Positions 1 through 63,094 of a DNA stretch of 63,094 bases are shown in pieces. Every line of letters begins with the position of its first letter. The first letter of the stretch is position 1. The translations under genes and the position numbers were made by a program. The stretch lies in NCBI RefSeq assembly GCF_004010195.1, contig NC_057749.1:18330488-18393581 (forward strand). Direction: 5' to 3'. The notes below the pieces were generated by a model. It was not told the origin of the DNA. It was given only the letters and a program-made list of their open reading frames with translations, and made no database searches. Source of the stretch: Chiloscyllium plagiosum. Its lineage: Eukaryota.

Positions 1-388
1 CACCAGGATATGTGAACATCAACTAGCCACAAAACGTCATGACCCCCTCTCACTAATCCCTTACATACAGATAAGGAAGGACACCACTTTGACTGGGACA
101 ACACATCCATCCTGGGACAAGCAAACAGAGACACGCACGAGAATTCCTAGAAGCATGGCATTCCAACTGGAACTCTATCAACAAAGACATCGAGATGGAC
201 CCAATCTACCACCCCTTGAGAAAAAGAACAGGAAATGACATCACCAACCCAAAGAAACCCAAACATATATATAGAAAGTAGGAAACGTCAGTAGTGTTTC
301 GTCCGGAGGCTCACTGAAGATGTTACCTAGTATGGTGACGAAACGTCTGAAAATGAACATTCCAGCTCAGTGAGCAATCCTACATCCT
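1..388 (+). mobile_element. Penelope-like element 3' end (GIY-YIG endonuclease C-terminal part plus pseudo-LTR), cut by the window edge
   Basis: Translates (with one frameshift) to TRICEHQLATKRHD...LHTDKEGHHFDWDNTSILG, typical of PLE GIY-YIG C-termini. Reverse-complement match to 43848-44558. Confidence 0.85.
311..350 (+). ncRNA. Minimal type-I hammerhead ribozyme motif in the PLE pseudo-LTR
   Basis: TCA-CTGAAGA(314-320)-T-GTTACC/TAGTAT/GGTGAC(322-339)-GAAA(340-343)-CGTC-TGA: both core boxes, 6-bp stem II, 3-bp stem I, palindromic ACGT in place of stem III. Confidence 0.75.
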
Positions 389-389
389 G

Positions 390-640
390 AACCTGGGTCT
401 GTATTCTCTAGGGTTTTGAATACAAGAGATGATATCATTGAAACTTACAAAATACTTAAGGGGTTTAGAAGAAGGTAAATTGTACCCCCAGTTGGAAATC
501 TAGACCTTGGGGCCATCATTTGAAAATAAGGGGGAGCCGTTTGGGACTGAGATGAGGAGATTTTGGTGATGAAGAATTTTTGGATTTCTCTACCATTGAA
601 AATTGGAAGCTCTGTAGATGATTCGATATGATTATATCGA
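390..640 (+). mobile_element. CR1-type LINE 3' fragment (degenerate)
   Basis: ctgggtctgtattctctag...gatatcattgaaacttacaaaatacttaagggg encodes the LGLYSL...DIIETYKILKG CR1 ORF2 C-terminal motif. Confidence 0.7.
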
Positions 641-1192
641 AAGGTAAAGTTGGCTAAGTGGTCTACTCCTGCTGCAGTGTTCCTCACTGAATATTGAACC
701 ATGTGTGGTTTACCTGGTTTGGAGCACTGGTTTTCTAATCTGTCTTTGGAAAATCCAAGCCATTCACACGAGTGGTTTTAGCAGTTTTTCTCTCATTTCT
801 CTCATTACTGCTAAGTGATCAGGTTTAATTCAATTTCTGTGAAACTTGGATCCTTTGTGGAAAAGCAGCTGTAAGGTTTATTCAGGTTAAAATGTATAGC
901 AACCACCTGCTCCAGAAGCAGCATTAATCCTTCATGCTCCATTCTGCCTTAAGAAGTCTGCAGCCTACCCAACTTCTCGGTTTTGACGTTTCTGTCTCTC
1001 ACCACCCTCTTGCTATTTGCCCATCATTGTCTTGTACTCTCCCACCAGCTGGTACTTTGTGCTTTTCTGTGTTTTGGGATTTGGTAGCTTGACATCCTGA
1101 TGTTTCTGCATGGATCAGTGTTCACTGGCACAGGTAATTTTCTGTTCATTGATATCCGCTTATTCTTACACCCAATTTCTTACCTTTTCCAG

Positions 1193-2097
1193 GCGATGAT
1201 GCACTCACATCGACGGAGAGGTTGTGAGGTTGCTTCGATAAGAATCTAACACACAGGCACTAGTCCAAGGCCACTGAGAAGAGAAAGAAGTCTTTTCACA
1301 AGGAAGGTGAATCTAAGATGTCCTTAAGCAGCAGCAGTTCAGCTGGGAAAGGTGCGGATTCGAATGCTGTTGATGCCTACGACAGTGGGGATGAGTGGGA
1401 TATCGGAGTTGGGAATTTAATCATTGACTTGGACGCAGATTTAGAAAAAGATCAGCAGAAAATGGAAATGTCGGGATCGAAAGATGGGAGCATCCCAGTT
1501 CCGAGTGCAGTGGCGGCTCTGCCAGAGAACATCAAGTTTGTCACGCCAGTTCAAGCACCTCAGGCCAAGGAGAGCAAATCAAAGGCAAAGAGAAATAAGA
1601 GTGCAAAGGATGGGGGTAAATCTGTGTCTGCTGCTTCCCTCTACACACTGGGAGAATCAGGAAATGGGAAGAAAGAGATGCAGGGTCGTTCTGGAGATTT
1701 GACAAATCCCAGCGGACTGGGGTCTTCCAACAGCACATCCAAAGGGTCCGAAAAGGGCCCAAAAACTGTCCGGAATGGAGCTGGATCGAAAAAGGATAAG
1801 GAGGGTGGATCAAGCAAAAGCAAAAAGGATAAAAGTGAGAGCAGTGGAGTTGTGCAGCCTCCCCCTGGAAATGATGCAAATGCTGCACAACAGCTAGGGT
1901 TGGGGTCAGGGTCAAAGGGCAGCTCGTTTGAATGTGCTCCAGGCACAAGCTGCCCTGATGGGGCTACGGGTCAAGTGCTGGATTTGGGAAATGCACCAGT
2001 GGATAGCAACACCATATCTAACCTGTTGGGAATTAAAACAGAGTCTGAGGAAGTTGAAAGTGAGTGTCGACCACTGAAGAAGATCAAAACAGAGAAG
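1193..2097 (+). other. ZNF609: ZNF609 first coding exon (905 nt: 125 nt 5'UTR plus 780 nt CDS)
   Basis: Polypyrimidine tract and AG acceptor (tttcttaccttttccag, AG at 1191-1192). Donor AAG|GTAAGA at 2097/2098. Confidence 0.85.
1318..2097 (+). CDS. ZNF609: Zinc finger protein 609, N-terminal 260 codons (phase-0 exon end; rest of gene lies outside the window)
   Basis: MSLSS...YDSGDEWDIGVGNLIIDLDADLEKDQQK...NIKFVTPV...ECRPLKKIKTEK matches the ZNF609 N-terminus as I recall it. DEWDIG/DQQK favour ZNF609 over ZNF608 (DDWEIG/DRQK). Two IKTE SUMO-consensus motifs. Confidence 0.92.
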
Positions 2098-3589
2098 GTA
2101 AGAACAGTGGTAGTTTTAAATGTTCTACAAAATCCCAGTGCAGTCAGGAGATTGCAGCTTGTTAACCTGATGTCCTAAGCAGAGATCTGGTTTGACAAAC
2201 CTCTTCTGTTTCAAGTAATGTGAAGCCAATTGCTTGATCCATTGTGTGTATCAGCCAGCCAGTGAGCAATGTCCTGAAATCTATTTAAGAGTCACCCTCC
2301 TTCTTCAAGACCCCTTACAGCATGGTTAGACCAAATTGTCAGCACTCTTCTATAATGACTGCTTTTTGTTGGGTTCACTTGCACATTTTTGTTTAACTTT
2401 GTTTGACTGTGATGAACATTCATTGGGGATGTTGATGCATGGAGACTGAATCTCTCCCAGTGAGAGGTACAAATAACTGGGTAGTGCATGCACTGTACAC
2501 AAGGTTACCATTTACCTGTTTATACTCCAGCTGCTCAAAGCAAGTTGAGACAACTAAAGAGTCAGCTTCATGATGCTGCATTGTTAACAAGTTTTTGAAA
2601 TTTCCTGATACTTGAATTACACTTCAAACGTTCAATCACCAGGTCCAGAGGGGCTCGGAGGTAGTACTGTAGTTATGTTTGACACTTAAATCCATCGGCT
2701 GCCTCTCTGTGAGGATGGTGCACCTTGCTGTCTATTGAAATGACTTGGGTTGGGATTTAGGTTTATTCTTGCAGTCTGTTGGAGAGTGCTGCTGTTTAGT
2801 GTCGCCTCTGTGCGAATTCTTAAGTGAGGGGGCTGATGTGTTGCAATTAGCCAGTAAGTGTTGGATTGCAAGTTTATCTGATTAGTCAGATTTATACTAC
2901 AGTGACTTGTTGCCACAGTCTTATATATGCTGTGAGTAAATCTAATTGCTTGAGTTGGGACTGAAAGAGAATCCAACTCATTTAACCTAATAGTGAATCC
3001 TACACCAGAAATATTAGTATGGAAATGGTGTTGAATGGGACTGAATTGAAAGGGCTGATTGCTTCTCTGTAGTGGTGCTGATAATGGTTTAATTGTGCTG
3101 CACTGTGTGCAACGTTGGATTCCTATGCCTTTGGTCAAAGCAGTACACAACATACAACCTGTGCTGAAAAGCTGCAGCCGGAGTGCTTGGAGATATTCAT
3201 TGAGCTGAGCAGCATCTGTGGCGAGATGAGAAGCGGTATTTTAGGGATGGGCCCTATCTCATCTGCTTCATTCGAGATTTGTGTGTAATTCCAGGGCTGG
3301 GATAAAATGCCCTTGGAGGGGTTGCTGAGGGGCTGAACAAAATGTTGCTGTGCAATTTTCTTGTCAGAACTGATATGCTGAATATTTAAAGCCTCATCTT
3401 TCCAGCATCTGACATTTTACCACCATCCTTTTCATGCTTTTGGACTGATCTGTACCTGGTTTGCAGATGATTGCTGGAATTTTATCCAGAGCCATTTGAA
3501 CAATTTTTGGGATCCTAGTTGCATACAGTTGCAATCCCTACCCTAGTTTGCTCAACCTTTTGTGAACTACAAGAGCAAAAGTCAGCCTA

Positions 3590-4300
3590 AACTCAGTGGT
3601 CATACTGTTACCTCTCAGAAGTTCATAGGTTTACACTCACGCCTACAATTACAATGGCTGACATTCCAGCGCAGTTCAGATTGAGTGCTCCCATCGCCTG
3701 GGGTTCCAGCTTTAGGTTAGAGATTTTAAGCCAAGATCCCACTTACTACTTGGGTAGATCTGACGGTATTAGTTTGCTGAAGAGCAGTGGATAGAGCTCC
3801 CTGATATTGTGAGCAACATTCATCCCATAGCTGATGTCACAGAAATAGTTGATGCTGGGGGAACGTAGCGGTGTGGTGGTTATATCACTGGATTAGTAAT
3901 CCCGAGGCTTCAGTTCTGGGGACATGGCAAACAGTGAAATTTAATTTAATAAAGATCTAGAATAAAAAACAAACTTAACAAAATCTAGTTCACTCGTGTC
4001 CTTGAAGGAAAGAAATCTGCTGTCCTTAACCAGTCTAGCCAGCATGTGATTCTAAACCCTCAGCAACATGTTTGACTTCTAATTGCCACTTGGGCAGTCT
4101 GAGATTGTCAATGTCATTCATGGAATGTGGATGTAGAAATATTAAATTATTCATTGCTGTTTTTGGGAGCTTGCTATGTGCTGATTCGCTGCTGCATTTT
4201 CCTAGATTAGAACAGTGACAATACATAAATTATACATTCTTGACTGTCAAACCTGATGTCCTGAAGAGTGCTGGAGCGATGCAAGCTGTTCCTTCCTGTC
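3590..4300 (+). mobile_element. DeuSINE-like (SacSINE1-like) SINE, interrupted by another SINE at about 3862-4098
   Basis: Deu-domain-like tttgggagcttgctatgtgc...gctgctgcatttcctag...aacagtgac and an L2-like tail. Similar to 33900-34320. Confidence 0.55.
3862..4098 (+). mobile_element. tRNA-derived SINE (family whose 3' tail resembles the RTE-X-like LINE end at 42500-42900)
   Basis: gtggttatatcactggattagtaatcc...ctagttcactcgtgtcctt...gaaatctgctgtccttaacc...gtgattc recurs many times in the window. Confidence 0.65.
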
Positions 4301-6483
4301 ACCATTGCAGTAAATAGATTGCAGTTTCTGTGTGTTATGGTTTGACTGGGAGCTCCAGGTTTGTATGAGGTTCCTGTCAGAGGTTGCATATGAAGGACCC
4401 CATACACAGGCCCTGTGAACTTGTGTGTACATCCACCTTTATTTTATGTCGAACTAAACTTCTTGATACTGACTATGTTCTCATTTTGTGGTTGGGCTTC
4501 CCTGGAGTGGATGAAACAAAATTGGGTATGAAAGCTGATTTGTCGTCAACCTTTATTTATCAAACAAATGGTACTGTCTGTAGTCTCTCTCAGAACCTGC
4601 GATTGCCAAATAACAATGTTACAAGACATTTGACTCCTGGCATTGCCTCAAATGCTTGCCCACCCAGGTCAGGTTTAACTGTTCTTCTCTCTACTTTTAC
4701 TGACCACAGAGCATATCTAACTACCTATTTACTGCAGTGAGGAATGTGAGACCAGCACTGACTCCCCAGGACAAAGACAAATTCAAGAGAATCTAAATGA
4801 TTTACACCCCTCAATGAAAAATGTCTGAATAAAATAGACACTTCAAAATGATGGATGTTGCGAGTTGAATAATGGAGCATTGAATTCATGTTACTGTCTA
4901 GAGAGGTAAAATGCGAAGAAATCTGTGTTGAGAGGGTCAGTCATGATGATGAGTGTGTTGGAGGAAGGGCTGCAACTCTTGCTCAACTGCTTGGGTTTAA
5001 TTTTGAACTGGTGAAGGCTGATTTTCAGCTGGACAGTGAGTGAGCTGTTTCTAAGTAATTTGTTGGCTGTGTCTCCCTCCACTAAGTCTGATAATTTAGT
5101 GCAGACTGTGGTCTGACATATGGGCTCTGTTGAATATTGAAATTCCTCCATCTCTGCAGTTCAATCAGCCTGTTTATCAACAGCCCAGGAAGAGGCCATT
5201 CTGCCCACCAGGCATTCATCTTTGACTTTCTCCCTTCAAACTCTTCACATTTCAAGTCACTTGAAGACAGGAGGATTGGAACATAATTTGCAGATTTTCT
5301 GTACTGTTCCCAGTGTTGAGTTTCCCTTGAAATTTTTCCATTGGACCCCGTCAGTTCCTTTTTTTTACCGGCCTCAGACTGATTTTTTAAAATTTTTATC
5401 TGGAATGACTAATTAATCTGCGATCTTGTGGACAGCTCTTAAAAACCAGCATGGCCTTCTATAAATGCAGTGAGGGAATGGATTCATGTTTGTGACCCAT
5501 CTTCCCTCTTCCAGGGCTGCCCTTTTTTTCTAGAACTCTTATCTGATGAATTTTTTTTCTCACAGCAAGGCACAAAAAATGTCTGTAAGCCAGCCTGGAG
5601 AACTCATTTTTTTTAGTGCATGTTATGAATAAAGAACACTATGTTTGATGCTGCTATTAACACAGTTCATGTTTGTGTCTCCCTAGATCCAAGGACCCCA
5701 CTTACGTTTAATTCTGCACCTGAGCATTTTGCAGGAATCAGCTAAATTTTATTTGTAATTTTGGAAAATATAGTTTCATTGTTTAGGGCAAGTAATGCAA
5801 TGATGCATGACTGAAATGTGTGCAAAAGGCCCCTGAGCCTCAGTGCTTGTGGCAAACAGCTTTCGCCAGCTGTGGAAGCTTGAGAAGCACCTGTGATGTC
5901 AGCAGGCATTCATCACATCTGGCAGCTCCAAGCAAAGCCCCACTTATAGTCTTAGTGCAAGGACCAAGTGAGCAAACTGCTAAATTAATAGGCTGGACGT
6001 TGCTTTGTATATGACACGATCAAGGGGGTTTGTCCATTCTAATCTTGCGTTATCATCGAGTCTGAGGCATCGTTTGCTGAAAGTCCATTCAAAGATACAT
6101 GTCGTCATGTCAAAATAGAGAGAGAGGAAGAGATGGCAGGAGACTGGATGTTTCTAAACTAGGAATTACACAGTGGAGATCACTAGCTCGTAAGGCAGAC
6201 AGCACCAGGCTGTGCACCCTGACCTGTGTGCTGCCTGAGCACTCTTTACACTTGGCATTGATGGATTGTTTCTGAATCCTCCATTGACTGTCGATTACGT
6301 TAGCAGAGCTGTATCTCTTTAAATGACCAGACAGAAATTATAATTGCGTTATGTGGAGAGAACCTCAAACAAATGTGATCTTTTTGACATTAGTCAGTGC
6401 AGCAACTAGCAATCCGAACCTCCTTGTGACCTGGGGGAAAAGCCCCTCAGAAGGAGCTGGCTTACCAGTGTGAGAAATGGTGG

Positions 6484-7324
6484 TGTTGTCCTGTTTCCCC
6501 TCAATTGCAACAAAACACTCCGAGACACAACGTAGTTTTACCTCCTTCATCTTTATTCCAGGCCCTGGAGGGAGAGAGAACGATCGCCCATGTGCACAGA
6601 GACATGAGTTCACGGTCTTCTCTGGAACAGCAGTTTCTTTTTTTTTCTTTTTATGGTGTGTGTGTGTGCGCAGGTGTGAGACACAGTGAAAGACACAAAG
6701 TGCACAAATCTTTATTCAAATTCCACCACCAGGAAGATAGGAAAACACCCGGGTGGCCAGTGACAAACACTGCCCTTCACATCAAAGGGCAGTGCTGTGT
6801 GATCAAAACAGTGAGGGGGAGGGTAGGGACTAAATCAAAATAGAGTTGGAGGGAGAAAGAGCAGTTTCTTAATGAGTTATGTCGTCATTTTACAGGGAGG
6901 AGCATCCAGATAAGGCAACATACATATTGATTGGGTGACTGTTACAATCAGCAAGGGTCAATAGTAAAGACTAAGCCATCTGTTATTGAATGTTCTTAAT
7001 CTTAATTGGCTTCACATAATGAATACTTTTCACCTTGTTAACTGACCTCCCATACTGAATGTTTTCAATATTGTTAAATGGCTCTACATAATGAATGCTT
7101 TTCCACCTTGTTAACCCATTAACCTTGCCTCCAGCACCCCATTGTTAACTGCAAGTTCTTATCTGATCTGAGTTATGCTCAGCTGAACCTTTTGTTTCAC
7201 AAAACTCAAAACTTAACTGTTTCCCTACCTGCTCATACCTAATACACGTTCTCAGTGGGAAATGATATTTCTGCTGTAGTTACCGTCACTAGTTTGTATA
7301 GTCTGCACAGATAAAGTCTCAACA
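6484..7324 (-). mobile_element. Long terminal repeat (ERV/LTR retrotransposon), containing a younger insertion at 6640-6859
   Basis: TGTTG...CAACA termini. On the minus strand: U3 direct repeats (about 7015 and 7086), CCAAT (6930-6934), TGTAAAA TATA-like box (6888-6894), AATAAA (6552-6557). R/U5 part recurs at 12274-12368. Confidence 0.7.
6640..6859 (-). mobile_element. 5'-truncated polyadenylated non-LTR retroelement 3'UTR (L1/Tx1-like)
   Basis: 11-bp TSD AGCAGTTTCTT (6629-6639 and 6860-6870). Minus-strand AATAAA, (CA)n and A-rich tail. Target site TTCTT/AA. Confidence 0.8.
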
Positions 7325-7332
7325 TCAGCTTC

Positions 7333-8048
7333 TTGACCAAGAAAGCCTGGCAGCATTTCTACCTTCTGTGCAGGCTGAGGAAAGCCCACCTCCTCCTCTT
7401 CACCCCCCCCATCCTCACCACATTCTACAGAGGGTTCATTGAGAGTACCCTGAGCTACTGCATCACTGCTTGGTTCAGGAATTGCACAGTCTCACATTGT
7501 AAGACCCTACAATGGATAGTGAGGACAGCGGAGAAGATCATCGAGGTCTCAGTACCCTCCATTACAGACAATGTAATAGAAAAATGCTAAATAATAGACA
7601 TTCTTCTAGCAGCAATTTGAAGTCATACAAAGAATTTCAGGTGGGAAAGAATCCAGTCATACAGTGGCTTCAGAGAAGAAACTGTTGCACAGTCTGACCG
7701 TCAGAGAGTGAATGCTCCCTGTAATGGAGGGTACTGAGACCTCGATGATCTTCTCCGCTGTCCTCACTATCCATTGTAGGGTCTTACAATGTGAGACTGT
7801 GCAATTCCTGAACCAAGCAGTGATGCAGTAGCTCAGGGTACTCTCAATGAACCCTCTGTAGAATGTGGTGAGGATGGGGGGGTGAAGAGGAGGAGGTGGG
7901 CTTTCCTCAGCCTTGAGTGTTTTGTACTTATGCATTTTATGCCGTGTATGGTGGTGTCCATGTAGCGCCCTCACTCCTGTAGAAACACTGTCTCGTTTTT
8001 ACTGTATCTGTTGTATATGGCAGAAATGACAAATAAAAGCTACTCTTT
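7333..8048 (+). mobile_element. Rex1/Babar-type LINE 3' fragment with an internal inverted duplication
   Basis: KKAWQHFYLLCRLRKA...ILTTFYRGFIESTLSYCITAWFRNC...LQWIVRTAEKII is the Rex1 RT C-terminus. 3' tail actgta...tgacaaataaaag at about 8000-8040. Confidence 0.85.
7372..7913. repeat. Near-perfect inverted repeat: arms 7372-7567 and 7719-7913, 151-nt spacer
   Basis: The arms read as reverse complements, differing by eye only in a C8 versus G7 run. The ORF track shows the same peptide on both strands. Confidence 0.95.
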
Positions 8049-8744
8049 GTAAACAGTGATGATTCAATGGCAAAGTTGCTGTCTATATTATACAATCATG
8101 TCTGAATTCTTGTGGGGTTACCACACTGATTTTATGTTAGACAGATTGGTCTGTTTATTTTTGGGCCTCCTGCAATATTGGAGTCTCTTGGGCTTAAGTT
8201 GGGAAAGTATCTGCCAGAGATCAGATACTCACTTAATCCTGACCTGCTTTCCATCAGTTGAGAGTGTGTATCTGTCTGTAAATGTAAAAGTGAAATTAAT
8301 TTTGCTGACTCCATAATATCACAGACACAGTAACAGTTCACTGTCAGGCATTCCTGCATGTATTAAGTTCCTGCACGTTTGGGGTGTGATCTCGAAAAGC
8401 CTTGTGCAATTGTGTTTGGCTTGTGCCAAACTTTGCACTATGGATATCTCCACACACATTGCTCTGAAGGATAAAGAGGTAACTTTGGTGGGATGGGGAG
8501 GGGGTGGCGCAATGGGTGATCTGCCATGTCTTTGGGAATGTTGCAGTGAAACGGGAAAATGCAAAGACTAAAATGGAGTTCTTGCCCACCCTCGATGGTC
8601 TGGTCTGCTGTCAATATTACAAAGGGTGAGGGGCCATAATCCTAAAATAGATTATGGAGCATTTTTGCATTATTTGAATTCCCCTTTCCTGTCCAGCCCC
8701 CCTCAGATTTAAGCACTCCGTGTAAAGTTAACTTCAGGCACAGC

Positions 8745-10535
8745 AGGTAAGGGGACTACTATGAGAAGGGAGGCAGTCAATAGAAGACTGAGGGTGTTGT
8801 ACTTAAATGAGCTCTGTATATGAACCAAGGCAAGTGAACTTGTAGCGCAGATTAAAATTAAAGGTTACAATGTGGGCATCACAGAGGTGTGGCTGCAAAG
8901 GCATCAGGGCTGGGATCTAAATATCCAAGGATATTTTCCCATTGAAAGGGCAGGCAGAGGGGGCAGGCTTGCCTTAATTGGTTTTAAAATAAAAGTGAAA
9001 TTAAGTCAACAGCAAGAAGTGATTTAGGGTTGGAAGGCATAGAATCTGTCTGAGTAGAGTTGAGGAACTGCAAAAAAAAAAGACCATGATGGGAGTTAGG
9101 TACTTGCTCCTTGCAGTACCCAGGATGTGGAGCAGAAAAGGCATATAAGCAAGGCACCAATAATCATGGGGGATCTTCAATATGCAGATTGACTGGGAAA
9201 ATCAGGTTCGTAGCAGATCCCAAGAAAATGAATTTGTGGATTGTTGGCGATATCCTTTTTGGAGCGGCTTGTGGTAGAGACCTCTAGAGAACAGGTTTTC
9301 TGTATTTGGAGATGTGTATTGAGGCAGACTTGATTAAGGAGGTTAAGGTAAAGGAACCCTGTAGGAGCAATGACCCCAATATAATAGAATTCACCCTGCA
9401 ATTTCAGAGGGAGAAGCTAGAATTCGATGTAATGGTGTTGCCGTTGAGTAAAAGTAACTGCATTGACCCGAAGGAGCTGGTCAGAGTTGACTGGAAGGGG
9501 ACCCTAACAGGGAAGATGGTGGAGCAGCAATGGCAGGAGTTTCCCTGGGTAATTCAGGAGGCACAGCAGAAATTCATCCCAAGGAAGAAGCAGCATGCTG
9601 ACAAGGAAAGTCAGGGACAGCATTTAAAAAAAACATACAAGGCTGTCAAAAACTAGCCGAGAACAACAAAAAAGCAGTAAGGAGGGAGAAGATGAAATAT
9701 GAGGGAAGGTGAGTGGGATGCAAGAGTGGACATTGGACTGCTGGAAAATGAGGCTGGAGAAGCAGTAATGAGAATAACTAAATATAGGTACTTGGCATCA
9801 ATCTTCATAATGGAAGGCAACAGTAGCATAGCACAGCTTCAAGAGTCAGGGACAGGGGTGAGTGTCATGGCTGTCACTATGGAAGAAGTGTTGGGAAAAC
9901 TGAAAGATCTAAAGATGGCTAAATCATCTGAATCGATGGACGGCACTCAGTTCTGAAGGAGATAGCTAAGGCAATTGTCAAGGCATTGATGGTGAACTTT
10001 CAAGAATCACTGGAATCAGGGGTGGTCCCAGAAGACTGGAAAATGGCTAATGTAATACCCCTGTTTAAGAAGAGTGGGAGGCAGAAGCTGGAAACTTACA
10101 GGCTGATTAGCCTGATCTTGGTCATTGGTATGATTTTAGAGATCATTATTAAGGATGGAATTGAGGAGTACTTGAAAGTACATCTCAAAATAGGGGCAAT
10201 GATGTCTCATAAATCAGAGTTCCTTGAAGAAGTAACAAGCAGGTTAGACATAGAGCCAGTGGATGTGATCTATTTGGATCCCCAGAATGCCTTTGACATG
10301 GTGGTGCATGCTGCTTAGAAAGATTAGAGCCCACTGTGTTAGGGCAAGGTACTGGCATGGATAGAAGGTTGGCTGACTGACAGAAGGCAGAAAGTAGGGA
10401 TAAAAGGGTCCTTTCAGAATGGCAACCTTAAGCTGCAGCAAGTTCTGCAGGGGTCCATGTTGGGATCACAACTATTCACATTAATGCTATGGACAAAGGA
10501 ACTGAGGGCATTGTTGCTAAGTTTGCAGATGATGC
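8745..10535 (+). mobile_element. CR1 LINE ORF2 remnant (APE endonuclease to RT; many frameshifts)
   Basis: GITEVWLQ, IIMGD, SNDPNIIEF, GVVPEDWKMANVIPLFKK, VDVIYLD...AFD, QGSMLG and KFADD motifs in order. Confidence 0.9.
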
Positions 10536-11830
10536 AAACAGAGAGTCTTGGTGACCAGATTAACCTAAAGAAATCTACTCCTGTCGTCCTGTCAGCCGTT
10601 GAAATTTCCTTTCTCATTCCTTCCTTACCCAAGGTGGTTACCAGTGCGAAAGCAGTTACACATTGAACTACACTAATTTGTGTCTGCCTATTTCAACATT
10701 CTTTGAATTCTTGAAGTCTGTTACTCTGTTCACTATTTATGACATTATCAAGTTTTATACAATCCAGAAACTTCTAAATTGTACTGCCTAAACAATTCAG
10801 TCAATTATAAACAACAATCGATGGTCCTAAAATCAAACCCTCGGGTGCCTTCATTCAGGTTAATCAAAGTTATTTTTCTTTAACAAATTGATACTTGGCT
10901 AATGTGAGAGCTGTCAGGAAAAGTATTTCAAAAGTCTGGAACAGCAAGGAAACAATAAAGTGTTTCCTGTGCTTTAGCAATTGAAGAGGCAGTTTCAGTT
11001 CCGATTTAAATTTCAAATATTCATGAGAAACAAATACTGAATATTTTAAAAATGTCCTCCAAATGAAACTTACCAAATAAAACAGTTGAAATTATGGTGG
11101 CAATTTTGGTAGAGATCAGTTTGCAATATGAAGGGGGTCAGTGAGGTCTTAACAATAATTAACAGAATTTAAGCAAGTTCTAATATTCTCTAAAATCTTA
11201 ACAAAACATCAAACTCAAAGTGCACTCTTTTTGTGAACACTCTGCATTAAAAACACAGCAGTAGTAAAGATATTTTAATCTAATACTCTCATCTGGCTAA
11301 AGCATGACCACTGACCCAACGGTTTGTTGTGTAAACAGGCGGTGTAGAATCTGAAACAAATCAGGGGCTCAAGGCACTGAATCAATTTGTTTTAAGGTTA
11401 CAAGTTTGATAATTTTGAAAGGACATAATGTACAATTACAATGTAAAAACAAAATCTGCCCCATGCCATAGCCCACAAAATACAGTGAATAGAGATCCTA
11501 ATTCAAGGTAAAACAGTTACTTAAAAGGATTTTTTGAACCAGGATTTTAACAAACCAAAATTTTTAAACATCACTCTCAGCATGGCACAATTTACATTGA
11601 AACTTTTCCTTTTCAGCCCAAGTATTAGTATAACCTTAGTTTCAGCATTTCTTGGTTTTTCGCATCCTCTGGTTGAAATTACACTTATAACAAGAGAAAG
11701 CCCTTCGCAGCAGACCACATGGCGCTGCAGTCCAAGCCACTGTCTTCCCCAGAACAAAAATTCGCAGAGCTTCCACTTTCGCCACTTTAACCCCTTTCTC
11801 ACTTTGCTGGAACCCCACTTAAACACAGAA

Positions 11831-12035
11831 AGCTCAAACCTCAGCACAGTGCGGAGGACTTGAACCTCAAATCAACCCACCCAGCAGACTCAAACTCCAG
11901 TATCGTGCAGAGGACTTGAACCTCAATTACACCCACCTCAGGGGGCTCAAACCCCAGTACTGTGCAGGAGACTTGAACTTCAACCCAAATCCACCCCAGC
12001 GGCCCCCCCAATGCAGTGCAGAGGACTTGAACCTT
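11831..12035 (-). repeat. Tandem repeat (54-57 nt period, about 3.5 units) of tRNA T-arm/B-box-like hairpins in the LTR-element leader
   Basis: GAGGACTTGAACCTC-like motif at 11854, 11910, 11967 and 12021, alternating with a GCTCAAACC-like motif at 11831, 11887 and 11941. Confidence 0.85.
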
Positions 12036-12254
12036 TGCCAGCCAGCGTGTTTGCAAAACTGTGTCTCATGACTTAACTAATTACTGTTTGAGGAATCCAA
12101 AGAATAGAGAGCGATTGACCAAGGAACAGTGTCTGGCATACAGGAATAGCGAGAGGGACCAAGGTTTAAAATCTTACCTTGTGGGCCCGTCCGTCTGGAG
12201 ACACCAATGTTCTGGGTGGCCGCTGACACTGTCTGATCGTAACTATCCATTTGG

Positions 12255-12272
12255 ATCTTGCTGACTACACCA
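12255..12272 (-). promoter_or_regulatory. Primer-binding site complementary to tRNA-Ser
   Basis: Minus strand TGGTGTAGTCAGCAAGAT versus TGGCGTAGTCGGCAGGAT (complement of the vertebrate tRNA-Ser AGA/TGA 3' end): 15/18, all transitions. Lies 1 nt from an LTR end. Confidence 0.8.
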
Positions 12273-12273
12273 A

Positions 12274-12368
12274 TATTGTCATCCTGTTCTCCCATTCCCC
12301 CCACCCCATCTTAATTCCAGGCCCTGGAGGGAGAGAGAACGATTGGTCTTCTCTGGAGCAGCAGTTTC
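12274..12368 (-). mobile_element. Partial 5' LTR (R/U5), same family as 6484-7324, truncated by the adjacent CR1
   Basis: atcttaattccaggccctggagggagagagaacgat...ggtcttctctggagcagcagtttc matches 6549-6637 with an internal deletion. Abuts the PBS. Confidence 0.75.
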
Positions 12369-13160
12369 ACAACATCCTTTCTATAGGAGGGAGTCCAGAA
12401 TTGAAGCCAATATTCCAATAGTGGCCTAACCAATATCCTGTACAGCAGCAGCATGACCTAACTCCTATACTCAGTCACTGACCAATAAAGGCAAGCAAAC
12501 CAAATGCTTTTCCTATCCTGCCTACCTGAGACTCCACTTTCAAGGAGCTCTGAAACCTGCACTGCAAGGTCACCTTGTTCAGCAATATTCCCCAGGACCT
12601 TACCATTGAGTGTATAAATCTTGCCCTGAGCTGCCTTTCCAAAATGCAGTACCTCACATTTATCTAAATTAAACTCTACCTGCTACTCCTCAGCCCATTG
12701 GCCCATGTGATAAGATCCCATTGTACTTTGAGGTAACCTCCTTCGCTGTCCACTACACCTTCAATTTTGGTGTCATCAGAAAACTTACTAACCATACCTC
12801 CTATGTTCACATCTAAATCATTTATGTCAATGGCAAAAAAACAGTGGACCCAGCACCGATCCTTGTGACACACCACTGACACAGGCCTCCAGTCTGGAAA
12901 GCAACCCTCCATCACCACCCTCTATGTTCTTCCTTTGAGCCAGTTCTGTATCCAAATGGCTAGTTCTCTCTGTATTCCATGTGATCTAACCTTGTTAACC
13001 AGTCTCCCATGAGGAACCTTGTCGAACTCCTTATTGAAGTCCACATCGATCACATCCATCGCTCTGCCCTTATCAATCCTCTTTGTTACTTAAAAAAAAA
13101 TCAGTCAAGTTATTGAGACATGATTTCCCACACACTAAATCATGTTGACTGTCCTGAATT
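12369..13160 (-). mobile_element. CR1/HER1 LINE RT fragment
   Basis: INDLDVNIGGMVSKFSDDTKIEGVVDSE on the minus strand. Confidence 0.9.
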
Positions 13161-13740
13161 ATTCTGGTCGAGGGATTGCTAGTGTTGAAGAGATGGGGAA
13201 GACTTGGACATGCTGGCTGAGTGGGTAATGAAATGACATATAGGATACAATGTGGGAAAGTGTGAAGTTATGCACTTTGGTAGGAAGAGTGGAGGCATAG
13301 ACTATTTTGTAAGCGGGGAAAGACTTTGGAAATCTAAAGCACAAAAGGATTTGAAGTAGAGGGGGGTGATCTCATCAAAACCAACAGAATACCAAGGTGC
13401 CTGTACAGAGTGGACATGGAGAGGATATTATTACTCATCAGAGAGACTAAGATCCAGGGGCACAGCCTCAGAGTGAAACAGTGACCCTTTAGAACTGAGA
13501 TGAGGAGGAATTTCTTCAGCCGGAGGATAGTTAATCTGTGGAATGCATCACTGCAGTAGGCTGTGCAGGCCAAATCATTTAGTGTATTTAAGGCAGAGAT
13601 CAGTAGGCTCTCCATTAGATTGAATTACGGAGAAGAAGGTAAAGCAGGAGAATGATGTTGAAATGTCTTCAGTCATGATTGAATGGTGGAGCAGACTTGA
13701 AGGGCCGAATCACCTAATTTTGCTCCTTTATCTTTTGGTC
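13161..13740 (+). mobile_element. CR1 LINE 3' fragments
   Basis: aatgtgggaaagtgtgaagttatgcactttgg and ggggtgatctcatc...gatgaggaggaatttcttcagcc...gggccgaat tail. Confidence 0.8.
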
Positions 13741-14156
13741 AAAATGGGGTTAGGTTAGGTATTTGAATAAATTGTCTCTGAAAGTTAGATGTTACTTGAC
13801 TGACTTGCATAAAGTGTCAAGATTGTTATCATGGATGATTAACTTGTTTGGTCATTTCTGCCACTCCAATTCATGTCATCTGCTGTGAATTATTTCCGTT
13901 TGAAAGTATTTTATGGTTTAGATTGGAAATTGTTTTTAGCTCTGCCATTATTATTGCATGTCACAAGTTGGTTTGATGTAAAAATCTTTTGGTTCATTTT
14001 GTATGTTACTGGGCATTTGTCTATCCCTAGTTGCCGTTTGCAGTGTTAATTCTATAGTACTGTACCTGTAATTGCTTTCACAGTTGACTGATTGACAGAA
14101 CATTATTTAACTCTGTCGTGTGAACCAGAGGCATGTGTAGGTTAGAGAGGTGTAGC

Positions 14157-14387
14157 AAAAACAGAAGTTGCTGGAACGCTCAGCAGGTTTGGTAGCATTT
14201 ACGAAGAGAAATCAAAGTGAATGTTTTGGTCCAGTGGCCTTTTCTCAGTGTTCTGAGGAAGGGTCACCGGACATGAAATGTTAACTTTGGTTTCTCTTCA
14301 TTGATGCTGCCAAACCTGCTGAGCGTTTCCAGCAAATTCTGCTTTTGTTTCAGGTTGACAGCATCAGCAGTTCTTTGGGTTTTTATC
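14157..14387 (+). mobile_element. Fold-back PLE-derived element with a degenerate hammerhead-like core
   Basis: Two inverted arms meeting near 14250. ctgaggaagggtcaccggacatgaaatgtt core. cagcatc-gcag tail as in related copies. Confidence 0.7.
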
Positions 14388-15000
14388 GAGAGAAGTGTTG
14401 ATGTGACCCTGATGTTTCACCGTAGTATCCAGCCATTTCTTGAGAGTCCAATGTCCAGACATAACCGTGTCCTCCGAGACTTCCCTCTTTGTAAAGCAAT
14501 CTCTTCATTCCTACACTTCATCTTCCTCATGTCCTATGACCAAAATTAGTATTATTTTTTCCAGAAAGAGACTGACTAGACTGCATGATAATTTAAATAG
14601 AACTGATAATGTGCTTTGATCAATGCTCTGTTGCATTTATCCATATCAGATCCACAGACTCACTTTGGTGTCTACTCTTAAATTACTGTTCCGCACAAAT
14701 GGCAATTTTAACACCTACTAACAAGCACCATGTTTGGTTTTGTTTCGGCTATTCCTATTCTACATTTTCCCTTGATAATCACTCACTATCGGATTTTAGT
14801 GCTATGTCTTATCTGGGCTTTTGGAATATTTGGTACCATACACCTTATAAATTGAGTGTAATCAGCTTATGTCTAAATCTTTATCAGGTTACTTTACTAT
14901 TTATGCTGCAGTTTCTTTTCTGTTCAGAGCTCATTGGATTAAATTATAATTGAAGTATAAAATGCTCCAACCCTTCACATTAGGGGATGTAGAGGGGTTG

Positions 15001-15180
15001 AAAATGTGTTGCTGGAAAAGCGCAGCAGGTCAGGCAGCATCCAAGGAACAGGAGAATCGACGTTTCGGGCATAAGCCCTTCTTCTCCCCTGCTCCTTGGA
15101 TGCTGCCTGACCTGCTGCGCTTTTCCAGCAACACATTTTCAGCTCTGATCTCCAGCATCTGCAGTCCTCACTTTCTTCTC
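15001..15180 (+). mobile_element. Fold-back PLE-derived element
   Basis: Perfect 15-bp TSD GATGTAGAGGGGTTG (14986-15000 and 15181-15195). Inverted arms at about 15001-15052 and 15088-15139. Confidence 0.9.
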
Positions 15181-15195
15181 GATGTAGAGGGGTTG

Positions 15196-15760
15196 CCTTG
15201 GCATAGTGGCAATTTGACGAGACTAGCAATTCAGAACCCCAGGGCAATGTTCTGAGGATATGTGTTCAAGTGCCATCATGGTAACATTTTAATTGAAGAA
15301 AAATATCTGGAATGAAGAGAATAGGTGACCATGTGACCACAATCAATTGCTGTAAAAGGCCCACCTAGTTCACTCATGTCCTTTTGAGAAGGAAATCTGC
15401 TGCCTTTGCCTATCTGTGACCAATGTCTAGATTAGAGTGGTGCTGGAAAAGCACAGCAGGTCAGGCAGCATCCGAGGAGCAGGAGAATCGATGTTTTGGG
15501 CAAAAGTCCTTCATCAGGAGTGGAGCTGTGACCACTGTTAGCTGCTCCGATGTTCCACACAGGGCCGGTACCTGAATCAGGCCAGTGACTTCTGGTTCCA
15601 GACAATTGTTCTGTGCATGGGCCTCCGAGGCCTGCGCAGCCAGTAAGAAAATTAGAGGGAATGCTGCATGTGATTCCAGACTTTTAGCGACTCTTAAATG
15701 ATCTCTGGGCTATTAGGAATGGGCAATAATTGCCTATAATGCCCACATCTCCTAAAGGAC
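15196..15760 (+). mobile_element. tRNA-derived SINE with RTE-X-like tail, interrupted by insertions at about 15423-15665
   Basis: Same family motifs as 3862-4098. gggcaataattgcc...gcccacatc tail. Confidence 0.55.
15423..15525 (-). mobile_element. Single-arm PLE pseudo-LTR fragment with a decayed hammerhead-like core
   Basis: Minus strand cctgatgaaggacttttgcccaaaacatcg. 9-bp flanking direct repeat CTGTGACCA (15414-15422 and 15526-15534). Confidence 0.75.
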
Positions 15761-15784
15761 CTTGAAAACAAATATGTCACAGGC

Positions 15785-16110
15785 AGGGCCAGCACTTATT
15801 GCCCACCCTGAATTGGACTTGAACTGAATGTCTTGCTAGATTACATCAGAGGGTAATTAGGAGTCAACCACATTGCTGAGAGTTTGGAGTCAGGTAGACC
15901 AAATTGGTTGAGGATGGCAGATATCCTTTCCTAAAGAGCATTAGTGGATCAGATGGGTTTTCAATGATAATTCATAGCTTAATAGTACCATCACTGAGAC
16001 TAGCATTTGATTCGAGAATGGAATTTAAATTCCATCGACTGCCATGGCAACGTATGAGCCTCTGTGTCTAGAGGTTCAGGTTTGGCAGATGGGATTAGAG
16101 TAAGTATATG
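15785..16110 (-). mobile_element. tRNA-derived SINE with RTE-X-like tail
   Basis: gccagcacttattgccca...gagtcaaccacattgctg...ggatggcagatatcctttcctaaag is the reverse complement of the family consensus. Confidence 0.65.
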
Positions 16111-16134
16111 CTCGATGAAGGTTGAGGGGGCAAG

Positions 16135-16642
16135 GATTGGAAAGATGTTGTGAAACTTGAAAGGGTTCAGAAAAGATGTACAAGGATGTTGCCAGGCTTG
16201 CAGGGTTTGAGCTATAGGGAGAGATTGAATAGGCTGGGGCTGTTTTCCCTGGAATTTCGGAGACTGAGGGGTGACCTTATAGAGGTTTACAAAATCATAA
16301 GGGGCATGGATAGGGTAAATAGACAAAGTCTTCCCTGGGGTCAGGGAGTCCAGAGCTAGAGGGCATAGGTTTAGGGTGAGAAGGGAAGGATATAGAAGAG
16401 ACCTAAGGGGCAACTTTTTCACGCAGAGGGTGGTACGTGTATGGAATGAGCTGCCAGAGGAAGTGGTGGAGGCGAGTATAATTGCAACATTTAAAGGCAT
16501 TTGGATGGGTATATGAATAGGAAGTGTTTGGAGGGATATAGGCCGGGTGCTGGCAGGTGGGTCTAGGTTATGTTGGGATATCTGGTCGGCATGGACGGGT
16601 TGGACTGAAGGATATGTTTCCATGCTATACATCTCTATGACC
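16135..16642 (+). mobile_element. CR1/HER1 LINE 3' end
   Basis: KLERVQKRCTRMLPGLQGLSYRERLNRLGLFSLEFRRLRGDLIEVYKI plus the HER1-type tail (ggactgaagg...gtttccatgct...ctctatgac). Confidence 0.92.
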
Positions 16643-18261
16643 AGTGACAATACCAATACATCACCATCTCCCCCAGACTGACTCCAGTTTGAACTACCTC
16701 TGCCTCATTGTTCACAAAATCAGACTGACTGCTATGGTCTCGAGTCCGAATGTTCCTCATTCTAGAACTTCAAATAATTTGGCTGTACCATCTTTGAGTT
16801 TTGAAGTTGGTGGTGTATTGTTGGTGGACAGTCATTACTCTGAGGCATTCACTGCCAGGACAGTGTTACTGCTGTCCAAGCCAACATTCCTCCCTCAATG
16901 GTCATTGCTGATAATAGAGTCCAAGAAACCCTGAGTGAAAAATAGAACGCAGCCCATCCTTGCCAGAGACCCTCCGTATTGCAATGCTGTTTGTCTGAGA
17001 ATCCTACCAAGGACCAAAATACTAAATGGAATGGATTTGCTCACCTCTTAATTCAACTACGTATATACAACAAAAGTACTATTTTCTCTGGGAGACTAAG
17101 ATGATTTATCTCAGGACAACCTCTTTCCAAATCCAGGTGCTTTCTAGCTTGTATATTTACCCAAGTGTGACCAACCTACATTTGTAGCTATAGTTGCCCA
17201 TGTTGTTTCTCCCCATTCTTTTGCTCTTTGCTGAATTCTGTTTGGCAGGTGCCATAGCTTCCTGGTATCTGGCTCTGTTGCCATTTCCTCAGTATGGATA
17301 GCTGAATGGTGATTGAGAGGAAAGATCTGTTCAATTTATCCCTCCTGCCTCCAAATATTCTGACATACAGCCTTTCTATTGGGGCACATCTTTAGCATTC
17401 AGACTTCTGGCTGTTCTGTAGTTCTGGATACCAGCCAGCACCTCCCTGCTGAGATTATCTAATTCAGCCTTTGTTCATTTTCCTTTCATCAGACACCATT
17501 CTGGATCTTCTGTTATCTAGACGTAGCTTTTGTCTGTTTAACTATTGGCACTGCTCTAATTCCTTATTTTGTCCAAGCGTTTGATTGGATCAGTTTTAGT
17601 TGAAGTATGACTAGACATGCAGCCAGCTTTGTAAACTTGAGCCAGGTTTATGCTTAGTGTGGTTTCCAAACCTGCCAGTGGTTTGAATCAGTCAAAGCAT
17701 TATGGGTGTCCTTTCTGTGACATTTGACCCTGCTAGGTCACTGAGTTTTTGGAAACCTTTCATGTTCCTTGAGTTAATTGGATATCAGCTGCTGCAATTG
17801 AAAACAGTGGCAATGCCAAATTTAAGCCTTCAGCTACTTTGCCCCTCTAATCTAGTCAGCTATTCAGTTAGATTACAGCTGATCCCCTATTCTCTATCTC
17901 ACTTCCAATTCTATCCCACTGTCCCTTAATTTTCTTAGTTTCTCTTTTGATATTACTTCCAACGCAATCAATAAAGAGGAAATATTGTCTTTCCTAATTT
18001 TAGTACTAAATAGCCATCCCTTTTATTCCAGAAATGTGATGGCTAGTTCTAGCCTCTCCATTCGAGGGTAACATCCAACACCTAATTAATCAAGTCTGTT
18101 AAAAATGTTACACATTGCAATGAGATCACCTCTCTTCCAAACACCAAGAAGCGTAGCCCTGGATGTGACAAATCCCTCAATCCAGTAGCCAGTCTGTGAA
18201 ATTTGCACAGCAATATATCCTTCCTCAAGTGAGATAAGTGGTGAAGAGGAAGGTACTTTTG

Positions 18262-19253
18262 AGATGCCTATGCTGCAGCACTCGCTGCTGGGTTATTGGT
18301 TTCCAAGATGGCGACGGAGCACCAGGGCTGATTGTGGGTTCTTGCCCGGGGCTCGTTCATCCTGTCTGCTTTCTTTTCCCTTTTTACTTCTCTTTTTCTT
18401 TCATTTATCTTTGGCAGGTTAGTTGGTGGTATCGGTGTGGTAGCGAGAATGGGACAAGTGTGGAATGGCATCAATCTCCTGGCTGTTGGAGGCAGCTGCG
18501 GCAGACGCAACTCCTCCCAGTGATTGGAAGCAGCAGCAGCAGCAGCAAGGGTGTCCTGTCAGCCTTTGGGGGCAGTGGCAGCAAAGCTTCTCTAGCGATT
18601 GGAGACAGTGAACTCCTAAAGGTGGCGCCAGCAAGGTGACATCTCAGAGCAGGGTGGCCAGAGCAGGACTCTTGGCACAGTGGCCTGGCCTGGCAGCAGA
18701 GCCAGGTACACCTGGTTACAGCAGGTCAGAGTAGGGACTCTTGGCATTGGCGAAGCGGCGGCTGCAGCAGCAATGGCAGCATGTTATGCCTGGAGCGGGG
18801 ACTCCTGGTGTCATGAAGAAGGCAGCGGAGCCAGGGGCTCCTGGTTGGGTTTTTGGTAGGCCCGGAGTGGGGACTCCTGGTTATCGGCGAGGTGTTGTTG
18901 CAATCAGGAGTCCCTCGCTCTGCTGCTGGGAAAGTGTAGGTTCAGCATAGGACTGGGCATCAAAGAGGTGGGCCCAAAGGTGAGGGGATGGTGCCTAAAG
19001 GTTGGTGACTCTTACGTTGGTGGGTCTGGCAAAGCAGTGGAGGAGGGGTGGTGGCGTAGGTGTCACTGGTGAGCCTGCTCAGGGACTCGCAGGCGTCTAA
19101 CAAAGATGTAGACCGTTTCAATTTTTTTTACTTTTTATTCTTAAACTATTCAAAATGGTGCTGCATAGTGGCAACAGTTGAAACTTTCCTTGTATTTTGC
19201 TGTAATGTTCACTGTAAAATGCAAGTGACAAAATAAATTGTTCAATTCAGTTC
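18262..19253 (+). mobile_element. Putative non-autonomous element: YY1-motif head, GC-rich internal repeats, Rex1-like 3' tail
   Basis: CAAGATGGCG at 18304-18313. Repeated GGACTC(C/T)TGG motifs at 18666-18880. actgta...gtgacaaaataaa tail like the Rex1 ends at about 8030 and 42320. Confidence 0.5.
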
Positions 19254-19779
19254 TTGTCAGTCAGGTGAGAATTGCTTCATAATTCTGGCAGTGAAGCCAG
19301 AGCCCTGTTATTTACCAGTGTGAGGTCAGATGTTTCTCGAGTGACAGATCATTAGATTTTCTCATTATCTGGTAGTGTTGCCACTGCCTTCATGTTGAGA
19401 ATAACCTCCCATGTTCCCTTGCAGGAATCTCCTGGAGTCTGCAGGATTTGAGAGTTCTCCAATAAGAAACCCCAAGAAGAAAATCAGGGCATAAAACCAA
19501 GCTTTCTCTATTTTCATTGCAAACATTTAGTTTATTAGTAATAAAAATAATGCAGATAGGGTACATGGCTATCCTTGTAGTGTCAGTCAAGATGAGTTCC
19601 TTCGGAAAGTGAAGAGCCTGTTCCATTTTTTTACACTTAGCATTGAATAGGGTAGTAATACTGTGACCATTTGCCACTCTCGTTGAACGTGAGATCATTG
19701 GCAAGACGCACATCGGTCAGAGGCAATTAAGAATGAACTACATTTTCAATAGACTAAATATCTATCCATCTTAACAGAT

Positions 19780-20545
19780 GCTGTGGCTCATGCTGTGGGG
19801 ACATGGTTTCAAATCCCACTGCAGCGAGGGAATTTAACTTCCTTCAATAAAATCTGCACTAAAAAGCTCAACCTCTTAATGGTGACCATGAAATCATTTT
19901 TACTTATAAAAACCCATCTGATTCACTATTCTCCATCAGGGAAGGAACTTTGCCACCTTTATCTGATCTGGTGTACATGTGACTCAAGACCCACAGCAAT
20001 ATAATTAATTATTAAATGGTGTTTGAAATGAGTTAGCAAGACACTGTTATATCAAACTGCTACCAAGTCTAAACAAAGCAATGAAGCTAGATGGAACACC
20101 TGGCATTAGAATAAGCATAGGGAAAGACTGTGACAGAGCCAGGCTGGTTGGCACTGCAGTCCTCCTCAATAATGTCAGGAGGCATCTGCCAAAATTGGGA
20201 GAGCTGGTCTACCAACTAGTTCAGCAAATATGATTGAGAATAAGGCTGATCTATCTCTGGGTATATTCCACTTGATCTCATTGTTACCAGTCTACCTGTT
20301 GCAGATGCATTTGTCCATGACAGTATAGGAAGGAGTCACTACTGCACAGGCCTTGATGAGACCAAGTCCCATTTTCACATTGAGAATGACACTACCACCA
20401 TACTGAATGGGATGGTCTTTAATCAGATCTAACAACTCAAGATGGGCATCCATGCAATGCTGTGGGCCATCAGCCACAGCAGAATTGTACTCCACCATAT
20501 CTGTAACCTCATGGCCCAGCATATTCCTCACTGCGCCATTAAGCC
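19780..20545 (+). mobile_element. SINE-like head continuing into RTE-X-like LINE fragments
   Basis: ggacatggtttcaaatcccac head, then ctgccaaaattgggagagctgg and gcagaattgtactccaccatatctgtaacctcatggcc. Confidence 0.5.
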
Positions 20546-20579
20546 TGAACTGATAACTGCTTTAGACCAAACGTGGGCG

Positions 20580-21123
20580 TAAAACAAAATTTATAGCAAA
20601 AGATTACAGTAATACAATGACATGTTGAACAATCCTGGATTGTTACGTCTTTCATCTTTTAGAATGAATTGGCAGGTTCTGCATTTTTTTAAAGCAAAAT
20701 AGAATGTACCTGCAAGTACAAATTCACCACATAAACTTATGTGTGCAGGAGAGAGAGACAGAATGAGTGTCCGTGAGAGTGTGTGTGCGTGTGTGTGCGT
20801 GTGCGCGTGCACAAAGGCTTGGTAAGAGTGCCTGTGTGTGTGTGAGAGAGAGAGAGTGATGGAGTATAAGCCTGTGAGAGGGTACGTGTGTGGGTGAGAG
20901 TGTGGGAGGTGTATGTGTTTGAGTATAAGATGGGGTCTGCGTAAATGTGTGTGAAGAGAGTGTATCATGCAATGGGGTCACCTGTCGTGTGACATGAACC
21001 CAAGGTCCCGGTTGAGGCCATCCCCACGGGTACCGAACTTGGCTATCAGCCTCTGCTTGGCCACTTTGTGTTGTTGCCTGTCCCAAGGTCCACCTTGGAG
21101 GATGGTCACCCGAAGGTCTGAGA
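20580..21123 (-). mobile_element. Penelope-like (Neptune-type) GIY-YIG C-terminus plus low-complexity 3' region
   Basis: Minus strand SDLRVTILQGGPWDRQQHKVAKQRLIAKFGTRGDGLNRDLGFMSH, followed by (CA/CT)n at 20745-20960. Confidence 0.8.
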
Positions 21124-21129
21124 GTTTTC

Positions 21130-22250
21130 TGTGGGGCAGGACCATGCAGAAACAAAGGGTGTGCTGGGCAGTCCTTTGTGTGGGTTTTGGGATGGAGGAA
21201 GAAGCAGGGTGTGAGAGGTTTGGGAACTGTGAGCTTGCAGACAGTGGGGAAGTCAGGGTGTGGGCTGGAAATCACCAGATGGAATAAGGCTAGTGACCAT
21301 TGTGGAAGCAACAACTTGGTGATCAGTTCAGGGGGAGGTAAGAGAAGGTGTCGGAGAGCTGGTGCTCAGCCCCCACAATTTAGAGGTCAGACAACCCTTG
21401 TCAGCCGGCTTGATTACGAAGTCAGGGTTAGATATGAGAGCATGGCGTGCAGTTAGTTCAGAGGGAGATAGGTTTGAATGGATAAGACGACTGGGAAATT
21501 ATGGCGACTGATATCACGTTGACAGTTCTTGATGAAAGGGTCGATTGCAGGTAAAAAGGCCAGAGAGGAGTATCCAGGTGGAGGGGAAGAGCATTGGAAG
21601 CAGGTGACGTGGTCAGTAAGATGGGGAGAGGACTCTTGTCCATAGAAATGATCACAGAGGCAAATGCCACAGAAGAAGCATTCACCATCATGTCATGCCT
21701 GAAACTCATGGAGGTGAGTGCATAAAGTAATAAAACTAAGACTTTTGCTGAGTACAGAACATTCAGCATCAGAATGGAAGATCAAGAAGAGAGGATGGAG
21801 TCAGAGAAGAGGGAAGGGGTGGGGAGAAATCTTCCAGAGAGCTATGGGTGTCTCTGTGGTGCTGCATCTTGATGTCTGAAAGGAAAAGAGAGTGTTTTGT
21901 TAACATGTCGAATAAGTAGGAAGTTGGAGTGGAACTGGGTGGGAGTGTAGGGCATCTTTGAGCCAGTTTGAGGCAGTGCTGATGGAGAAAGAGGTAGAGA
22001 GTGTGTATATAGCGAAGCATGGCATTGAGTGTGGATCTCAGGATGTGGCAAGAACAGCTATCTGTGAAGTGTCGTAGATCACAGAGCCACATGTGATCCA
22101 AGGTGGATTCAAATCACAAAGGATGATACTTCATTTGGAATCCATGTTGGGTGAGTCTGACCTGGAGGCAGTCACTGAGCAATGTCACGTGGCAGTGGAA
22201 GCGGGTTTTGGCAAATAACTTGAAGTGTCAAGAGCAATAATGAAGGACAT
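21130..22250 (-). mobile_element. Highly degenerate L2-like LINE fragment
   Basis: Purine-rich plus strand typical of an antisense L2 ORF2. No intact ORF. Confidence 0.35.
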
Positions 22251-22299
22251 CATGTTCTGATCAGAGAGCAACAGGAGATGCTGCACCAGTGCCCAGACA

Positions 22300-22545
22300 C
22301 ATCAGTTTCAAAACATGGATCCCCTGTCCCACACCTATATCATGTTCTCCCTCTCCATCAGGATCATGAAAGTCTAGTTCTAGGATAGGTGGTTGTGCCT
22401 CAGCCTGTAACTAGACTCCACAATACACCCCTGGAAACAGTCAGCAAGTTCAAAGATCTACAGCTTATTTCTTGACAAAAAGCTCAGTGCATGCATTGGA
22501 AAGACAGCCACCAACTTCGATAGACTGAGAAAATGGTCATGTAAA
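22300..22545 (+). mobile_element. Possible RTE-clade LINE fragment
   Basis: LETVSKFKDL...IGKTATNFDRL resembles the RTE RT C-terminal motif. Confidence 0.35.
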
Positions 22546-23824
22546 CACTTCAGTTGTTGTTTTCCTTCATGGTTGCAGTAAGCATCATGGTGATTTGATG
22601 ATAAGAGTTGGTCGGCCATTGATCATTGTTTTAGCCATCAAACTGTAACTGTGTCGTTTGCCTCAGGGGCAGGATGCTGCTGTTGTTGACTGGACACTAT
22701 GATCTCGACCTTTTGTGTACTCCTGCTCTGAGGGGGCCTTTTGAGAATTCTATTTTCCTCTCACAACCAAGTAGTTTAATTGTTCAAAATGATTTCAACT
22801 GTGTTGCTTTGTTTTTGATGCTTGTTACATTGCTGGTTAACCCACGAGAAGTGCAGCTGGCCTCGTGCCTGTACTGTTAATCATCTCTCAGTGTTAGTGA
22901 GCAGTGAAATGGATGAGTGACTGGCACGCCAATCCCAGTAATGTTTTGCATGGATGACCAGTGTTGTTAGCAGTGTGTGTAATCTTGAATTGATGTCTGT
23001 GATCTATGGTTCAGTATGTCTTCTGATGGGAGAATCATTTGCCACGGAGTGCAGACAACTTTGTCTTTGACAAAGAAGACTGTTGGAGGCTGGTGAACCC
23101 TCTGTTTCTCAATTTTGAGCGTCTCCAGTCCAGTCACTGCTTCTACACAAAGTTTTGCTGATATACAAAACTTTGTGGGCCACTTACAGTTTATATTTTA
23201 TAGCAGTGAGGCATCCTTGAGTGTGTGCTATCCTTTAGATATTTCCTGCACTCTTTCTGTACTGGTGTAAACCTCAGTGTAACTTGCCATTGCTAACCAA
23301 CACATGACACCTGAACCCTAGTGAACAACAAGACCAGGACTCCATTGTTACAGGTTTGAGGAGTGTTCAAACTTCAGTAGAATGACCAAGAAGGAGAGAG
23401 AGCTTGTTAAACCAGGTACAGCAAGAAAACAGAGGGAGGAAGAAAGGTTGGATTGAGAGAAAAAATAGGAAGTAATAGTAAGAAGGAAATGGAAGATGTT
23501 AAATTTTCGAGAGTCTTGTAGAAGAATTTACTGCCTATAGGAATGGGAATTTAGTGTACAGATCTAGCAAGGTGAGAAAAATCATGTTGAGGCTAAGGGA
23601 AAGTTGTAGGAGATGACAATTGGCGTCACCCAAGTAAGTTCTGGAGTTTGACAGCTCACACCACATCATTTCTTTCGCTGAGCCTGTTGGCTGATTTGCA
23701 AAATAATATTGGTGAGTGTCATAATGATACCTTTGACAGCATTTGTTGAGTCATACTGTGCATTTATAGTTTTCTTTGTCAAAGTGTTCAGTTTAGTCTT
23801 TGTAGTGTGTTGATGGTGTTTAGT

Positions 23825-23883
23825 AGGTAAAAACAATGACTGCAGACTGCAGATTAGTGGTGCTGGACCACTAATCCAAAAAA
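23825..23883 (-). mobile_element. 59-nt collapsed remnant of the fold-back PLE family
   Basis: 14-bp TSD TGATGGTGTTTAGT (23811-23824 and 23884-23897). Tail is the reverse complement of 43623-43644 apart from a T-run length. gattagtggt/accactaatc mini-hairpin. Confidence 0.85.
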
Positions 23884-24234
23884 TGATGGTGTTTAGTGAT
23901 GAGCTTCAGCCGATTTCCTTTACAAGACTCTAATGCCCACCTACCTTTCACCACTGTATGAAGAAATATCCAGTGAGTCCCTCTCTCCCAAGTCAATTAT
24001 ACATCAGTGACTCGGGCAGCTAGACCAGCACTAGAGTTTGAAATAGAGGGGAGAGAGATGGAGAACTGCTGATCACAATTAGATTTGGAAAGTCTTTGCT
24101 GACCCAGGGGATGAAAGGAGAGGAGCCTGATGCTGGTGATGTTCTCGCATATCTGTTCTTGTCCTTGAAGGTGCTGTCTAAAGAGCCTTGTCTCAGGGGC
24201 AAGGATGTCAATTTGCATTTTTCACTTAGCTGGT

Positions 24235-24870
24235 CTCTAGGCTGAGTGGTGTAACACCCATCTCCCAAGTTAGGTCGGAGGTTTAAAGGCAGCTGCATCA
24301 ATTTAAATAGTAATCTAGACTGACATTTTGATACAGTACTGAAAGAGTCCTGTAGTGTGGGAGGCACTGGCTTGATGTTCAAAACTGAGAAGCTTTCTGC
24401 CTTTTGATGTGAAAATCTAATGCAAAGGAAGAGTAGGGGTGTTCTTCTGTTCTGGATAATTCCCTCAACCAAATCAGATAATCTGTAGTATCCTGTTCTA
24501 TGTAAACAGGGTGGATCCATGTACATGCTCTATGGAGATTGTGAAATGCCTTGGAAGTGGTTCACGACACATGGCAACTTTTTTGCCCAGAGCAATATCC
24601 CATAAAAAGCAATTGATCAAATTCATCTGTTTTAAAGTGATGATTGAGGGAAGAATGTTGGTCAGAAATCTGGGAGAAGTCCATAGTGCCTGATTGAATC
24701 CTCAGTGCTGACCTGGATCACTGGAACAGGCAGCTGGGGCCTCCTATTAACATCTGAACTGTTTACTTGCAGCCTTGCAGCACTGAATAGTTGGCCTGGA
24801 GTGGAGTTTCACTCTACAGCTTTCAGAATCAGAGATCAGAATGCTCACAGCTGGACCAAGTGATGGTTAC
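24235..24870. mobile_element. Two degenerate DeuSINE-like copies (+ at about 24235-24490, - at about 24545-24870)
   Basis: tRNA-like head, tctagactgac...cagtactga and gaagagtaggggtgttct motifs, followed by reverse-complement motifs. Confidence 0.45.
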
Positions 24871-25149
24871 AGACTGCCACTGACCTCTGTTGTGGATTAC
24901 CACACTACCACTGCTGGACATGTGAACTTGGGAAATAAAGGCAGCTATATCACAGGGTTTTACTGTTACGCCTTCCCAATGTGATGTGTTCGAAGGGGTT
25001 GTGTGCTTTTTCTGCTTTCTGGTGGAATCCTGTATTGCATCTACCTCAATATCTAGCATGTCAAAATTTCAGTTCAATGGAAGTAGTATTTTGTTTGCTC
25101 ATGCAGCATCTGTGATCTCATCCTCATCCCTAAATCCTTCACAGCCTAA

Positions 25150-25440
25150 TTGCTCCATGTTTCTGTTCCCTCCAGTCCTTAAGCGTCCCCCTACACTCCA
25201 CCATTCCTGGGAACCCAGCTTTTGGAGCTCCTCCCTCCCTTCCACTGTTAGCCCCTTTGTCATTTGGTCCCTGAAGTTAGTCTCTCCATCTGCTTTTCCT
25301 CCTTTTAAGGCCTTCCTTAATTCCAATTTCTTTGACACAGCTTTTTGGTTGTGCTTCTCAATATCTCCTCCCTTGACTTGATGTCTAGATATTTCCTTCC
25401 CCTTTGTTACCTGTCAAGAATACTGGGATGTTTCTCTAAA
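25150..25440 (+). mobile_element. L2-like LINE 3' end
   Basis: cttttggagctccctcc...ctttaagg..ttcctt...ctttgacacagctttt is similar to 40630-40830. Confidence 0.45.
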
Positions 25441-27487
25441 AGTTGACCAGTTTGGACTTGATGTGGCTCACGCCTAAGGCTTTTTGCTCTGAGGTTTTTT
25501 TTATGTTTCAGACTAATAGTGATATAAACTCACAGTTCACAGCTGGGGTGTCCTCAACTCCAGTTTAGTGATGAAATTTCTGTCCATACCTTGTGTTTTC
25601 ATTCTTAATTATTGGAAAACAGTTGTTGAAAATGTTTCAGAAGTGACTATGTTTTGGCAATGTGCATGTTTGTGTTTGATCTATTTAATTGCATGCTGCA
25701 CATTTTAAATTTCAAAACAGGATACAGGCTTTGTTCCTTTTGCGGACTGTGTTAAAAACAAAAGCTTTGGACACAGATCAATGAAAATTATCTTCCTAGA
25801 TTTCTCAATTACACATTTGGGTCACCTGATGTCTTACACCTCAGTAACCGCTGATTTACAATGGGAATGGAATATTGGCTGTGTCATACAGTCCAAGAAT
25901 GGATTGTGTGTAAAATAATTATAGCTAGATAAAGAACTACGTAATTATTCATCATTGGGTGCAATGATGTTGGAGTGTTTTATTATGCATTAGTTCCAAT
26001 TATTTCACTGCTCTCCTGAGTTGAGTGTTTAGTGTTTTCGTTTTTAGTGTTTAGTGTTTTCATCCTTCGGATTTGTTTTGTGTTCTGATAAATTTCATTA
26101 CGTTAAATGAAAGAAATGGTAATTAATGCAGGGACAATTAGAGGTGAACCAAGAATTTGGAAGTTTGAGGATGAAGGCAAATATGTGCACACAGGAGACT
26201 TAAGAACATCAGCAATAGACCAAGAAAGAGAACAAATATAATAATATTTGAACCTTTTTATGATCATGGCTTCGGAACAGCCTTGAATATTTTGCATTCA
26301 ATGTATTAAATCTTTGACATATACTTAGCATGCTGCAGGCAAGTGTGGTTCAATTGTAAGATCCCACAAACATTAAGCAAGAGGCAAATCGGACAGTTGA
26401 GAGGAGATTTTGGTTCAGTGCCTGCACACTTCATCCCAAAACTTTGTTGTAGAAAGGCAGGATCTCCAAATTCAGAGCAGATTTAACCTTTTGTTCAACC
26501 CACACTTGCTTTTCCTCACCATTACTGTCATGTATCTCAAATTGTCCTGTCGAACCACCTCCTCTTCTGTGAAGACACTCTTTAACACCTGCCTCTGATG
26601 ACACAGGGTTTAGATATCTGTTTCCATTTTTGTCTGATTATCTTTCCATGATGCAACTGTGCACAATGTATTTGCTTCTAGATGCTGTGTAAATGGAGTT
26701 TGGGGTTTAGTTTCAAGGACAGGATTGAATTTCTGCCTCCTCGAGTTCATTGACAGTGAGTGCTGTTTAATGATGGGATAATGTATAGCCAAACATGATT
26801 GTCCTCATTCATGTGATTTCTCCCAGAGCTGCTGCCGCTTCTTCCTCGCTGACTTGTCTTTCTTTTTCTCCTTTGGGAGAGTGAAAACTGTTGTAGGGTC
26901 TTCAATGCAAACCTCACTGTGGATAGTTGAGCCATAGTGGATAATTGAAATTGATTTCTTAATGAACTGTTTTGGAATTTGTTTCAATTATTATTTAAAG
27001 GAAATAGATTTGAAAAACACAATGCATAATTCCTTCCAGGAGAAGAGTAAAGATGACCACTAAGATGAATTCAAGACTTTCTCTAATGTGTTAAAACAAT
27101 GGTCAGGAGTCAGAGAGTCACCTGTAAAGGAGCTAGAAGAAAGTTTTTGCAGGATGTAGGATGGTCAGAAGATGTGATGAGCCCATAAGGTGAACATGGC
27201 TATAAACCGAAATATTTTGAATCCCCCTGCTTTTTTATTCACTCCTGGGATGTGCTTTCAAGGTGATAGCTCACCATCACCTTCTCAAGGACAGCTCGGG
27301 TGAGCAATAAATGCTGGTCCAGTCAGTAATACCCAGATTCCATGAGAGAATGAAACAAAGTTAATTTACAAGAGGACTTTTGGACAGGGGAAACTTGAAC
27401 ACAAACATTCTGGCCCAGAGACTGGGACATAACCACTATGCCATGATCCCTCAAAGAGGCCCTGAAGTGAAATCATTGTAGGCATAC

Positions 27488-27561
27488 TGCTGAAACTGAG
27501 GATTGAACCAGGGGCCTTTTAGATCTTCAGTCTAGCCCTCTCCTAACTGAGCTATTTTGGC
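27488..27561 (-). pseudogene. tRNA-Phe(GAA) pseudogene
   Basis: Minus strand GCCAAAATAGCTCAGTTAGGAGAGGGCTAGACTGAAGATCTAAAAGGCCCCTGGTTCAATCCTCAGTTTCAGCA aligns end to end with vertebrate tRNA-Phe (about 10 substitutions, 1 insertion). Acceptor stem broken; no oligo-T terminator. Confidence 0.9.
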
Positions 27562-28317
27562 TGCCCCCTTTGTGTGTAAATCACCAGGGAATTAGTAAAT
27601 ATGGAGCCCTCCATAATTGGTGATCATCCAAATTGGATTAGTGACTGACATCAGTGAGATGGAAGCCCTAGACAGACTAAACAGGTGTTGAAAACAACAT
27701 ATCGTGCTGCGCTGGCTGATGTTATCCTTGGGGAGTAAATGAGACCAAGACTGAACTTTGTAATGTGCTGCTTTTGTAAGAGATGAAGACTGCTCAGCTC
27801 CTGCTTGTTTGGAGGTTGGCTGCCCTGATGTCCATTTTCAACGAAGGTGGAAAAATGGACTGAGGCGATTAGTTTAATTAGTTTAAACCATCAGTTTAAT
27901 GTCATACCAGACAAAATCATGGAATTAGATATCAAGATAAAATCATAGTTCTTGAATAGTTCTTTAAATCGTAGTCACTGACACAGATTTAGAAGGGGAA
28001 ATCCTGACTGTTTGATATTTTTGGAGGAAATGACTTCCTCTGAGTGACATCCTCTTGACTCCAAAGACAAAATCTTGTACATAATGCCAAATGTTTTTGT
28101 TTGGAGGGTCTGAGCAGCTAACTGGGACTGTAAAATGAGCAGACTAAATGTGGACCTGTGCCAGGTAAATATAGATAGCCATAAAAAGTTGCACAGAGGA
28201 AGAAAAAGCACAGGCAGAATTAGTGCTTTAATAGTTACTCACAAACTTATAAGAGATCCAAGGGTATCACTGAATTCTGGCGTCAGCACCTTATTCCATC
28301 ATTCAGGGTTTTTGAAG

Positions 28318-28622
28318 GTTTTATTTATTGAACTTGGATGCCACAGGCAAGACCAACATGTTGCTCATCCCTAGCTGCCCTTGGTTTGCAAGGCCATTTG
28401 AGGCAGTTCCGAATCAATCACATTGCTGTGGATCTGGAGCCACATGTCGGCCAGAAGACATCTATTGTATCAGATAGGCTTTTTGTTATAATTGATGGGA
28501 GTTACCATGGTCAACATTACTGAGACGAGCTTTATATTCCTGATTATTCATTGAGTTTGAATTGTACTAGCTGAATTTACCTTTGAACCTGGGACTCTGG
28601 TTGCTAGTCCAGTGACACCACC
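28318..28622 (-). mobile_element. tRNA-derived SINE with RTE-X-like tail
   Basis: Reverse complement of family motifs (aatcaatcacattgctgtggatctggag; ctagtccagtgacacca). Confidence 0.6.
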
Positions 28623-29034
28623 ATGTCCCCACCTCCCCCTCCCCCTCAGTAGTTTGGTCTCCAAGTAAAACCTTGCATCTTTTCGAATTATATGCAGGAC
28701 TATTTTCTTGTCAGTCCATTTAGAGATGTTAGTACAGACCTCTGGCGAAGGTGAGACTTGAACCCAGCTTTCCTGGTTCAGAGATAGAGACACTACCACA
28801 AGAAGCCTAGCTATATCCATAGATTCCAAGAGCTCTATTGTCACCTAATATGGTCTGAAAGAATGCCTGAGGCCGAATAGAATGAAGGAACAGTTGATGG
28901 ATATAGTAATTAAAAGTTAATTGGGTTTGAACTTGTAGCATAAATATGGAAAGCTTGTAATCAGTGGGATGAGACCTTTTATGCAGTGTGTCTAACTGAA
29001 ATGAAGCTCCCACATAAAAATGTAGGACTTTCTT

Positions 29035-29345
29035 TTTCATTCAATCACAGAATAAGGGCATAACTGGCTAGGTCAACATTTAATGCCAATCCCTAATTGC
29101 TGTGGGTCTGGACTCACACACAGGCAATGTAAGGACAACAGATTTCTTCCAAAAGGACATTAGTGAACCAGATGGGTTTTACCAACAATTGACAATGGAT
29201 TCCTGGTCATAGGCTCTTAATTCCAAATATTTGTTGGATTCAAATTTCACCATTTGTTGTAGCAGGATTCGAACCCAGATTGCCAGAACATTACCTGGGT
29301 TTTGGAGTCAAGAGTCCAGCGATAATACCACTAGGCCATTACCTC
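29035..29345 (-). mobile_element. tRNA-derived SINE with RTE-X-like tail
   Basis: ggacattagtgaaccagatgggtttt; caggattcgaaccc B-box; ataataccactaggcc head. Confidence 0.7.
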
Positions 29346-29785
29346 CCCTTGAGTTGCTTACAAATGCATTTATCATTTTGATTCTAACAACATCTGGATT
29401 CCCAGAAACTTTGTACTTGTGGAGCAGTTCCTCAAATTTGGGTATCCAGCAGTGTGTGCCCTCTGTATGGTTAATGATCTTATTATATCCTGTTGTCATC
29501 AGTTACAAAGACATGCTGTTTAGAAGGCAGGGCCCATCGCAGAGAAACTACAGAGCATATAGTGAGAGTGAAAGTATCTGAATGAGAAGTTGAGGCAGCA
29601 AACTGGGGAAACAGGAAAAAAGATCTTCAGTTGGTTTGAGGAGGAGTCTTCAGACCGGGGCAAGTGTGGTTAATTGTTCAAACCACACTTAGCTCATGTT
29701 AGACTTTAGGTCGAGGCAGGGTTTGTGGTTTCAGTTAGTGTAAGCAAAAGAATGACTCAGTTGTCCAAAGCTTTTCTAGATAATT

Positions 29786-30028
29786 TTAATCAACTTGTTC
29801 AGACATGTAATGACACACCCGTGGAGTAAGTGAGACTTGAACAAAGGTGGGCCTTTGTTCCCAAGGAGGGACACCTCTGCTGCACCCTTGCAAAACTTTT
29901 CCATTTTTATTCAACTTATCTTTTCTAATCAACCTGTTGGGAGATGTTGCTACACACTTCTGGAGCAGGTGGGACTTGAACTCAGGCCTCTGGATCCAGG
30001 GGCAGGTACATCACAAGAGGCCCTCTTC
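29786..30028 (-). mobile_element. Two adjacent short tRNA-derived SINE heads (related copies at about 27375-27460, 28705-28800 and 34880-34960)
   Basis: Twice taatcaac(c/t)tgtt...acacac...ggag..gtg(a/g)gacttgaac. Confidence 0.55.
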
Positions 30029-31384
30029 TAAAGGTTTTCTAAATTTACAATTGTTATCAAGTGGTCTGGTTGATTAACTGAATCATATTCGCCTAATCAA
30101 TTAGACTTTAAATGACGTTGGGGTTCCCAATCCTGGGATCTTATCTGTGGTGATTGCTACTTGGAGACCATTTGCTTACCCCACTTATTGATCCCTTTTG
30201 ACATCGTTGTGGTGTTGTTATGATTTAAAAATGCCTGAATTGGTTCCATATGCTTCAGTCCAGGTTGTTCCAGAAGCAGCCTCGTGTGGCTTTTATTCTA
30301 TGTTGAAGCAAATCAAACAGGCTGGTGTTATCTGAGAGGATCCTTTGCTTGGAGATGTGAGAACCAGCACTTCATTCCTGTAATACTGTGCAGCCTGAAT
30401 GTAAGCCACACATTCAGCTGTGAGCTGCACAGTAAAAGCTGGTCTTAGCTGTGAGCTTCTGGATTCGTGACTATTCTGCTGTCAGGTTCTCTGCCTCGTC
30501 ATTATGTGAAAGGAAGTGTTTTTATTGTGGAGTTTGACGATGAATTTGACAAGTGTCCACAACTTTCCACACTCAGTTAACCAATATATCATGAGTGCGC
30601 TGTAGTTTAGTGCTAACATTTGGAAGGTGTGTTCCTTCCTGTTGTAGGCTGACAGTTTTGTGTTCCTTCTGTTTATGCTGTTTGCTCCATGTTATGTGGA
30701 AGGTGGTGAACAATTCTGTATTCCATCATCTTGGATCACTTGTTAGTCTGGACTAACCCATGATGCGGTCAGGCAGTCTGATGGAGAAGTTACTTTCAGC
30801 AAATCATGGGGTCTTGATTTCATTTCAGAGTTCATCTGACTTGCTGCTTTCACTTTGGAATTGTATTGATGGCATTTGTGTGAATTTGAAAACTATTCTG
30901 TTGTTACTGCCAGTGACCTAGTATTCTTGGCTCATGTAGGCTGAGAAGCTGCTGATTCTGTCTGATATGTTCTGGTAATCGACTGTAGGATCTGTACTTA
31001 GCCAAATCCTCCATTTACTGGACAGACATGCTCACAGCTTACTGCTGTTTCATTGAAGCCACATGCTGTAGCTCTCAATTGATTCAAAGTGGCCTCCTAT
31101 TCACAGTGACAATAAAGTTTCATCGTAACTCCTGACTGGGAAGAAAATACATTAGGTGGATTATAAACAGCAGGCAGTACATGTCTGGTGTCAGATGAGG
31201 TTTACAGACAGCTTGGAGGCAATGATTACTCTCTCACGCTCTCTTTCTGCTCTCCTCAACGTGTGCAGTTTTGGTCTTCAGAATACAAGTTGATTATACA
31301 AGCACTGGAATAAGTGGGGAATAAATTTTACAAAGATAATACAGGTACCAGAAACAAGATTTGATATCTGAACAATGTGTGTAA

Positions 31385-31920
31385 CAAATAGGAATGGGAG
31401 CAGGCCATTTGACTGTTTACTAAGGTTATTGCTGATATGGTTATGTCATAACTCTACTTTCCTTCCTTTTCTCATAACATTAACTCACTTGTCAATCAAA
31501 ATCTGTCTAACACCACTTTGAATACATTGAATGACCCAAGTCTCAATTTCTTTCTGTAGATTAACAACTACCCTCTGATAGAAGAAACTCTTCTTTTTCA
31601 TTTAAATTGGGAGAGCCCTTAGTCTGAAACTGTTGCCTAATTCTGGGTATCCCCTCTCAGTGTCATTGGAATCATTAGGCCACACCTCAGTCTTCTAGAC
31701 TCTTACAGATACTGCGCCTAACCTGTACTACAACTCCTCATTAGAGAAGCCTATCACCCCAGGAATCAACCTAGTGAATGTTCTCCAAGTATATCACTCC
31801 TCAGTTAAGGAGAACAGAACTGTGCACTGTAATTTAGGTGCAATCTTGTGAATACCCTGTGTAACTGTAGCAAGATTTACCTAAATTTAATATTCCAGCT
31901 GCCAACATTGAATTTGCCAG
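31385..31920 (-). mobile_element. Degenerate CR1 LINE 3' end
   Basis: ggagcaggccatt tail; cccaggaatcaacctagtgaa; cagaactgtgcactgtaa. Confidence 0.6.
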
Positions 31921-32119
31921 TGCCTTGTTCGTCATGATTCATTCCCCAGTCTCATCCTTCAAGGAGCCAGTACTCAATTTTGTTTTTTTTTTAAATTTCT
32001 GTGTACTTGAAGTGTCTATCATCTGTTTTTATGTTTCTTCCTACCTGTTTCTCGTACTTAAGTTTCTGCTTTCTTTGACATCTGAGTATGTCAAAATCTT
32101 TCCCGTAGCCATTGGAAAA

Positions 32120-32410
32120 GTCTGAACAGGCTGGGACGCTTCCCTAGAAAAGGCTGAGAGGTGACCTGTTAAGAGACTTTGTAATTGAAAATAGAGAAAA
32201 CGTTCCTATTTGTGAGATGTCCAAAGATTGGGACTGTAGATGTAAGGTAGTTATGTAATAAGATAATTACATCAAGGGAAAAGAAATTGGTAATTCTTTA
32301 GATGTTAATGGCATCAAGAGGTGGAAAGAAAGTAGGAATATGATATTGAGATGTTGGATTAAGCAGCTCAAAGGCCTGAATAGCTTACTCCTTCTCCTAG
32401 TTTCTATGTT
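32120..32410 (+). mobile_element. Degenerate CR1 LINE 3' end
   Basis: aacaggctggga...aggctgagaggtgacctg and ggcctgaatagcttactcct...tttctatg tail. Confidence 0.55.
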
Positions 32411-33551
32411 TCTGGGTAATGATTCCAGTAGTAGCTGCAGGTGAAAAGCTTTTACTTGGGAAAATGTGAAATTTGCTTCTTCTTGGAATAGTTGGGGCAG
32501 ATAACTTGGATTCAATTAAGGGGAAGCTAACAAGCACAGGGAGAAAGAAATAGAAGGGTAAACTAAGGTGAAAGGAGAAGTGTGTGAAACATAGTCCCCG
32601 GAATAGACCCATTGAGCTGAATGTTTCTCTACTGTAACATTCTGTGTAGACTATTCTAACTGGAGTCAGGAACTTTCATGCTTGTGTATAACCAGGCATG
32701 AGTGGAGCTGCTTATCTGGCAGTAGAATTGAATATCCAACTATGGAATTGTCTGGCTGGAAGATGGGCTGCAATGAAGGGTTTTAGAGTCATGACTGCTG
32801 TTTGAATACACCGTGACCAAATCAGGTAGCACAATCAGCAAGGGATTAAATTGAGACACTGGAGCAGTGGATTAGGTAAAGCACTTCAATCCCATCAGAT
32901 TTAGCAGCCTTCATTCACCCAGAACAATTTGTGTCAAAAAGTATGTCACAGTTTTTTCAGCATGGGACACCTCTGAAGAACATGATCACATCTTCAAGAG
33001 TGAGTGTAGGAAGGAAGAAACAGAACTTTTATTGCACCTTTCACAACTTCATGTCATTCGCTTGCCAGCGAATGAACTACTTTTGTAATGTCGTTACTGT
33101 TGTAATTTAGGAAACGTGGGCAATCTGTGATCTACCAGCAAAACCTACCACATCCTGTGAGCCATCTGCAGATTATCACCGCACTCCCATGGACTGCCTG
33201 CAGATATCGCAATGTTCTACGTATCCCAGCTTTCAACCATATTACCATCTTTGACATATGAGAATGCCATGTAGTCAGTTTTTTGATTCTGAGATCTAAG
33301 AATTATATAAAATGCAAGCAATTTGTAGAATCTAGAAATAAAATTTATAAAATCAAGATATCCAATTTGTATTTTTATGACCTCTAGAATTTTCAGCAGG
33401 ATAATGAAGGTTGCTGAAGTGAAATTTGCCAGTGGTGAATGTGCGAGATGTGTGATACTTCCGTTTGCAACTTTAAAAGACAACACTGAGTCTGTGAGCA
33501 CTTCACTCGTTACAAAGCATCTGAATTTATTGTGTGAATTTAAATGCTGTC

Positions 33552-33887
33552 AGCTGTGGCAGTCAGAGGAAGGCAATGGCCTATTGATCCAGAGACCCAG
33601 GTAATGTTCTGGGAACCTGGGCTCCTCCATGGATGATGGTGGAATTTAAATTCAATAAAAACCTGAAATTAAGAGTCAAATGGAGACCATGAAAACATTC
33701 TCAATTGTCGTCAAAATCTATCTAGTTCATTAATATCCTTTGGGGAAGGAAACTGCCATGCTTAGTTGACCTGGTCTACATTTTAATCCAGACTCTCAAT
33801 GATGTTGACTTTAACTGCCCTCTGGGTAATTAGCAATGGGCATTAAATGCTGGCCAAACCAGTGATGTGCACATCTTGTGAATGAAT
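33552..33887 (+). mobile_element. tRNA-derived SINE with RTE-X-like tail
   Basis: atccagagacccaggtaatgttctggg...ttcaataaa...gggcattaaatgctggcc. Confidence 0.7.
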
Positions 33888-33899
33888 TTTTAAAAACCT

Positions 33900-34320
33900 A
33901 CCTCTGGGTCCAAGTTTGGTTTCAAAAAATTTTTCAGGACTTTAACACAAAAAGCAATATTGCCAGTCTGGTGCAGTATGAGGGAATGCTGCTCTGTTGC
34001 AGGTTCGATCATTTGGATGAGGTATTCAACTGAGCTGTTGCCTGTCCTATCAGGTGGCTGCTTCTGAATGCTCTCACGGAATTAGTTTGGTGGGGGGAAT
34101 AAAGCAGGGAGATCCCCCTAGTCCTTGATCATGCCTCAATCAGCATAGAATCAGATTATCTGATAGTTACTATTTGTGGGAGCTTTGTGTCCAGTTCACT
34201 GTTGCATCTCCTACTTCATTTGGATGAGTTACACTTCAAAAAGTACTTAATTAGCCTGAAAGTGTTTTGAGATATTCAGTTATAACAGATGCTATATCAA
34301 TGCAAATTTTTCTTTCTTTC
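33900..34320 (+). mobile_element. DeuSINE-like (SacSINE1-like) SINE
   Basis: gtgcagtatgagggaatgctgc...cagattatctg...tttgtgggagct...cacttcaaaaagtacttaatt...gatgctatatcaatgcaa. Confidence 0.6.
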
Positions 34321-34444
34321 TGTTTTGTGTTAGATGAGGGGATTATAACCACTTCAAGAAAGAGAGACACAGAAACCAGGAAACTAGGCCACTTTGTTGC
34401 TCCTCTGTCTGAGGGAAAGTGCTGGAATGTACTTCTGTGAGATC

Positions 34445-35345
34445 ATAGTGGGGCACTGAGAAAATCTCAGTGCATTTAGACAAAGTCAACAAGGTTTTCA
34501 GAAATGAAAATTGTGTTTGGTGGAGTCCCTTTGTGGGTGGATAAAGGGAAGCCTTTAGATTTGGTGCACATGGATTTCCAGGAGTGTTTTCACAAGGTAC
34601 CACAGCAAAGGTTACAAATTATGAGCTCATGGTGTAGACGATAACCTATTACTAAACAGTTTGCAGAGGGAGGGGGATTTGAAAAGTTCCTATTTATATC
34701 ACTTGTTATTGACAATGTTGAAACTGATGGTCCCTTTAAGAATGAGACGTCTTCCAGAGATAATGGAGTCCAGTGGATTCTCATTGGACTATATAGTTAA
34801 GAGCTAAGGATATAATTTAATTTAAATTGGTGACAGGTAACTTGGTTTATTTTGGGGAAAAAAACGAGGCTAAAAGTAGGGGCTTTTGTAACACCTTGGT
34901 AGTTTGCCTCTCTCTGCACCAGGAGGCCTGGGTTTCAGTTCCACCTGCTCCAGGGATGTCTCAGCCATGATCATATTGAATAGTGGTGCAGGCTCGAAGG
35001 GCAGAATGGCCTACTCCTGCACCTATTGTCTATTGTCTATAACACGTCTGAAGAAGTCAATTCAAGGAAAAAGGGCTAGGAATACAAACTAAATGTTGAA
35101 ATATAAAATTCTGGATAAAGTTATACTCCTGTGATATGCTTTATGTTCTGTATTTACACGTTTTAAAACATAGGACCCTGTTGCAATTTGTTATAATGCA
35201 CTGTAATTTAATTACCATTGAGTGCACAGTGAAATCAGGCAGAGTCAACAAGGCTTTGTGAAATGGAAATTGTGCTTGATGAGAGTTCTTTTGTGGAAAT
35301 AACAAGCAAGATGGATAAAAGGAAGCCTTTAGATATGGTGCACAC
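34445..35345 (+). mobile_element. Two short degenerate CR1 RT fragments (about 34445-34640 and 35225-35345)
   Basis: Both carry agtcaacaagg...gaaa...ttgtg...ggataaa.ggaagcctttagat.tggtgcaca. Confidence 0.5.
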
Positions 35346-35718
35346 TGACCTGATGTGCTTGCCTACATGATGTCAATAGATAACTCAAGTTTTGAATATA
35401 TTTATGGAAATAGATAGTGTTATTACACTGTCAAAGAAATGGTTAAGTTCTCCCCATAAAGAATTTGGTTAGGGTGGGGAGAGAGCAAACTGGAGTTTGC
35501 ATTGCATTATGAACTTCAAATAAACAGTTGTGGAAGTCAGCCCTCTGCTTTGGTAAATGGATGATTAGCTCTGCAACAGTTATGATCCCTGGAGAGACCT
35601 TTAACAGTTTAAAGAAATTGGAACTGCCAGTTATTTGCTCAAAGCAGGACATAGCTGGATTTAACATTTTAAAACTTTTACTGTATTGACTAAACAAGAA
35701 TAACACTAGTAATTAAAT

Positions 35719-35999
35719 AGAATTCCCACAGTGTGGAAGCAGACCATTTGGCCTGTGAGTCCATACTAACCCTCTGAAGAGCATCCCAACCAGATTCAAC
35801 CCCTTGCCCTCTCCATGTAACTGCATTTCCCATGGCTAATCCACCTAACCTGCACATCTTTGGACTGAGGGAAAGCCGAGCACCTGGAAATATCCCACAA
35901 AGGCACTGGGAGAATGCTTGTGTGGAGTTTGCACAGTTGCCAGAGAGTGGAATCGAACGCAGGTTCCTGGCTCTGTGAGGCAGCAGTGCTAACCACTGA
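35719..35999 (-). mobile_element. HE1-type V-SINE
   Basis: Reverse complement of cagtggttagcactgctgcctcacag...V-domain...CR1-derived tail. Confidence 0.85.
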
Positions 36000-36385
36000 T
36001 TTCTCACTAGTTCTCTCGTGATCCAGCCTTCCTTACACTTACCAGCCTTGCCTTTCACACTAATAGGAACACACAGCCTCTGGATTCTTGTTATCTTGTT
36101 TTCGAAGGCCTCCCACTTTCCAGACTTCCCTTTACCTGCGAACATCTTCTCCCAGCAACGTTTGAAAGTACTTGCCTAATAATGTCAAAGTTGGCCTTAC
36201 TCCAATCTAAACTTTAATTTTTAGATCAGGTCTGTCCTTTTCCACAACTATCTTAAGACTAACAGAATTATGATCACTGGCCCTAAAGTGCTTCCCCACT
36301 GACACCTCAGTCTCTGCCTTATTTCCCAGGAGTTGGTTAAGTTTTGCTCCTTTCCCAGTATGTACATCCACATTCTGAATAAGAA
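36000..36385 (-). mobile_element. CR1 ORF2 fragment (endonuclease/tether region)
   Basis: EVSVGKHFRASDHNSVSLKIV and FAGKGKSGKWEAFE on the minus strand. Confidence 0.8.
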
Positions 36386-37224
36386 AGTGTTTTCTTTTTA
36401 TAAGCAATTTATTCTTTAAATTACCAAACAGATTCTGCATGTTTCTACTTTTAATGACAACTGAAAATTCCAGTTTCACGAGGCTATTCAGTCTCTGAAG
36501 TAGATATCCAATTCTTCTGGAACCAATCCAAAGTGCTCCACAAATCCTACGCATTTACTTTTATTCTCTTCCTTTTCCAGTATTATCTTACACTGTGAGA
36601 GCCAGCCTGGGATTCTCCCTTTAGCTCCGACCAGGCAGAACCTTCCAACCTTGTCTTAACTCCATAAAACCCAGTCTTCAAATTGATCACAAACTCCTAC
36701 TTGCATTTCTGCTTGGTAAGCAGTAGTGTTGGCACTTTGTATGCTTTTGATGCAGGCTTGTCTAATGTCCATCTTTTCATTGTCTATTTCATTGGTTTAG
36801 GCACACCAATTTGCAACTCCAGAACGGCCATGAGATGCCGAGGTTTATGGGAAGACTAACTTGATCTCAAAAGAAGTCACCTCTATCTCTTTGCCATGAC
36901 AGTGAAACATGCTTTGATTCTGGTTTGGCAGAAAGCTTATCAGCTGCTTCTGATTATAATGGTCTTACAATATCTTTGAAATAATTTCAGTGCATTATTT
37001 ATCATTTTGTGTTGTTATGTTCTTGTATATTCTGAACTTTTCAATCATACTTTAAAATTTTGAACACGAACACATTGCAGAATTTAGCAATCTTTGGTAT
37101 TTGGAGCTCTACACAGTTCTGGAGTTAATGAAATATACAAAAATCTGGCCATACAAAAATTCACTCCTTCCCTTTCACTCCTTCCTCATCATGCCGTCTC
37201 CCCAAGGACTTTTTAAAAAAAATT

Positions 37225-37528
37225 CAGTTACAGGGTTTGGGCATTGCCAGCTAGGCCAGGGCGCAATTAAATGTAAGCTGCATTGCTGGATGTCTGGTGT
37301 TCCTTCGAGGCCAGACGTAGGTAAGGATGGCAGATTTCCTTCCCTAAATGAAATTCTGAACTAGGTAGGTTTTTATGACAATTGATAATGATTAATATGC
37401 TATTTATTAGGCTAGGTTTTTATTGAATTCAAATTTCACCATCTACCATAGTGGATTTAATTTAAACTCCTGTCCCCAGAGTATTAACCTGGCCATTGGA
37501 TTATTAATTCAGCGATTAGAGCATGACC
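37225..37528 (-). mobile_element. tRNA-derived SINE with RTE-X-like tail
   Basis: ggtaaggatggcagatttccttccctaaa; gaattcaaatttcacc; tgtccccagag. Confidence 0.65.
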
Positions 37529-37534
37529 ACCAAC

Positions 37535-37801
37535 TATTCTTCCCCATCCCACACTCCACAATGGCTCCCTTCTAGCCCCGGTTTCTTTGCTGTTCCCCCT
37601 TTGCTCCTTTGCATACCTCCTGATTTCACCCTGCCTCCATTCTCCACTTGCCTCCAGCTTCTCCCCCATTTGCCTGCCTTCCCACACCCCGACTTTCCTC
37701 CCACTCCCTCTGTCCTACCACTTCTCCCTCCCATCACTTGTCTCTCTGTTTTCCCCCCTCCCAAAATCATCGCCTCCCTGTCAGCGTCTGTGTCTCTCCC
37801 T
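37535..37801. repeat. Pyrimidine-rich (C/T) low-complexity tract
   Basis: About 265 nt dominated by C and T on the + strand. Confidence 0.8.
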
Positions 37802-39399
37802 GAATAATGTACTATAAACAGGTGAAGGCAGACTGAAACATGGGAACAAAGCTGGCTGCTGGGAACCGGTGGGAGTCTCATCCACCTAATTGAGCACAGC
37901 AGACTGCTGCTGATCACATGACCAGTTACTCAGCTGAGCAGAGGAACCTTCTCTGAATTTTGAGGACAGCAGGCTGGTCCTGATCCACCATACGGGGGAG
38001 GGTTGTACTACATAAAGAAGGAATTGTTTTTCAGAAGACGTGATCTTGAAAGATTTTCATGAATGGAATAGATATATCGGTGTGTGGTTCCTGCGGGTGT
38101 TTTCAGTGCCTGAAATCCTGCAGTAGCTTACATTCACTCGCACCATTTTGAAATTGAAAGCATTTCAAAATGGTGGGTATGTGCATGCAGCAATCCATTG
38201 TAGACAAAATCTCTTTGTTATCAATTAAACATCAAGTATTAGAATTTCTGGCTTTTTACTGGAGAAATACTTCTACATTTTAAAGCACTGTGCATTTTAC
38301 CGTGGGAGATCTGAGAGTGGATATCAGTGTTCCAATCAAATTTCTCTGGTTCCTATTTGAGGATATCGCAGGCACAAAACTGGGATTAGCAAGCTGTGAT
38401 GCAGTCCATCTGTATTTAGCCTTTCATTTCATTTCAAAATCCTAGCATCCAGGACTCTGATTTTGCTAAAGTGGTATTGGCTGTCTCCAAGTCTGATGTT
38501 TATTAATGGATACAGCATGAATACCAGGACTAGATTCCAATGGCTGGCTCTCCGAATCCTCATGAACAGGAGCCAATATGTCCATACATCCGTGCTTTGC
38601 AGATGTCACTGGATAGCTGCTTTGTGAAATTAATTGTCAAACTGAAGCCATCTCATGCATTTTGCCCTGGTCAAGCTCAAATGTTAATGTGCAGCTGTGA
38701 TGACGTTTGATATCTATGTGTGGGAAGTTCAGCAGTTATTTTCATTGATCTGAAATATCCAGACAGTTCAGAGTCATCTTACTTTCCCTTGTGAGATCTA
38801 TGTAGAATTGCAGAATGCAAGTAAGGAGGGAATGAGTGAACCTTTTTAAGTTTGTAATATCAATGTCACGTTTGAGGATCTTAGTGAACAGGAATTTAAT
38901 TTTTTTCCCTCACTTGAGTAAATATTGGGTGATATGTGATTACTGTAGGTTTTCTGCAATCTATGCTCAAGTAAAAGTTGTTCAAAGCTTTTCAGGCCAT
39001 GTGTTTAAGGTCATCCAGTTTGTTTTTTCCAGTTACTTGTGTTTAAACAGGGGTGGGTCTGTCACGCTAATTTACCTGATCTGACATAACTTGGAACATA
39101 TATCAGATGGAGGATGCCTCTGTGTTGTGTTCAGAATGATGTTTTCCCAGGTCTCATGAAGCTGGTTGCAAATGTGATAGCATTGGATTTGCTAAGGCTG
39201 ATTGTTAAAACACACTGAGAAACTGGTGCAACAGACATAGGACTTGCACAATTTAAACTGTCCTGAAATGATGGAAAGTGCTGCACAGGAGGAGGGGATT
39301 TTCACTCATTCCCTCTCCCTGACTCCCTTGTTTAGTTTTAAATACAATTTGTTGCATATGCCATCTTCTGCAATCTCTACTTGTTGAGTGAGGAGGGGA

Positions 39400-40830
39400 G
39401 AAACAATATCTTCAAACCAAGTGTTTGAAAGTTGATATTAATATGCAAAAATATGCCTTTCTTCACCACAAACTGCCTTCTAGAGCCACTTTGTGTCTTT
39501 TTGTGCCACAATACTCCCACTGTTTCTAACATTGAACTCACCATGTTCTTTGATTTTATCCCATATCTTCCATTGCCCTCCGTGATGCACCTTCTCTCTG
39601 AATGCAATTCTGACCCAGCTGGTGAGCATTCAGCAGCTCTGGGCCCTATGTTAGTTGATGTTGTTGACAGTTCCCTTTTCTTGGGTCTCTTGACTCATCT
39701 CTAACTTCTCGTGTGTCCAAAAGCCCTTGACCGTTTTCTCTTCCCAAATCTGTATCCACCTTTCTTGTAGTTTCATATTTTGAATCTCTGGTCGGGTTTC
39801 TGGCCACATTACTGAAGCTGACCTTACTGAAGTCACTGATTTTCTTTGTGACTGTAACCATGGTAAACAATTCTTTTCAATATGGTTGACCCCAGCATCT
39901 TTTGATCAGCTTGGTGGAACTGCCTTTGCTTGTTTACACTCTTAACTAATTGAATCATTGATTCTCCTCCCATGCCTGCACTCATCTCTGTTGTCTTCTG
40001 TGGGTCTATGCTTGTTCCTTTCTGCTCATTCCAACCCATTATTCTGAAGAAAGAATCTCAAAGTCCTGTTTGACTTCTTGACTTTAGTTGCCACCTTCGA
40101 AGATGTGTGTGTATCTCCCCCTCCCTCGGTCTTTCTGTTCTCGGACTTCCTTTAAAATTAGTTTGTTCTTCCTACTCTAAGGTATCATTACACTTGATAA
40201 TTTTTTATCTGCCCATTTTAAGATCGTCTGCCTGTCATCCAGAAGTTTGTGACTATCCTTCACATTTTTCACTGTTTCCAATTTCATATCACCTACACAT
40301 TCTGCTCTGCATGCCTAATCCCAGCTCTGTAATGCATGTACAAAAGAACAATGGTCCTAATTTTAAAGATTTGTAATCTTTTCAGCAATATTATGTCCCT
40401 TTTTTCCCTTGCATGGTTCATGGCTAGATCCATTATTCACAAAAGATCTCAATTGAGACTATATTATCTTTAAAGTCAGTCATGAGCCAGACTTGCTTCA
40501 TCTTAATAACTTTGGATCAGAGCACGCTCTGTCCTCTCCCTCCTGATCTTTGTAATCTCCATCAACCTGTCAATTGTCCCACAACTCCACACTGCTCATC
40601 TGCATCCCTGATTTTCATCACACTATCATTGGTTGTTGTGCCTTCAGCTGCCTAGGCCCTAGGCTCTGGAATCCCCTGTGAAACTCTGCCTCTGCCTTGC
40701 TGTCTTCCTTTAAGCCACTCTGTCAGGAATTTTGGTCATCTTCGTATGTGACTTAGTATTGGATTTTGGCTGAAAATGTCTTGGGGAAGTTTTGTATGTT
40801 AAAGATGCTACGTAAATGCATCTTTTATTG
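39400..40830 (+). mobile_element. Degenerate L2 LINE (RT to 3' end)
   Basis: tttgaatctc...gggtttc...cacattactgaagc (FESxQSGFR..HSTE-like). gccttcagctgcctaggccctaggctctggaatccc and gttaaagatgctacgtaaatgca tail. Confidence 0.6.
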
Positions 40831-41679
40831 TTTCACAGTCGGCTGTGCAGTTTCTCTACTGCCCAGCTGTGAGTTGTGTTAATGTGGGATTGCCACCTTG
40901 CTGCCTGATTCTGTTGCATCACCTTCACTTATGAAAGGATTTATAGCATTATATCAGTGCTGGCTGAGAGAGCTCTTAATGACCAGTGGCTTAGGAGGCA
41001 GAGATTGTTCTGCTCTGGTTTACTGAAACTATTCTCCGTTGTGAGCTTGTTGGTGTGCAGGAGGAACTGGGATTTGCCAATGTTCAGTGAGTTGATCGGT
41101 TGTCAGTATAGTCTGGAAGAGAAAGAAGATACTTCCATTGTTACAGCATGTCATAGTTATAGGTCATCCAGTGAATGACTTGTTTGATTGTGGGTCTGTT
41201 GTAGAGTTGAAAAATGCAGCAGACAGTTTTTGTATAGCAAGATCTTAGCATTAACACTGAAGTAATGGCTACATCATGTATATTTGTTGAGATGCAATTA
41301 TTAACCAGGACATCAGGGAGAACTCACCTGCTCTTTTCCAAATGACATTGTGCAAATCTTTAAAACTGAATGGTCCTTGTACTGTAAGTCAAGAAATCTT
41401 AAATCCTCTACTGAGGCTCTTAATGTGGAATTATGCAGGTTTCCACTGCTCCTGATGCCATTTGGCCCATCTTGTCAGTATCAATTCTTGCTGTACAATC
41501 TCAGCCTGATCTGTTGCCCTGATCGTTCCCCACAGCCCCTTATTTGCGTCAATTTGTATCTCCTTTTCCCACTTACTAACATGGCACTCGGGTGGTGGGT
41601 GCAGTTTCCTTTGCACAACCTAGCCAAGTTAAAGCAATCAGTGACAAGACAGTGCACAGGAAAGAGAGAGCTTAGTGGC

Positions 41680-42347
41680 ATGGTTTAACGACAACAATCT
41701 CTCCCTCAATGTCAGCAAAATGAAGGAGCTGGTCATCGACCTCAGGAAGTGGAGCTGAGGTGGAGGTGGTTGAAAGCTTTAAGTTCCTAGGAATAAATAC
41801 CACCAACAATCTGTCCTGGTCCATCCACATCGATGCTACCGTCAAGAAAGCGCACCAACACCTCGAGTTCCTCTGAAGGCTAAGGAAATTTGGCATGTCC
41901 ACCATGACTCTTATCAATTTTTATGGATGCATCATAGAAAGCATCCTAATCAGATGCATCCCAGCTTGGTATGGCAACTGCTCTGCTCAAGTCTGAAAGA
42001 AATTAGAGAGTTGTAAACACAGCCCAGTCCATTCTGAAAATCTGCCGTTCTTCCATTGACTCTATCTACATCTTCTACTGCCTCAGGAAAGCAGCTAACA
42101 TAGTCAAAGATCCCCCCACTCTCTTCTATCGGGCAGAAAATAAAGAAGTTTGAAAACACGTACCAAATGATTCAAGAATAGCCTTTTCCCTGCTGTTATC
42201 GGCACCTTTTCTGTAGCTGTAACATTATATACTGTATTCTGCTCTAGTATCTGATGTACTCAGGTAAGGTATGATTTGTCTAGATAGCTTGCAATACAAT
42301 ATTTTTCACTGTATTCTGTACATGTGACAATACCAAATCAAATCAAG
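41680..42347 (+). mobile_element. Rex1/Babar LINE 3' fragment
   Basis: WFNDNNLSLNVSKMKELVIDLRK...FKFLG...NNLSWSIHID...LRKFGMS...FYGCIIESIL. Tail gtacatgtgacaataccaaatcaaatc. Confidence 0.9.
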
Positions 42348-42499
42348 ATTTGTCCTGTGTTCTATACAGGAGCAGAATTAGGCTATTCAGCTCATCGAAT
42401 CTCTCCACAATTCAATTGTGGCTGATATATTCCTGTACCTCATTTCACCTGCCTTCAATCTATAATCCTTATTTCCTTATCAATCTCTTACTTTCAATC

Positions 42500-42902
42500 A
42501 AGCAGCCTGTTTGATTGGCATTACATCCACAAGCACCCATTCCCTCCACTACTGACACTCAGTACATTCTGCAGCTACTATCTATAGGATGCACTGCAGA
42601 AATTCGTCAAAGATCCTCAGACAGCACCTTACAAAACCCCCGATAAGGGCTGCAGTTATATGGGAACACCACCACCTTCAGGTTCCCCTCCAAGTCACTC
42701 ACTGTCCTGACTTGGGAATGTATCATGATTCCTTCAATGTTTTTGGCTCAAAATCCTGGAATTCCCTCCCTAGTGGCATTGTGCGTCAACCCACAGCAGG
42801 TGGACTGCAGCACTTCAAGGCAGCAGCTCACCACCACCTTCTCAAGGGGCAACTGGGATGGGCAATAAATGCCCGCCAGCCAGCAATGCCTACATCCCAC
42901 AA
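42500..42902 (+). mobile_element. RTE-X-like LINE 3' end
   Basis: aagcagcctgtttgattggc...ggaattccctccc...gcagctcaccaccaccttctcaagggg...gggcaataaatgcc. The tail is shared with the SINE family. Confidence 0.65.
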
Positions 42903-43403
42903 AACAAATAATCAAGAACATAACTATCTCTGTCTTTAAATACACTCAATGGCCTGGCCTCCACAGCCTTCTGCGGCAATGCATTCCATAGGTTCGCCAC
43001 CCTCTGGCTGAAGAAATTCCACTTCATCTCAGTTCTAAAGGGCTGTCATGTCACTCTGAGACTGTGCCCTTGGGTCCTAGTGTCTCCTTCTGATGGAAAT
43101 ATCTACTCCATGTCCATTCAGTATTCTGTAATTTTCAATCAGACCTCCCTTCATCATTCTAAGCTCCCATTGAGCACAGACCCAGAGTCCTCAACTAATT
43201 CTCCTTCATCCCCAGATTTGTTGTTGTAAACCTCCTCTGGATCTCCTTCAACACCAGCACATCCATCCTTGGATATGGCCCTCAACACTGCTCACAATAT
43301 TCCAGATGCAGACTGACCAAAGCCTTATACAGCCTCAGCAGTACATCTCTGCTGTTTTGGCCCTCTTGCAGTAGATGCTACCATTGCATTTGCCTTCCTA
43401 ACT

Positions 43404-43644
43404 CTGGATTAGTGGTGCTGGAGGAGCACAGCAGTTCAGGCAGCATCTGAGGAGCAGTAAAATCGACGTTTCGGGCGTCACTTATCTCTCCACTCTTCAG
43501 GCTCTCTGCCTGTATTCCTGATGAAGGGCTTTTGCCCGAAACGTCGATTTTACTGTTCCTTGGATGCTGCCTGAACTGCTGTGCTCCTCCAGCACCACTA
43601 ATCCAGAATCTGGTTTCCAGCATCTGCAGTCATTGTTTTTTACC
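43404..43644 (+). mobile_element. Fold-back PLE-derived element with the best-preserved hammerhead-like core (43518-43545)
   Basis: Perfect 15-bp TSD TTTGCCTTCCTAACT (43389-43403 and 43645-43659). Inverted arms at about 43404-43476 and 43534-43606. CTGATGA-A-GGGC-TTTT-GCCC-GAAA-CGTC. Confidence 0.9.
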
Positions 43645-43847
43645 TTTGCCTTCCTAACTGCCAACTGAAAATTCATGTTAGAGAATCCTGAACTAGAACT
43701 CCCAAGTCCTTTTGTGCTTCAGATTTCCAAGCCTTTCCCCATTTAAAGTTGCCTACACTTCTGTTCTTTCTACCAAGGTTGGGTGAACTGGTCTATAATT
43801 TCCTGTCTTCTGCCTCTAGCCCTTTTTAAACAGGAGTGTTACATTTT

Positions 43848-45420
43848 GGATGTAGGTTTGCTCACTGAGCTGGAAGGTTCATTTCCAGATTTTGTTACCC
43901 TGCTAGCTAACATCTTCAGTGGGCCTCAGGCAAAGCATGCTGAAAATTCCTGCTTTCTATTTATATGTCTGGGTTTCTTTGGGTTAGTGATGTCATTTCC
44001 TGTGGTAAAGTCACTTCCTGTTCCTTTTCTCAGGGGGTGGTAGATGGGGTCTAATTCGATGTGTTTGTTGATAGATTAGATTCCCTACAGCGTGGAAACA
44101 GGCCCTTCGGCCCAACCAGTCCACACCGACACTCCGAAGAGTAACCCACACACACCCATCCCCCTCTGACTAATGCACCTAACACTATGGACAATTTAGC
44201 ATGGCCAATTTACCTGACCTGCACATCTTTGGACTGTGGGAGGAAACTGGAGCACCCGGAGGAACCCCACACAGACACGGGGAGAATGTGCAAACTCCAC
44301 ACAGACAGTTGCCCAAGGCTGGAATTGAACCTGGGATCCTGGTGCTGTGAGGCAGCAGTGCTAACCACTGAGCCACCGTGCCCTCCCCTGGTTGGAATGC
44401 CATGCTTCTATGAATTCTCGTGCGTGTCTTTGTTTGGCTTGTCCTAGGATGGATGTGTTGTCCCAGTCAAAGTGGTGTCCTTCCTTACCTGTATGTAAGG
44501 GATTAGTGAGAGAGGGTCATGTCGTTTTGTGGCTAGTTGATGTTCATGTATCCTGGTGGCTAGTTTTCTGCCTGTTTGTCCAATATAGTGTTTGTTACAG
44601 TCCTTGCATGATATTTTGTAAATGACATTAGTTTTGCTTGTTGTCTGTATAGGGTCTTTCAAGTTCATTAGCTGCTGTTTTAGTGTGTTGGTGGGTCTGT
44701 GGGCTACCATGATGCCAAGGGGTCTGAGTAGTCTGGCAGTCATTTCTGAGATGTCTTTGATGTAGGGGAGAGTGGCTAGGGTTTCTGGATGCGTTTTGTC
44801 TGCTTGTTTGGGTTTGTTGCTGAGAAATCGGCGGACTGTGTTCATTGGGTACCCATTCTTTTTGAATACATGTTATAGATGATATTCCTCTGCTCTGCAT
44901 AGTTCCTCTGTGCTGCAGTGTGTGTTGGCTCATTGAAGTAATGTTTTGATGCAGCTACGTTTGTGGGTGTTGGGATGATTGCTTCTGTAGTTCAATATTT
45001 GGTCCCTATTTATTGTTTTTCTGTAGACGCTGGTTTGAAGTTCCCTGTTGGTTGTTCACTCTACTGTGACATCTAGGAATGGCAGTTTGTTGTTGTTTTC
45101 CTCTTTAGTGAATTTTATGCCAGTCAGGGCATTATTGATGGTCTTGAAGGTTTCTTCTAACTTGTTTCGTTTAGTGATGACAAAGATGTCATCCACGCAG
45201 CGGGCCCAGAGTTTGGGTTGGATGGTTGGCAGAGCTGTTTGCTCAAGTCTCTGCATTACTGCCTCTGCTAAGAACCCTGATATCAAAGATCCCATGGGTG
45301 TTCCGTTGATTTTGTTGTTGAAGGTGAAGAGGGTGGTAATACATAGGTCGACTACCTTGATGATATTCTCCTTGTTGATGAAGTTAGTGGTGTTTGGTGT
45401 ATGTGTCTTTGGATCTTCTC
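43848..45420 (-). mobile_element. Penelope-like element (RT, GIY-YIG and pseudo-LTR), 5'-truncated, with an HE1 insertion
   Basis: PMGSLISG...WARCVDDIFVI...KLPFLDV (RT) and NVIYKISCKDCNKHYIGQTGRKLATRIHEH (GIY-YIG). The pLTR hammerhead core is decayed (GAAA to AAAA). Confidence 0.92.
44074..44382 (-). mobile_element. HE1-type V-SINE inserted in the Penelope element
   Basis: Full head ggcacggtggctcagtggttagc, V-domain and (aatct)n tail. Confidence 0.92.
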
Positions 45421-45756
45421 ATAGTGTAACATTAGCCATTTTTAGTCCTCTATGACCCTCCCTGGCTCGTGATTGCTGAAAGATCGCCTAATGCTTCCAC
45501 AATCTCCTTCAGAACTCTGGGATATATCCAGTTAGCTGAGGTGACTTATCCACCTTTGAATCTTTCAGCTTCCCTAGTGATGTTTACTACATCATCTTTG
45601 CCCCCTGACTCTGTCGAAGTTCTGGTAAGCTGTGAAGACTGATGCAAAATACATATTTAGTTCATCTCCCATTTCTTTGTTCCCCATTACTACTTCTCCA
45701 GCCTCATTTTCCAGAGGGCCCATGTCCAATCTTGCCTCTGTCTCATGTTTGATGTC

Positions 45757-45905
45757 CAGAGGAACCTCGATTATCCAGCATTTGATTATCCGGTAAGGTC
45801 CCGATGTTCGGCTAAACTATGTTATCCAGCATTCGATTATCTGGAATTCGATTAACTAGGTGAAATACTCCCCTCCTTTTCCTTTGGATAATCGAAGTTA
45901 CTCTA
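45757..45905. mobile_element. Tigger/pogo-like MITE
   Basis: 20-bp TIRs CAGAGGAACCTCGATTATCC / GGATAATCGAAGTTACTCTA (17/20). Internal GATTATC repeats. Confidence 0.75.
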
Positions 45906-46070
45906 TCTAAAACACCTCTGACAATATTACTCGCCAGTTTACTTTCATATTTCATTGTTTCCCTCCTTAGTGCTTTTTTAATTATCCTCTACTGATTTTA
46001 AAAGCTTTCCACTAAGATTCATCACATTGCATGCCTTTTGTTTTGCTTTTATGCTGTCTTCCTTTGTCAA

Positions 46071-46378
46071 GGCACGGTGGCACAGTGGTTAGCACTGCTG
46101 CCTCACAGCGCCAGAGACCTGGGTTCAGTTCCCGTCTCAGGCGACTCTCTGTGTGGAGTTTGCACATTCTCCCCGTGTCTGTGTGGGTTTCCTCCAGGTG
46201 CTCCGGTTTCCTCCTACAGTCCAAAGCGGTGCAGGTTAGGTGAATTGGCCATGCTAAATTTCCCGTAAAGTTAGGTGAAGGGGTAAATGTAGGGGTCTGT
46301 TGGGGTTGCGCTTCAGCGGGTCGGTGTGGACTTGTTGGGAAGGGCCTGTTTCCACACTATAAGTAATCTAATCTAATC
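46071..46378 (+). mobile_element. HE1-type V-SINE
   Basis: tRNA-like head, V-domain, gggcctgtttccacact and aatctaatct tail. Confidence 0.92.
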
Positions 46379-46974
46379 ATGTTGCATCATCCTACCTTGA
46401 GTATGTTTCTTCTTCCTTGAGATGAATTTCTGTTGTAGCTTCTGGATTACCTCCAGAAACTCCTGCCATTGCTGCTCCATTGTCTCTCCTGGTAGGCTCC
46501 CCTTCCAATCAACTCTGCCCAGCTCCCTCTCATGTTTTTGTAGTTATCTTTATGTTATGTAATGTCTTTACACCTGTTAGCAACTTCTCCCTTTCAAATT
46601 GCAGGGTGATTTCCATCATATTATGGTCACTACTCTCTAAGAGGGCCCCTTCACCTTCAGCTCCCCAAATCAAATCTGCCTCATTACATCTTATTGACCG
46701 AAAGCTGACAATAAGCAAAGACTATATCATGTCCTTCATTGCTGGGAAGGAGAATCTTCCTCATTTTGCCTGTTGACTTTCTTCAAATGCAATTTCAGTC
46801 TCTGCACCATGACTCAACTATTACCCAGAGTTGTGACAGAGCGACTGGTTCCACATGAGTGGCTGATCAGTGAGTATCCAGGCCCCGTGGAGGATGAAAA
46901 TTGCGAGAGGTGAAGCAGTATGAAAGAACAGAGTGAGATTGTTTTGATTGTTGTCCGGTTTACCCATTGACCAT

Positions 46975-48935
46975 CAGACCTAGAAGCAGAGGTTGGCCAT
47001 TCGCCCTATTGAATCTGCTCCATTTAATGAGCTCATGGCTAATCGGATGATCCTAGACTCTATTTTGCTACCTTTTCCTATATCCTTGGATCCTCTTGCT
47101 GATTAAACATCTGTTCAGTCTTGAATGTGTTTAACAATCCAACCCCAACAGCCCTTTGCCATCATGAATTCCAGAGATTGTTTACATTCTTGCTCATCTG
47201 TGCCTTAAATGTGTGACTCCTTATTTTAAGATTATTCCTCCTTGTCCTCAACTCTTTGACAAGGGGGAAATCACCCTCTCTGCATTTATCCTGCCAAGTC
47301 CTCCTAGAATCTTTTTAATAAGATCTCTCTTCCTTCTAAATTTAGAGTACAGGCCCAATCTACTCAACTTCTGTTCATGAGACAATCCTTCCATACTGGT
47401 ATCAACTGAGGGCTGCCTCCAAAGCCAGTATTTCATTCTTCAGATAAGGCCCCCAAAACAGTTCACAGTAATCCTTAGGACTGATTAGTGTCTTATAATG
47501 TTTCAGCAAAATCTCCCTACTTTTATGTTCCATTGCCTTTGGAATAAAGGCCAACATAAAGGTTACCTTCCCTATTACTGGCTGAATTTGGATGCTAGTT
47601 TTTTGATTTATGGATTAGGATTCTCAAATCCCTCTATTCCAAAGCTTTCTGCAGTCTTACTCTATTTAAATAATATTGAGCTCTTCTATTCTATTCTTCC
47701 TGCCATTTCCCCACATTATATTTCATTTGTCAAGTTTTTGCCCACTCGCTTAACCTGTCTATCTACTCTGAAGTCTCTGATCGTTCTCACCGCTTGCCTT
47801 CCTACCTGTGTGTGTGTGTCATCTGCAAACATGGTGATAGTGCATTCATTTCCATTATCCAAGACTTGTCAAGTTTTTGCCCACTCGCTTAACCAGTCTA
47901 TCTACTCTGAAGTCTCTGATCGTTCTCACCGCTTGCCTTCCTACCTGTGTGTGTGTCATCTGCAAACATGGTGATAGTGCATTCATTTCCATTATCCAAG
48001 ACATGAATTTTTTTTAATATAAAATCCCTACAGTGTGAAAACAGGCCCTTTGGTCCAACTGTTCCACACTGACCCTCCAAAGAGTAACCCACCCAGAACC
48101 ACTCCCCTACCCTATTACTCATAATGTATAGTCATCTCTATAGATAAAAATGTATTAATATGTATACTATAGAACATAGAAAAGTATAGCACAGAACTGG
48201 CCCTTTGGCCCACGATGTTATGCCGAGATTTAATCCTAATGTGAAATCTAGGAACTTAACCTACGCACCCCTCAACTCACTGTTATCCATATGTATGTCC
48301 AGCAGTTGCTTAAATGTTCCCAATGACTTTGCTTCCACCACCACCACTAGCAACGCATTCCATGCATTCACAACTCTATCATCCTAGCATTGATCCCTGT
48401 GGCATTCCACTGGTCATAGGTTGCCAATATTGAAAATCCTCCGCTTAAGACCATAAAACCAGTGGAAGCAAGGCCATTTGGCCCATCGAGTCCACTCTGC
48501 CATTTAATCATGGCTGATGGACGTTTCAATTCCACTTACCTGCACTCTCCCCGTAGCCCTTTGTTCCTTGCGAGATCAGGAATTTATCAATCCCTGCCTT
48601 GAAGGCAGCCAATGTCCCAACCTCCACTGTGCTCCGTGGCAATGAATTCCACAGGCCCACCACTCTCTGGCTGAAGAAATGTCTCCTCATTTCCTTATCC
48701 CAACTCTGTTATCTCTTAATAAGTCAATCCTCTATCCATACCAATAAATGATCTCCAACAACTTGGGCTCTTATTAAGTAGCCTAGTATGTGGTACCTCT
48801 AGAAGATGCCTTCTAAAAATCCAAAGATATTACTTGCTTTCCCTTTATCCATCCTGCTTGTTACCTTTCCAGTGAATTCTAATAAATTTGTTAAACATGA
48901 TATCCCCTTAATGAAGCCTTGCTGACTCTGCTTGC
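46975..48935 (-). mobile_element. CR1 LINE RT to 3' end, with nested LINE/SINE tails and a tandem duplication
   Basis: EGLSHEQKLSRLGLYS; TITMFADDT. Extra tails at about 48020-48120, 48170-48380 and 48450-48690. Confidence 0.75.
47727..48002. repeat. Direct tandem duplication (139 nt plus 137 nt)
   Basis: 47727-47865 and 47866-48002 differ by one substitution and one TG unit. Confidence 0.95.
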
Positions 48936-49291
48936 TCATATATATATATATATATATGCACTGGATGGTCGGAGAGCCATAATCTTAGCTGCAGCATTAA
49001 CACTCCTTACAATCACTGCCTCCAAAGCATGATAACCACTACTTTCAAGCCTGACCTCTCCCACTCTCATCGTAGTGTCCTGGTATTTCAGAACTGGTCC
49101 AAAGGTGTCCAGGCTGGTGGATTGACCATGTTAAATTGTCTGCAGTTCAGATTAGGAGCATTAGCCACGGTAAGTATTGGGTTACAGGAATATGGTGCAT
49201 TTGGGTGAGATGCTGTTTGGAAGGTCCGTGCTGACTTGCTGGCTAAATGGCCTTTATTAGTACTGTAAGGATCGTGTGGTTCTATAACTGA

Positions 49292-49670
49292 GGTGACATG
49301 GTGACTCAGTGGTTGGCATTGCTGTCTCACAGCACCAGGCTTCAATTCTCGCCTTGGCTGACTGTCTCTTCCTGTGTTTGCGTGAGTTTCCTCTGAGTGC
49401 TTCAGTTTCATCCCACAGCACAAAGAAGTGCTGGCTAGGTGGATTGGCTATGGGAAATTTTCCATAGTGTCCAGGGATCTGCAGGCTCGCTGGATTAGCC
49501 ATGGGAAATACAGGGTTTTTTAACTTTGTACACCCCAGACCAACACTGGCATCTCCAAATCAGGGATTCAGGAATAGGGTAGGGTACTCTTTAGAGGGTC
49601 AGCGTTGCCTTGATTAGCCGAATGGCCTGTTTCCACACTATAGGGACTCTATGTTTCTGTAGGGATTCTG
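49292..49670 (+). mobile_element. Diverged HE1-type V-SINE with a small insert at about 49517-49561
   Basis: ggtgactcagtggttggcattgctgtctcacagc head; ggcctgtttccacactatagggac tail. Confidence 0.8.
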
Positions 49671-51306
49671 TGTATGCTGGGGGAATATCAGGATACGAAA
49701 TTGAGCCAATTCTTTTCCAAAAACCGAATTATAACTGTCATATTTTTCCCCATCTCACTCTCCAGGAACCTCCACGGTCCCAACCATTCTGCAGTGCAGG
49801 ATAGCAGGGTTTGCCTTTTTGCCATAAGTTTATTTTTGAAATGTTACAGACATGATGAGTCTGAAGACACAGATGTCAGAATAGAACCTCCTTCATGCTG
49901 GATAATGAGATGAACAGATGCTGTCACTGTGTCAGACTGACGGAAGCAACTCCTGAGAGAACTTGGATAGGTTTGGGTGGGAAGGAATAAGAAAGAGAGA
50001 CAGATTGACTGACTGGGATGTAGAGCGTTGGTTATCCAGAGTGAGACTCTAGTTCAAATGCTGTTTTTCAGCAGAGACTGCTTCCCTTAATAGATAATGG
50101 AAAGATAAAAGAACCAAAAGGGATGTAACAAAATAGAAACACATTTAGCATGAGCTCTCCTGGGTAAAATCTGTGCCTTTTTCAAGGGCTGGATGAGCAG
50201 AATTACAGAGTCTGGTCCAGCAACTTGGGAACAGGCTTTTGAAGTACATTGACAGCAGCTCAGGGAAAATTACTCTTGACCCTGTGTGTTGCACTCTGAC
50301 ATCATGCATCTATTAAACAAATCCCTGTGTCTGCAAGAGCTGCACTGAACAGAATGTGGTGTGATCTTGCATCACAGAGGGAAGGGAATTGAGGACATTC
50401 CCCAGAGTGGAATCCTTGTGAACTCCTAATGAGTGCGCTTTCTTGTTTGGCAGTACTCACAATAAGAAAACAAGAGACTGCTAGAGTAGGCTTCCAACAG
50501 GGGCACTCTTCTTTCTGGACTGCAGTGTACTGGGTTGCAGTTTTACGCATTGCCACGATCGAAGGGCTACCCTCTGTATCATTTGCTGACAGGAGACTGT
50601 GGGAGGTAAGATTGTTGAAAGGACCTTTACATAAGCTGTTCACAAAGTGGAGCGGCTCAGTGGGATGGGGAAGAGGTGGGATGGAAGAATGGATGGCATT
50701 GACATGGAGGATCAGCCATGATCGTGGACCTGGCTTGTAAGATGGAATGACCTACTGCTCCTTCCAGTTTCTATATTCTCGGTGGCAGAAACAGCTCGGC
50801 TTCCCAGGCTTGAATGCTAGGCAAAGGGTTTGGAGGAGGCAGAGATTTAGAAAAGCACTCCTGAGGAATGAATGATGATAGCTCCTCAGTGGAACTGCTC
50901 CAAATTAAATCTGCGGTGTTTGCCGGAGTCGAAGTCGTGGGAGGTACAAACCCTCTCGAATTCCCCACTAATGGTCACAGCAGAAATTCCGATGTACCAT
51001 GTGATCTAGTATTCTGAAATTTCCAACTCTTGTCCTTTATGGGTTGCAAATGCAGAATCTAGATACAAGTTAAATGTGTATTTCAGTTCGCAGATGTTAC
51101 TGAATCCTGATGTTCTGATTTAGGATTTATCCACCTCTGAGGGTGTCTTAAAGATAATCCTACCCAAATGTTCATGCCCACAGCAAGGAAGCAGTCTCAT
51201 TGTGGGCAGGATTCTCTCACTGAAGCTTCAAGGTTCAGATGACTGTGACTCTGTAGGCTGTACACCGCTCAGTAGATGGTTCCATTTCTCAGGCTGAGCA
51301 GTGAGA

Positions 51307-52182
51307 TGCTGGAAGAAGCTCAGCAGCATCCGAGGAGCAGGAGAGTCGATGTTTCTGGCATAAGCCCTTCATCAGGAATGTGGAGGGGCAAGGGGAATGA
51401 GAGATAAATAGAAAGGTGGGAGTGGGGCTGGGGTGAGGGGGGTGTGTTGGGGGAAGGGGGGGAAGGTAGGTGGATGCAAGGGGGAGGTGATTTTGGTAGG
51501 TTGATGGGAAGGAAGGTGGACAGATAGGTCAGGTCAAGAGGGCGGTGTCAAGTCAGAGGGTTGGATCTGGGATGAGGTGGGGTTTGGGGAGATTTGGAAA
51601 CTGGTGAAGTCAGTGTTGATGCTATGTGGTTGTAGGGTCCCGAAATGGAAGGTAAGGGGGTAACCTTTTCACGCAGAAGACCGTGCATGTATGGTAGGAG
51701 CTGCCAGAGGAAGTGGTGGAGGCAATTATAATTACAGTATTTAAAAGGCATCTGGTTGGTTCTATAAATAGGAATGATTTTGAGCGATATGGGGCCAAGT
51801 GCTGGCAAGTGGGATTAGGTCAGATCGGAACATCTGGTAGGCATGGACAAGATGGACTAAGGGTCTGTTTCCGTGGTGTATGATTCAATGACTATGACTC
51901 AAGCATTCACTCAATGCCCACCTCCTGCCCCGCCACCCTACAACCACATGGCATCAACATTGACCTCACCAGTTTCCAAATCTCTCNNNNNNNNNNCCCA
52001 TCCCAACCCCACTCCCATATTTATCTCTCATCCCCCTTTCCCCCCTCCACGTTCCTGATGAAGGGCTTATGCCTGAAATGATGGCTCTCCTGCTCCTCGG
52101 ATGCTGCCTGACCTGCTGAGCATTTTCCAGCATCACACTTTTTTGACTCTGACTCTCCAGCGTCTACAGTTCTCACTTTCTC
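51307..52182 (+). mobile_element. Long fold-back PLE-derived element with a CR1 fragment in its loop; contains a 10-N assembly gap (51987-51996)
   Basis: 13-bp TSD CTGA(G/T)CAGTGAGA (51294-51306 and 52183-52195). Arms at about 51307-51640 and 51933-52135. cctgatgaagggcttatgcctgaaatg core. Confidence 0.8.
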
Positions 52183-52245
52183 CTGATCAGTGAGAACTCC
52201 ACCTAAGAACATGACAGCAGCTGATTCTACCATGAATTGGTTGGT

Positions 52246-53150
52246 TGCTTGAGTCATAGTCATTGAATCATACAGCATGGAAACAGATCTTGGTCCATCT
52301 TGTCCATGCTGACCAGATGTTCCAATCTGACTTAGTCCCATTTGCCAGCAGTTAGCCAATATCCCTCAAAGTCCTTCCTATTTAGAGACCCATTCAGATG
52401 CCTTTTAAATTCCCTCGGGCAGCTCTTACCATTCACGCACAACCCTCTGCGTGAAAATGTTACCCCTCGGGTCCTTTTTAAATCTTTTCCCTCTCACCTT
52501 AAACCTATGCCGTCTCGTTTTGGATTCCCTTACCCGAGGAAAAAGACCTTGGCTATTCACCCTATGCATCCCCTTATCATTTTATTAACCTCTAGAAGGT
52601 CACCCCTCAGCCTCCGATGCTCCAGGGAGAACAGCCCCAGCCTGTTCAGCTTCTACCTATCGCTCAAACCCTTCAGCCTTGGCAACATCCTTGTAAATCG
52701 TTTTTGCACCCTCTCAAGTTAACAACATCCATCCTGTAGAAGGGAAACCAGAATTGTATGCAGTGTTCTAAAAGTAGACACACCAGTGTCCTGAATATTC
52801 GCAATATGACATCCAAACTCCTACACTCAATGTTCTGACCAATGAAGGCAAAGTGCTGTCTTTACCACACTGTCTACCTGCAACACCCACTTTCAAGGAA
52901 CTGTACACCTGCATTCCTGGGTCTCTTTGCTCAGCAACACTCCCCAGGGCCCCACCATTAACTGTATAAAACCTGCCCTGATTTGCCTTGCCAAAATGCA
53001 ACACCTCACATTTATCAAAATTAAACTCCATCTGCCACTCTTTGGCCCATTGGTCCATCTGATCATGGTCCCGTTCTACTCCGAGATAATCTTCTTCGCT
53101 GTAGATTATAACTATTTTGGTGTCATCTGCAAACTTACTAACCATGCCTT
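52246..53150 (-). mobile_element. CR1/HER1 LINE RT to 3' end
   Basis: MVSKFADDTKI...QMDQWAKEWQMEFNFDKCEVLHFG. (gactat)n tail. Confidence 0.9.
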
Positions 53151-53200
53151 CTATATTTGAGACTCCAGTCCATTTCTTTCATTCATCAACAATATCATAT

Positions 53201-53528
53201 GGTGGCACAGTGGTTAACACCGCTGCCTCACAGCGCCAGAGACCCGGGTTCAATTCCCACCTCAGGCAACTGTCTGTGTGGAGTTTGCACATTCTCCCCG
53301 TGTCTGCGTGGGTTTCCTCCGGGTGCTCCAGTTTCCTCCTACAGTCCAAAAATGTGCAGGTTAGGTGAATTGGCCATGCTAAATTGCCCGTAGTGTTGGG
53401 TGAAGGGGTAAATGTAGGGGAATGGGTCTGGGTGGGTTGCTCTTCAGAGGGTCTGTGTGGACTTGTTGGGCCGAAGGGCCTGTTTCCACACTGTGAGTAA
53501 TCTAACTGTAAGTAATCTAAATCTAAAT
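53201..53528 (+). mobile_element. HE1-type V-SINE
   Basis: Canonical head, V-domain and tail. Confidence 0.92.
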
Positions 53529-54554
53529 CATTCATATCAAAAGCAAGAGTGGCAGGCAGTCATGAGGATGTGAGACAAAACATGGCTTCCTTAAAAAATC
53601 CCGATACAAAGGGTCAAATGGTCTCCTTTTCTGCTGGGAGATCTTGTCAAAAGAAGATACAAAAATACACAGGTGGAGTGGCATACTGATGCTCCATTTT
53701 ACAGGAATAAGGCTCAGGATTCCCGTGAATCCACTTGTAGATGGATATATCTAATTTTGTCCAGGTGACCTGTTTAAGTCAACTGTGTTCCCAGTCCAGT
53801 AGTCCCCACTCGGAGTGTGAGTAAGCTGCTTTTTTGAAAAGTGGCTTGTTCATTTTTTTGTCGTTTAGCCCTGCTGACCTAGTGCTGAACTCTTTTGCTG
53901 CCTTGCTCCTTCTGCTGACTTGTAATAAATGTTTGTCTCAAAATCTTGGAACTGAGCTGTGGTGATCCTTTGGCCTCACCCTGTCTCAGCAGTTTGTGAG
54001 TAACTGATGAACTGCCTCCTTTTAAAGTCTGTCTCGATGCACTGTTTTGTTGACTAAGTTAATATGTTATTTCCCAGAAGGTCAGATAGAAGGATTTCAC
54101 AGAGCCGTGATAGGTCACCCATATTTGCAGCTTCTAAACCAGTTAAAAATGGGATGTTGTAATTATATAAATAAAAATCTTAGCTATAAACCTTTCAGTA
54201 CTGTATGTGATAATATACATTTCTGTGGTATCTTTAAGCTAAGCATCCATCACTCCTGTGTAATTAGATCCACATCCATGGTATTCGCACTGTGCTAGTT
54301 CATGTTGCAGTTGAACTGAATTTGAAATGCAGTATTAATATTCTACCTGAGTACTGACTATTGTAAACAGTTTCCAGTGCAGTATTAACATATATTAATT
54401 TCTAATTCTAACCCAATCATTGTTCTGTTCTGCATTTCTGGTTAACATTAAAGGAATATCAAACATTCGTAACTATACTGTTGACTTTCAATATCCTTCA
54501 GTTCAAAGTAAATCCTCAGCTACAGTGTTTCGACACTGTCCGATGCTTAGACGA

Positions 54555-55018
54555 GACTGGTTAAATCTCATGGAATACAGACAGAACTAGCCATTTAGAT
54601 TCAGAACTGACTCAAAGGTAGAAGACAGAGGGTGGTGGTGGAGGATTGTTTTTCAGACTGGAGGCCTGTGCCAGCGGTATGCCACAAGATCGGTGTTGGG
54701 TCCACTGTTTTTCATCACTTATATAAATGATATGGATGTGAACGTTGGAGGTATGGTTAGTAAGTTTGCAGATGACGCCAAAATTGGAGGTGTACTGAAC
54801 AGCAAAGAAGGCTACATCAGATTACAACAGGATCTTGATCAGATGGGCCCTTGGGCTAAGGAGATGGAATTTTAAATAAATGCGAGGTGCTGCATTTTGG
54901 AAAAGCAAATCAGAGCAGGACTTAATGGTAAGGTACTGGGGAGTGTTGCTGATCAAGGAGACCTTGGAGTGCAGGTTCATAGCTCCTTGAAAGTGGAGAT
55001 GCAGGTAGATAGGATAGT
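54555..55018 (+). mobile_element. CR1 LINE RT fragment
   Basis: LGPLFFITYINDMDVNVGGMVSKFADDAKIGG. Confidence 0.9.
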
Positions 55019-55024
55019 GCTTTC

Positions 55025-55272
55025 TCAGCTACCTTCCCCCCACCCCCCATGGTTTTTATCCATGGTTAACCAACCTAGCCTGCACATCCCTGCACATTAT
55101 GGGGCAGTGTAGCATGGCCAATCCATCTAACCTGCACACCTGTGGACTGTGGGAGGAAACCGGAGCACCCAGAGGAAATGGGGAGAATGTGCAAACTCAA
55201 ACAGTCGCCCGAGGGTGGAATCAAAGCAATGATCCTGACCATGTGAGGCAGCAGTGCTAACCACTGTGCCAC
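55025..55272 (-). mobile_element. HE1-type V-SINE (3'-truncated)
   Basis: Reverse complement of ggtggcacagtggttagcactgctgcctcac plus the V-domain. Confidence 0.85.
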
Positions 55273-56381
55273 CCAATCCCTTCCCAAATCTGTCTCTTGA
55301 ATTCCTGAGATCAGTGTGTGAATCAATTTTCAAGTTATTTGCCGGAGGAGGGAGCGCCCTGATATTTAACAGGGTGGACTAATTGGAGGGAGGGAGGTAA
55401 GGCAGAGATTGTGGTGGAGGGATCAGATAAGGGAAGCTCAGCTCATTGAGTGCAAAAATATGTGACTGATGGCGGAAGTTCTGCTTGGTTGATAACAGTA
55501 GTTATAGCCAAGATAGAAGATTTGTCACTCCAACCATCAGTAAGTTGGGTTAGATTTCAAATTGTGGAAGTTCTGTCATCTCTCTTTCTCTTTCTATTAT
55601 TCACTGCTCCTTTCACTCCCCATGTGACCCTTGCCCATTCCATCCTACATTCCTGCGCACCCCCCCATCCCGTTTCCTGTGGTCTTGGAGTAAAAGCTGG
55701 TTGGACGAAGTGTACTGCTTTGGTTTAGCAAGACCATAGCAAATTCACAGGTCTGACTGACAAGGGTATCACATATTCCATACAGGCAGCTCCCTGGGGC
55801 ATGATGTTGAATGCTCCCTGATGTACGGAGTATCATAAGTTGCTTGTTCTGCCACCCTTTTCCGTATTTCCTACAATCTTTTCCTGCACTCCTCACAGCA
55901 GCAGCAAAAGATCACTGCCGTCTGATATAGTTATCATCTGTTCCAGCTGTATCATTTTCCCTTCACCAGTCAGTCAAAAAGTTACTGGCAGTGTGTCAAC
56001 TCTGACTAGCAGGAAGCCCTGAGGTATGATACTTATCCCCTGTACTCAATTCCACTTGCTGTTATCATCTCCATTGCTTTTAGACTGCAAGAATAAGGAT
56101 GGATGAATAGAAGTCTTGTGACCAATAGCATAATTTCTCTCCAAGTTGCCTGCTGAGTATGGACTGCCAGTCTGATCTCAGGGACTTGTTGAGCAGAGTT
56201 GATGCCTGGAACTCTGAACATCATAAGCAGCGTAGGCGATTTAGGTTTACTGATTTGTGATGGTGTTGCAGGGTGGAGAGGGAGGCAGGGTCCAATTTCA
56301 GGCTAATAATTCTCTTCACTATCAAACCAGTGACAGTGGCTGGCTGACTGGAAGGGAGGGACATGATTCATAGAATAAATA

Positions 56382-56545
56382 CAAAGAACTTGGGATGTTG
56401 TAAATCTGAAACAAAAGCAGAGTGCTGTGTGAAACTCAGCCAGTCACACAGCATCTGTACAGAGAAAACAGTGACTCTTCATCAGAACATCCTGACTCAA
56501 AATTAACTGGCAGACCTGCTGTGTTTCCCTCGCATTTTGTTTTTG
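56382..56545 (-). mobile_element. Degenerate fold-back PLE-derived element
   Basis: caaaagcagagtgctg...cagcatctg and cttcatcag (CTGATGAAG on the minus strand), then the inverted arm cagacctgctgtgtttcc...ttttgtttttg. Confidence 0.55.
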
Positions 56546-57095
56546 TGTCATGGTTCGTCAAATTGTTTTGAGTAGGGGTGTGATGTTTCAATAACTTGGA
56601 TAGGGGATTTCAGGGAAAAGTATGTGAATGTTTGCATTCTTGCCAGTTATCAGTTCATTGTTAAGTAGTGAAACCTGTCTTCAAATCGCTGTGTGGAGGT
56701 CTGAAGTCAATCAGACTTTAAAACAGCAACACAGAAGTTTTAGGTTTTAGGCAGATAAAAATAGATACATTTATGTCACAACTTTTATGACCCAGAGCAT
56801 CCTGAGGTGTTATGACCAAACACGCCAGTATGATTTTATCTATTTTCCAAAGCGGTCTCTGAGATTGGCAATGGTGTGAAATTAAGTGCTGTTTTTGGTG
56901 TCGCCCTTGCCCAAGAGAAACTGGGATAACACTCTCTGAATCCATTTCACAACTAGCTGTTTGTGTCCAGCATTCCAATCCCGATCTTAGTGGTAAATAG
57001 AAGGTAAAATTGCTACAGTCTTACCAGACCCATCCCCCCCTCATTAGAGAGAATCGTGGGTTAACCTAAGGGTCACCACACTTCAGGCGAGGGGA

Positions 57096-58366
57096 GAGTC
57101 ATAGAGTCATCAAGATGTACAGCACAGAAACAGACCCTTCGATTCAACTCGACCATGCCGACCAGATATCCTAACCTAATCTATTCTGATTTGCCAGCAC
57201 TTGGCCCATATCCCGCTAAACCCTTCCTATTCATATGCCCATCCAGATGCCTTTTAAATAATGCAATTGTACCAGCCTCTACCACTTCCTCTGGCAGCTC
57301 ATTCCATACACACACACACCACCCTACGCATGGAAAAGATTGCCCCTTAGGTCTCTTTTATATCTGTCCCCTCTCACCTTAAACCTATGCCCTCTAGTTC
57401 TGGACTACCCCAGCCCAGGGAAAAGACTTTGACTATTTATCCTCTCCATGCCCCTCGTGATTTTATCAACCTCTATAAGGTCACCCCTCAGTCTCCAACA
57501 CACCAAGGAAAACAGCCCCAGCCTTTTTAGCCTCTCCGTATAACTCAAATCCTCCAACCCTGGCAACATCCCTGTAAATCTTTTCTGAACCCTTTCAAGT
57601 TTCACAACATCCTTCTGCTAGGAAGGAGACCAGAATTGCACCCAGTATTCCAAAAGGGGCCTAACCAGTAACCTGTACAGCCACAACAAACCAGTAAAGG
57701 AAAGCATAGCAAATGCCTTCACTATCCTATCTACCTACGGCTCTACTTTCAAGGAGCTATGAACCTGCAATCCAAGGCCTCTTTGTTCAGCAACACTTCA
57801 TAGGACCTTACCATTAAGTGTATAAGTCCTGCTAAGATTTTCTTTCCTAAAATGCAGCACCTTGCATTTATCTAAATTAAACTCCATCTACCACTTCTCA
57901 GCCCATTGGCCCATCTGGTCAAGATCCCATTGTAACATTCGCTGTTCATTACACCAATTTTGGTGTCACCTGCAAACTTACTAACTATATCTCTTATGCT
58001 CACATCCAGATCATTTATATAAATGATGAAAAATAGTGGACTCAGCACCGATCCTTGTGCATTCCACTGCAGGCCTCCAGTCTGCAAAGCAACCCTCTAC
58101 CATCACCCTCTGTCTTCTACCTTTGAGTCAGTTCTGTATCCAAATGGCTAGTTCTCCCTGTATTCCATGTTTTATCTAACCTTGCTAACCGGTTTCCCAT
58201 GGGGAACCTTGGCGAACACCTTACTGAAGTCCATATAGATTACATCTACCGCTCTATCCTCATCAACCTCCTTTGTTACTTCAGTAAACTCAATCAAGTT
58301 TGTGAGACATGATTTCCCACACATAGTGTTGTTGACTATCCCTAATCAGTCCTTGCCTTTCCAAAT
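57096..58366 (-). mobile_element. CR1/HER1 LINE RT to 3' end
   Basis: QGSVLSPLFFIIYINDLD...SKFAGDTKIG and KLERVQKRFTGMLPGL...LRGDLIEV. (gactctat) tail. Confidence 0.92.
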
Positions 58367-59424
58367 GGGTTGAGAAAGAGAATCTTTCTTGATAACCTCA
58401 GCTGTTGCAGGAATTGAAGGTGCACTGATTGCATTAGGCTGCATTGCAAACCAACCATCCACTCAACTCGGCTGAACTGACCCCTAGTAACAGTGAAGTT
58501 AAATTTACTATGCCCCTCACTCCGTGGAGATTTTCTGGTGAGGTGCTGGGGTGCTAATGATGTGTGCCAAAATAGGAGACATGACCATTGGAGGAAATTA
58601 CTAAATGTCACTCCTCCTTCCTATTGAGCTGTAGTTGTAGGTGTAGCTATAATGTTCAATAATATCAATGCCAGCCTTTATACTGACAGCATGGTGTGAG
58701 AGCAGGTGTTGTAATTGATTGAGGCGGAAGGGGAGTTTTCAGACTTGGCGTTAAACGGATCAACTCATCAGCCTTTATCTCCATAGTGACTCCGTGAATG
58801 CTGTATATGTTAAAGGATTACATTTTAGCTCTTCAAAGTTTGCTTGGGACTAACTAGCCCACACCACAGGCAGTGGTTTGGTACTCTGGTTACCTTGCTC
58901 ACCTTCGGTTTTCTAAACTGTTATTATAGTGCTGGTGTTAACTGGTGATCAAGACACGAAGGCTTTGATCTGTGGCCACAGTAGTCCTTTTTTTTAAACG
59001 GCACTATGGGAAAGCTAAACATTGTGCATCATTTTGAGAATAGTGGGGGAGGTGGAGACAGCTGGAGTACTTGAACGAACCTATTGAGAAATGTCACTGA
59101 ATTGCTGGGATGGCCGGCCCGTTGACATCATTGCACTGTTGGGAATGTGCATTGCTGAGATTCACCCTGGGCTGTGTCGAGAAGGTAACCCTTGGGTACC
59201 ACCTGAGAGCACAGAACTGGTCCCTAGTGCAGGTGTATAGTCTCCAGGGAACTGAGTTGGGTGGTCAGCAGTGATCATATTGAATGGCAGAGCAGGCTCC
59301 AAGGGCTGAATGGCCTGCTCCTAATTCCTGTGTTTCGACATTTCTGTTCACAGAGCCACCTGTAGGTTGAGTGTGTGAGAGGGGATATCTCTTTGTTCCT
59401 TGGCTCTGCACCTTGTCAGCACTG

Positions 59425-59632
59425 GGAGAAAGTGAGGACTGCAGATGCTGGTGATCAGAATCGAAGAGTGTGGTGCTGGAAAAGCACAGCCGGTCAGGCA
59501 GCAACCGAGGAGCAGGAGAATCGATGTTTCGTGCATAAGCCCTTCAAAGGAATCATGCCTGATGAAGGGCTTATGCTTGAAATGTTGATTCTCCTGCTCC
59601 TCAGGTGCTTTTCCCGCACCATTCTCTCGACT
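59425..59632 (-). mobile_element. Fold-back PLE-derived element
   Basis: 12-bp TSD TTGTCAG(C/G)ACTG (59413-59424 and 59633-59644). Inverted arms. ctgatgaagggcttatgcttgaaatgtt at 59559. Confidence 0.85.
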
Positions 59633-59769
59633 TTGTCAGGACTGAATAGCTAGGGTGAGGATATCTGGCAAATACTTGTGCTTCTAGCCCAGTCACTATT
59701 GTTATTCCTTGCATTGAAATTGGATTAATGAGCATTAACAGGACCCTGTAAATTCCTAGTTGTACGAAT

Positions 59770-60015
59770 GCTTCGCTTGATCTGGAGGTTGTGATGGTGG
59801 GCAGAACCATCTGGAACAGAGCAGAAGATGTGGAAGCCAATTCAATGTATGTATTTAAAGCAGAGATCGATAGGCTTTTGATTAGTACAGGGATCAAGAG
59901 TTCTGGGACGATGGAAGGAGAATGTTCAAAGGTTCATCAGCCATGATCGAATTGCAGAGCAGATTCGGAAGTGGCTGATTGGTCTAATTCTGCTTCTATA
60001 TCTTGTGGTCTTATG
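59770..60015 (+). mobile_element. CR1 LINE 3' end
   Basis: atttaaagcagagatcgataggcttttg...tcagccatgatcgaat...ctaattctgcttctatatctt tail. Confidence 0.75.
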
Positions 60016-60109
60016 TTATGAAGTTATAGAAACGTGACCCATGTCACAACCCCAGATAAAACCCAAGCAAGCAAAAGGGAGGGGTTGGAGGGGTAGGGAT
60101 GGGAACCAG

Positions 60110-60857
60110 ACAATGGTAATGTCATTGGGCTAGTAGTAATCCAGAGACTCAGGCCGGTGCTCCGAGGATGAGAGTTCAAATCCCGTCATGGCAGGCAGCA
60201 CAATAAAAAATCCAAATCATCAATCTGCATGTGAAAGCCAGCCTCTGCAGTGATGATGTAAGGGCTGTTATAGTGCAGTGATAGTATAGGTACACGATCC
60301 TTTATCGGAAATCCCTTGGGGCCAGTTGTTTCTCGGATTTCGGAATTTTTCAGATTTCAGAATAAATGACATTTTGACAGTGAAATAAAAAGAATCTAAC
60401 TGAACACGTGTGAATAGTGGGACACAATTGGCGCCTGCCAGTATTGGGCCATGCCGCCACGTCACATCTGAGAGCCGTGGTTTGAGTGGGTGTGGAGTTG
60501 GGTCACCTGTTCGCACGCTAACAACCTTGTTATACAGAAAAAATCTTCATGAGAAAGCTTCGGATTTCAGATAAAGGATTGTGTACCTGTACGTATATTT
60601 GTTCCCAGATGTGTCATGTTTGAACAGGTTGATTAAAAGATCTCTAATGGTGACCTAGATTGTTGTAAAAACACTATTACGAGTTCACTCGTATCCTTTA
60701 GGGGAGACACACAGCCATTCTTAACTGGGCTGTTGTGCATGTGACTCTGGGACCAGAGTAATGTGATTGACTCTTACCTGTCCTCATTTCCAGTGCAATG
60801 AGGAATGAGCAGCAAATGCTGGCCTTGCCAGCGACCATCCGCATTCCTTGAAAGAAT
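60110..60857 (+). mobile_element. tRNA-derived SINE with RTE-X-like tail, interrupted by nested insertions
   Basis: tggtaatgtcattgggctagtagtaatccagag...gttcaaatccc head; aaatgctggccttgccagcgac tail. Confidence 0.6.
60287..60589. mobile_element. Tigger/Tc1-mariner-type MITE
   Basis: 28-bp TIRs (tAGGTACACgATCCTTTATCgGAAATCC / GGATTTCAGATAAAGGATTGTGTACCTG). TA TSD at 60285-60286 and 60590-60591. Confidence 0.85.
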
Positions 60858-61860
60858 AAAAGCAGAGTCCATGGAGCTGTGCGAGTGATACTTGGCCACT
60901 TTCTGTTCCTCTAAAACTGATTCAGCAGCAGTTGCCAATATTCGTGTGTAAAGAATTTGTCCTGTTGATGCAGTCATGTTTCAGGTTACTTAAATCCTTG
61001 TTTGTCACAGTGGGGCTTTAAACTGCTGGCCTCATCCAGTTTAACACTTTGATCAATACGCTGAGTATGTCTGGAAGTGGTTCATGTTGCACTGATGAGA
61101 AGCATTAAATTCCACCATCCTTCAGTTCTGAGAAATGGGTCCATGAAGTGAATCCCTGGTGGAGGATTGAAGCTGTGCTGTGGCTGATCTCTTTTAATCA
61201 CCTTAAACCCTCCATGCACTTTGAAAGCTGCACTTTTACTATGTGGCATCCTGAGGTGTCTCTGTGCCCTGTCATTCCTTTCAAGCTTTCAACAATGTCA
61301 GACACAGCCCATAATTATATCATTAAGAATGTGGTTTGCCAATTTTATTCCACTCAAGAAGAATGTTATTGTGAAGACTGTACTTTGGCATAAATTCAAT
61401 AAAGTGTTGCTTATAAAATTGTACGTGCAGTATCGCCCAACGGCTATGGAGACACCACCACATAGAAGTGGCTTGTTCTGCCCTTCCCTCGAATCGCGAT
61501 GAGATATTAGATGCTGAGTCGATGCTGGGAGGTTTGTGGGTAACAAGATAATTGAGCAAAACATTCTGATCAAAGTGTTCCCTCTTTATTCAAGGAAGTT
61601 ATCCAATTCTAAAGTGAGGTGGTGTGCAAGAGGGCTTGATGAAGTAGATGCTAAGTTTGTTTCCCCATGTTGAATAGTCAAGAACTTGGGGAGGGAGGGG
61701 GGGGGGGGGGCTGCCGGCATGTGTAACCGCAGGATAAGAAGTCAGTCATTTAGGACTCACAAGAAATAACCTGAATGATGTTGAAACTTCCTTTATTGAA
61801 TATAAGTTTATTGCTTGATTTTCTAGCAATTGAATTAAGCTTTCTTGTTTAGTATTGTGT

Positions 61861-62168
61861 GGGCGGCACAGTGGTTAGCACTGCTGTCTCACAGCGCCAG
61901 AGACCCAGGTTCAGTTCCCGCCTCAGGCGACTCTGTGTGGAGTTTGCACATTCTCCCCGTGTCTGCGTGAGTTTCCTCCGGGTGCTCCGGTTTCCTCCCA
62001 CAATCCAAAAATGTGCAGGTCAGGTGGATTGGCCATGCTAAATTGCCCGTAGTGTTAGGTGTAGGGGTAAATGTAGGAGAATGGGTCTGGGTGGGTTACG
62101 CTTCGGCGGGTTGGTGTGGACTTGTTGGGCCGAAGGGCCTGTTTCCACACTGTAAGTAATCTAATCTA
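61861..62168 (+). mobile_element. HE1-type V-SINE
   Basis: Canonical head, V-domain, and gggccgaagggcctgtttccacactgtaagtaatctaatcta tail. Confidence 0.92.
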
Positions 62169-62177
62169 AAAATCATA

Positions 62178-63094
62178 AGTGGGGTATGGATGCTAGGGCA
62201 GTTGCTTGCTCCTCCTGCAGAATGTGGCAGGTGAGCGAGAAAATGTGGCAAGTGAGAGACATGATACATGTCTCCGCTGGCTATATCTGCAGAAAGTGCA
62301 CCCAACTCCAGCTCCTTGAAAACCGTTGGGGAATTGGAGCTGGAGCTGGAGCTGGATGAACTACAGATCATTCGGGAGGCTGAGGGGGTAATTGAGAGGC
62401 GTTACCGGGAGTTGGTCACTCCTAAGGCTCAGGATAAGGATAGTTGGGTTACAGTCAGGGGGAGGAAAGGGAACAGACAGACAGTGCAGATATCCCCTGT
62501 GGACATTCCACTCAGCAATAAGTATACCGTTTTGGGTACTGCTGGATGACCTACCAGAGGAAAGCCATAGTGGTCAGTTCTCTGGCACTGTGCCTGACAC
62601 TGTGGCCCAGAAGGGAACGGGGCAGAAGAGAAAAGTGCTAGTGGTAGGAGACTCAATTTTTAGGAGAATTGACAGGAGATTTTGTGGTCAGGATTGGGAT
62701 TCCCGGAAGGTATGTTGCCTCCCTGGTGCCAGGGTCCGGGACGTCTCCGATCGGTGTATAAGGTTCTAAAAGGGGAGGGTGAACAGCCAGAAATCATGTT
62801 ACATATTGGCACTAATGATATAGCCAGGAAAAGGATCAAGGATATAAAAAGTGATTTCAGGGATTTAGGGTGGAAGCTGCAGAGCAGGATGAACAGAGTA
62901 GTGTTCTCGGGTTTACTACTGGTGCCACGAGATAGCGAGGCGAGGAACAGGGAGCGGGCGCAGCTTAACACGTGGCTGAGCAGCTGGTGTAAGAGGGAGG
63001 GCTTCAGATATGTAGGTAATTGGGATGCCTTCTGGGGAAGGTGGGACCTGTACAAGAAGGACAGGTTGCATCTGAACTGGAAGGGGACCAATGT
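62178..63094 (+). mobile_element. CR1 LINE ORF1 (zinc finger, leucine zipper, SGNH esterase-like domain), frameshifted, runs off the window
   Basis: CSSCRMW...YICRKC; VGELELELELDEL; VLVVGDSIFR...CCLPGARVRDV...HIGTND...WDLYKKDRLHLNWKG. Confidence 0.9.

Follow-up and report, generated by a model that had tools for sequence, protein, structure and literature searches.

We show that the minus strand of the window (i.e., the whole 63,094-nt stretch of Chiloscyllium plagiosum DNA analysed here) carries two adjoining tandem arrays of small hairpin-like repeats at 11806–12035, which together appear to form a nested minisatellite built from one module of ~17 nt, in which a 4-bp stem with a 7-nt loop (ancestral state UUCGAGY) is followed by CUG. 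The site appears to lie in the 5' leader of an ancient class I endogenous retrovirus primed by tRNA-Ser(AGA). Our preferred reading, possible rather than probable, is that the array is a variable-number hairpin module serving as a cis-acting RNA element of the packaging and dimerisation leader.

On the minus strand of 11832–12035, TRF called a 3.6-copy tandem repeat with a unit of 56–57 bp and 72–75% matches (11832/3–12034), and the periodicity therefore reflects a single duplicated unit rather than seven independent events. TRF and unit alignment place this first repeat, array A, at 11844–12035 on the minus strand (~3.4 units of 56–57 bp), each unit joining a hairpin half A1 (stem GAGG/CCTC) to a second half A2 (stem GGGG/CCCC); in unit 1, the A2 hairpin is absent. 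All hairpins lie on the minus strand. Four are of the A1 type: hairpin 1 (12021–12035, loop 12031–12025; AAGG TTCAAGT CCTC, 3/4 pairs), hairpin 2 (11967–11981, loop 11977–11971; GAAG TTCAAGT CTCC, stem broken), hairpin 4 (11910–11924, loop 11920–11914), and hairpin 6 (11854–11868, loop 11864–11858), the last two both reading GAGG TTCAAGT CCTC with a perfect 4-bp stem. The A2 type is represented by hairpin 3 (11941–11955, loop 11951–11945; GGGG TTTGAGC CCCC, perfect 4-bp stem) and hairpin 5 (11884–11898, loop 11894–11888; GGAG TTTGAGT CTGC, stem broken). Hairpin 7 (11842–11828, loop 11838–11832; GAGG TTTGAGC TTTC) combines two G.U with two Watson-Crick pairs and belongs to the remnant of array B (minus strand, 11806–11843), which holds ~1.5 units of a 26-bp repeat, namely TGAGGTTTGAGCTTTCTGTGTTTAAG and then a partial unit.

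The initial annotation had described seven minus-strand motifs resembling T-arms, with hairpins recurring every 54–57 nt, and had remarked that some stems no longer pair. Both observations hold: the TTCAAGT loops of the window array are spaced 54, 57, and 56 nt, and only three of the seven stems are perfect 4-bp helices. The end coordinate given for the array falls short, since motif 7 is part of the second, 26-bp repeat and the repeated region continues to ~11806. GGTTYRAGYCC matched four times in the whole window, every time inside the array (mean of 0.18 in 100 shuffles, 0/100 of which reached four), while the B-box consensus GGTTCRANNCC matched six times in the whole window, where 0.87 matches would be expected, and three of the six lie in the array.

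The array was also said to sit just downstream of the primer binding site (PBS) of a minus-strand LTR retroelement, and we found both the element and its PBS to be genuine. The 18-nt PBS (TGGTGTAGTCAGCAAGAT; minus strand, 12255–12272) complements, in decayed form, the 3' end plus CCA of host tRNA-Ser(AGA), with three transition differences, and lies ~237 nt 5' of the array. Host tRNA-Ser(AGA) genes predicted by ARAGORN end in GAATCCTGCCGACTACG, and the PBS pattern gave 80 genome matches, the window PBS among them, versus 0 in the control. Next to it, a 5' LTR remnant of ~100 nt (minus strand, 12273–12372) preserves the 3' end of the LTR with two internal deletions, as seen when it is aligned locally with the LTR of L012, a family copy. 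LINE sequence replaces everything 5' of this remnant, BLAST homology of the window element to family copies begins at 12293–12307, and family copies carry an LTR of ~515 bp at this place. A splice-donor-like AAG/GTAAGA was read at 12172–12180 on the minus strand, ~90 nt downstream of where the PBS starts. The motif recurs at the corresponding position in 40 loci, 22 of which have the exact GGTAAGAT. Among copies in which both it and the PBS were located, it lies 60–90 nt downstream of the PBS with a single exception (~90 nt in most); its agreement with the consensus suggests a splice donor.

Beyond array B, homology to family copies identifies a non-coding internal region of a non-autonomous family (minus strand, 10604–11805). 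Homology ends at 10604, where an RBPMS-like reading frame would start, and is followed by LINE-like sequence. A same-family LTR copy with an extra ~250-bp insertion (minus strand, 6511–7254; 83–90% identity to the LTRs of L012 and L031) is a candidate 3' LTR of the window copy and may belong to the same insertion. An ungapped-seed direct-repeat search for LTRs in window positions 1–25000 returned none, and the LTR relation is visible only via family copies. At window positions 10600–12400, two single-cell polyA RNA runs gave 6 and 0 reads, with a depth of 0–3 over the array, and one contig set gave short repeat-derived contigs; neither result bears on expression. None of the datasets listed as containing the stretch is recorded as RNA.

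The array is family-wide rather than unique to this locus, with at least 61 matches in the host genome. By sequence, the parent virus falls among the class I, gamma/epsilon-like endogenous retroviruses and is decayed. Gag-bearing relatives gave weak Pfam matches to RVT_1, RNase H, integrase, and TLV_coat in decayed copies, all below the curated cut-off except the integrase zinc-binding domain, and their reverse transcriptase (RT) fragment is nearest to the MoMLV/XMRV RT (E ~6e-8). The gag-bearing copies L068 and L047 share the same LTR, PBS, and leader with arrays, followed by a gag start (MGQTLDK...), and in gag-bearing relatives the array ends ~65 nt before the gag ATG. The order of the element is LTR, PBS, splice-donor-like site, array A with two hairpins per 57-bp unit, array B with one weak hairpin per 26-bp unit, ~65 nt, and, in the gag-bearing relatives, gag ATG. 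Hairpin arrays were kept in 8/9 gag-bearing leaders examined, a sample that includes seven short leaders; the exception, L077, has a deletion.

The window copy, which itself has no RT, RNase H, integrase, or Env genes, is a member of a non-autonomous derivative of ~3.8 kb that carries a piece of an RBPMS-like host gene encoding an RNA recognition motif (RRM). The derivative kept the LTRs, the PBS, and the whole leader through array B, and its gag-pol-env was replaced by host-derived sequence including the RBPMS-like RRM. It exceeds the gag-bearing parent in copy number by ~10:1. LTRs flank the ~3.8-kb element, with a 5'/3' LTR identity of 82–91% in seven of eight extended copies; no 3' LTR was found for the eighth, L034. 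All copies of the family are decayed. Across family copies, array A contains 1.9 to 15.7 units of 57 bp and is directly followed by 2.4 to 21.9 units of the 26-bp repeat of array B. Detected modules per copy had a median of ~4 in the parent and ~9 in the derivative, although these are rough counts that include stray matches. Identity between units of a locus averages 0.83, which does not exceed that between the paired LTRs of a single element; the arrays therefore grew before or at insertion. Other tRNA-Ser-primed LTR families of the same genome lack the array, which is therefore lineage-specific and not a side effect of the PBS.

Modules were collected by their loop and 3' context only, stems not being used, which yielded 203 A1, 103 A2, and 225 B modules. 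Positions 3–4 of the A1 loop read CG in 65, CA in 65, and TG in 39 of the 203, with A2 and B similar, and the commonest A1 loops were TTCAAGT (53), TTCGAGT (37), and TTTGAGT (25). These counts bear the signature of CpG decay and confirm the ancestral CG that had been postulated for the loops: the ancestral loop was TTCGAGT/C, which agrees with TTCRANY at all positions. Modal stems are perfect 4-bp helices (GAGG/CCTC in 108/203 A1, GGGG/CCCC in 37/103 A2), closed at the loop by G-C in 168/203 A1 and 77/103 A2, and a fifth pair would be T.T in 167/203 A1 and 75/103 A2 modules. B modules differ, with a closing pair of G.T in 88 and A-T in 59 of 225, and their stems are weak, only 8/225 having four Watson-Crick pairs. 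G.U pairs far exceed A.C pairs in B units (88 vs 14 and 99 vs 8), as would be expected if the sense-strand RNA pairs. We considered GAGA/TCTC as a compensatory stem of the B units and rejected it, since it is rare and the common B stems are G.U-rich.

The 17-nt hairpin core is common to the A1, A2, and B unit types, whose spacers are unalignable. In an alignment of 63 units, the core is nearly invariant (columns 1–7, 10–13, and 15–18 at ≥90%), and conservation continues 3' of the 11-nt B-box into CTCTG. A1 and A2 cores differ solely in both partners of one stem pair (A-T vs G-C, core positions 2 and 14), and this one difference between the two half-units is the sole compensatory signal in the dataset. 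Conservation of the core between unit types could also be due to gene conversion.

Stem covariation among family copies, which the initial annotation had named as a check, was absent: 88.1% of cells pair compared with 87.9% in shuffles, 175/500 of which were as high. This lack is expected if the copies decay neutrally, but yields no positive support for structure. RNAalifold predicted no pairs for the 63 units. Fold energies were not better than those of shuffles for the window array (z = −0.63 sense, −0.55 antisense), and the L068 leader gave z = −0.42. Six single units gave z of +0.06 to +0.94, with the small hairpins present in the minimum-energy fold of only 2/6, and hairpins folded in isolation reach only −1 to −7 kcal/mol. 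A reading of the sequence shows that UUCGAG can self-pair as 6 bp, including two G.U; homodimer cofolds of the commonest modules reached −17 to −24 kcal/mol, values equalled or bettered by 26–49% of shuffles for the CG-retaining modules.

Genome dimerisation and packaging are driven by small stem-loops within retroviral leaders, and the dimerisation/encapsidation signal of simple retroviruses occupies the leader region before gag. We infer that the array could take part in these functions. Each module would form either a small hairpin or an extended duplex with a second module via the self-complementary UUCGAG, and the duplex form would leave the neighbouring UCUG-type pyrimidine-G stretch free for nucleocapsid. 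A comparable switch is described for the MoMuLV leader, where dimerisation is accompanied by a register shift in the pseudopalindromic DIS stems and nucleocapsid binds the newly exposed UCUG elements (PMC7599994). Reverse-transcriptase template switching between direct repeats may account for the drift in unit number (2–16 A, 2–22 B), and the likeness to a T arm would follow incidentally from the palindromic UCGA core rather than reflect functional mimicry. Of the earlier suggestion that the leader array serves packaging through tRNA mimicry, the packaging role stays plausible, by way of ordinary leader stem-loops, and the mimicry is unsupported. Unit number differs freely between copies, and L077 bears gag without an array; therefore, no fixed unit number is needed.

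The main competing account takes the array to be a neutral minisatellite, in which a quasi-palindromic 26-nt leader unit was expanded by template switching or replication slippage with no function and accidental stems; we regard it as unlikely, though to be taken seriously, and the same holds for its corollary that the T-arm look is an accident of the founding sequence. In form, the array is a minisatellite or VNTR, with head-to-tail units and a copy number that differs between copies. Such neutrality would sit well with the range of ~2–16 A and 2–22 B units between copies, the gag-bearing L077 without an array, the absence of within-family covariation and of a predicted consensus structure, and fold and dimer energies not above those of shuffles. 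It is harder to reconcile with a 17-nt core common to three unit types despite unalignable spacers, with A1/A2 core differences confined to the two partners of one base pair, with the great excess of G.U over A.C in B units, and with retention of the array both in 8/9 gag-bearing leaders and in the non-autonomous derivative. A different origin, by descent of the module from the 3' part of a tRNA or from a tRNA-derived SINE recombined into the leader, with any later function optional, seems to us very improbable. The tRNA-like loop and closing pair, a 26-nt unit length close to that of a T arm plus 3' acceptor strand, and the capture of host RNA by the same retrovirus lineage (the RBPMS-like ORF) would all accord with capture. 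However, the sequence 5' of hairpin 1 is, by eye, unlike D or anticodon arms, Rfam and ARAGORN yield no consistent tRNA, the module shares only 12/17 positions with the T arm of host tRNA-Ser, and a tRNA-derived SINE in locus L054 has another B-box region.

Two further accounts take the tRNA likeness as functional, and their combination, in which multivalent T-loop hairpins and DNA B-boxes recruit host tRNA machinery (T-loop proteins or primer tRNA, or TFIIIC), is in our view improbable. At the RNA level, hairpins acting as true T-loop mimics in genomic RNA would bind tRNA-recognising factors or kiss the T-loop of the tRNA-Ser primer, a reading to which we give little credence; modification enzymes, eEF1A, the synthetase complex, or Gag matrix would be the candidate partners, to the benefit of primer placement or packaging, and we rate their involvement no higher. 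To our knowledge, no factor is known to recognise a single T-arm in the leader of a retrovirus. The ancestral loop TTCGAGT/C does match TTCRANY throughout, most A1 and A2 modules have the G-C closing pair (168/203 and 77/103), and a tRNA-Ser PBS is near the array. G53-C61 (tRNA numbering), however, closes the loop of a T arm and is required by T-arm or B-box alike, and B units are without it; the stem is moreover 4 bp, not 5, with a fifth pair that is mostly T.T, and isolated hairpins are weak. ARAGORN found four marginal cloverleafs in 3/58 family loci, all on the sense strand with A1 as anticodon arm and A2 as T arm, but zero tRNAs in the window, and Rfam matched neither tRNA nor anything else in the window region (E ≤10) or in seven better-kept loci (E ≤1). 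As judged by eye, a tRNA cloverleaf 5' of hairpin 1 was rejected because its would-be D and anticodon arms fail to pair. Pairing of the module with the PBS and PAS-like pairing to the T stem of tRNA-Ser were likewise rejected by eye for lack of convincing complementarity. A precedent exists in the HIV-1 tRNA-like element near the PBS, which binds LysRS, although that element imitates the anticodon arm rather than the T arm (PMC11181671). The 4-bp stem, the missing covariation and consensus fold, and the lack of an Rfam tRNA speak against the tRNA-mimic array that was first proposed. At the DNA level, the second idea of the initial annotation, the GGTTCGAGTCC motifs might be TFIIIC-binding sites of the provirus, either shielding it from silencing as a barrier or insulator or driving Pol III small RNAs from internal promoters, which we consider distinctly improbable. 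In their ancestral state, the A1 and A2 cores agree fully with GGTTCRANNCC, as three window motifs still do, and the motifs occur at up to two per 57 bp in a single orientation. Tests of detail go the other way: the covarying core positions 2 and 14 fall outside the 11-nt B-box and are not predicted by a B-box reading, and conservation runs 3' of the B-box into CTCTG. Promoter genetics of tRNA genes identifies G53 and C61 as key B-box positions, and B units alter both. The window array contains no T-run of ≥4 as a Pol III terminator, no A-box was convincing by eye, and the units give no pre-miRNA-like hairpin, although BLV is a recorded retrovirus with clustered type-2 Pol III promoters (PMC12498455).

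Among known systems, the MoMLV packaging signal (PMC7599994) offers a close comparison for a packaging/dimerisation module. Like the array, this signal (DIS-1/DIS-2, the SL-C/SL-D GACG pair, and UCUG sites) lies between the PBS or splice donor and gag, contains several small stem-loops (putative ones in the array) whose loop or stem is self-complementary, has pyrimidine-rich UCUG beside them, and is retained by non-autonomous elements packaged in trans; the shark loop, in contrast, is a 7-nt UUCGAGY rather than a GACG tetraloop, and the two share no sequence similarity. Unlike in MoMLV, the shark module was amplified into two tandem arrays of variable copy number, and its folds and dimers have no thermodynamic support relative to shuffles. 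The HIV-1 tRNA-like element is likewise situated in the leader close to the PBS and has a partial likeness to a tRNA, in its case to the anticodon arm of tRNA-Lys3, the primer, and LysRS binds it (PMC11181671); the shark array instead resembles a generic T arm and not specifically that of the tRNA-Ser primer (12/17 positions), is repeated, and lies ~237 nt 3' of the PBS. With tRNA B-boxes, extra-TFIIIC sites, and the BLV Pol III miRNA cluster, the array shares GGTTCRANNCC, a TTCRANY loop with G-C closing, and clustering in one orientation. It departs from these elements in its 4-bp stem, the lack of a cloverleaf and a T-run, a third unit type that breaks the B-box, and its location in a Pol II leader.

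The SVA VNTR is a minisatellite inside a retroelement, and resembles the array in its head-to-tail units of tens of bp and a copy number differing between copies, whereas the conserved hairpin core common to three unit types and the setting in a retroviral packaging leader are particular to the shark array. Mouse VL30 and ETn are non-autonomous retroelements, and acutely transforming retroviruses carry host cDNA. As in these types, the derivative keeps LTRs, PBS, and leader, with gag-pol-env replaced and a host coding piece present, and it outnumbers its parent. The captured gene encodes an RNA-binding protein and is no known oncogene, and the likeness concerns the element, not the array. We found no description in open-access text of an element whose loop agrees with the T-loop and B-box consensus at every position and which is arranged in two nested arrays of variable copy number, although a shark-specific paper may exist elsewhere.

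What the array means depends on which reading holds. A T-loop or TFIIIC element would constitute a new link between retroviruses and the tRNA machinery. Were recruitment through T-loops and B-boxes true, it would represent a new kind of retroviral tRNA mimicry, and amplification could explain how the RBPMS-carrying derivative outcompeted its parent. The genomic context is notable in itself: a derivative of an endogenous retrovirus picked up an RBPMS-like RNA-binding domain by transduction and went on to multiply in the germ line. Should the module act as a packaging unit, as we tentatively prefer, the family would be a natural experiment on signal dosage, with, on rough counts, ~4 modules in the parent versus ~9 in the derivative.

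On the minus strand, the repeated region spans window positions 12035-11806, where Tandem Repeats Finder (TRF) resolved 3.6 copies of a 56-57 bp unit at 11832/3-12034. The initial annotation had described seven regularly spaced tRNA T-arm-like motifs here, and the coordinates, the stems and TRF agree with that description. TTCAAGT loops lie at 12031-12025 (stem AAGG/CCTC), 11977-11971 (GAAG/CTCC), 11920-11914 (GAGG/CCTC) and 11864-11858 (GAGG/CCTC), spaced 54, 57 and 56 nt apart, while TTTGAGY loops lie at 11951-11945 (GGGG/CCCC), 11894-11888 (GGAG/CTGC) and 11838-11832 (GAGG/TTTC). As had been remarked, not all of them still pair, a perfect 4-bp helix being kept in only three of the seven stems. 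All four occurrences of the pattern GGTTYRAGYCC in the 63 kb window fall within the array (0.18 expected; 0 of 100 shuffles reached four). The periodicity is real and stems from tandem copying of one unit, excluding seven independent events.

Across the family, TRF delineated two adjoining arrays, A and directly after it B. The 57-bp unit of array A (1.9-15.7 copies) comprises a 27-nt half, A1, with a GAGG-loop-CCTC hairpin and a spacer, and a 30-nt half, A2, with a GGGG-loop-CCCC hairpin and a G/T-rich spacer; the 26-bp unit of array B (2.4-21.9 copies) carries a weaker hairpin with TGTGTTTAAG after it. In the window copy, array A has 3.4 units and array B 1.5, and the seventh motif of the annotation is the first B unit. 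We took a census of hairpin modules ascertained by loop and 3' context alone, leaving stems free to vary, and left out one duplicate locus (L057 = L027) and seven non-family loci. At loop positions 3-4, the 203 A1 modules (52 loci) read CG in 65, CA in 65 and TG in 39, a decayed-CpG signature indicating that the ancestral loop was TTCGAGT, with the CG that the annotation had predicted. The corresponding counts were CG 31, CA 21, TG 19 and AG 19 for A2 (103 modules, 43 loci) and CG 88, TG 69 and CA 40 for B (225 modules, 52 loci). GAGG/CCTC was the commonest A1 stem (108 modules, 47 loci) and GGGG/CCCC the commonest A2 stem (37 modules, 18 loci). A potential fifth pair was T.T in 167 of 203 A1 and 75 of 103 A2 modules, so the stem is exactly 4 bp. 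All four pairs were Watson-Crick in only 8 of 225 B stems, where G.T was common (88, 99 and 89 at the three inner pairs) and A.C rare (14 and 8). This excess of G.U over A.C fits pairing in sense-strand RNA, with the reservation that the units are copies of one another and the counts not independent. One family copy (L040:1700-2680) contains a variant repeat of 57-58 bp, in more than 15 units, that keeps only the A1 hairpin; this is an expanded first-unit type, broken by an assembly gap of N.

Conservation is concentrated on the hairpins. We aligned 63 A units, taking no more than three per locus from 81 complete A1+A2 units in 38 loci; the hairpin columns and the following CTG were ≥90% conserved and the spacers were not. 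A 17-nt core is common to the start of A1, A2 and B units, whose spacers are mutually unalignable, and the A1 and A2 cores differ solely at a single stem pair, where both partners are changed (A-T in A1, G-C in A2). Stem covariation across family copies, proposed in the annotation as a check, did not appear: over the two stems in the 63 units, 88.1% of cells were paired versus 87.9% after shuffling (175 of 500 shuffles were as high), double changes were not in excess, and RNAalifold predicted no pair. Missing covariation among copies is the expectation under neutral decay after insertion, and is neither evidence of absence nor support. Folding was no better than in shuffles for the window array (z = -0.63 and -0.55 on the two strands), the leader of locus L068 (z = -0.42) or six single units (z = +0.06 to +0.94), two of which had both small hairpins in the minimum-energy fold.

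The array is not unique to this locus: its 205-bp stretch has at least 61 matches (69-87% identity) in the 3.56 Gb host genome, where a search gave 224 first-look candidates, 40 of them scored. Comparison of 29 copies with flanks and of 8 extended to 10 kb defined a family element of ~3.8 kb, ordered as a ~515 bp LTR, primer binding site (PBS), leader, arrays, an AT-rich non-coding stretch of ~1.4 kb, a decayed reading frame and a second LTR. The LTR pairs within single elements are 82-91% identical (seven of the eight extended copies have both LTRs), and the insertions are therefore old. The reading frame (L032:2663-3070, L034:2462-3239, L035 and L037) matches the RRM domain of RBPMS/RBPMS2 (PDB 2m9k, E = 4.8e-22), with a Pfam RRM_1 score below threshold. 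The window copy is homologous to the family from ~12307 to 10604, where homology breaks; it keeps ~100 nt of the 5' LTR (12372-12273, minus strand) and only the first codons of the RRM-like frame, near 10640, and an LTR copy is present at 7254-6511. Upstream of the 5' LTR remnant is a LINE reverse-transcriptase fragment (12363-13154, minus strand), and such CR1/L2-like fragments flank and interrupt the element, also at 9288-10663 (plus) and 7315-7998. Window 12481-13154 recurs at 57690-58341, 55017-54559 and 52719-53154, and a 196-bp inverted duplication (7372-7567/7913-7719, 99.5% identical) within LINE-like sequence is far younger than its surroundings. A palindromic MITE-like repeat with inverted halves and a short centre (14997-15183 and 15421-15525) is also inserted in the hairpin arrays of several family copies (L040 ~2681-2890, L048 ~2186-2265, L076 1-70). 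Three polyA-RNA reads at window 12307-12368 pass from LTR sequence to a poly(A) tail soon after an AATAAA-like signal; being 95-99% alike, they probably derive from other family copies, likely mark the R/U5 border and hint at continuing transcription of some copy.

The annotation had placed the array just downstream of a PBS, and the site at 12272-12255 is indeed three transitions away from an exact tRNA-Ser(AGA) complement. The window and one family copy served to derive an IUPAC PBS pattern, which gave 80 genome hits; its reversed control gave none. The best-kept copies read TGGCGTAGTCGGCAGGAT, and three host genes with the 3' end GAATCCTGCCGACTACG were called tRNA-Ser(AGA) by ARAGORN; the 18-nt PBS is therefore the exact complement of tRNA-Ser(AGA) plus CCA. 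Among 30 PBS sites fetched, the hairpin array was absent from all seven belonging to other LTR families with the same tRNA PBS, which makes it a trait of one lineage and not of tRNA-Ser priming. At least three or four such families were seen (L045/L054, L051/L062, L055/L064, L049), with unrelated leaders free of hairpin arrays.

Two loci, L068 and L047, share the LTR, PBS, leader and arrays of this RBPMS-carrying derivative, and in both ATG GGA CAG... (MGQTLDK...) begins ~65 nt past the last repeat. Downstream fragments match RVT_1, RNase H, integrase and TLV_coat; one RT fragment is nearest to MoMLV/XMRV reverse transcriptase (E ~6e-8), and an integrase fragment resembles the integrases of retroviruses. 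These hits identify the parent as a decayed class I, gamma/epsilon-like endogenous retrovirus. There are 24 genome matches to the 5' end of its gag; for the array the figures are 61 matches and 224 candidates, and the derivative is roughly ten times commoner. Apparently, the retrovirus transduced a host RNA-binding-protein cDNA and the derivative then outgrew its parent in copy number. Among nine gag-bearing copies (L068, L047 and seven more gag-adjacent leaders), eight keep the arrays; in the ninth (L077), a deletion extends from the early leader as far as the last repeat. Among copies with both located, the distance from the PBS start 3' to a splice-donor-like AAG|GTAAGA is 60-90 nt with one exception, and mostly ~90 nt; of the 40 copies with a located motif, 22 have the exact GGTAAGAT. 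These positions give the order LTR, PBS, donor-like site, arrays, gag. Overall, the anatomy drawn in the initial annotation and several of its predictions hold.

Its idea that the hairpins mimic tRNA is possible but unlikely, with nothing beyond the motif itself speaking for it: the loop fits TTCRANY at each position and the closing pair is G-C in A1 and A2. However, the stem has 4 bp instead of 5, the closing pair becomes G.T or A-T in B units, ARAGORN found no tRNA in the window, and Rfam gave no tRNA-like match in the window region (E up to 10) and no match of any kind in seven better-kept loci (E up to 1). ARAGORN did thread a poor cloverleaf on array units at four places in 3 of 58 loci, the A1 hairpin supplying the anticodon arm (CGA, TGA or GAG) while A2 supplies the T arm, which we take to show how generic the likeness is. 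The module resembles the T arm of the primer tRNA-Ser at 12 of 17 positions, to our knowledge no more than it resembles many tRNAs. The pseudo-tRNA calls by ARAGORN (Ser-CGA, Ser-TGA and Leu-GAG; L004:1305-1378, L004:1419-1492, L023:1771-1852 and L029:1352-1439, all in array A) imply that annotation pipelines may mislabel such arrays as tRNA genes.

A B-box array recognized by TFIIIC at the DNA level is likewise possible but unlikely, with the motif alone in its favour, since A1 and A2 match GGTTCRANNCC, but covarying positions fall outside the 11-nt box, conservation continues 3' of it into CTCTG, and the window array has no T4 terminator. Outside the array, a perfect GGTTCGAATCC B-box match lies at 29265-29275 (minus strand), where ARAGORN found no tRNA, and GGTTCAATTCC matches at 44321 and 53247 fall in a ~300-bp interspersed repeat, probably a tRNA-derived SINE (44069-44382, 46076-46376, 53201-53505 and 61862-62169; copies 83-91% identical), similar to a SINE in locus L054. 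By appearance, the nearest parallels are the tRNA T-arm/B-box, the tRNA-like element beside the HIV-1 PBS (PMC11181671) and a Pol III miRNA cluster that bovine leukemia virus reportedly carries. In an incomplete set of open-access texts, we found no account of T-loop-like hairpins arrayed in tandem within the leader of a retrovirus.

Functionally, the nearest known counterpart is the packaging leader of gammaretroviruses. Simple retroviruses carry dimerisation and encapsidation signals between the donor site and gag, and the array, placed between the donor-like site and gag, lies in that region. In MoMuLV, pseudopalindromic stems change register when two genomes pair, and nucleocapsid then binds newly exposed UCUG elements (PMC7599994). 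The present module has comparable components: UUCGAG can self-pair over six positions, two of them G.U, and two modules can form one ~10-bp duplex in place of two hairpins, which would leave the neighbouring CUCUG single-stranded. We infer that a hairpin-to-duplex switch of this kind, freeing CUCUG, is the most likely way in which the module works. Cofold dimer energies of the commonest modules were -17 to -24 kcal/mol, and the predicted dimers did not outperform shuffles, 26-49% of which reached energies as good.

Mean unit identity was 0.83 within and 0.77 between loci, and units of one locus were no closer than the LTR pair of one element; array length therefore changed in the replicating lineage and not in the integrated copies. 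A reverse transcriptase that switches template between direct repeats would produce such changes, and it may have altered the arrays in this way. By a rough count, the median number of modules is 4 for 7 gag-bearing leaders, compared with 9 for 50 derivative copies. The derivative retains the whole leader up to the last B unit and has lost all beyond; the leader it kept is what a trans-packaged element must keep.

Follow-up and report, generated by a model that had tools for sequence, protein, structure and literature searches.

A stretch of 63,094 nucleotides from Chiloscyllium plagiosum (contig NC_057749.1, positions 18,330,488 to 18,393,581; hereafter the window) contains short fold-back inserts, described as carrying a hammerhead-like core and its antisense. 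Two readings of such inserts were put forward in an earlier note made from the sequence alone: that they are extreme truncations of a Penelope-like element (PLE), or that they form a self-propagating, retrozyme-like family in which the antisense arm sequesters the ribozyme and acts as a folding switch. Which of the two does the locus favor, and how would inserts of this shape arise?

Eight related inserts and their ends

Membership in the family was assessed with a profile built from 12 arms of seven inserts. In the window the profile recovered its 12 arms, the second arm of the insert at 56382 (E 0.12) and one weak relic, and it gave no match in one shuffled window; the insert at 23825 was placed in the family by BLAST and alignment. 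The initial count of at least eight related inserts (at 14157, 15001, 15423, 23825, 43404, 51307, 56382 and 59425) was thus borne out, all eight being members by profile, BLAST or alignment (Table 1). Two of them, 14157 and 56382, form a separate subfamily that is about 75-80% like the other inserts. The relic, at 3208-3260 on the minus strand, is decayed (E 0.023) and perhaps belongs to a further subfamily. Throughout, the C of CTGATGA is numbered +1.

Table 1. Positions in the window of the fold-back inserts and of the parts of the 43404 copy
Feature	Positions	Strand	Remarks
Left target-site duplication (TSD), 43404 copy	43389-43403		15 bp
Right TSD, 43404 copy	43645-43659		15 bp
Short tail-less inverted arm, 43404 copy	43404-43476	-	PLE 3' end, about +17 to +89
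Long sense arm, 43404 copy	43477-43644	+	PLE 3' end, about -41 to +127
Unpaired tail, 37 nt, 43404 copy	43608-43644	+	predicted fold; depth drop of ~35-fold past 43640 (DNA runs)
Minimal type I hammerhead core, 43404 copy	43518-43545	+	predicted cut after 43545
Older fold-back copy, second subfamily (14157 insert)	14154-14388	+	junction about -2 / -8; decayed TSD
Fold-back copy	15001-15180	+	junction +3 / about +32; exact 15-bp TSD
Single tail-less arm	15423-15525	-	starts at -8; exact 9-bp TSD
Smallest fold-back copy	23825-23883	-	junction +71 / +77; no hammerhead; exact 14-bp TSD
Short arm of the longest copy (51307)	51307-51656	-	reaches -280
Long arm of the 51307 copy	51935-52183	+	starts within the end of the endonuclease ORF, at -263 in short-arm numbering
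Decayed fold-back, second subfamily (56382 insert)	56378-56549	-	long arm 56495-56378 from about -9; short arm 56507-56549, inner end about +55
Fold-back copy	59425-59632	-	junction about -4 / -5; 12-bp TSD with one mismatch

The inserts had been described as non-coding and 59-880 nt long. Seven of the eight measure 59-240 nt; it is the 51307 copy that departs from the description on both counts. Coding sequence, from the end of an endonuclease ORF, is found in both its arms, and its 880 nt, which include a 10-N assembly gap in the long arm (51987-51996), overstate the size of the element because the loop holds a piece of about 260 nt from an unrelated LINE-like repeat. This piece (51657-51915) matches the 3' end of an RT-bearing LINE-like element at 52246-53178, relative to which it is inverted, and we take it to be CR1-like.

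TSDs of 9-15 bp had been claimed for six inserts. Four of them are exact (43404, 15001, 23825 and 15423), and the remaining two, of 13 bp at 51307 and 12 bp at 59425, stand only with one mismatch; six of the eight inserts thus lie between duplications of variable length, as is the rule for PLE insertions. The TSD of 14157 is at best decayed (9/10), and no convincing one was found at 56382. Exact repeats of at least 9 bp flanked 2 of 300 random intervals, and repeats of at least 14 bp none. The plan proposed for most inserts, with an inverted arm, a sense arm and a tail, describes seven of them, in which an inverted 5'-truncated copy lies beside a sense copy, but not 15423, which has a single arm.

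In the 43404 copy the two 15-bp TSDs match exactly, and its arms, at 43403-43476 and 43534-43607, show 96% complementarity across 74 nt. A tail is found at one end only and, at 37 nt, falls within the 30-40 nt expected of PLEs. The short arm lacks the 5' half of the hammerhead. The long arm begins in a pyrimidine-rich 3' UTR, and paralogous contigs extend upstream of 43478 into further UTR. The RNA is predicted to fold at -167.6 kcal/mol (z -20.5), a stability equaled by none of 200 shuffled sequences.

All copies were made from one sense sequence, with outer ends that are roughly fixed and inner ends that vary (Table 1; inner positions are approximate for the decayed copies 14157 and 56382). 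The tail-less arms end near +90 (at +77 in the decayed 51307 arm) and the tailed arms near +127, and the inner junctions differ in all seven two-armed inserts. Within the 43404, 15001 and 14157 copies the arms agree at 54/57, 53/55 and 51/58 positions, respectively, and private variants are common to both arms; between the 43404 and 15001 copies identity is 38-41/46, below that of each arm with its own partner. Judged by these identities, both arms of each of the three copies come from one source subfamily. In 51307 and 59425, which are old copies, an arm resembles its partner no more than it resembles the arms of other copies.

Inverted arms between TSDs, together with the short size, are what MITE-like DNA transposons or assembly artefacts would also present. 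The TSDs, however, vary from 9 to 15 bp, the arms are asymmetric with the tail on one side, the sequence is that of a retroelement 3' end, and the arms differ by 3-12%, unlike those of a fold-back artefact. The asymmetric ends and the link to an ORF described below refute this explanation, to which we give practically no credence.

Three further features of the window were recorded. An inverted repeat of about 196 bp (7372-7567 and 7719-7913, with a 151-nt spacer) is 100% complementary in two stretches; it lies in what we take to be LINE-like DNA and may reflect a recent inversion, conversion or an assembly artefact. A tRNA-like match on the minus strand at 27488-27561, under the Rfam gathering score (26.8 bits), is probably the head of a SINE. 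Finally, an exon-like open frame on the plus strand at 1264-2127 has no Pfam match and, we assume, resembles the first coding exon of ZNF608/609. If it is that exon, the inserts may be intronic, and the 43404 core would then have the sense orientation.

Probable relation to a Neptune-type Penelope-like element

In the 51307 copy, each arm continues into the final codons of a GIY-YIG endonuclease ORF, whose C-terminal end lies at 51656-51540. A 41-aa frame at 51659-51537 served as the query for protein searches. A word-index search with this frame gave no match, and a full HMMER search gave three, two of which were whale-shark protein fragments (P0001, E 2e-5; P0003, E 4e-4). The third, P0002, is an unrelated bacterial repeat protein and was set aside as matched by chance. 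A search with P0003 yielded 15 proteins out of 78 candidates. When five of the 15 were scanned for domains, P0004 showed RVT_1 and GIY-YIG and P0014 showed RVT_1, the GIY-YIG match of P0005 fell below the cut-off, and two proteins showed none.

P0004, a whale-shark protein with both RT and endonuclease, matches 51656-51540 at 64% identity (E 6e-10) and also matches from 51935 onward. Compared by eye with Fig. S2 of PMC8557442, it has a CX4CxxC linker between the RT and a C-terminal endonuclease, and P0005 has a disrupted version of this linker; the figure shows the layout of a CX2-5CxxC linker with a C-terminal endonuclease as common to Neptune and Nematis. The endonuclease end of P0004 resembles, again by eye, the Neptune1_Nv row and less so the Poseidon or Nematis rows. 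P0005, a zebra-shark prediction, reads through RT, endonuclease and UTR and ends on a translated hammerhead: its last 22 residues align on 43494-43559 (13/22, E 0.23), a match that is weak alone and falls in the expected place.

As read from these alignments, the inserts represent the 3' end of a PLE, consisting of the end of the ORF, about 200 nt of UTR, the minimal hammerhead and the tail. We assign the element to the Neptune type by its linker layout and the by-eye likeness of its endonuclease, not by an RT tree; the source element itself is known here from the 3' ends of inserts and from shark protein predictions alone. With the longest copy entering a Neptune-type endonuclease ORF, all seven junctions different and no joint common among the best 15 of 646 in three species, the description of the inserts as extreme PLE truncations is supported. 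The inserts are real and abundant, and we consider it highly probable that they are an ordinary product of retrotransposition by a Neptune-type PLE.

Another PLE lies 230 bp away, at 43860-45420. We weighed it as a possible parent and discarded that idea: BLAST gave no match between its 3' end and the fold-back family, its endonuclease does not align with P0003, and the element is only 23-24% like P0004 and P0005. It stands for a second PLE family in the window, seen as a broken RT and GIY-YIG ORF on the minus strand at 43860-45420 and also at 174-387 on the plus strand, with a hammerhead of its own, of which the copy at 314 is intact and that at about 43918 is decayed. We take this neighbor to be Poseidon-like, and it is presumably a SINE-like insert that interrupts it near 44090-44390.

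The hammerhead core and the antisense arm

The core of the 43404 copy was confirmed as first described, both in its sequence (CTGATGA-A-GGGC-TTTT-GCCC-GAAA-CGTC) and in its stem I of about 2 bp: a C-G and a U-A pair are followed by a U.U mismatch, short of a helix I of at least 4 bp. The core has the marks of a PLE minimal hammerhead, namely CUGANGA, an extra base after A9, the G10.1-C11.1 pair, GAAA, a palindromic 15.2-16.2 and UH. Three of the 15 arms pass a scan for core plus stem II, and GAAACGUC is kept only at 43518. An Rfam scan of the window found no hammerhead family, which for a minimal motif is not evidence either way; it gave 10 matches at E up to 1, none at the gathering score, seven of them microRNA models on hairpins.

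The antisense arm of the 43404 copy spans no more of the hammerhead than its 3' half (+17 onward), and CTGATGA lies outside it. In the predicted fold without this arm stem II forms, whereas in its presence other pairings take up the 3' strand of stem II as well as GAAA and the cut site. The part of the folding-switch proposal in which the antisense arm sequesters the ribozyme therefore agrees with the predicted fold, but the switch does not: the hairpin is more than 10 times as stable as the core region alone (-12.5 kcal/mol), and on the plus strand the antisense arm is transcribed first, so the arm would be a lock and not a switch. In this model the ribozyme is predicted to stay permanently locked by the fold-back arm. 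A predicted dimer fold of the core region (-26.8 kcal/mol) is about twice as stable as the monomer and is uninformative.

These folds bear on the possibility that the family is a self-propagating retrozyme-like unit, whose hairpin RNA would be processed by the hammerhead and circularised, the antisense arm serving as a folding switch. The 43404 copy does have an intact core and a stable hairpin, but with the antisense arm made first and energies of -167.6 against -12.5 kcal/mol no second state is plausible; moreover, only the three arms mentioned above pass the core-plus-stem-II scan and the smallest copy is devoid of a hammerhead. Single minimal hammerheads are described as uncleaved in vitro, and their dimers as cleaved little (PMC4209133). 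Nor is there a unit of defined length: one low-depth junction recurs in three organisms (see below), yet all seven junctions in the window differ and no joint is common among the best 15 of 646. Animal retrozymes are tandem (PMC7229834), and none of the 10 tandem-repeat rows in the window involves the inserts. Having no head-to-tail arrays in the window, a minimal stem I and arms that are closest to their own partners, the inserts do not behave as the retrozyme-like family suggested in the earlier note; that reading is already largely refuted, and we regard it as very improbable.

Arm ends in three organisms and a proposed route of insertion

Four of 24 listed sequencing runs were used, three of DNA type and one of RNA. 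Contigs from the DNA-type runs of three organisms (X1, X9 and X10) were matched to 43260-43800 at 85% likeness, which gave 61,050, 63,682 and 64,495 contig pieces, respectively, a few of them on the flanks. The flanks of the insert (43279-43354 and 43678-43734) are themselves repeats (depth about 45,000 in X1). Where the short arm has its outer end, depth drops about 10-fold (7- to 16-fold), and beyond 43640 it drops about 35-fold; we therefore conclude that both outer ends are fixed.

The three DNA runs gave 646 listed joints and 588 listed junction fill-ins, in a survey where contigs break inside repeats, the X1 joint count is partial and several joints reflect the divergence of subfamilies. 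Of the best 15 of the 646 joints, 7 skip the insert and 8 link arms. The source of the 7 insert-skipping joints is probably paralogues, the flanks being repeat. The deepest of the 15 reaches a depth of 553, against bin depths in the millions, and neither a common joint nor a large family with a shared junction was found among these 15 in the three species. One arm-to-arm joint, 43476 to 43517, recurs across the three runs, although its depth is low (288, 64 and 5).

The 5' ends of 7 of the 15 arms in the window lie between -10 and +3. In all three DNA runs the largest pile of loose ends is found just before 43514 (736, 783 and 736 contigs); agreement among these ends is 0.33, with the last four letters common, and the pile matches the 7 window arms. 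Part of it may come from subfamilies with another UTR. The breakpoints are thus not wholly random, since 5' ends cluster just upstream of the hammerhead core. Whether inversion breakpoints are shared or unique had been proposed as the deciding observation. All seven differ in the window; the 5' ends nevertheless pile up upstream of the core, and one low-depth joint recurs in three runs. Cleavage by the hammerhead was considered as the cause of the 5' ends and set aside, only 1 of the 15 arms (the long arm of 15001, at about +32) starting near the predicted cut at +29; no pile was seen at the predicted cut among the loose ends listed.

An RNA run (X21; poly(A) single-cell, 2% read, of a type unsuited to cleavage or circles) gave 2,056 reads on both strands, 98% of which continue into unlike sequence and 40 of which have at least 99% identity. 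No spot at which many molecules start or stop was seen in this poly(A) library, a type in which neither cleavage nor circles would be expected to register. Over 43260-43800, A>G and T>C differences occur at 31 and 36 places in X21, as against 9-13 and 18-21 in the DNA runs, and C>T and G>A are not raised. A-to-I editing in the hairpins could leave such a pattern, but several kinds of transversion are likewise raised about twofold, and the reads stem from many loci and from a different individual.

Each insert is, in all likelihood, a dead-on-arrival product of retrotransposition by an autonomous Neptune-type PLE. We propose that the RT-endonuclease would nick both target strands 9-15 nt apart and that each nick would prime one cDNA on the element RNA. 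One cDNA, from a distal start (+127), would give the long arm with its tail, and the other, from a proximal start (+90), the short arm; both would stop early and join head to head, leaving a hairpin between TSDs. The orientations of the arms fit the two-nick model because the cDNA strand of each arm begins at a target 3' end. The model is carried over, by analogy, from a lizard Poseidon element, whose protein is described as cutting and extending both target strands, with reverse transcription from two internal sites, a tail equal to the distance between them, and hammerhead mutants that do not impair insertion (PMC11167929). A published alternative (PMC3846280) invokes self-priming on an antisense template, and the present data do not separate the two. 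Under two-nick priming the hammerhead would be a passenger, which the fold-back would lock off in host RNA.

Many cDNAs would then stop no more than about 10 nt upstream of the core, which is simplest to explain if the commonest template RNA starts there, and the longer arms would derive from read-through RNA. In Penelope an internal promoter in the pLTR drives transcription (PMC2377424), and run-off to the 5' end of such an RNA could explain the pile-up near -8. A different origin would be a short non-autonomous, SINE-like RNA (about -8 to +127), split from the PLE, with its own transcription and copied in trans, for which fold-backs would be the usual form of insertion. It would account for the pile-up, both in the 7 of 15 window arms and in the loose ends before 43514 in three runs, and for 15423, which starts at -8 directly abutting its TSD; pLTR sequences alone are described as movable in trans (PMC3846280), and non-autonomous PLE derivatives exist (PMC8557442; bioRxiv 10.64898/2026.07.22.740005). 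The same pile-up is predicted, however, if transcription of the full element begins in its pLTR (PMC2377424), the same subfamilies give arms reaching -41 and -280 into UTR and ORF, and no unique sequence sets the short copies apart. We consider a SINE-like RNA decidedly unlikely.

A wider proposal is that the pile-up about 8 nt upstream of the hammerhead marks either a short separate non-autonomous RNA or a strong-stop-like run-off, copied twice per insertion from both nicked strands, which would have given shark genomes tens of thousands of PLE-made hairpins. We advance it as doubtful. If true, the hairpins would record two-strand priming by PLEs at base resolution, and they might be a source of double-stranded RNA that is edited within host transcripts. 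Two-strand priming and the start of the template RNA are steps still unproven in vivo for PLEs, and counting alone, over tens of thousands of inserts that have two arms and clean TSDs, could put both to the test.

Taken as a whole, the literature on PLEs already describes the architecture, the tail and the minimal hammerhead, so that the value of the family lies mainly in its use as a resource, and the main point still worth counting is the pile-up of 5' ends beside the hammerhead. We found no literature report of shark fold-back PLE ends; most subscription journals and Repbase lay outside the scope of this search, and the family may well be catalogued. Four DNA pattern scans of genome, viral and metagenome collections gave no matches, as expected for an animal repeat. 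An inverted 5'-truncated copy with a 30-40-bp tail is given as typical of PLEs (PMC8557442), and a PLE insertion with a 9-bp TSD, an inverted pLTR and a 31-bp tail has been described (PMC3846280). The inserts share with insertions of the endonuclease-positive Neptune clade the 5'-truncation, the inverted copy, the tail of 30-40 nt and a TSD of about 8-15 bp (PMC8557442; PMC3846280; PMC11167929), as well as a hammerhead near the 3' end and, in the shark relatives, RT, CX4CxxC linker and C-terminal GIY-YIG. They differ from the Neptune insertions described in these sources in their very high copy number, their extreme shortness and the 5'-end pile-up by the hammerhead.

The core resembles the minimal hammerheads of metazoan PLEs (Cervera and De la Pena 2014, PMC4209133) in the extra nucleotide between A9 and G10.1, in the G10.1-C11.1 pair and in having, in place of a helix III, a palindromic CG. 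As in that account, single motifs are dispersed and others occur as pairs on opposite strands; pairs 100-700 bp apart were already read there as truncated PLEs. In comparison with the Schistosoma motifs, stem II has 4 bp here versus 7-8, and stem I about 2 bp versus 4-5 (PMC4209133). Animal non-LTR retrozymes are likewise short and non-coding, with a type I hammerhead and a relation to the PLE pLTR (PMC7229834; bioRxiv 10.64898/2026.07.22.740005). Retrozymes, however, are described as tandem, with units joined head to tail, hammerheads that are mostly canonical, and circular RNAs (PMC7229834), whereas the fold-back inserts are joined head to head, vary in length and often lack a whole core.
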